From positions 152,210,001 through 152,274,000 of the forward strand of contig OX597816.1 of assembly GCA_951406725.2 (NCBI GenBank): a stretch of DNA of 64,000 bases, in the 5' to 3' direction. Every line of letters begins with the position of its first letter. Position 1 is the stretch's first letter. The notes below the pieces were generated by a model, which made no database searches, was not told the origin of the DNA, and worked only from the letters and a program-made list of their open reading frames with translations. The stretch is from Octopus vulgaris. Taxonomy: Eukaryota. Both the position numbers and the translations under genes were made by a program. Positions 1 through 64,000 of this stretch are shown here, in pieces.

Positions 1-788
1 TAAGTGTTGTATTGTAGTAAAATAAAAAGTATTTGTAAACACAAGCAATCAGGTAAAGTAGGCAATTAATGTTTAATTGAAAGAAAACTGTCTGACATGT
101 AAGTTGGACAGCTACAGCTGTAAATAGTTTGACTAACAATCAGAGTGTAATCTGCTTTGATGATTAGTTGCCTTGTTTTTCATTGCACATCACTGCAGCA
201 CCATTAATCAAGGTGTATGGTTGGGATAATTGTAGCACAGATGAAGGTTTCTAGAGGATTTCAATATGCATGGCCCAATCAGTGAAGACATGAGGATCTG
301 AAAATAGATGACTGTGGTTTTTGAATTGTAGATGTGAGTTCAGCTATCATATGTAAAACATAGGTGCAGGCATGGCTGTATAATTAAGAAGCTTACTTTG
401 CAACATTGATGTTTCAGGTTCAGTCCCATGGTGCAGCACCTTGTGCATGTGTATTCCACTACAGTCCCAAGATGACCAATGCCATGTGAGTGAATTTGGT
501 AGACCGAAACTGTGGAGAAACCCATCATAAACATATAGGGTGTTCAGGTTCATCTGAATATTGGAAAAGAGTCACCTGTATCATGACGATGCACATTGGA
601 TATCAAAATGCAGACTTCGTGACTGCTACTCAATGCTTTGTAAAGGTTGTAAGACATGACATGGATAGCTGTAATGGAGATTATGAAGCCATGACCAGCA
701 GGAAGGGACATAGCAAGCAATTCAGGTGGCGACATGAAGCTGCTGGAAGGCCATACGTGTGGAAGCAGGATGAGGCTTCTTGCCATTT

Positions 789-1110
789 ATCATCATCATC
801 ATCATCGTTTAACATCTACCTTTCATGCTGGCATGGGTGGGATGGTTTGACAAGAGCTGGCCAAGCAGAAGCCTGCACCAGACTTCTGTAACTGTTTTGG
901 CAGGATTTTTACAGCTAGCTGCCCTTCCTAACACCAACCACTCAACAGAGTGGACTTAGTGCTTTTTATGTGACACAAGCACAGGCGAGGTCAGTTTTGG
1001 CAAGGTTTATACAGCTGGATACCCTTCCTAACACCAACCACTCAGCAGAGTGGACTTAGTGCTTTTAAGTGGCAACTGCACTGACAAGGTCACCAAGTAC
1101 TTGCAAGACA
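789..1110 (-). mobile_element. (GAT)n-tailed SINE with an internal duplication of about 100-bp period
   Basis: CATCATCATCGTTTAAC start; CCCTTCCTAACACCAACCACTC..GAGTGGACTTAGTGC occurs twice (about 922 and 1022). Confidence 0.7.
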
Positions 1111-1639
1111 AAAAAAAAGCTATTTTGAAAGGAGAGGGGACATTGGAGGAGGTGATCTTGTGTTGGATGATGAAAGGTTATATTGAGACACAGAGACAGA
1201 AACAGATGTCTTGCTGTAGAGGAAGGACAAGGTTACTCAGCCAGAGAGAGAGATCAGGAATGAAGACAGAAACAGATGCGCTGCTGCAAAGGAAATACAT
1301 GGTCACCCAACCTGAGGGAAGTGAAGGAGAGAGAGGGATACAGCAGGATAGAGATGGTGGCAAAGTGCCAGGCATATGCAATGATACAATGAGTCAGGGT
1401 GTGGGTGGAACATGCAGTTTGGAAGTTAGCGGATAGCAAGGATACAGTGGCACAGGGTCAAGAGGACAGGATTGGGGAGTGGGGGTAAGCCTAGTGCATG
1501 GAGTGGCAATGTGAGGAAGAGAAGGGATATTTGGTTTGTTATGGTAGAGTGTGTTCTTGTTAAGTGTGGGTGGGACACACAGCATTTCTAGGACTCAGTT
1601 TTGCTGATGTAGGCAGGTCTTCCCAAGAATTTCATATCG

Positions 1640-2150
1640 CCAGACATCTCAGTTCATTGTCATTTCCTCTGTGAGGCCCAACATCTCTTCTTGGGTCTCC
1701 CTCTTCCACAGTGGTTGGCACTTCTTTATGCAGCTGTCTTCATTCATATGCATCACATATCCAAACCAATGTAATCTTCTCTCTAGCATGCTACATTTGA
1801 CTCCTCTTATGCCCGACTTTTCTCTCAATACATTTACACTTTGTCGTACATGTGCACTGATATTACACATCCAACAGAGCATACTACCTTCATTTCTCTC
1901 CAGTCTATTCATGTCTTCTGCATTCAGAGCCCCTGTCTCATTACCATGGAGTATAGCTGTTCGCACACAAGCATCGTATAGTCTACTTTCACTCTGAGAG
2001 AGTCTTTTTGTTGCCAACAGAGATAATAGCTCTCTGAACTTCCTCCACCCAATTCTTATTCTAGAAACAATACTTTCAGAACATCCTCCACCATTACTAA
2101 TTTGGTTACCTAGGTAACAGAAACTATCTACAACCTCAAGAGAGCCTCCC
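1640..2150 (-). mobile_element. RTE-like LINE 3' fragment
   Basis: RLYDACVRTAILHGNET...RRLHWFGYVMHM, typical of an RTE ORF2 C-terminus. Confidence 0.75.
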
Positions 2151-2154
2151 CAGA

Positions 2155-2365
2155 AAAAGTCAGAAGTGGTTGTTGGAGAATTTCTATGACTTCACCAGCC
2201 CTAATTTCTGGCCTTCTAATTCCCCCAATTGTAATCTCATGGATTACTACATGTGGGGTATGGTTGAGAAAGACACCAACTGCTCTGCCTGTAACATCAA
2301 AATCAAGTTGGTGGTCAAGATTTAGGAGGTGTCCAAAGATCTTTCCAGGAATACAGTGAAGAACC
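2155..2365 (+). pseudogene. Tc1/mariner-superfamily transposase C-terminal fragment (DD37D/maT-like)
   Basis: Translates KSQKWLLENFYDFTSPNFWPSNSPNCNLMDYYMWGMVE, a degenerate WPxNSPDxNPxDY motif. Confidence 0.7.
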
Positions 2366-2429
2366 AGGTTCCAGAGCCTTCTTGTGGCTGTGGTGGAAGC
2401 TGAAGGCAGTTACTTTGAGTAAACTGTTA

Positions 2430-2782
2430 TCTCCCAACCATAATCTAGTTCTGGGGTCCATATAAGATTGTTGGGTCCATGGATGCAATATAATAAATTG
2501 GAGGTTCACAGTAATTTTTCAGGGACCATGAAAAATTGTGCATTAGACTAGTAAAGTGTATGTGCAATAAATTGGTTATACATCCACAATACACAAAATA
2601 TTTTAACAATTACTTTTATACATGGTAGTGCTCCAGCATGACCACAGCTGCATGGTTCAAATGAGTAAAAGAATACAATTTCTAATAATATTTAATTATG
2701 GAAACATCAAATGGCCATGGGATCCACTCAAGGAAAATAGGAATCAAAGGGGTCCATGGGCAAAAAATGGTTGAGAACCCCT
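2430..2782. mobile_element. hAT-like MITE
   Basis: Ends ...AAAAAATGGTTGAGAACCCCT with a weak matching CCCAACCA start and GGGGTCC subterminal repeats; a similar element lies at about 8470-8620. Confidence 0.45.
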
Positions 2783-5700
2783 TATCTAGTTGATATTTTT
2801 TTCACTTTTTTAAATTTTATTTTTAGGTGGGATATTGTTTTCTTTTATGCAAACTGTCAAATTTAGCCAAAACATTCTCTCTATATATGTGTGTGTTTGT
2901 GTTTATTCCCCCACCACTACAATGCAGTTCAGCAAAAGAGATTGGTAGAATAACTACCAGACTTAAAAATAAGTTTGGGGTTGATAAGTATTAAGTCCTT
3001 AATACTTAATGATGGTGTCCCATCATGGCTGCAGTCTAATGAGTGAAACAAGTAAAAGATAAAAGACAGTAAAATTGCATTCAGCTTAATAGTTTCCAAC
3101 AGGCTTATCTGCTGATCAAGGTCAGTCTCCTGTCAGTATTCTATGGTTTGCTTTTGTTGATGTACAGAACTTGGTTGCTGATGATGCTTACTACGCTGCT
3201 AAGTCTGCCATACTTTTATTGTTGGCAGAGCAACTTAGTGAAACAGTCATCCTTGCTTCCACAAAGGAAGCAAGTGGGCTGAATGTGAGTGTATGTATAT
3301 GACATCAAATTATCAACAAATAGATCTCTTGAGTTGACATTTATATCAACTGCTGTCATTTTGTATTTTAAAGCTGCATGCTGTAATTCACCTTCTAGCT
3401 CAGATCATTATTGTAGTCTCCTTTTCCTTTAATATAAAATCAGAGCATGAAAGCTGCTTAGAATGCATTTCTTAATTTTATAGCTTATATTGTTCCTTCC
3501 ATCTCTGCTACCTTCCAGAATTATATTATCAGATTCAGCACTTGTAAATTTTTTTTTATATCAAGAATACCAAAGGTTCTATTAATTTTCAAATGATTTC
3601 AGTTTCAAAACTAAATTTAGATGTGCATGGATACATGTGTGCAGGCCATTGAGTCAAAAATGTTACGTAATCCTTCATATAAAACTCAAACTGAATTTCT
3701 GGAAGTCTACTGTTATTTCACTCTGAAGACATCCCTACAGCATTTGCTCTAACTGATGAACATCCTTTAAATCACACTAATGGTTTATCTTCAAGAAAGT
3801 ATGAGAAGTAAAAAATTTTCCTACAAGAACTAGCACCTATTCTGATAATTAGCTATTATTAAACTAAGGCACTTTTAGTTATGTGGTTTACTAAAATGTA
3901 CATAAAGAATGCTACTTCAGCAAACTTAGTAATGGTCAAGTCAAGTGTTGAGAATGTACTGCATAATCAGCCATCCAAGAGGTTGATAGCTTTACTGTTA
4001 TGAGGCAATGGCTGCACTGTGGCCTTCATTAGTGTTAGCTTTTGCATTGCTAACTTTAACTCTCCTTGAAGTAAAAAATGCCTTTCTTTAATACAAAAAA
4101 AAAATTGATTTTCACATTCTTTGTTAGTTTTTTTCTTTAATTTTTCACCATTTTCCCTTCTTCCTGCTCCTCTTTTAATTCTGCCTTAAGCTTTTTCTAT
4201 AGCATCATCTTTTTAGTTAGCTTTATCTCTCTCTATCTACTACTACTACTACCACTACCACCACCACTACTACAACTAGCTTTCTCTAGCGTCCTCTCTT
4301 TAGCTCACTTTCAAACCAAACTTTTTTAGTCTTTGGCCTAATCTAATTTATGACACTGAACCATTCACTTGATTTTGATATATTACTTTTTATCCCCCCC
4401 CCCCCTCACTCACTCTCTCTCTCTCCCCAGTCTGTTTCTTTCTTCCATTTTTCTTTCTTTCTAGTTGTTAAACTCACTAAAGTAAAGCAATTGTCATTTG
4501 TGGACTCTATTTATTGACCATTTATAAACCACAGCCTTTTTTTTTTTCTTTTTTAGAGTTTGTGGCAAAGGAACAATCATTGTACTTAATTACTTGTATC
4601 AACTACTTTAAACAAATTAGCTTTTCTTTTATTTTCCGTTTTTAATGTGTTGCTGGAGTTTGGGTGGGTTCTATCAGGATGTTTTACCATAACCACATAA
4701 CACGAAGAAGCACTTCCCATCATTCCCTTTCCTGTTATTAATGAAGACATTTCTTACACGCAACTCTTTGGACACTAGTAGATTTGGAATGACTGACATG
4801 ACATTCAGTTTGTATTGGTCACAGTACTTGCATGTTGGAGGCAAACACACACACACACACACACAGGAATATGCACATACAGAGAGACAGGCAGACATTA
4901 CAATTTATTAATTGAACATGTTTAACAAATGTTTTCTCTCTCCTTGAAAACACAGAGGAAAATGCTCTCTCATGCACACACACACACAGAGGGAATGAGA
5001 AAAGCATTAAAACATCTGATATCAAATAATCCAATTGTTGAGTCAACAACACCAAATAGATAGTGCCAAAACATCTCATACCCTGCAATTCTATATTTCT
5101 GAGATGAGTAATTTACCATATTTTAATGTGTATAAGGAACCCTTTTTTGTCAAAAGTTAGGTTAAAGAAATAATCACTCCAATCACCATCCAGGAGGTCA
5201 GTAAGTATTGGAAATAACTCATGTAGTTCCCAAAGACCTTAAAAGTTTGTGTTTAACATAAGACTGATGATACAAAATGAGAGAAATTTCCCTACTGGAT
5301 AGAGCACCAGACTGTTTGTTATAGCCAGTATTCCCATTTGATTTAGCACCAGTTATAGACAGTTGCCTGAAGTTTAAGTGAAGTGTGCTGCCCAATGCCT
5401 TTAGTGGATTTTAAACCCAGTGTCTCTGAACTATTATACCAATACCATATCCACTTGATCATCATACTTCTACATAAGGTGGTAGGATTTGTTCATCTTT
5501 ATATCTTTATTGAAGTTAAAGCAAGAGACACTGTCTGCATGGTGTAGCATGTCTACTAAGAACACCATAGCAAGTTTCAGAAACAATGTATGACTGTACT
5601 TTGAGAACACAAGGTAGTAAATATAATACTATATATACTGAGCCATTTCTCTTCTAGGTTAAATCCAGAATTTGAGGAAATTGATGGTGTGTGTTTGGCA

Positions 5701-8700
5701 AAAATTAGTCTAGAGGAGAGTTAGAAGAAAAGTTTAATATGTTCTATTGTCATGGGGAGTGAAGAATTTCACATTTGGATACTCTGGTAGATGAAGTATC
5801 AGATTGTCAGCTAAGAGTAAATAGTAGCTTAGTCACTAGGATGGGTACAAAGCGACCATCACAGCTGCTAACCATTTTTCTATGCTTGCATCGGTGGGAC
5901 ATATTCTCTTCAACAGAGTACCCTACTACTCTTTGCATTTCTTTGTCATGTCCTTTGTGAGGTTCAACTTAGAGTCAGAGCTTCACCACTTTTTGCCCAT
6001 GTTTTCCTTGGTCTTCCTCTTCCATTGGTTCTTTTCACATGAATTTCCTGGAATTTCTTCACCCAACTTTCACTATTCAAATGTATCACAAGTCCATACA
6101 AGCGTAGCCATCACTCTTGCGCACTACAATTAATCCCTCTTATATTCAGTTTTTCTGCTCAGCCCTTCTGTGCTTCATTAATCTTGCACACTGGGCAAGC
6201 ATAATTTTCTACTTTTAATTTATTAAAAAGAAATTTGTTGAATTTTTATTTATTTAATTTTTGAACACTTTTTTTTTTTCATCCATTTAAGTGTTGCTCC
6301 ACTTTTGAATGTCCTATTTTGTTTAAGTATGCTTCAAAATGTAATTCAGAGGTTTCAGATATTACCTGTGCCTCATTTATGTGAATTACTATTTAAGAGT
6401 CTCTTTTCCTCTAACTATTTACTTACTGTTCAGCAAAATCCAGTTCATTGGATTAATGTCAATAGCACTTAACAAGATTTTATTATTTAGCAAGAAACAC
6501 TACTTTTTTATTTTCATTGAAGATAAAATACCATCAGCATTGTATTACAATTTACATATAGCGATGTTAATGCATTTTTCTGATTCCAACTCTGCTTAAC
6601 CTAATTTCTAACTCTGAATCAATGATTCCAACTCCACAGACCTCCTGGCTTCTCCCTTTCTTTAGGCTCACCTTGTACGTCTATTCTTTGCAGAGATTAA
6701 CAGTAATGTATTATTGTCTGTAATAGTTGGTAACAATGTATTAATAATGTACAGTAGGTGTTCTGACCTGTCCTCTCTTAGCCAACTTCCATTAATAGAT
6801 CAAACAGCTTAAGACACCAGTCTAAACAATGTAATCTATGCATATATGCTAAGGCTGTCTGTTAAGATGAGATTATTTTCCTTTCAACTTCTTCCAGCCT
6901 ACTTGCAAATCCTCTTGCCATTTTCCCTATTATCATCTGTTAATTAGTGAGCCATTGCTGCCAGCTCATTCACGAAGAAACACTCATTAATTAAAGTATC
7001 TGACAGCTTAGCACAGAGGTGAGCATTATCAGTCTAGGTATTTGTTTTTACATCACAGCTTTTTGTCTTTTCAATCTAAGTTCAAATCCCACCAAAGCCA
7101 ACTTTGCTTTTCAATTCTGTCTACATTTGCAACATAAACCTCCCTACAGACGATGTAATTACTCCAGTCCTATGTATCCTCATTCTGTTTTAGCGGCAAC
7201 TAACAGACTTTCCAGTGGATGTGGTGTCTTAATTTCACTCTACCCCTGCCTCAACATCACCATCCAAGTGCTATGAAAAGTTCTATCTCCATTCTCAATA
7301 TAATGAGTTATTGAATTAACATAAGGTGGTGAGCTAACAGAATCATTAGCATGCCAGGCAAAATGCTTACTGGTATTTCATCTGTCTTTACATTCTGAGT
7401 TCCAATTCCTCTGAGGTCCACTTTGCCTTTCATCCCATCAGGGTTGATAAATTAAGCACCAGTTGAGCACTGGGGTTGATGTAATTGACTTACCAACTCC
7501 AATATATGTTACTGGCTTTAGCTGTATCTAAGGCAAAAACAAAGTAGGTTCTCTTTCTGTGTGGTTTGATAGCTTTAATTTGCTTATAGAGATGTGGTGG
7601 GGGGGTAGGGGGGATCACAAGATGTTTGACAATCCATCATGACTTAGTGTTGCAGTCAATATTTACAGCTATTTATGTTTGGATTATCTGGAAGAGACAT
7701 TGTTATCAAGTTGTTCTGAAATGTTGTTGATGTGTCTGAATACTGTTCCTGAAGAAGTGTAAAGAGGTGAACAGGTGCTGTATGGTTTGGAGTAGTGTCA
7801 ACCATGATGAAACCAACTTTCAGATTCAATTTCTTATTTTGGCAGTAGGTATTTTTGTAGATGAGTGAGGAATAGAATGCAAGTTGAAACATAGTTCCTG
7901 ACTATATATGTATTTGTATATTTATATAAGGGTCTTTTTTTTTTTTTTTTTTTTTACAAATACTGTGTTACGGTGGTGAGCTGGCAGAACCATTAGAATG
8001 CCAGGCGGCATTTGCCCCTCTCTATATTCTGAGTTCACTGTAGTCAACTTTGCCTTTCATACTTTCAAGTCAGTGAAATAAGTCCCATTGGGGTTGATGT
8101 AATCGATTTACTCCCTCCCGCAAAATTGCTGTCCTTTTGCCAAAATTTGAAACTAGTATATTTCTGTGTCAAAAGCTGTTCATGTTTGTTTATTTTTGTT
8201 ACCTTCTGCGTAGATTAAAATTCATTTGAGTGTAATGGATGTCTAGAATTTTGACCTTTTCTGTTGTGATGGTCGTTGTTCTTTACCCCAAGGTCAGTTA
8301 TGTTTGTATATGCCTTTAATCCGAAGCATTCCATTTGTGATCATCTAATCTTTTTTTAAACACTGTATCTAGAAACACATTCAATATGCCTTTCTTTAAG
8401 ACAATAAGTGTAATTTAAAGGAAATTTGGTTCTTATTTTGAGCTTTTGCTCATACAACTATATTGGAAGTAGTGATTACCAACCCTTTCACTAAAAGGGC
8501 TCTTTTATGTATTTTCCCAATAACACCAGGTTTTCTACACAATAAATTTTGAACTCATGGACCCACAGTACTATTGTTGTGGATCTCCAAGGATCAACAG
8601 ACCCCATGTTGTGAGCTACTGCTTTAAAGCAACCCATTTAGTATCCAAATTTTCAGTAGCTACATATCTAATCTATATTTCACCTCAGTTTATATACCTT

Positions 8701-10552
8701 CAAGGTTGCTAAAGAAAGTGCCAGAAATGTAATGTGAACTAGTTCAGTAAATAACTCTAACCTACATTATGATAAATAAAAGAACATTTTTTAAAATGTA
8801 CGCAACAAGTACAAATATACCAGTTCTGTTAGGTTGAAATTTTAATTAATATTGTGATTGCCAGCCAAATTTACAAATTGATTGTTCTGTGTGCTATTAT
8901 TTTTCTCTTTTCAGTTTCTGACCTACATACATATTTTTATTTTACAATGAGGATATTTTACATGAAGGATATTAACCTTTCTAAATCCAAATCTATGTTA
9001 GAAAAATAAATTATTCAGAAGCTGTTTTCATGAAAATCAATTTAGTGTTAGCTTTTTATTGTTCACTGCATAAAATGTGTAAATTGGAAATAATCATAAC
9101 TATAACAGTTCTGTTTGGTTAGAATTTCAATTAATATTGTGATCACAGATCAAACTGTACAAATTGATTGTTCCAGAAGTGTTGAAAAAACAGAATTTGT
9201 CAATAATATTTTAATTATTCCAGCAAGTATGAGAGGCAATTCTAGACATGTTTCAATCTTATTAGACTCTTCAGCAAAGTATAGACTTTACCATATGAAG
9301 TATTGATGAGAAAATTAATGTTAATTAGTGTAAAAATAAAAATTTGCATATTTTAGAGAATTCCTTTTTAAATTTTACTGTACCTAATATATTAACATGA
9401 ATTTAACTATTGTTTTTCATTTAAATGGTGTCCAACTTTTTTTTTGTAATATCATCATCATCATTGAACATCCACCTTCCATGCTGGCAAAAGTTGGATG
9501 GTTTGATGGGAGCTGGCAAGCTGGAGACCTACACCAAGGCTCCATTGTCTGATTTGACATGGTTTCTACAGCTGGGTGTCCTTCCTAATGCCAACCACTT
9601 TACAGAGTACACTGGGTGCTTTTTATTTGGCACCAATACTGGTGTGTTTTATGTGGCACCAGCACTCAATACATGTTAGTTTTTACATCAGCTAGTGTAC
9701 TGTGTAGTAAATTTATATGAACACTGACTGGACTACTGTGAACTTGCAGTTTAGTTTAATAATTAGTTGTACAACTTCTCGAGCATATTTTGCATGCTGG
9801 GATTGTTTTTCAGAAATTTAAAATTTACACATTATTACAGTGAATGTTTTACTACTGATTTTTCTCTTCCCAATCACTCAGCTGTCAAGTACAAATAGTG
9901 AAATCTGTTGTCAACCAGGAAAACTGAAACAAACAATGGTACTTAAAATACAAAAACCTCACATTATGTCTTTAGTCTTGTACCAGCAGATTTCATTAAG
10001 ATCAATAATGATTGGTAATTATGGCCAACTTTGCCTTTCATCTCCTCCTTCCCTCAAGATCAATAAAGTACTGGTTAATGACTGAGAGTTTATGGTATTG
10101 GCTAACCCCACCTCTCCTCAGAATTGCTGGCCTTGTACCTAATTCAGAAACCATGAAAATAAATGCTTTCAATTTAAAGAGTTTTACAGAAAAAATTCAA
10201 AATTTTTTCCTCAACTAAAAGATTTTAGATGCTGAAATTGGAAAGCTTTTCTGGTGGCAGTTTCAGCTTCTTGATTTAATATTTGGGTTTCCTTTAGAAA
10301 TCTTTCATTAGAATATTGAATTAATTTTTGCATTGAAGATAATTATCAATATTGTCCAACATAACATTAATTAGAAATCTAAATAGTTTTTCTCCCTCTC
10401 CCTCCCCTCCCCCCTCTGTCTCTCTTTCAATGAGATTCTTTTCCTTCATGTTTAATGAATGGTTGAGGTGACTAGGAATTTGAAGACCATAATTATAATA
10501 TAAACATCCAATTTACATACACAGCCACATCTAAATATAAGAACACAGATGC

Positions 10553-10880
10553 TCAAACTCTACTCATGTTTATACTTTTTCTCCTAACTTGCATGACACT
10601 AACCATGCTCTCCGTCTCTTTAACTCTTCCTCCTCCCCTTCTGCCCCCTCTAAATTTCTGTTCACTCTTGATATAAATGAAGGATTTGCACTGAAACACT
10701 TTCTGGATCTTCAACCTGACCCCCAACCTGATGCCGCCTCCACACTTCTTCATTTGGCCAGGTTGCGGTCTCAAAGCGCCGAAAATATTTTGACAATTAA
10801 ATTTAAATGTTGAAGTGAATCTAATGGTTTTTGTGTGTTTCTTAAATGGCTTATAAACACCTACGCTGCAATTGTTTATA
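10553..10880 (+). mobile_element. Penelope-like element remnant (RT fragment plus terminal region)
   Basis: DTNHALRLFNS..FLFTLDI..NEG.ALKHFLD..STLLHLA resembles a Penelope RT with an internal deletion. Confidence 0.6.
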
Positions 10881-10922
10881 TACATATATATACATACATG
10901 TTTGTTTGTCTTTTTTTTACAG

Positions 10923-30897
<19,975 letters not shown>

Positions 30898-30955
30898 GCA
30901 ATCAGACTAATCTGAAGATTGGTTTTTTGCTTCATTTCTCCCTTCCACAATATAC

Positions 30956-30961
30956 AATAAA
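30956..30961 (+). promoter_or_regulatory. Candidate proximal poly(A) signal of PTDSS1
   Basis: AATAAA about 60 nt after the stop; the hexamer is common in AT-rich DNA. Confidence 0.35.
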
Positions 30962-33900
30962 AGCACATGGGAAGGGAGCTATATTATCATGAAGTAACTC
31001 TCAAGGAAGCCAGTAGTGGATTTCATTGAGAAATTAAATTAAAATATACTGCAACAGGCTGTAACTGTTTAACAACAGACAATCACGTGAATATTGGGCA
31101 ATGTTTTTTTTTTCTGTTTTGTTTTGGTTTTTTTTTCTAATTCCTGTAAGCCCAATGAGTCTGTACATTGGCATTGACATTCCATTTTATGCCCAGTTAC
31201 TTATCCTAACAATGTTGTGAGGTTGGGAAGAAGGATTAAACAAAGCAACTTATGAGATTTAACCTACTTTAATTTAAAAACCTTTTTTTAAATTTGACTT
31301 TATGTAAGATTGTAAAGAACTGTATTTATTTCTCTCTCTTTCTAACCAAAGACTTTAATCAGTTGATGGCTCCCTGAAAAATTAAAATAAAATAAAGTTT
31401 TTGATCTGCATATATTAATATATTATATGCAGTTTGTTAAATGGGTCGATTGGGGACACCATTTAACTCCTCCTGTCTCATGAGTCATCAGTTCATATCC
31501 TGTTGTAATAGATATTTCATTGTATCTTGGATTAAAACACTTTTCTCAACTTGCCTCTCTTTACCTAGCTGGGGAGAACAGGTAAAATACCATCTGTTGT
31601 AGACTAGCAATTTATCCAGGAACAGAGGTTTATCTAGTCGAAGTTTGCGAGAGGATTTAAGTTAGCTTTATTTGAGCAAACCTATGGAGTTAGCTGATCA
31701 AATGAAGCATTTATTTGATCAGTATTTCAAGCTATGACCATTTCATCTTTTAAGAATTAAAATATCTGATACACTCTTTTTAAATATGTTAAAGGAGTTT
31801 ATAGATGGAAATTTCAATATTACATTGAGTATATCAAATAATGTCCTGGAAATTCTATTATTGAATTGTCAGGACTGATGTTTATCAAGGATCTTCAGAC
31901 TACTAGATTATTAGGTCATGGCTTGATACACTAATTCTTTGTAATCCCATCACAAATTATTGAGCAGTACTAAAGAAACAAACTGAGAAATTACTACAGA
32001 GCTGGTTGCTATTGCACTTATCTTTTAACTGAAACAATTACTTCACTGATGGGTTTATTTCTAAACTTTAGTGTTCTCACTTTAATTTTCCTTTTTTTAA
32101 TCAAATGATTAATTTATTTTCAATCATATATAGTTAACCTGCTAATTTTATTTGTTCCAGCACTAAAAAAAATGGGAACAAATATTTAAAAAAATGTAGA
32201 AGTCTCTTATATATGGAAATAAAGACAAGAAAATCTGAAAACTTCTAGAGTTGGAGTTGTTTGAAATAGATAAAGAAATTAAATTTACAGAGATGTTAAC
32301 ATTCTGTAAATGCTTTTGAAACTTCTCTCAGCATTTCTTTGGCTTTATGTTTGTGTTGTACTATTTAAATGTGCTTAGACACATACACTGGTGTGATCTA
32401 CCCTATTTTAAGTTTGCTGCTAAGTAATTCATCTACCTCTGAAGAAGCCCCAAGCTGCAAAGGCTTAAATTTTATTTTTTTGTTGTTTATATTTATTATT
32501 TATCGATTTGTTTGTCTGTCAGGAACTAGATATATTAATTATATAAACTGTAGATTAAAACTTTTGCTGAGAGAAGATTAATATCCTAGAGAGACAATAC
32601 TGCAGCAACCCTAAGTAGTTACTCAACTTTTCTCCACATTTTGTTTATTTAATGAAAAAACCTAATTAAAATTGAATTTTGTATTTCTTCTAATTATAAA
32701 TATGACAAAGAAAATGTTTACTGGTTGTGTGTGATCTTGTTCATTTGTTTCTGCACCATCTATTAATTAGCATGGGCAAGCATAACTTGGTTAGATTCAC
32801 CCATCTGAAATAAATCTATTAATAAACTATTCTTCAGCCCAAACCAGATATTCAACACTTAGAAAAACCTTACAGTATGTCTCTGTATGGTTTGTGCTGT
32901 AGGCAAAGCAACAATGATTGGTTACCACAACAGTGAATTATGATGTGTCACTGAAAGTGGTTTGTGCTAAGATGTCTACATACAGGATATGAACTGTTGA
33001 CCCTCCAACCAAAAGTCAGACACCTTATCAACTGAGATATCTAAAGAACCCCTGTTTAAAAGTGAACTAGCAAAAATGCATAAATGTATTCTGTGTAATT
33101 TTTCTAGTAAACACACTTGTATATATTTGTGTGTATAAATTGGTGAAACCCATAATCCATTTGTCTTCATAGAGACTATTTTGGGCAAATCAACACAGAG
33201 CCCATCATTCCAGGCTAATACCTAAGGCAAGATTTGAACTTGGCACTGAAAAACTAATAAAACAGTCATCATTTATACAGTGCTGCTGTCTGCAACCATA
33301 AGATTTACTTTTCTGTGTCATTTCTTTTACTACTTGGTGAATTTAATGCCATTTGAAAGTTCTTGGTCAGAGACACAGCACAATGACTTGACTGGAATAG
33401 TTGCCTCAGTTGAGTTCAACATCCTATCACATCAAGAAGCTGACATACTGACACACATTTATAAATAAGATTAAAGATATTTAAAGAATGTCAGTTTTAA
33501 ATTTCTTCTTAATCATGATTGTCTGTCTGTTAAAGGAAGTTTCTGTTGTTGTGGTTGCTCCAATAGAAGTTCAATGCTGCAATTCAGGTTGAAATGGCAG
33601 ACTGATTTCAACTTGAATTGACTTGAGATTTGAAACTTCTAAGGAGAAGTTATCCATGAGGCCCTCAGGCATGTCTAGTAGAGTAATTTGCATTTTATTT
33701 GAAATATAGTCCCATTGGAACCTGAGGTTTTTTACTCCCATCCAATGGTGGCTCTATGACTGGAGACTTTCAGAAAAAAATTGTATCTAATGCACTTAAT
33801 AGTTAATGTACTGCTGGCTACAAATAAATGAGTAACCACTTACATAACTGATTGTATTTGTTGCATATTTATCCATAACTGGCATTGGGGAGGAGAAGGT

Positions 33901-36489
33901 TGCAAATATTTCACTTTATACATAAATATATCTTGTTTTATTTTATGTTAGTCTTTTACAAAAAAAAATTAATAAATACAGAAATGTCATGGTGATTGTA
34001 AACAGACTGTCTCAAATTTCTTTAGTTCCCCTTCTGTTGTCGTATATAAACATTAAAACAAAATCCTTAATCTAATTTATATTTGTTTTCTTTTTTCATT
34101 GCTAAATCTACAGACACAGTAACATCATAATGTAACTTCAAGTTTAAAGTAGAAACTTTAGTTGCACAATTTCTAAACTAGTGGAAATTGCTCGTTTGGC
34201 ACTTATTTTCTCACCACTCTGGTTAGTTTTTACCAGATCTAGTTTAGAACAACAAAGCTCTATTGCTATTTTCTTCCTTAAATGTGTTAGGTGTGAGATT
34301 GAAATTTGTGGGATTCTATTAGAGAAGAAAATGAAGTTGATTTCTCCATTTCCTACTCCCAGATCAGTGGAGGACATGAACTGAACACTGCAAGTTAATT
34401 AAACACCTGTTAATAACACAGCATTCCCATTTTTCAAGCAGTGATTTTATGCTTGATAGATCATGATATTCAATGACTGAACATATGTTGTGACTATGAA
34501 CACAACACATTGCTGCTCCTAATGGGATATCAACTGTTGACTTTCACTGTTAATTTAAAAGTCAATACTTATGACTACCTTTGTTTCCCAATGCAAAAGT
34601 AAAATGGTAGAAATATACAACACTTGTTGTTAAAAAAGAAAACAAAAATTTTTTTAATCATTCGTGTAATGTCATTTTCATATCGGTCTTATTATAATTT
34701 CATTTAGTTGCTTTTTTTTTTTTGTACTTTTCCTTGATTTTCTTAGTAAATAGTGAGCCAAATAAAAATATCTTAGGCTTCAGTGAATTGAAATCAATAT
34801 CTGAGATTAGCTTTCATAATTTAACAGTTATTAAAACCAGTAATATACTGGGGGAAGTATGTCATTGTTATCAGTTACACTTCTCTTGAAAATTGGTTTA
34901 GATCTAAGTCAAAGAAAAATCCCATCCCTCAATTTTTTCTTTTTTATTCTCTAAAAACAAATGTTCCTTTAGAAGTATGTTCTAGAACATGAAATTATTT
35001 TGCCTTATTCTTGCCTTGGCAATTCTGTTCCTGTTCCTTAAGAGGCGTTCTACTAAGATTACTGACAGAAGATTCACTGAATGTTATCTACAAATATTTT
35101 TGCTTTGCTTTGTTTTTTCTTTGTTTAAACAAATTGATACTTATTAAAAATGTGCAAAATATAAACATTGTGTGTGTGTGTCTACATACATACATACATA
35201 CATACATTCATATATAAAACCATTTTTGTAAGTTTGTGTACTTGAGTACACTAAACATGCACTGAATAAAAGACCCAATACCGGTTGTTGTCAAAATATT
35301 CTTTATTTTTAGCAAAAGTTTGAAGTAAACAGTTCACCCTTGATATTAAATATCAAAATATATTACTGTGTGTGTATGTATATATACATGCATTTATGTA
35401 TATTTGTGTGTAAGCTACAGTTCACTAACTAAAACCAGTAGCGTTTATGTGTTTGTGTATATAAATTCCAATTTTAGAATAGGTACACCCATGTCTCTGC
35501 AGGTTTTAAGAGGCAACTAAAATGAAATTGGAAACAAGACGATGAGGCATTTAGCCATAAACCCACATTAGAAAACCTAACCAACCCATGCTAGCACAGA
35601 AAAGCATATGTAAAATGAGACACCTGTGAACTCATGGGTTCGATTGTGGACTGGAAAATGCATTGTGTCCTTGAGCAAGATACTTTACTCCATATTGCTC
35701 TAATCTACTCAACAGAAAACAAGTCCCAACAAATAGCTGATGAAGCCTCACCTCCATTGTCATATCCTCAATGTTCCAATCTGTCAAAGGTGAAAGTGTC
35801 TAGAACTGCTCACGACTGAAAGCCTGGTAGAAGCTATCAGGTCGTTTTATATGTATGTGTATTTCATACATACATATATTTGTGTGCGTGTGAATGGAAA
35901 GTAGTGAATTTGCTTACTCATGCTTGTTGAGTTTAACCAGGTAATGTACTTGTAATATTGATTTGTAAAGCAGTGCCTCTTTAGGTTACAAGTACTGTAA
36001 AGTATTCAATTTTTTTTTTTTTTTTGATGATTCTACCAGTTCCTCATGTAATAAATATAAAATTGGTGACTTGTTTACAACAAATCCTGTTTCAATTCCT
36101 ACTGAATCTGCTCTCAGCTAGCCTCTGATTCTTTAACCAGACCAGATATATATATTCTAGTCACTAAATAAACACACTTCACTTGAAGAATATTTAATTT
36201 GTATCTGTATGGTTTGTTATGAACAAATACAGCGTCTCACACACATTTTATAACAAGGTGATGCCTGATAGTTGTAATTGTTTAAATATTTCTCTCTCTC
36301 TCTCTTTCCTCAAAAGGGAAAATGAAAATCATTTTTACCTTTGAAGAGGCACAGAAAAACCAGCTATAATCTAGTTAATAAAATACATTTTGACTCAACA
36401 ATTATAATGTATTGTGTATATTGTCTGCTTTATATTGACTTACATTTATACATCTTAAATGTATTTAATATATATATATATACTGATAC

Positions 36490-36783
36490 TGTGTTGGTTT
36501 TGAGGACAAGGGTTCCAGTTGATCTGATCAACAGAATAGCCTGGTTTTGAAATTAACATGCAAATGGCTGAGCACTCTACACACACAACATAGTTCTCCG
36601 AGATTCATTGTGACAAGGCTGGTCCTTTGAAATGCAGGTACAATTCATTTTTGCCAGCTGAGTGAACTGGAGCAACATAAAATAAAACATCACATTCAAG
36701 GACTCAATGTGCTGCCAGGAATTGAACTCATGATCTTACAATCCTTAGCCAAATACCCTAACCACTAAGCCATGCACCTTCAC
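36490..36783 (-). mobile_element. tRNA-derived SINE
   Basis: Minus-strand head GAAGGTGCATGGCTTAGTGGTTAGG (A box) and GAGTTCAATTCC (B box). Confidence 0.65.
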
Positions 36784-39700
36784 TGTAAATTTATATATTA
36801 ATTGAAGGGTACAGTATTATATATCCATTACAGCTGATCTTACCAATCGGTTTCACACTAAGGCTTCAATAGTGTTAAGTAACAGTCTGATTATGTAACT
36901 GTGCTCTTTAGGAGTAGCCATTATGGAATATATGTATATATATATATATAGTTTCTTCATTATTTTATGTATGCTCTCCCAAATCAGCATGGGTTGGACA
37001 AGTCATCAGGGACCATGTCTTACTCATACACTGTAATTTTGACATGGCTTCTGCAGATATAAGCCCTTATAAGCACTATTACAAAGTGTATTAGGGTCAC
37101 ATTGTTGTAACACTAGCACTGAAGAGGTTACTTTGTTTTTGCAAGACTAAATAATGCCCTGTAGTCTCTGTTCTCTAGCATCAGAGAACTGTTTTATCTG
37201 TGGCAGACACCAGAAAAGAATAGTGATAGAGAAGACAGTAAAGGGAGAGAGAGAGTGGTAGATGGCTACATAGGATTGCTGGTCAAGGGGATTCAATACA
37301 AACAAGCCTTGTGATGGGGAAGATGGAAGACAGTAATATCCATAATGAATGAGTGATGGACAATAATAAAGATAGGTAGTAATGAGAGTTGGAATGAAGA
37401 ATGATAGGAAAGAAAGCAACAGCTAGTAAATGAATCCAATACAATGCCATCACATACAGAAGTAAATACGAGAGTGGAAGTAGGGATAGTGGCAAATAAT
37501 GGAGACTTAATATAAACAATAGTAAAGAGAGCATCAAATGTATATATTATACATACCAGTCTTCAGCATTTTTAAATTCATTCTTCCATGCTTACATAGT
37601 TCTCTGTCACAGTGCTTCACTACAAGTTGCCATCTTTGGTCATCATTTTCATGTAGTTCATTTTCTTGAGAGCAATTTTTGCCCTTTATCTAATATCTTC
37701 CCTGGCCTTCTTCCACAGGTTCCATTCACTTCCAGTACTTTACATGCTCTAACATTCTCCATCCAGTGGAGTATGCTTGCCTTATTATTTTTCCAACCTT
37801 TGCAAATTCCCTACATTCATAACCCATGTTTGACTACCAGACAAAAGCCTTCAGGTTGCATACTCATAACTATGTACATCATTAGCTGTTTCACTTGGAA
37901 GAGGTCATTGGTAGTAGTACTGTTGGCATAAATCCAAACTACATTGCAATTAAGATAGTTCTCACCCTAATCAGTAACTTTCATAACCTAGTCTATCAAT
38001 CTGATGCTGTAGAAGTAGTTTTCTTTTTCTAAAATATTTCCTTGGTCTGCTATGCCACTCATTGGTACAACACCTTTCTCTCAAGCCTGATTACCTCATT
38101 AAGTACTCCTGATGGTCAACCTCCTTCCCTACCACCAGTATTAATTGCACATTTGACTACTGATGTAAGCATCAACAGCTGCTGTCTCTGTTGGGTTTAC
38201 TTGAGACATGTCCTTCCCCCATGCATTCTACTCATTCATAATAGCCCTTTTATGCGTGTTTCTTTTTGGCTTTAGTGAGGGCAAGTAGGGCACTATTATT
38301 CTATATACACTTCTCCCCAACAATGTTACGATTTTCTCACAACCTTGCTGTCTGGAACAGCCTACATCTCTGATCTCTTACATTGCAGATCATGTGCTAA
38401 TAGCTTACAGCTTCTTTCCTGACTGAATATACTTGATGTTTAACTTGCCTTCAAGCTATTCCATTTTCTTCAAGTCATTCCAAATCTATCTCTTAGTATC
38501 ATTGTCTACAGTACTATTCCACAAAATGCCTGTCTGGAACATTACATCGACCACAGATTTGTCTGTGTTGTAAATTGTTAAATTATTTGCATCACATAAC
38601 TCCAGGATCTTTGATTCCTGCTCATATTTTAAACCATAGCCATAGCCTTCATTAATGTTGGAGAAGCAATCATGGAATTTAAAGCATGTTCATTAAAATT
38701 CCTAACCAGGATAACAAGGATACTTGTCATCTGTCTTTGTGTCACTCTTCCCCTAATTTATTTGCAAGATATGATGTGGGAGAATTGGGTGAAACATTTA
38801 GTTATCTCTGTGTTCTGGATTAAATCACCTCATAAATTTATGGCCTTGTGCCATAAATTTACATTTGAAATCATTTGTTTTGCTCTTATACAAAGCATTT
38901 CTTGGTGGTCGTTAACATAAGTAACTGTGATGGTGAAAAATCTATCCTAAATGAGTTTGGTCAAGTTTCTAAAATATTGCCTCTTCTTGATATTCTTCCA
39001 TCTCTGCTACATGTTGATTGGATCATAAGAAAGGGACAATTAAGAATCTTACAGAGGTAAATTCAGGGCTTAAAAGTTGATAGTAAGTAAGGTCAGCCTG
39101 TGGAGCCAATGATTTTTTTTTTTATCTCATCAAAACAACTGTGCATGCTTCAGACGGTTAACTTTTGCTGATTTTGTTCCCCTAAGTGTGGGTAAGCTGC
39201 ATAGCTTCATCTCATTGCTGTATGCAGCAGTAGCACTATGAATGGTTTTTAACCGGCAGCGCTGAGTTCAAGTCTTCCTAGGTGTGAAGAATGTAACAAG
39301 GAAACCACTGTCAAATTGTAGCTTCTTTGTCAAGATGGTCGCCAAGATTAGTTTTTAATTAGATAATGACTCGTATTTAGGTAAATGCAAAAGACTGGTG
39401 CTTAAGATAATCTAAAACTGATATATCACTGTTTCATTTCTTTAAATTTTATATATTTTGCCATTTTGGAGGATAAGAAATGATAAAGAGAATCTCTTGA
39501 TGAGTCAGTAAATAAGTTTTAATTCCTGGTTGTAGTCAACTTCATTGTTTAAGCCTGAACATCACAATCTTTCCTCTTACTCTTATAAATGAAAACTTAT
39601 ACATACTAATTAAATGTATGTACATGGAAATCTTTATTATATAACTAAAACAATCACTGTTCTATAAAGTACTTAATAATATTGTAATATAGAGTTTGTT

Positions 39701-42700
39701 TTTATTAACTCTACAAATAAATCACATTTCAAATTCTTGCTTGAACTCTCCTCATGGAGCACAATGCTATCAAAGCCAAATGTTAATTGCTTTCAAAACA
39801 TAAAAAAAAAATATTTCAACAAGTGAATTAATAAGGGTTGTTATGTTGTTCTACATAAGGAAATTATGTCAAGTGATTTATGGTTTTTATATCAGAAATA
39901 AAATCTTACTGCAAAGCAAATAAATTCTTTGAATTGGCTAAAAATAAATATTTATAGGCTAAAGGGAAATCAAGTGACATCAAGCCTAGATTATAAATAA
40001 TCGAAAATATACCAAACCAGTATATTGAATAATAATTATTATTTATAGCCAATAAATAGCAAATGCAATTGAGAAGAATAATGTTTATTTTACAGAAAGT
40101 GTATGTAAATACATTTTAGCTAACATGTTGAGCAACTTATTTTCATAAGAGGTGTTCTTAAAAAATATTCTAAATTTATAAAACTTCTAGAAAAAATTCC
40201 ATACCTACATATATATGTTCTAAAAAAAAAAACTATAGAAAGTAATTCCTGTGACTATATAAGATATTTAGTATTTATACAGTAAATTCTTGGTAATTCC
40301 TCTATAAAAATATCTAAAAGAGAAAAAAAAATTATTACACAAATAAACCAGTCTCTCAAAATCGTAATATATATATTCACCTATGTACAAGTTTTATAGG
40401 AAATAACCATTTCCATGAATACAAAAATTAATTATCTTCAGAACTGTCTTATTCATCTAATTTGAAATTTAATAACAATCTACATTATTCTATTTGTTAG
40501 AACATTAATGTATCCTAGTGGTGTTATACTTTTAACAAGTTTGAATGTTATGCTTTCAACAACCTTAACTATGCAACAAAGACAATTGGAACACATTTAA
40601 TCTTATAAAGATGAATAAATAAATGCATAAAAATAGCATTTTTAAATAAATTTCTCTGGATTGTCATTAACGTTTACAACCTAACATTAAAAAAAAGCAT
40701 TCACAAATTAATAGTGATATTTTTTGCAGTGCATCCTATTAAAAACTACAATGAAGCTAGTTTTCCTAAGCAAAGATAAGGTGATATTTACTATTATAGT
40801 GAACCTTTCCTGTTATAATGATAGTAGAGAAATAACTTTTATTACATGACGTAATAGGAATTTTATCCTTGGGTAGCAACTGTTACTTCCTATTTGTTTA
40901 TCCCTAGAAAGTATGAAAAATGATTAATATTTCCTTCAAACTTTGCTTTTGTTAAATTTTTGAAACCCCAAAGAATCCCTCTCAACACATGGCTATTATG
41001 CCCCCCCCCCACTACCCCTGCTCATCATCAGAGTTGCCCCCCATATTGTCAGCCATTAAGAGACATGCTCAAGTGGTTGAGGTCAAGCAAATCTGTGGTA
41101 TTGAGCAGAAAATTTGCTATAATATTTCTGCTTCAGCATCTTGGTGCGGAAATGTAATGGAAAATAGGTCAGTTTTAACACATTGATGTCCAAGTCAGAA
41201 AGGCAAAATTTCAAGAGAATAGTAGTCATTTCCTTTGATTTATAGATAGAAGCAAATAGGAAACAACACTTACTGACCAAAGACAAAAAGAAAATAAAAT
41301 AAAAATTTTGTTACACTGAGTTATATAGTATATATATGAGTAGGTTCAAATTCCTAGCAGTCATATTTCCTCTCAAACCTCAATTTATAGTGTAACTCGC
41401 TATATAATATCATAAATAAACCAAACCTATTGTTTATGCAATTATATGCAGAAATGTTTTCCAAACTAAGTATTCCATAATGCAATGCATAACTTATTAC
41501 CTAACTTTAAATAATTATAATGTAAAACAACCCTTGTGAAAAAAAAAATGTATAATTTCCATTATTATTTAGATGTAATCTTAAAAAAATAATTATGTCT
41601 TTAAAACAGTTACAAATAACCAATCAAGTTATATGTTTGTTAATTAAATCAAGTTCAGATTTTTTCTTTGTTACTGACAAGCTGATCTCTGATGAAAGTA
41701 ATCAACAAAATAATAATTATTATTTTAAAGTAATCAAGTTATGAATCTAGAAAATTTCAAGTTCAGATGCCCGTGTCACCAAGGTACCAAGGTACAAAAT
41801 TGCTTGATAATACAAATATGTTCAATATATTTTATCGTTACATACAGTGATTTGTAAGCTCTTATTTATCAGTGGGTCTTTTTGCAAATAGAATCTCTAT
41901 TGTTTTATCTATACATAGGTCACAGAACATTCTGTTACCAATGTCTTTTCTTTAGCCAATATACACCATTCCAAGATGTAATGGGTGTTGAAATCATACA
42001 GATATATTCAGTACCTGGATACATGTATAGCATTTCCTCTTTAAATATTGTATAATGGATAATTTATGGAAATTTGATATAAACAATTAAGCGAGTGTTA
42101 TTTTCTGCAGTTACTTAAAATATGTTATATATTGACATATCTTAAATTACGAAAATATCAATTTTTTCTTAATATTGATAACTTTTATACAGCACCAAGT
42201 CATTCTGATATGTCTCGACAAAAATGTATTTACACACACACAAACACACACATATATACTTTTTTAATAATCCTTTTTTTTTATATTTCAAATTATATGA
42301 AGTCTAAATTCCACTAAGTTATTGCATTGTATGCTTGTAGAAAAGAAGTAGAATAGATGAGATTCAGGATAATCCATATTGTTTGTATGATAAAAATTCA
42401 AATATAGACTGGTTTTAAGTCATGCTTAATAAATATTTCAAAATTAAGATTTAATTATAGAATTAATATTAAATATTACATTTTCACTGTAAGAAATTAA
42501 ACAAAGTTATTCCCCCTAGTCTATATGACGTACTCTGCCCATTATCTCATAACCATAAGAACATAAATGAAAAGTCCCCACTCTAAATATTGGCTTTTTG
42601 AAACTTTTTTGTTTATTGTTGTTTTCCACCTTTTCTTCTTAATTTGTATACAAACCGAGTAATACTGTTTTTATGGTATATAGTATTATATGTTTCTAAT

Positions 42701-43708
42701 AGAGAAAAAAACTCGGAAACATCAAAATATTCAACGCATAAAGGAAAATATGTTTTATAATTAGTATTGACTCTTACAAAACCAGTCTGCTTTCCTTTTC
42801 TAAAGAATTCTGCAGAGGTGCTAATAAAACCAGTCTTTTTAGGAGTGAGTGTTATACATAAAACATCCATTTATTCCTAATGTTAACCAGTTCATAGGAA
42901 CATGATCATGCCACTTATAAAATAAAGAAGCAAAAATGCAAGGTCAGAGTGTTAATGTGCTTTATCTGATATGCTCTGGGTAAAACAAAATTTTAAAACA
43001 ATCTTTTTCGTTTGTTTTATTTGTTATAAAACATAATTCCAATACAGCATAGTAATATGTCTCTGTTATAAGTACACTTTAAGTTAATATAGCAATGACT
43101 TAATATTTCCTTTTTAGCCTTGGAATGTTAAGAGTGGGGAAGAGAAACATGTTTACTCTGTTATTTCTTTGCAACTAGATTTTATTTTAATATAAAAGGC
43201 AAATAGTGAGTATTATGGAAGCAAGTGCTCAGTAAGATAAAACTACATGGTTGTAATCATTGAAGTTGTGTAAGAAAGGTATGAATGCCACTAACTCCCC
43301 ATTACTTGTCAACTAAAATACAAAGACTATGTACTTTGTCAAAATTAATCTAAGACAGACACAAATTAAACTAGTGAATATTGCAAACAATAAACAACCA
43401 ATGAGCTGTGATTTAACATCTGATGCAGACACTCTTTTTTTAGTTGTCTGGCAGATCAGTTAATCTGTAGAACTTGAGAGTGCCTAGATATGAGGAGTGG
43501 GTGCTGATTCTTCTTGGGGCCTGCAATTGCTTGGTTTCTTGGCCCCCCCAAAAAAAAAAAATGAAGAGGATTCTTTTATATAACATTATAGACTCCCAGC
43601 CAATTACCAGACTTATAAACTCATTTCACTCCTTGCAAACATTTATCCAGTATATATAGTAGATGTTTGTTTTCTACAACTTCCTTTAGCTAATATTAAT
43701 TCAAATTT

Positions 43709-44008
43709 TTAAAGCGGCAAGCTCGTAGAACTGTTAACATGCCAAGCAAAATGCCTAACGGCATTTTGTTCATTTCTAGATTCAAATGCTACCAAGGTTG
43801 ACTTTGCCTTCCATCCTTTCAGCGTGAATAAAATAAGTACCAGTTGTGTACTGAGGTCGATCTAATTGACTGGTACCCTCCCACAAAATTTAGGCCTTGT
43901 GCCTAAAGTAGAAAAGAATAAGATAGGTACCAGTTGAACACTGGGGTTGATGTAAATCAATTTATCCCCTCTGCCGAACTTGCTGGCCTTGTGCCAAAAT
44001 TAAAAATC
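43709..44008 (+). mobile_element. Same-head SINE with a duplicated 3' half and 17-bp TSD
   Basis: AATATTAATTCAAATTT at 43692-43708 and 44009-44025; related copies at about 7324-7500, 7972-8155 and 14428-14660. Confidence 0.75.
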
Positions 44009-46253
44009 AATATTAATTCAAATTTATTTTTCTAAGCACATTTGTGCTTGATCTCATCAAGAAAGTGCCAAGGAAAATAATTTGGATCTTTCATTAGCAA
44101 TACTTGCACAATTTAAACACATTTATGTGTAAAATTTATTTATGATTTATTTTAAAACTCTTTCTAAAGATGATTATTATGATACTTGAAAAAGGTCTGG
44201 GGGAGGGTACAAAGTGACTAGTAATAGACATAAAGACCAATTTTTAGTACTTTAAATATCTCACCAGTATTTAATAGGATAAAAATTTCAAATGTATTTG
44301 TGTGTACCTCAATAAGAAAAAAATGTACATATTTACCACATCTTTGAATAATAATTTGATGCATTTTCTTTTAAATCTCAGTTCAAACACACACACACAC
44401 ACTATACAATACAAAATCAACTCTACCAGATAACTTCAACCAGCCAATGTATATCTAGTCATTATTAAATATGTTAAAATGCATGATTTGACTAAATGGA
44501 TAATGTTGTTGGATTTTGATTACCAATATATAGATCTGTAAACCTTGGTTAAAAATAAAGGTCACACACAAATATATATATACATAGGAGCAAGTGTCTG
44601 TCTTCTTTTCATTCTTGCATTAAATATGAATTTTAATTTTCAGGAGCAAGAGACAGGAAAGCAGGTATAAATACTTTGAAACACCTGATGTGGTATATTA
44701 TATTCTCTGAAGAGTCCTACTGAAAACATTAGATTATTCTTGAAGGCAATTATCAATTCCACTTTGCAAACTTTGTACATTACTAATAACTTGAATTAAA
44801 AGCTCTAACATTACTCAATATCATTCTTTTTTGGGTATTGTATTTAAAATTATTTTGTTCACATTGAATTCATGCTTTAGGTTTGTTTCTTGTTTCAGTT
44901 CAATGTCCAGGGGAGATGCATGATAGTCGTACCAACCCAGTCCTCAAAACTGCAAGAGTTATGGATGGCAGAGTTAATACCATCCAAAAGTCAGTTATAT
45001 ATGTCCTTATGAAAAGGTATATTGATCATCCTTTCATCAATTTTTGCCAATCCAACACTCCAGTTTTGCTTAACCATTTAGCATTTAATCCAACCATATC
45101 TGGCCCAAATATTCTACCTGTTTCATGTTCAAACTAGCCAGATCCAGCATCTTGCACTGACCCACCAATATCTTTCAAAAATAAATATATATATATATAT
45201 ATATGTATATATTCCTCAGATCAGAAAAAAACTGACTGGTAAGTAAAGACATGTTACTGTAATTTTAGAAAGATATTGGTGGGTCAGTGCAAGATGCTAG
45301 TTTGAATACGAAACAGGTAGAATATATATACATATATATATATATATATAGTTGAAGTTTACAGAAAAACAAAAGACAAAGACAGGTGTATAAACAACAA
45401 GCAGGTGTATTAGTCTGATGCTCAGGAAGGTGAGAAACTCTTTTATGTTTCAAGCCTATGTTCTTCAACAGAAAGGAACACGGGGAAATAAACAGAAAGA
45501 GAATAAAAAAAAATCTTGTGGATTTAGCAGTCAATCATGTCAACTATATATACATATAATAATCTTACTCCTTTTTGATTTACATGAAAAAATACAAAAA
45601 AAGAGGGAGTATAATCAATTGAATTGATTCCAATAAACATACACATATACACAACAATTGGAGTGTTGGACAAATTCCCTACAGCCCCTTGCCAGAGGAA
45701 CTTAAAAGAGTCAATGGCCATTCTGAATATGGGTAGACAGAACTTGTGAGCCTTGGTTAGCAGTCTGTCTAGGAGAAGGAACACTCTGATTTAAAAACTG
45801 GGGTAGATAAGACTCCTTAGTCACAGTGGTGACAACCTGTCCTTGTGTCCAATGGTTCCATTCCTGGGATGAAGGCAAATGAACCATGAATCAGGACTTA
45901 ACCCCAGAGCAATATTCGGATGAAGATATGGGACCAACTGGTGCTCACCTATTTCCTAGTGTAAATCAGAATCATGGTCTCCAACACACAGAAATGTGAA
46001 GGGAACAAGCCCAACTTATGGGTAGCTCTGCAGTCTTGGTAGACTCTCTTGCCAAACCAACTGGAGAAGTGTGAGAAAAGCAAGTATCTGGTGCCTTCAA
46101 ATAACCAGTGCTCTGAGTAGGCTGTACTTGTTAGCCTTGGGTGACAAGCAGCCTAGGAGAAGGAACACTTTGAGTCCAAAACCAAGGGAACAAGAACTCT
46201 GCCACCTTGGCAGGTTGGTAGTAATCTAAAAACACACCTCGTTTGTGAGTGAA

Positions 46254-49200
46254 AATGCTAAGTGAAATAAATGACAATAACGGTGTGAATGGGACTAGAA
46301 CCAATGGTGAAGGTGCAGCACCCAGCAGGTGCCCCACTGTGTAGTAGGGTGGCCCCAGTCATAATCCAGCAACCGCTAGCCATGCTACAAGACATAGGTG
46401 GAGTAAACAAGTAATCACGATGGTTATAGAGTGTTACTACCAGAGCACCCGAGTGGATGCAAATGGCGTTCCTGTCAGAGAGTACAGAAAACAAATGCAC
46501 AGTGAATGGAAGACAATGGAACTGTTCGAATTACTGAACACAGATTATGTGCCCAAGCAAGAGCAATATGAAAGAATGGATGGTTAACAGAATTGGAGCT
46601 AGAAGCTATTAAAAGAAGGATATCAGGTGAGGTTGGGCATGTGAGAAATGAAAGTGGTATAGTGGAAGAGAGTCATGGATGGCAGAGTTAATACCATCCA
46701 AAAGTCAGTTATATATGTCCTTATGAAAAGGTATATTGATCATCCTTTCATCAATTTTTGCCAATCCAACACTCCAGTTTTGCTTAACCCTGCATTTAAT
46801 CCAACCATATCTGGCCCAAATGTTCTACCTGTTTCGTGTTCAAACTAGCCAGATCCAACACCTTACACCAACCCACCAATATCTTTCTAAAATTAAACAT
46901 AGGCATAGGAGTGGCTGTGTGGTAAATACAGAAGGGACAGAATTTATGTGCAACTTTAAAAAGGTTAACCAAAGGAGACTAAATCAAGAGACAAATAAAG
47001 TCAATATTGTATTGAGACACATTGAAACAAAGAACATCACACAAACAAATAATCTTATCAAGGCTGCTAGTAGGACTGTGGCAGAAAGGATGGGATTGAG
47101 AACTACTGAGAATAGAACAGCAATGGATAGAAGAGAAAATAAACAACTGTGGTGAAAAAGGAGAACCTCTGAAGATATAAACTTCTTGAAGAGTGTAGTA
47201 TCAATACTTGTCAGGAAAAGAAATGGAGAACTTAAGAATGAATGGAAATTTTAAAAAGTTAGGAAGAAATATGGTGTAGATATAAAAGGCCAAAATGTTG
47301 TAATTGAAGAACTGAAGCAGTGCATACATGCAAAAAAAGCAAAGCTAACTAGGTTTGAACAACAGATTAAGCAATACCAGCAGAACAAATTATTTAAAAC
47401 CTACCAAAAAAGATTTTATCAAGAGAGATTAATGAGGATAAAAAATGTGAAAGATTAGTCCCTGATGCCGATGAAAGTCGACTTTTTGGGGGTAAGATAT
47501 GGAGTAAGCAAGAACAACATATTACTACAGCTGAATGACTCTGCAGCCTGGAGAAAACAGCTTCTTATCTCCAGCAAGAGGCTATCCACTTCACAGAAGA
47601 CAGTAATGCAAGACTGTAAATGAAGGAGAACAAATCTAGGAATGCTTGGATTGACTATCGCAGAAGTTTATAAGATTCCACATTTGTGGATTGAGTGCTT
47701 AGATCATCATCATCATCGTTGTCGTTTAATGTCCGCTTTCCATGCTAGTATGTGTTGGACGATTTGACTGAGGTCTGGTGAACCAGATGGCTGCACCAGA
47801 CTCCAGTCTGATCTGGCAGAGCTTTTACAGCTGGATGCCCTTCCTAACACCAACCACTCCAAGAGTGTAGTGGGTGCTTTTACGTGCCACTGGCACGAGG
47901 GCCAGTCAGGTAGTACTGGCAACGGCCACACTCAAATGTTGCTTTTTATGTGCCACCTGCACAGAAGCCAATCCAGTGGCACTGGCAACGACCTGTTTGG
48001 AAATAGAAGGAATGTGACATGTTTCCTGAAGAGAAGTATGGTGGGATAGAAAACTGAACTGACATCTTACAGAAAAAGCTTGGGCTCCCTGGGTATCAGA
48101 AGAGGGATTTCCCAGGGTGACAGCCTATCTCCATTGCTTTTTGTTTTCTGCATGATACCCCTGACCTTGGTACTCAGGAAAATGAACCTAGGGTACCAAC
48201 TCAAGGAAAAATCCCAAACAATCAACCACTTCTACTTCTTGGATGATTTGAAACTGTATGGCAAAGATGAGACATAAGTCAGTCCTTTGGTGAACACGGT
48301 CCACAGTTTTAGTACTGATATTAGAATGGAATTTGGACTTAAGAAGTGTGGAGTAATCTACCTAAAAAGAGGCAAGGTACAGTCCCAAGCAAGGATAAAA
48401 TTACCAAATAGAGACTTGATTAAACAAATTGAAATGGTAGGATACAAATACCTTATTGCACTAGAGTGCAATGAGATAATGGAAAAGGAAATGAAAGAGC
48501 AACTGAGGATGGAGTATTCCCGAAGACTGAGGTTGATGTTGCACTCAAAATTGAATGGATGGAATAAAATCCAAGCAGTTAATACATGGGCAATAGCATC
48601 ACTTTGGTATGGAGCAGGAATTATAAAATGGCAAAAGAGAGAAATGAAGAAAATGGATACCAAGACCAGAAAAATGTTTATAGTACATGGAGCTTTCCAC
48701 CCTAAGAGTGACACCGGCAGGCTGTACTTGTCCAGAAGAAAGGGTGGGAGAGGTTTGATCAGATGCCAAGACTGTACTGAGGTAGAGGAAAACAGCCTAG
48801 GGTGGTATATAAAAAATGCTATGGAGCCACTGTTGAAACACACAAAGAAGGCTTGCATCATCAAAACTGAAAATTGTGTAACAAAAGAAAAATTTAAACA
48901 AGAAATGAACAAAAAAAAAAGAAAAAAGCATGGAAGGAAAAAAATGTATGGTTAATTTGCAAGAGATGTGAACACCAAGACAGATACAGAGGACTGGTGG
49001 CTATGGATGAGGAGGAGTGACCTGAAGATAGAGACAGAAGCACTCATAAACGCAGCTCAGGAACAAGTGTTAAGGACCAATTATATGAAGTGCAGAATTG
49101 ACAACACTACAGATAGTAACAAATGCAGAATGTGTAGTGAGAGGGGTGAAATGGTATGGCACATTGTTAGCGAATGCGTGAAATTGGCACAATGTGAATA

Positions 49201-49743
49201 CAAACAACACCATGACAATGTGGCAAGAATGATCCACTGGAAGCTCTGGAAATCACAGACTACAAAGAGCAAAACCCCAGAAGGAGTTACCGAAAATGAG
49301 AACTGCAAAATCCTGTGGGATGTAATGATCCAGTGCAATCATTTGACCAGTCATCAGAAACCAGACACTATTGTGGTGAATAAAAAAGAAAGAACATGTA
49401 TGAAAATCAACATAGCATGCCTTGGTGACGACAGGATCAATGTGAAAGAAGAAGAAAACAAAAAACAACCATGACAATTCAAAGTGGGAAATATGAAGGT
49501 TGTGGTCAATGAAGAGAGCAGACTTGGAAGTATCAGCACTCAACTACCAACCTGGCTGAAAAAGATCGGTGCAAGTCTGAAGGTAGAACACCTACAAAAA
49601 TCAGCATTGCTTGGAACTGCAAGAATTCTTCACAGGGTTCTTGAAGTATGACCAGTAAACAAGTGTCACAGTCTACTGGCTGCGGACAGCTGACACTTTT
49701 CATCATACCCAACAAAATAAGATGTAAGTTTACATATAATAAT
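46254..49743 (+). mobile_element. Older, decayed Dong/R4-like LINE of a different subfamily
   Basis: N-terminal YRKQMH..W..QARAI.KNGWLTELELEAIKR; QGDSLSPLLF; FLDDLKLY; AAQEQ; CRMC; KPDTIVV; ALLGTARIL..VLE*; many stops and frameshifts; short ATAATAAT tail. Confidence 0.85.
47704..47992 (-). mobile_element. (GAT)n-tailed SINE inserted in the old Dong-like LINE
   Basis: Same core and tail; LINE coding sequence resumes on both sides. Confidence 0.8.
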
Positions 49744-51089
49744 AGTTGTTACTTATAGCTACAATGTGTTGAACTGGAATATAAGTGAAGTAAAGAATAT
49801 AGATAGGAAAATATGCAAGCTGCTGAGTTGTAATAAGATGCACCACCCAAAGGCAGACGTAGATCGCCTTTACCTCCCCAGAGCCCAAGGAAGTCGAGGC
49901 CTGATCCAATTTGAACTAGCTTACAAAACAACCACAATTGGACTGGCCAAATATCTTGAAATAACGAATGACTAGATGCTAAAGCTCGTGGAAAATCACG
50001 AGAGACAAAAGAAGCTTCATTCTATCATAGAGGAAAGCAAAAAATTTGCTATTGATCTCGTGCAGGATACCCAAACTGAACAACCCGAGGGAAGTACAGC
50101 AACTATTGTTGCAAAGAAGGTGAAAATAATGGCAACGAAAAAAGCGCACGAGCAATTGGCTGATAGGTGGGAGGAGAAACCGCTGCACAGCAAATATGTG
50201 GCCTGTAACAAACAAGCTGATGTTGACCAGAAGCAAACCCATCAGTGGCTACGGAGCTCAGGGCTAAAAGCAGAGAGCGAAGGTTTCATCCTGGCTGCTC
50301 AAGATCAAAGCCTATTAACCCAGAACTGTGATGAAAAACGGAGCAGACCCAAAATGCCGATTCTGCAACGACATGATTGAAACAGTGGACCACCTAATCT
50401 CTGGATGTAAAGTCTTAGCACCAGTGGAGTATAAATTAAGACATGACAGAGTTGGCCAATATCTACACTGGCTAATAAGTCGGCATTACAATATCAAAAC
50501 TGCCGACAAGTGGTATAATCACCACCCTGAAGCTGTAACTGAAGGAGAAAATGTAACGATTCTGTGGGACTTTCCAGTACATACAGACCAAACCATCAAA
50601 GCCAATAAACTGGATATTGTTGTGAAAGACCAAAACAATAAAGTTTGCTTATTGATCGACATGAGCATCCCGTGATCATAATATCTCGGCGAAAGAGTTT
50701 GATAAGCTCAGAAAATATAAAGACCTGCTCATTGAAATTGAGAAAATGTGGCATCTCAAGGCGGTTACAATACCAGTGATCGTAGGAGCACTAGGAATGA
50801 TCAAAAAGGGAACCGAAAATTATATGAGAATGATCCCTGGCTTACCATCCCTGCAAGAAGTGCAAAAGATTGTCTTAACTGGTACATCACACGTATTGAG
50901 AAGAGCATTGTCGATGTGAGAACTATTACTACCCATGTATTTTAATTTAACTTAAAAAAAAAAAAAACGAACTAGTGAGTTTAGTTTAATGGCCTACCAA
51001 TGTATACTATGAGTTTCTTTGCCCTAGGAGTCGGGAAGACACTCGGCAAGAAATGGAAGCAAATTTGAAAGAAGAAGAAAAAAAAAGAC
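49744..51089 (+). mobile_element. Second, shorter 5'-truncated copy of the same Dong/R4-like LINE (disabled)
   Basis: Near-identical to 60274-61643, with a TGG>TAG stop at about 49973, an 11-nt deletion at about 50327 and a 2-nt deletion at about 50671; (AAT)8 tail. Confidence 0.9.
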
Positions 51090-51245
51090 AATAATAATAA
51101 TAATAATAATAATCAATTCTTTTTTATTGGCCACAAGGGCTGACACGCATGATTACATAAAGGGACAAGACAGGACGAAAGGTTACAAAGGGTTTTGTCC
51201 GTTTGTTAAAAAATCCGTGTAAAAATACATTAACAATAATTATAA

Positions 51246-51720
51246 CTAGCAGTATCGCCCGGCGTTGCTCGGGTTTGTAAGGGAAATAACTATATAAGCA
51301 TTTTTAGAGAGTTATAGCCAAAAAATAGCAAAAAATGCATTAAAAATGGAAAAAATATGATGGTAAATTTTTTTTAAATCGTTGACTCATCGTAGACATT
51401 TTTAGAGAGTTACTTCCCTTATATAATAGCGAAAAAATGCATTAAAATGGAAAAAAAACGATGGTAAATTTTTTTTTAAATCGTAGACTCATGTAGACGC
51501 TTTCTTAGCCATTTCTGTTTTGGTGTCTTCAAGCCATGAAGTCGTTGTTCTAACAGAACACTGGTCTCCTTGACAACGCATTACGACGTTGATTTCCTTA
51601 CACTCCCTTCCCCACAGGTGCAGGTGTGAGCGTGGACGCCAACTCCGCCGCCATCGACACACGAAAAATTATGCATTAAAATGGAATAAAAAATGATGTT
51701 AAATTATTTTTAAAATCGTA
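51246..51720 (-). mobile_element. Inverted copy of the 3' 475 bp of the same Helitron
   Basis: Reverse complement of 52192-52663 with only a few differences; CTAG terminus at 51246-51249. Confidence 0.85.
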
Positions 51721-51729
51721 AATCATACA

Positions 51730-52012
51730 ATCGAAATCCCGAGCCATAAACTACAGCCTAGAAGACGAGCCTCATCCTGAAAGATCTGTAGAACTCGACA
51801 AGGACATCCTGAAAACCCTGGTGGAACAAAATATCATCGTAACTGTTGAGGAACTAGCAGAGAAGCTTGGATTTGGTCATTCAACCATTCATTGACACCT
51901 GTGTGCTATCGGAAAAGTCAGCAAATTGGGTCAATGGGTTCCTCACGAACTTTCCGAGTCTAATTGCATGCAGAGAGTGAATGTATGCTTTTCTTTGCTG
52001 TCATATCTCACC
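51730..52012 (+). pseudogene. Mariner transposase fragment
   Basis: Translates SLEDEPHPERS...TVEELAEKLGFGHSTIH*HLCAIGKVSKLGQWVPHELSE; WVPHEL motif at 51935-51952. Confidence 0.88.
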
Positions 52013-52030
52013 ACTACTGCGCTATGTATA

Positions 52031-52663
52031 TCCATATATATAAAACTGTAGTTGTGTGAGTGTCTGTCCCCTTCGATTTAGATTCCTAACTACTCCCACA
52101 TTTTGTGGTACAGTTTAACCAAATTCGGGTAGCTTATAGTCGTGATTCATATCGAGCCCGTCTGAATATTAGCGCGCGTCTACGATGAGTCTACGATTTT
52201 AAAAATAATTTAACATCATTTTTTATTCCATTTTAATGCATAATTTTTCGTGTCGATGGCGGCGGAGTTGGCGTCCACGCTCACACCTGCACCTGTGGGG
52301 AAGGGAGTGTAAGGAAATCAACGTCGTAATGCGTTGTCAAGGAGACCAGTGTTCTTTTAGAACAACGACTTCATGGCTTGAAGACACCAAAACAGAAATG
52401 GCTAAGAAAGCGTCTACATGAGTCTACGATTTAAAAAAAATTTACCATCGTTTTTTTTCCATTTTAATGCATTTTTTCGCTATTATATAAGGGAAGTAAC
52501 TCTCTAAAAATGTCTACGATGAGTCAACGATTTAAAAAAAATTTACCATCATATTTTTTCCATTTTTAATGCATTTTTTGCTATTTTTTGGCTATAACTC
52601 TCTAAAAATGCTTATATAGTTATTTCCCTTACAAACCCGAGCAACGCCGGGCGATACTGCTAG
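52031..52663 (+). mobile_element. Non-autonomous Helitron
   Basis: A|TC 5' end (TCCATATATATAAAAC); 3' hairpin CCCG-AGCAACGC-CGGG followed by CTAG|T; no TSD. Confidence 0.8.
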
Positions 52664-52814
52664 TAAGAGATAAAACAATGAAAAACTCCCAAAAGGGGGA
52701 GACGTTTCGAAAAGTTCCTGGTGGAAAAACCCTACAAAAGCCAACGGGAGCCTGGTCAAAAAAGGGGTGTAGAGAGTCCCCTTTTTTTTCTCCTTTTGTA
52801 TTACCTTTTTGAAA

Positions 52815-55800
52815 TCACAGGCGAAACCTGAGAACTGGTCCATTTATACAGGCCAGTCTTGCACAATTCACCCACCTTTCATAAAACTTGCTATCGGACA
52901 GCACTTTCCTCTCTAACCTCATTTTCCTTTTCAAGTGAAACTTGAAAAAGTTGATGAGGCCTTGACCAAAGAGGAAAGTGTCTGTCTTTAGCCCTTTCAA
53001 ACGAGTCCACCACACGACCTCTTTCACCACAGCCACTAGGCACAAGAAAACGGCCTCGCCCTCCTTGTTAAAGGAGGTCGGCGGGGCAATCTTCACTATG
53101 GATTCGGCCGATAGTCGGATCCGTCCTACACGTGACAGTAGCTGTTCGACATAAACCCATATTTCAGCAATACTCGGGCACTGAACGAGTGCGTGCAGAA
53201 CGGTTTCGTCGTCCTGGCAACACCTCAGGCAGGCCCGGCTGACGGCACTTCCGTGCCGGTAGAGTTTATCTCGAACAGGCAGAGCCCCTCGGTAGCACTG
53301 CCAGGCGAGAGACCTCTGGAAATTATCCATCAGCCCCGGCCCGAAAGTCCTCCCGAACAGACCGCACAGTTCGTCATCTTCAACGCCTAGAGTTTCCCCG
53401 AGAACGTCGTCGCATTTTTCCTCCACTAACCCTCTATAGAAAGCTAGAGTGGAGCTGTAACCGATCGCATTGCCCGCCTGACGGAGGGCGGAGAGGGCTT
53501 GACGGCACTCGAGGTGCCAAGCGCCCTTTCTCGGTCTACGTTTGATCCAGGTCTGCAGCTCCGTCAAAGAGACGAGCTGCGGAAAATCGCGTCTGACAAA
53601 AGACGACCACACCTGTTCACCGTCTAGGAAGCGCTTGAGATGCCGCAGCCTGAGCGCATGTCTGCGCAACAGCAACCACGGCATTCCAAGGCCTCCGTTC
53701 AGCGGTCGTTGACAGCAGATGGATCGCCTGACCAGTGGCACCTGACCCTTCCACAAAAAGTCAAAGAGCAGGCGTACCAGCTTGGCCAACCAGCGGTCGG
53801 GACAAGGGACGACGGTCAAGCGGTAATAGATAAGATGACGGACGCGATGTACGCATTCGCCACCTCCGCTCGACCTTTCAGGGACAGCTTCCTCTCGGCC
53901 CATTTCTGGGTGAGACGTGCCACCCTGCTCGTCACCTCTTCCCAGTTCTTATCCACCTGGAGGTCCGGACCGAACCAGACCCCGAGCAGTTTAATGGGTC
54001 CGTCTGTCCAGCGCCCTACGACGCTGTTGGACGGCATGGGCTTGCCTCTCCAGGTGCCCAGCTGCAAGCCCACAGACTTTTCCGTGCCCCTGTCACCGCT
54101 TCGTACTGGTTTAGCGTCTCGCCAATCAGGCCAATGTGCCTGTGGCTCGACACCACCACGGTGACGTCGTCGGCATAAGCAGACACGCTGTTTCCGCCTC
54201 CTAGATCGCGCCGGATACCCCTCAAAGCCTCCAACTTGCGCAGTAATGGCTCGAGAGTCAAAATGTACAAGAGGGAGGAGTGAGGGCATCCTTGGCGGAC
54301 CGAACGCGAGATGTCGAACGGTTCCGAAAGGTGACCGTTCACCCGTATCACCGAGCAGATGTTGCTGTATAAAGCAGCGATCCACCCGCGGAAGACTGGA
54401 CTGAAGCCGGCTGCCCTGAGGACAGCTGCCAGGTACCGATGGTCGACCCTATCGAAGGCTTTACTCTGATCCAAGTTGATCAAAGCCCCACCCACGCCAG
54501 CGTCGTTACCCACCCTCTCTATGATGTAGCGCATGAGATGGAGGTTGTCGTGTATTGACCTGGTCGGCACAGCGCATGTCTGCGTCTTGCCGACCAGCTT
54601 GTCCACGACAAGCGCCAATCTCTTGGCTAGCACCTTGGCCAAAATCTTCAACTCTGCATTGAGCAGAGTGATGGGCCGGAAATTCCCTATAACGTTCCCC
54701 TTGTTTGGGTCCTTCTTTAGTAAAGCCACCACCCCTCGACAGACAAAAGCAGGAATTCTCCCGTTTTGCTGCCAGTTGCAGTAGACGTTTGCCAACAGGT
54801 CCGCAAACAAGTCTGACATTGAAAAGTAAAGCTTGTAAGGCAGACAATCCAAACCCGGCGATCTACCTCTCGTGCAACTCTTCATAGCTTCCTGTACTTC
54901 CCAGGCAGATATCGGTCCTTCGCAGCACTCTGCCTCACTGTCCGAGAGTTGTGGTAGGCCGTCCAGGTACACACCAAAGTCTGCACCGTTGTCCGTTCCA
55001 CCGCTCGTCCCAAACAGTTGAGCAAAGTGCCGCTGAAGCACCGTACACATCTGCTTCAGTTGGGTAACCTCGCGCCCGTTCTGGTCCACCAAAGACCGAA
55101 TGGTTGCTCTGTTGCCTCGCTTCGCCTCCGCCACGCGGGCCCATCGAGCGGCTCTAGTCCCCTCCCCGCTTAGCGAACGTGCCTTAGCTCTGACAACGCA
55201 GCCTTCGTGTTTGGCGTCGAAGTGTTGGTCGAGGGCCAACCTTGCCGCCAACACGTCGGTCGCGATGCCAGTGTCAAGAGCCTCGTCTAGTTTCTTAACT
55301 AAATCCCGCTCTCTCTTCCTACGTTCAATAGCTAAAGTCTTACTATACCTAATCGACTCTACTCTAATTGCTCTCTTGAGGGCAAACCACCAGTTGTTGA
55401 CGATTGCCCCCGTGAGCGCCCGCTTAACTAGTAAACTAATCCGGTCTCTGTAAGCTTTGCACGCCGTTAACGACGCGTTCAGCTTCCAGTAGCCGGGTCC
55501 CTGTCTATGTAGCCTATCTAAGTCGACCGTACAGATCACTAATTTGTGGTCCGTATATTCGACTAGGTGGAATTGTGGACACCCTACGCTGTCCTTATCC
55601 GCTGGCCTACAAAACACTCTATCTAAGTACGATCTAGATGACCCGATGCGGTTTGTCCAAGTCCACATTGGCACATTCGGGTTGTCTAGTCGAAACCTGT
55701 CGGACAGCTGAAAGCGGCCGAGTAGGTTGGCGAGGCTCTTGCACCTTCCCCCTCTCCTATCAGACGCTCCCCTGCCCACCCGATCGAAACGTTCGTCTAA

Positions 55801-56238
55801 GACAGTGTTCCAATCCCCAACTAGCACTAGAGTGCGTGACGTTCCCAGGAAAACTTCCAGACGTTTGAAATAATCCGACTGCCCTGCTCCTGTTGGAGCG
55901 TAGGCAGCCAGCAGTCTGAAAGCACCGCCATCACTACCGTCCATGTCGAGGACCACCAACTTACCTTCCGGATCCAAGAAGACTGTCCTTATTTTCAGGT
56001 CCAGGCCCTTCCGAAACAACACCGCAGTACCACCACCGCCCGCTCCCGGCCGACACGGAGATAGAAATATCTCGTATCCGCCGAAAAGGGCTGCGAGTTC
56101 CTGCGGGTCGGAGAGCCTGGTTTCACTGATGGCTGCTACATCCACATCATGAAACCTCAGGTCGTTTAACAGGTGACCCTGTTTCCAAGGTGACCCGAGG
56201 CCTCTCACATTCAAGCAACCGATTCTAAGATTTGCCAT
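52815..56238 (-). pseudogene. Tx1-like ORF2 (APE endonuclease + reverse transcriptase) with two frameshifts
   Basis: LNVRGL, ISET, GDWN, YLDR, TDH (APE); RPITLLN, DQSKAFDRV, VRQGCP, YADD (RT); CLRC..DETVLHALVQC; frame breaks at about 54085 and 53830. Confidence 0.92.
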
Positions 56239-56276
56239 GTTTCAAAAGTTAGGAAAAAAAAAGGAGAAAAAAGGCT

Positions 56277-58079
56277 CTACTTACTGTTGTTGGTGGTGGG
56301 GGTGGCTCCCTTGTGCTTTTGCACGGGTGCTTCCACAATGTTTTTATAAAGTTTCTTCGAGAAACTTTTCCCTAGCGATCCCACATCATTAGGGAATATT
56401 TGTTTGATTTCATCATATGTTTTTGCATTTATTTTTATTGTGAGAATGTGTGCTGGTGGTGTGTTTTGTGTTGGTATGATGAAATCGGTTATATTTGTAC
56501 TAGTTTTGTTTTTTAAGTACTCCACTAGTTTTTGGTTCTTTGTGTTTATTGATGTAATTGTGTCTGTGTGTGTTTGTGTGTGTGGCAGTGGCAGTAGTGG
56601 TGTCGAAAATGTTGTTGTTGTTGTTTGTTGTTGTGAATGTGTGTTGTTGTTGTTGTTGTTGTTGATGTTTGGAAGCACTATTTGTTCGTGCTTCCCCTGT
56701 AAATCTTTTTGTTTTTTCCTCCTTTTCTTCTTTGGAGGCACTATACTCCATTCTCCTTTGTTGGAATCAGAGCTCGCACAATCCGACTCTTCATCCGGCA
56801 AAGGAATGGTTGAGGGGTCTGCTTCAGTAGCAGGACGAAAGGTTTTTGGTTCCGCCGGTATCGGTGGTGCCGCTGCTCCTGTTGCTGTTGATGTTGCTGC
56901 TGTTGACCTTCGAGGTACTGGTGTCGGTGTTGGTTTGGTGGTGGTTGTTGTTGTTGGAGGTGGTGTTGTTCGTCTTGGTGCTGGTGATGGTGTTGGTGGT
57001 GTGGCAGCCTTTGGTGTTTCTTGCTGTTTTTGTTGTTTCTGTTGTTGTTGTTGTTGTTGCTGCCTCTTGCTGAAAGCCTCCATCCTCTTTTTGTGAATGG
57101 GGCAGTCCCTCTTTAAGTGGCTTTCGCTGCTGCAGAGGAAACATTTTGGCTTTCGCCCCTCCACAGCAACGTTTAGCCTGGTGCCGTCCGGCAAACTTAC
57201 GAAATCAGGGACTTTACTGATATTTTCTTGCTGAATTTGCACAAGAAGCAGCACTCCCATCCCCAACCAGTTTTTCGCCCTCACTCTCCTGACATCCAGA
57301 ATGGTGGTAGTGTCCTCTATATCATAGAGGACAGCTGCCACCAGCCATGACATATCTAGCTCAGGGGGGGCGAGGTCGATTTTTATTTTTGTTACTCTTC
57401 GCCCGAGGTGGGTTGGAACTAGTAACAAATTCTCAGTTTGCAAGGGCGAAATGGCGTTCGCCCTTGCAAGCTCCTCTGTTGGGAAGCGAACCTCCACGGT
57501 TCCGAAACGCTTCCCCTTGGTTACGTAGCTCTTTTGGGCCCAAATGGGCTTTAGAGCTATCTCTAACTGTTGGGGTGTGGCATTTGTCATTTTTTTTAGT
57601 TTTCTATCGAAAACTTTGTATATGATTGTTTTCTTGTTTGTGCTTTCAATCACCTCTTGTGGAGTATTGAGGAAGATGCCGTTGCCATCCTTCCTTAACA
57701 ACTCCTTCGCTCTTTTCACATCTTCTAGAGTTATCTTAACTTCCTCCGAAATTTGCTTCGCAGCAGAAGCAAAATTGTTGGAAGTTTTTTCATTTTTCTC
57801 CGTGTCAATGTTTGTAATAATTTTTGTAATTGTTTTTCCTTCCTCCTCCTTCCGTACCAAAGCATTGGGTGAAGGCAGAGGGGGAAAATCGGGAATTACG
57901 TCGAACGCGACGTCCTGGCTTGCATTCTCCTTTCGAACGGAGCGCGTGCTCTCCGGTTCGGAAGGAGGATCTTTGTTGCCTTTTAAGGCGTGAAGTGGGT
58001 GTTTTGGACGAGTTGTGTGTGTTTGCGGAGGGAATGTATCTTGAAGGAAGGAACAGCCAACTGTTCGCTTCATAGCCAT
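56277..58079 (-). CDS. Tx1-like ORF1 (about 600 aa) with CCHC zinc knuckle and Q/T/P-rich linker
   Basis: Open frame from ATG at 58079; CFLCSSESHLKRDC fits CX2CX4HX4C; basic PPKKKRRKK stretch. Confidence 0.85.
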   Translation of the reverse strand: MAMKRTVGCSFLQDTFPPQTHTTRPKHPLHALKGNKDPPSEPESTRSVRKENASQDVAFDVIPDFPPLPSPNALVRKEEEGKTITKIITNIDTEKNEKTSNNFASAAKQISEEVKITLEDVKRAKELLRKDGNGIFLNTPQEVIESTNKKTIIYKVFDRKLKKMTNATPQQLEIALKPIWAQKSYVTKGKRFGTVEVRFPTEELARANAISPLQTENLLLVPTHLGRRVTKIKIDLAPPELDMSWLVAAVLYDIEDTTTILDVRRVRAKNWLGMGVLLLVQIQQENISKVPDFVSLPDGTRLNVAVEGRKPKCFLCSSESHLKRDCPIHKKRMEAFSKRQQQQQQQQKQQKQQETPKAATPPTPSPAPRRTTPPPTTTTTTKPTPTPVPRRSTAATSTATGAAAPPIPAEPKTFRPATEADPSTIPLPDEESDCASSDSNKGEWSIVPPKKKRRKKQKDLQGKHEQIVLPNINNNNNNNTHSQQQTTTTTFSTPLLPLPHTQTHTDTITSINTKNQKLVEYLKNKTSTNITDFIIPTQNTPPAHILTIKINAKTYDEIKQIFPNDVGSLGKSFSKKLYKNIVEAPVQKHKGATPTTNNSK

Positions 58080-58332
58080 GTTTTTTTTTGTAATATTCAA
58101 AATGTTTAAAATGTCAAATGTTCAAAATTTCAAAACGTAATTTCACCCCGAATGGGGCAAAATTTCGCCCAACCGACGAGCTCCGCAAGAAGCCGGTCGG
58201 TTTGGCTACAAAAATATTTAAAAATATCAAAACTTATCAATAGATTTCCAATGAAATTGGTGCCAAATTCACGGAGCCTTTTCAGACACGTCCATCGGCG
58301 TCGGAAGGAATAATAATAATAATAATAATAAT

Positions 58333-58926
58333 AAATGCCCTGATGTAGTACCAGACAGTGGCTCTCATGGCTTCTGATCTTACCTGATTGGAAGTGTTAT
58401 CATGTACATTGTTTTGTCTTGGTATAAAAGATGGGCTACAGCAAATTAACTGCTCAATACCACAGATTTGCTTGTCAGTTGTTTGACCTTAACCAGTTTA
58501 GCATGTCCCTTAGTGGCTGACGATATGTGCATCACTAATCCCGAGTATATGTGGTGGGGGAGCATCATAGCCATGTGTTGAAAGGAATTCTTAGAGGTTT
58601 GGATAATTCACCTTTGGAAACATGGGTGGTTCGTTCAACATCCTTAAGTGATCCTTATTCAGGGACCTTTTGAGTGGGATGGGCTACTCGACCGGAAGAA
58701 AATTCTAACTGGGCCTCACCTGCAAGGTCATGCGCTTTTTATCTTGATATGAGATCACCAAGTCGTGCACATATGACTGTGATGCAAATGTCTGGTGTAC
58801 CCTTGCCAGATGGGTAGTCATGATGGGTATACTGGGGTAAAATATACGAAGCCCAGTATACCCATCATGACTACCCGTATATTTTACCCCAGTGTCACTT
58901 TGATGGCATGCACTGCTCTCTCACTC
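58333..58926 (+). mobile_element. About 590-bp non-coding repeat element flanked by (AAT)n on both sides
   Basis: Homologous copies at 16489-16897 and 40960-41130 on the opposite strand; ends CTCTCTCACTC(AAT)n. Confidence 0.75.
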
Positions 58927-58989
<63 letters not shown>

Positions 58990-59181
58990 AAGAAGAAGAA
59001 GAAGAAGAAGAAGAAGAAGAAGAAGAAGAAGAAGAAGAAGAAGAAGAAGAAGAAGAAGAAGAAGAAGAAGAAGAAGAAGAAGAAGAAGAAGAAGAAGAAG
59101 AAGAAGAAGAAGAAGAAGAAGAAGAAGAAGAAGAAGAAGAAGAAGAAGAAGAAGAAGAAGAAGAAGAAGAAGAAGAAGAAG
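58927..59181 (+). repeat. Compound microsatellite (AAT)11(AAG)74
   Basis: Direct reading; pure repeats. Confidence 0.97.
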
Positions 59182-59182
59182 A

Positions 59183-61643
59183 AAGGCACTCACGAAGGCC
59201 CATAATTGGAAATCCCCCGGTAAAGATAGGGTGCCGAATTTCTGGCTCGCATCACTCCCGTGCGCACACGGTAAGCTAGTTCAGCTGCTCAATGGAATTT
59301 TGAGAGACCCAAAGAAAACACCTGAATGGTTAGCAAGTGGCATTACTTACCTACTCCCAAAGAATAACGAAACCAACCTTCCAAAAAACTATCGGCCTAT
59401 AACCTGTCTATCCACCACGTATAAAATCCTAACATCTATCCTGGCGGAGAAAACATATGCATTCATGGAGAAGAACGATATTTTCCCCATTGAACAAAAA
59501 GGGTGCCGCCGAGGCTCTTACGGATGCAAAGATCAACTGCTAATCAATCGTATGATCCTTGAGAACTGTCACAACAAGCGCAGAAATCTCAGCACCGCAT
59601 GGATTGACTATAAAAAGGCCTTCGACAGTATACCGCATCCATGGATCTTGAGATCGCTGGACATCTTTAAAATTTCCCCTGTGATTTCAAACTTCCTGAA
59701 GCACAATATGTCGTGGAATACGAATCTCCAATTATACCACTCTAATGGAGTACTTGCCTCAGAAAATATAAACATCAACTGTGGAATTTTTCAAGGTGAC
59801 TCACTTTCACCTTTAATATTCTGCATAGCCCCAATACCCCTTACAAGTGAATTAAACAGAACAGGGTATGGGTATAAAATTGCCAATAAAAAAATAAGCC
59901 ATCTATTTTATATGGATGACTTAAAACTTTATGGTAAAGACAATAATGAACTTGAAGGCCTATTGCGCACCGTGAAAGCATTCAGCGATGACATCGGAGT
60001 GGAGTTTGGACTTGAGAAGTGTGCCAAGGCCACTTTCCAGAAAGGGAAAGTGAAGACCACAAATTCAGTCGTGTTAGATGTTGACACAGTCATAAGAGAG
60101 CTTGAGCAAGAACAGACATACAAATATTTAGGGATAAATGAAGGCTCTGGTATTCAGCATGCAAGCATGAAAGAGAAAATCAGGAAGGAATGTTATAGGA
60201 GAGTTCGTGCAGTCCTGAAATCTGAACTAAATGCACGTAACAAGGTGTTAGCTATAAATTCCTTAGCAGTTCCAGTTGTTACTTATAGCTACAATGTGTT
60301 GAACTGGAATATGAGTGAAGTAAAGAATATAGATAGAAAAATACGCAAGCTGCTGAGTTGTAATAGAATGCACCACCCAAAGGCAGACATAGATTGCCTT
60401 TACCTTCCCAGAGCCCAAGGAGGTCGAGGCCTGATCCAATTTGAACTAGCTTACAAAACAACCACAATTGGACTGGCCAAATATCTCGAAATATCGAATG
60501 ACTGGATGCTAAAGCTCGTGGAAAATCACGAGAGACGAAAGAAGCTTCATTCTATCATCAAGGAAAGCAAAAAATTTGCTATTGATCTCGTGCAAGATAC
60601 CCAAACTGAACAACCCGAGGGAAGTACGGCAACTATTGTTGCAAAGAAGGTGAAAATGATGGCAATGAAAAAAGCGCACGAGCAATTGGCTGATAGGTGG
60701 GAGGAGAAACCTCTGCACGGCAAATATGTGACCCGCAGCAAACAAGCTGATGTTGACCAGAAGCAAACCCATCAGTGGCTGCGGAGCTCAGGGCTAAAAG
60801 CAGAGAGCGAAGGTTTCATCCTGGCTGCTCAAGACCAAAGCCTATTAACCCGGAACTACCAGGCCAATGTGATGAAAAATGGAGCAGACCCAAAATGCCG
60901 ATTCTGCAACGACATGATTGAAACAGTGGACCACCTAATCTCTGGATGTAAAGTCTTAGCACCAGTGGAGTATAAATTAAGACATGACAGAGTTGGCCAA
61001 TATCTACACTGGCTAATAAGTCGGCATTACAATATCAAAACTGCCGACAAGTGGTATAATCACCACCCTGAGGCTGTAACTGAAGGAGAAAATGTAACCA
61101 TTTTGTGGGACTTTCCAGTACATACAGACCGAACCATCAAGGCCAATAAACCAGATATTGTTGTGAAAGACCAAAACAATAAAGTTTGCTTATTGATCGA
61201 CATGAGCATCCCCTGTGATCATAATATCTCAGCGAAAGAGTTTGACAAGCTCAGAAAATATAAAGACCTACTCATTGAAATTGAGAAAATGTGGCATCTC
61301 AAGGCGGTTACAATACCAGTGATCGTAGGAGCACTAGGAATGATCAAGAAGGGAACCGAAAATTATATGAGAATGATGCCTGGCTTACCATCCCTGCAAG
61401 AAGTGCAAAAGATTGTCTTAACTGGTACATCACACGTATTGAGAAGAGCATTGTCGATGTGAGAACTGTTGCTGCTCATGTATTTTAATTTAACTTTAAA
61501 AAAAAAAAAAAAAAAAAAAAATGAACGAACTACTGAGTTTGGTTTAATGGCCTACCAATATACACTATGAGTTTCTTTGCCCTAGGAGTCGGGAAGACAC
61601 TCGGCAAGAAATGGAAGAAAATTTGAAAGAAGAAAAAAAAAAG
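59183..61643 (+). mobile_element. Dong/R4-clade RLE LINE, 5'-truncated with the remaining ORF intact and an (AAT)n tail
   Basis: NWKSPGKD, YRPITCL, DYKKAFDS, QGDSLSP, YMDD; CRFC..ETVDHLISGC; RHD; PDIVV..IDMSIP..KYKDL restriction-like endonuclease; tail at 61645-61662. Confidence 0.9.
59231..61462 (+). CDS. RT - CCHC - RLE polyprotein (N-terminally truncated) of the Dong/R4-like LINE
   Basis: 743-codon stop-free frame that stays open upstream to the truncation point; no ATG start. Confidence 0.85.
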   Translation: MPNFWLASLPCAHGKLVQLLNGILRDPKKTPEWLASGITYLLPKNNETNLPKNYRPITCLSTTYKILTSILAEKTYAFMEKNDIFPIEQKGCRRGSYGCKDQLLINRMILENCHNKRRNLSTAWIDYKKAFDSIPHPWILRSLDIFKISPVISNFLKHNMSWNTNLQLYHSNGVLASENININCGIFQGDSLSPLIFCIAPIPLTSELNRTGYGYKIANKKISHLFYMDDLKLYGKDNNELEGLLRTVKAFSDDIGVEFGLEKCAKATFQKGKVKTTNSVVLDVDTVIRELEQEQTYKYLGINEGSGIQHASMKEKIRKECYRRVRAVLKSELNARNKVLAINSLAVPVVTYSYNVLNWNMSEVKNIDRKIRKLLSCNRMHHPKADIDCLYLPRAQGGRGLIQFELAYKTTTIGLAKYLEISNDWMLKLVENHERRKKLHSIIKESKKFAIDLVQDTQTEQPEGSTATIVAKKVKMMAMKKAHEQLADRWEEKPLHGKYVTRSKQADVDQKQTHQWLRSSGLKAESEGFILAAQDQSLLTRNYQANVMKNGADPKCRFCNDMIETVDHLISGCKVLAPVEYKLRHDRVGQYLHWLISRHYNIKTADKWYNHHPEAVTEGENVTILWDFPVHTDRTIKANKPDIVVKDQNNKVCLLIDMSIPCDHNISAKEFDKLRKYKDLLIEIEKMWHLKAVTIPVIVGALGMIKKGTENYMRMMPGLPSLQEVQKIVLTGTSHVLRRALSM

Positions 61644-62232
61644 TAATAATAATAATAATAATCCAGTGGTTCTTATTATCAGTCAATTCTCTTTATTTCT
61701 TGAATAAGCCAATGACAGATACAAGATATTACAGAGGAAATTATGACACTATTCTGAATATTCTTGTCTAAGGCTTAAAATTTATGTGCATGAAATTTAC
61801 TGAAAGTTTATAAATTTATAAACCTACCAACCAAACTAATGACATGGATTACTTTGCAATTATTCTTAGTAAACTACATATATTCACTCTTATATTTTGT
61901 GGTAATTCACGATGCTAAGGATGGGGACCTACTTCAATAATGATGATCCTTGTGCATTTTATCAAGTCTTACCTGAATGAGAAAATATCTTTCCCTCATA
62001 AAAGTGAATATGGACCATAAAACTTGACAGAAGACAAGGGATTGAACTTGTGTTTTGTTCCTTTTCCAGAACAAATACTAGGATTTGATGCTTGCAAGAG
62101 TAAAAATAACTCATTCCTTCTTTTAAATCTATATTTATCTCAATAGTTTTATTGATATAGTATAGTTTCATATTATTGTACATGTGTCCCCTCCCCGACT
62201 TTTTTTCTTTGGAATTGTAAATACCAAATACC

Positions 62233-62466
62233 TATTTCTTTACTACCCACAAGGGGCTAAACATGGGGGAGAAAAACAAGGACAGAAAAACGGATTAAGT
62301 CAATTACATTGACTCCAGTGCATAACTGGTACTTAATTCATCGACCCCGAAAGGATGAAAGGCAAAGTCAACCTTGGCAGAATTTGAACTCAGAATGTAA
62401 CGGCAGACGAAATACGGCTACGCATTTCGCCCGGCGTGCTAACATTTCTGCCAGCTCGCCGCCTTC
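62233..62466 (-). mobile_element. Young tRNA-derived SINE with a Meta-like core and Tx1-like tail
   Basis: Head GGCGGCGAGCTGGCAGAA, B box GAGTTCAAAT, core GCCTTTCATCCTTTCGGGGTCGAT..AGTACCAG; CpGs retained. Confidence 0.8.
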
Positions 62467-63097
62467 GAAATTCCATCAAGGTAAATTAACAGTTATAAAC
62501 ATAGGCCAAACCTGGCTGTGTGGGTAAGAAGTTTGTTTCACAACCACATGGTTTTTGTTTCAATCTCTCTTCACAGCACCTTGGGCAAGTATCTTCTACC
62601 TTGTAGTAAATTTGAATGATGGAAACAATATGGAAGCCCGTCATATATACGTGTATGTGTATATGTGCATGTATGCATATGTGTGTATGTGTGCATGTTT
62701 GTGTTGTCTCCCCACCACTTGATAACAGGTGTTGGTTTGTTTACATCCTTGCAACTTGGTTTGGCAAAAGAGACTGATAGAATAATACTAGACTTAAAAT
62801 AAATATTAAGGGTTGATTTGCTCAACTAAAAACACTTCAAGATGATGCCCCAGTATGACCACGGTCCAATGACTAAGGTAAAGGAATAAAAGAATAAGGT
62901 TAATAAGAATAAGTGGGTCAATAAATCAAGGACTTTTTAATGTCAAGAGCATTGGACATGGATGGAAGACAATTCTAATAACTATTTTCCTTCTCATAAA
63001 ATATTCATTAATTATACAATTAGTTTCTCTTCTGCAAGATATTAATTTATATTAATAGTTGTAATACAACGAAACACATATTATCATTATTATTTAT

Positions 63098-63260
63098 TCA
63101 CTTCATTTTGTTTATACGAAGCAATGTTATGTATGCAATAACCAAAGAGACTATAATCATAAAGAAGAAACCAAGAAGATTATTCCAGAGATCCCATGGT
63201 TCACTGTACTCAATACTCTGCTCTTCAAGGTAGTCATTGCCTCTTATGACACTTACATTA
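63098..63260 (-). CDS. ABCG2: ABCG2-like half-transporter, terminal exon (NVSVIRGNDYLEEQSIEYSEPWDLWNNLLGFFFMIIVSLVIAYITLLRINKMK*)
   Basis: tttcag acceptor; matches the ABCG2 C-terminal pattern G..YL..Q.I...PW.LW.N...IAY..L; phase fits the upstream exon. Confidence 0.85.
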
Positions 63261-63816
63261 CTGAAATAGTCCAAAAAGATAAATAAGGTTACATCACATG
63301 ATGGCAGCAATCATTAATGATTTAGAGACAAGTAAGGATGTTGATGAGTGGAGGTTGTGATAATGTTACATTAATCAGTATTGGCAAGTCGACAGAGATG
63401 TTAAACAGATGGTGGTGGTAGAGAATAGCAGTAGTAGATGATGTAGTTAGTGACAGTAATAACTTCAAGAAATAGCAGCTAAATCACCCTCAACTGTATT
63501 TAAAAAATAGAGAAAGACATAAATGTAGTCCTAAGCACACTGTTCAATAAATAAGGGATGGCTATGGCTAAAATTCTGTTGATTGACATGTCTTTTCAAC
63601 TAGGAATGACTTGAGAGTAAACAGCAACACTAATAAAAATGGGATTTGTGATAATGAAAGTAACAAAAGGAAATACACTAAAACAATCATGAAATTGATG
63701 AGAAAAAGTAAAACATCAACAAGCATCCAACAAGGATAGCATTCACCTAAAAGTCAAGCAAGAATACATTTTTATATTTAAAAAGAGAAAGAAAACCAAT
63801 GCATGAATTAACTTAC

Positions 63817-63881
63817 CAATTTTTGACTCCTTGGATAATGGGACAGAAGGTCATGCCCTTTAGTTCATTGATTGATAGTAG
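63817..63881 (-). CDS. ABCG2: ABCG2-like penultimate exon (LLSINELKGMTFCPIIQGVKNC)
   Basis: catttcag acceptor, gtaagt donor, 65 nt; NE..G..FCP extracellular-loop motif of ABCG2. Confidence 0.85.
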
Positions 63882-64000
63882 CTGAAATGATAAATGACGA
63901 GTTGTCGAAATATGTAGCAGAAAGGATTATGGTCAAACAAGAGATAATTTGAATGATGGATAACTGGGCTGTTGCCATTTGTAGAATTGAGGCATTGTTT

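Follow-up and report, generated by a model that had tools for sequence, protein, structure and literature searches.

A chain of AAT-joined retroelements from four families in the genome of Octopus vulgaris

During our analysis of a 64,000-nt stretch of the Octopus vulgaris genome (the window, to which all coordinates refer) we encountered five retroelement copies, belonging to four families, that are separated by runs of AAT. We consider it likely (probability roughly 85%) that this pile is an AAT-joined chain of copies from AAT-targeting families, built up as successive target-primed insertions entered the AAT tails of elements already in place. As assembled, it comprises from left to right an old Dong-like LINE, a young Dong-like LINE, an antisense Tx1 LINE, a 592-bp non-coding element and a second young Dong-like LINE, so that both the element order and the repeat runs reported in an initial annotation of this DNA are reproduced. 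The window contains 14 plus-strand AAT runs of at least 8 nt, and all four that exceed 10 nt fall inside the pile.

Composition of the pile and its surroundings

To the left lie exons of a phosphatidylserine synthase (PSS; 17972-25272, plus strand, with likely further exons at 27300-27393 and 29004-29060), and to the right, read by eye, the final two coding exons of a transporter gene of the ABCG type (63817-63882 and approximately 63100-63260, minus strand), with ABC2_membrane exons on the minus strand just right of the window. The site had been described as intergenic between PTDSS1 and ABCG2; the flanking exons agree with this and an intergenic position is likely, a search for the terminal PTDSS exon having failed to locate it. 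The transporter is presumably ABCG2, the analysis itself showing only an ABCG-type membrane domain. An Rfam scan of the window returned no match.

The old Dong-like (RLE) LINE (45693-49735, plus strand, start approximate) is 5'-truncated, contains many stops and frameshifts together with a deletion of approximately 390 nt near 47604, and is 80-84% identical to other copies. The pile therefore starts at about 45693 rather than at 46254, as first annotated. There is no AAT run at the left junction of this LINE, and three inserts that had been overlooked also lack AAT junctions, which contradicts the earlier statement that every junction is an AAT run. Within the old LINE are a 233-bp insert (46669-46901, plus strand) with non-AAT junctions, which is a copy of 44955-45189 (94%), and a (GAT)n-tailed SINE (47703-47992, minus strand), presumably RTE-type; in other copies of the LINE the sequences on its two sides adjoin directly. 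Helitrons are recognised by a subterminal hairpin, a CTAG 3' end before a T and the absence of a target duplication. The 3' UTR of the Tx1 LINE harbours a young, non-autonomous, 5'-truncated element that we take to be Helitron-like (51733-52663, plus strand; 99% identical to 19 other copies) and that carries what appears to be a mariner-like transposase fragment, both labels being based on motifs. Its 3' end consists of a hairpin followed by CTAG, all 19 other copies end in CTAG-T, and the family adjoins (TA)n, not AAT. An inverted partial copy of this 3' end (51245-51720, minus strand; 476 bp, 99%) is located in the same UTR, and both are missing from all 29 other Tx1 copies. We also considered 51245-52664 as a MITE whose inverted ends measure 476 bp, and rejected this because in other copies there is a single end of this kind and the sequence continues further 5'.

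Copy A of the young Dong-like LINE (49744-51089, plus strand) is 5'-truncated to 1.35 kb, whereas copy B (59184-61643, plus strand) is 5'-truncated at the start of the RT and retains RT, CCHC and PD-(D/E)xK motifs. Median identities to 29 other family copies are 94.6% for copy A and 99.0% for copy B, and the two are 94% identical to each other. Another copy (L072) encodes a single 1005-aa ORF with YMDD at residue 489, CCHC at 818, PD..D at 903 and KY at 938. In Pfam the Dong-like protein matches RVT_1 only, without Exo_endo_phos, and its nearest solved structures are R2 proteins. It thus has the layout of the Dong / R4 group, in which the RT is followed by a CCHC finger and a PD-(D/E)xK restriction-like endonuclease and there is no APE; insertion in TAA repeats, also a trait of this group, is observed for both the young and the old family. 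In an Rfam E-value scan, which may miss such folds, no ribozyme match was found in two full-length young and one old 5' region. The elements had been termed unrelated, but two of the four families are Dong-like and are 32% identical in their C-terminal halves.

The full-length LINE on the minus strand (51114-58308) has the layout of the Tx1 clade, with an ORF1 (56280-58079) in which the CCHC knuckle is a weak match (E 0.08), and an ORF2 (52818-56238, frameshifted near 54000) containing APE, RT and zinc finger domains. This ORF2 is closer to YTX2_XENLA (266 bits, residues 1-800) than to human L1 ORF2p (172 bits), and its RT is 35% identical to that of Tx1L. An RT tree built without an L1 row does not resolve the deep forks; the lineage branches there alongside a protein from Argonauta (71%) and others that are unnamed.

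The non-coding retroposon (58335-58926, plus strand) has a fixed 5' end and an AAT tail. The family length is 556, to which the 592-bp window copy adds a 36-nt fold-back duplication within 58812-58876. It is SINE-like in being non-coding with a fixed 5' end, 5' truncations and a simple-repeat tail, and Rfam gave no match to a tRNA, 5S, 7SL or snRNA head at the gathering score, with only weak hairpin-type matches at E values up to 10. When its last 70 nt were compared with 11 recurrent ends that adjoin AAT, no similarity exceeded that of shuffled sequences.

The repeat runs that join these elements are given here for the plus strand. The first, ATAATAATA (49736-49744), is what remains of the AAT tail of the old LINE and at the same time forms the 5' junction of copy A. 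It has just 8-9 nt of AAT, and runs of this length occur at 10 places on the same strand of the window; we count it as a junction only because it occupies the usual tail position of the old Dong-like family. An (AAT)8 run (51090-51113) belongs both to the tail of copy A and, on the other strand, to the (ATT)n tail of Tx1, and (AAT)8.7 (58309-58334) separates the Tx1 5' end from the 592-bp element; together these two runs are likely to be the target duplication of Tx1. Downstream of the 592-bp element, (AAT)11.7 (58927-58961) is followed by (AAG)74.7 (58960-59183), and (TAA)6.3 (61644-61662), the tail of copy B, forms the right edge of the pile. The AAG run meets copy B via AAGAA, which is also copy B's own sequence at its truncation point, and AAG runs also follow the 3' tails of 4/79 young Dong copies. 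The (AAG)74 run probably started out at copy B's 5' junction and was probably extended by slippage.

Repeat runs at the junctions of other copies

Junctions were scored in other copies of each family as 15 nt of AAT/ATT with at most two mismatches, within 6 nt of the 5' end. The copies were the best-scoring 30-40 matches per search, not a random draw, and window copies were left out; L138 was dropped as the same copy as L069, and L354 and L366, both of which show AAT by eye, were set aside from the 75-nt count given below. Random positions scored 1597/265,920 (0.6%) and AT-rich sites 4.1%. The initial annotation held that at least four families with two endonuclease types (RLE and APE) share one target, and it proposed enrichment of the repeat in 5' flanks as the check on this. 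All four families are enriched, approximately 60- to 160-fold over random positions, and both enzyme types are present.

The run is present at the 5' junction of 68/79 young Dong copies and within 75 nt in 75/77. Since these copies are truncated at dozens of different points, the 5' run cannot be encoded by the element. Their arrays are longer at the 5' than at the 3' side (median 24 versus 15 units, p 0.001). In the old Dong family 12/29 copies have the run (test background 0.7%) and 14/29 lack it even within 45 nt, as does the old LINE of the window; four further Dong-like 3' ends run into AAT. The 592-bp element has a 5' run in 26/29 copies, and in 7/8 found in unselected DNA. All 27 full-length Tx1 copies carry the run, 25 of them with an exact ATTATT end, and 27/28 Tx1 3' ends lie in the repeat. 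Truncated Tx1 copies score in 8/17 rows, equivalent to 8 of 14 true truncation junctions; three more of the 14 show 3-4 units, and three have no run even within 45 nt. These Tx1 counts leave out 15 further copies, the unmatched L385 and, from the truncated set, five edge rows. Tx1 is always antisense to Dong, with ATT only for Tx1 and AAT for Dong except in one mixed case. Target-specific insertion, a trait of the Tx1 clade, is thus observed here, and the sequences indicate that the family likely targets (ATT)n.

Among control families, the GAT-tailed SINE has tails in 14/20 copies and 5' runs in none of the 20, and no 5' AAT run was found for the Helitron (0/19). An ATT-tailed tRNA-type SINE shows a weak association, with a run at 3/30 aligned 5' ends, its reference ends being imperfect.

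The initial annotation also proposed that each insertion renews the site. The sequences support this in part: every copy has an AAT/ATT tail, and in a few the 5' junction is stuttered or variant units are duplicated. At L063/L181 (young Dong), nine variant units are repeated on both sides over approximately 80-110 nt (p 0.0002). In a variant-chain test devised after L063 had been seen, 6/79 young Dong copies score at least 3, versus 0.8 expected. The Tx1 copy L200 repeats ATC(ATT)n. The duplication of variant units in a few copies implies that the target pre-existed at those sites. Tests for exact-match duplication gave 5/37 for young Dong (null 2.9, P 0.11, not significant), 1/18 for Tx1 and 0/29 for the 592-bp element.

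AAT arrays occur once per approximately 7 kb in this genome, 39/64 of them touch a recurrent element end, and piles are found in 9/40 sampled 10-kb stretches. The locus was earlier viewed as a special landing pad, but such piles are frequent genome-wide, and this single locus shows no sign of function.

Formation of the pile

The identity of each element to its family ranges from 80% (old Dong) through 91.5% (592-bp element), 94.6% (copy A) and 97.5% (Tx1) to 99% (Helitron and copy B). The elements thus differ in age, which argues that the pile is sequential, and on divergence the order of insertion is likely to have been old Dong, 592-bp element, copy A, Tx1, and then Helitron and copy B. In our model the Dong-like LINEs, which run along the AAT strand, would use their restriction-like endonuclease to nick the ATT strand, with priming on an RNA tail of (AAU)n. 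For Tx1, which lies on the opposite strand, the AP-type endonuclease would nick the AAT strand, with priming on a tail of (AUU)n. In both cases the nicked strand is deduced from orientation only. The 592-bp element, which had been credited with targeting of its own, encodes nothing and would be mobilised by a Dong enzyme; that it likely borrows this enzyme is suggested by its orientation and tail, which match those of Dong, and by its stuttered 5' junctions, which Dong has as well. Each insertion would leave a tail, as seen on the copies, would sometimes duplicate part of the array, as seen in a few of them, and would sometimes re-copy short stretches at the 5' junction, where such stretches are visible although their cause is inferred. 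One array would in this way become two.

It is improbable that the 5' runs were instead made entirely during insertion, by the RT jumping onto the AAU tail of another RNA or stuttering, so that piles would be one-step chimeras. Five copies (L129, L349, L362, L103 and L106) do have stuttered 5' junctions, the 5' arrays are longer and, close to the junction, contain fewer variant units (5-11%, versus 16% in background arrays), and R2 enzymes add extra nucleotides and join by microhomology (PMC3774820). Such an origin is however difficult to reconcile with the span of family identities in the pile, with the fact that Tx1 and Dong occupy the same runs in opposite orientations, with variant units duplicated across some insertions, and with the many 5' runs that are bordered by unique DNA or by TA/ATC repeats instead of another element's tail. 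Jumping or stuttering of the RT may contribute repeat units, but cannot account for all of the runs.

Sequential targeted insertion is also preferred to passive accumulation, in which elements would enter AT-rich or nicked DNA, survive where harmless and acquire AAT by later slippage expansion. The genome is rich in microsatellites, the tRNA-type SINE is only weakly associated with the repeat, and fewer than half of the old Dong copies have a run. Nevertheless, long runs are already found precisely at the 5' junction in copies that are less than 1% diverged, AT-rich sites reach only the 4.1% given above, Tx1 joins in one register (25/27) and two control families are without any 5' run, which makes this account very unlikely. 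An assembly artefact is the least probable explanation of all: the five elements are high-copy repeats joined at simple repeats, and contigs from three public sequencing runs stop 32-40 nt into the right-flank array, but the copies are individually diverged and end in the manner typical of their families, there is a 6% difference between copies A and B, and similar piles recur in the sampled stretches.

Relation to known target-specific retrotransposons

Targeting of TAA repeats is already known for Dong from Bombyx mori, DongAg and DongBg, and a mollusc member of the group has been described (PMC3812793). Dong is placed in the R4 lineage, in which an HDV-like ribozyme at the 5' end is a clade feature (PMC3774820). 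Dong-R4 elements are reported to be abundant and recently active in octopus, and the accessible text of these papers yielded no description of a target site (PMC13282606, PMC8967140). The octopus elements resemble Dong in their single ORF with RT, CCHC and PD-(D/E)xK and in TAA/AAT insertion, and differ in comprising at least two families and in that one copy duplicates approximately 80-110 nt.

The sections consulted of PMC4494074 describe microsatellite-targeting Tx1 elements, namely Kibi at (TC)n, Koshi at (TTC)n and crocodilian Tx1 at (TTCC)n/(TTTC)n. Like these, the octopus Tx1 has two ORFs, an APE-RT-zinc finger ORF2 and one microsatellite target entered in one orientation and a fixed register. 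In contrast to Kibi and Koshi, its target is (ATT)n, common to RLE elements on the opposite strand, and it lies on a separate branch with the Argonauta protein. We therefore rejected membership of the Kibi / Koshi lineage, defined by a (TC)n or (TTC)n target, although the element works alike. In the same source, Tx1-Mar and SINEU cluster in Mariner-N4; there too, families and passengers pile up at a common target and copies flank each other, but with one enzyme type and a transposon target, as opposed to two types and a self-regenerated target in octopus. What is new is that two unrelated enzyme types likely aim at AAT/ATT from opposite strands. We found no published (ATT)n-targeting Tx1 that shares its target with Dong, and no paper on octopus AAT piles, in sources to which Repbase, the primary descriptions or the supplement of PMC4494074 may add. 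Further context is provided by the consulted parts of PMC3124438, PMC3747384, PMC10294476 and PMC4640811.

More speculatively, and with rather less than even odds, the several hundred thousand AAT arrays may constitute a self-amplifying niche of approximately six RLE families, a converged opposite-strand APE Tx1 and passengers, in which the Dong enzyme duplicates array segments of as much as approximately 100 bp and generates repeat anew at 5' junctions, new motifs such as (AAG)n among them, so that retrotransposition would be a main source of the trinucleotide microsatellites of the genome. If so, octopus would offer two programmable-insertion enzymes for one harmless target. (ATT)n would join the known Tx1 targets, and an RLE and APE pair reading one repeat from opposite strands would be well suited to testing the evolution of target choice. 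Our results suggest that targeting causes much of the AAT microsatellite load and transposable element clustering in octopus-like genomes, with a bearing on their assembly and on marker design. For claims of active Dong-R4 in the octopus brain, it would imply that insertions occur at predictable places and are for the most part harmless. A precedent is provided by L1 and Alu, which insert into poly(A) tails, these tails giving birth to microsatellites (PMC3812793). In both systems retrotransposon tails seed simple repeats that are reused by later elements, but the preference of L1 is weak whereas that of the young octopus families is near-strict.

Composition and relative age of the pile

The initial annotation had placed five main elements and their intervening runs in an order that the positions match. 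An old Dong-like LINE (about 45693-49735) is followed by ATAATAATA, truncated young Dong-like copy A (49744-51089), (AAT)8, a Tx1-like LINE on the minus strand, antisense to Dong (51114-58308), (AAT)8.7, a 592-bp element (58335-58926), (AAT)11.7(AAG)74.7, young Dong-like copy B (59184-61643) and (TAA)6.3. That every junction is an AAT run does not hold, since the left boundary of the old LINE (~45693) has no run and both the old LINE and Tx1 contain extra inserts. Inside the old LINE are a GAT-tailed SINE and, at 46669-46901, a 233-bp duplicate of neighbouring DNA, which together with a local fold-back (45109-45325, within 44955-45325) suggests templated repair. The insert in the Tx1 3' UTR (51245-52664), missing from 29 other Tx1 copies, is a young Helitron-like element together with its 3' 476 bp repeated in inverted orientation, so that two CTAG ends face outward. 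This element carries a mariner-like transposase fragment, and its other copies adjoin (TA)n or one another.

The young Dong-like family has a single 1005-aa ORF with YMDD, CCHC and PD-(D/E)xK motifs, in which no APE was found, and the closest solved structures to its protein are those of R2 proteins; the old family shares 32% identity with it in the C-terminal half. Full-length young copies (L085, L334, L359 and L369, elsewhere in the genome) are about 5.5 kb. Their 1.3-kb 5' UTR has a tandem duplication within it, and its first 100 nt, rich in hairpins, follow purine-rich letters that vary between copies; an Rfam scan of two full-length copies returned no ribozyme. The Tx1-like element encodes ORF1 and an ORF2 with APE-RT-zf domains that scores 266 bits against Xenopus Tx1L versus 172 bits against human L1; an Argonauta protein is 71% identical to it, and the deep forks of the RT tree are not separated. 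The 592-bp element is non-coding, its 5' end is fixed, and no RNA-gene head can be recognised in it. One tRNA-type SINE that is very abundant (62226-62465, minus strand) has a 3' tail similar to the Tx1 3' UTR (51114-51200; local score 30 versus 19 in shuffles, p 0.012), and on this resemblance may be mobilised by Tx1-clade LINEs.

Relative age, taken as median identity to other copies of the same family, rises from ~80% (old Dong) through 91.5% (592-bp element), 94.6% (copy A), 97.5% (Tx1 ORF2) and 99.0% (copy B) to 99.4% (Helitron-like element). This order agrees with the geometry of the pile and rules out an origin in a single event. The seed may have been either a host array or the tail of the old LINE.

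AAT runs at 5' junctions

The test sought a 15-nt run, allowing up to 2 mismatches, whose end lay no more than 6 nt from the junction. It used best-scoring rather than randomly drawn family copies and took as background 40 evenly chosen 10-kb stretches of the genome, where 1597 of 265,920 positions pass (0.6%; 4.1% of AT-rich positions). Enrichment over random and AT-rich sites is clear: 68/79 young Dong copies pass, and 75/77 have a run within 75 nt (background 1.3%), L069 alone lacking one on inspection by eye. The run is not encoded by the element, because these copies are truncated at many different points. ATT precedes all 27 full-length Tx1 5' ends, in a single register in 25. Because such ends might bring the run along, truncated Tx1 copies were tested; 8/17 rows pass, and after removal of one that is really full-length and two internal rearrangements, 8 of 14 true junctions pass, three more have 3-4 units and three have none. 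The 592-bp element passes in 26/29 copies, the other three following fragments of the element itself, and in unselected DNA 7/8 have a 5' run. Old Dong passes in 12/29, with a run within 45 nt in 15/29. Among the controls, the GAT-tailed SINE has its tail in 14/20 copies and a 5' run in 0/20, and the Helitron-like family adjoins AAT in 0/19 and TA in 12/19. In L358, L354 and L070 the array turns from AAT to ATT beside the Dong 5' junction, the ATT portion adjoining the element in L358. Across the copies scored, Tx1 is joined to ATT only, and Dong to AAT with the exception of one mixed case.

The (AAT)n(AAG)n junction of copy B recurs in 2/79 other young Dong copies. In two of these three the element's own sequence where it is broken off is AAGAA or GAAGAA (chance 1.6% per site), which links the AAG run with the junction; in the third the break is the full-length end. 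The run is probably a product of stutter. Microhomology of the element to an older AAG run is the less favoured reading, retained because AAG also follows 4/79 young Dong tails.

Proposed renewal of the target, and known systems

An AAT/ATT tail is present in 37/37 young Dong, 29/29 592-bp and 27/28 Tx1 copies scored. In young Dong the arrays on the 5' side exceed those on the 3' side in length (24 versus 15 units, p 0.001); in Tx1 they do not. Some 5' junctions carry a short duplication of the element's own first bases (L129, L349, L362, L103, L106), as is described for R2 (PMC3774820). That the site renews itself, as had been proposed, fits the tails and duplications; the array can be seen to precede insertion in a few copies and presumably did so in the remainder. 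No empty allele was seen in public sequencing runs, whose contigs stopped inside the array or were swamped by other copies. In the young Dong copy L063/L181 (G000:C12, about 88.263-88.268 Mb) nine variant units recur in the same order on both sides, over ~80-110 nt, an apparent target duplication within the array that is long for a LINE. Variant-chain scores of at least 3, in a test devised after L063 had been seen, occur in 6/79 young Dong copies against 0.8 expected from mismatched pairs. A stricter exact-match duplication test was not significant for young Dong (5/37, P 0.11) and gave 0/29 for the 592-bp element and 1/18 for Tx1.

It is established that in target-primed reverse transcription the nicked DNA strand serves as primer on the tail of the RNA. 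The strand nicked would be ATT for Dong and AAT for Tx1; the 592-bp element probably uses the Dong enzyme, and tails, duplication and stutter would together rebuild the target. One review gives TAA as the target of Dong in silkworm, mosquito and snail and lists Dong among APE elements (PMC3812793); elsewhere Dong is placed in the R4 lineage (PMC3774820), and R4 is credited with an RLE (PMC4640811). The Tx1 families described in PMC4494074 insert into (TC)n, (TTC)n, (TTCC)n and (TTTC)n, in contrast to (ATT)n for the family in the window. Recent activity in octopus is on record for both Dong-R4 and L1-Tx1, in passages that give no target data (PMC13282606, PMC8967140). Neither a Tx1 family directed to ATT nor any description of AAT piles shared between families turned up in literature searches that did not extend to Repbase or the 2004 survey. 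The ATT-targeting Tx1 family is of note, as is one self-regenerating target apparently used by two enzyme types on opposite strands.

Frequency and setting

The pile is real, common in kind and mostly explained by a known type of targeting. The sampled 400 kb contain 58 AAT arrays of at least 5 perfect units, or ~400,000 per genome if representative. A recurrent element end adjoins 39/64 sampled arrays, a figure that is too low, as 5' ends left by truncation form no clusters. Neighbour pairs of the pile are found again elsewhere, and by our reading 9/40 stretches hold at least 3 same-strand arrays with at least 2 recurrent ends; the pile, at a site earlier regarded as a landing pad, is long yet ordinary in kind. 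Flank clusters of the arrays include at least four more Dong-like families ending in AAT. A tRNA-headed SINE with an internal AAT array is an insertion site of young Dong and Tx1 copies (L071, L075, L366). Thirteen arrays have a Tx1 end on both sides, and Tx1 copies often lie head to tail, just 4-11 ATT units apart (L013, L014, L018, L020, L207, L213). The pile itself is flanked by a PTDSS gene and an ABCG-type gene in convergent orientation, the last PTDSS exon not being found; a second phosphatidylserine synthase gene is located at G000:C29:5.78-5.80 Mb.
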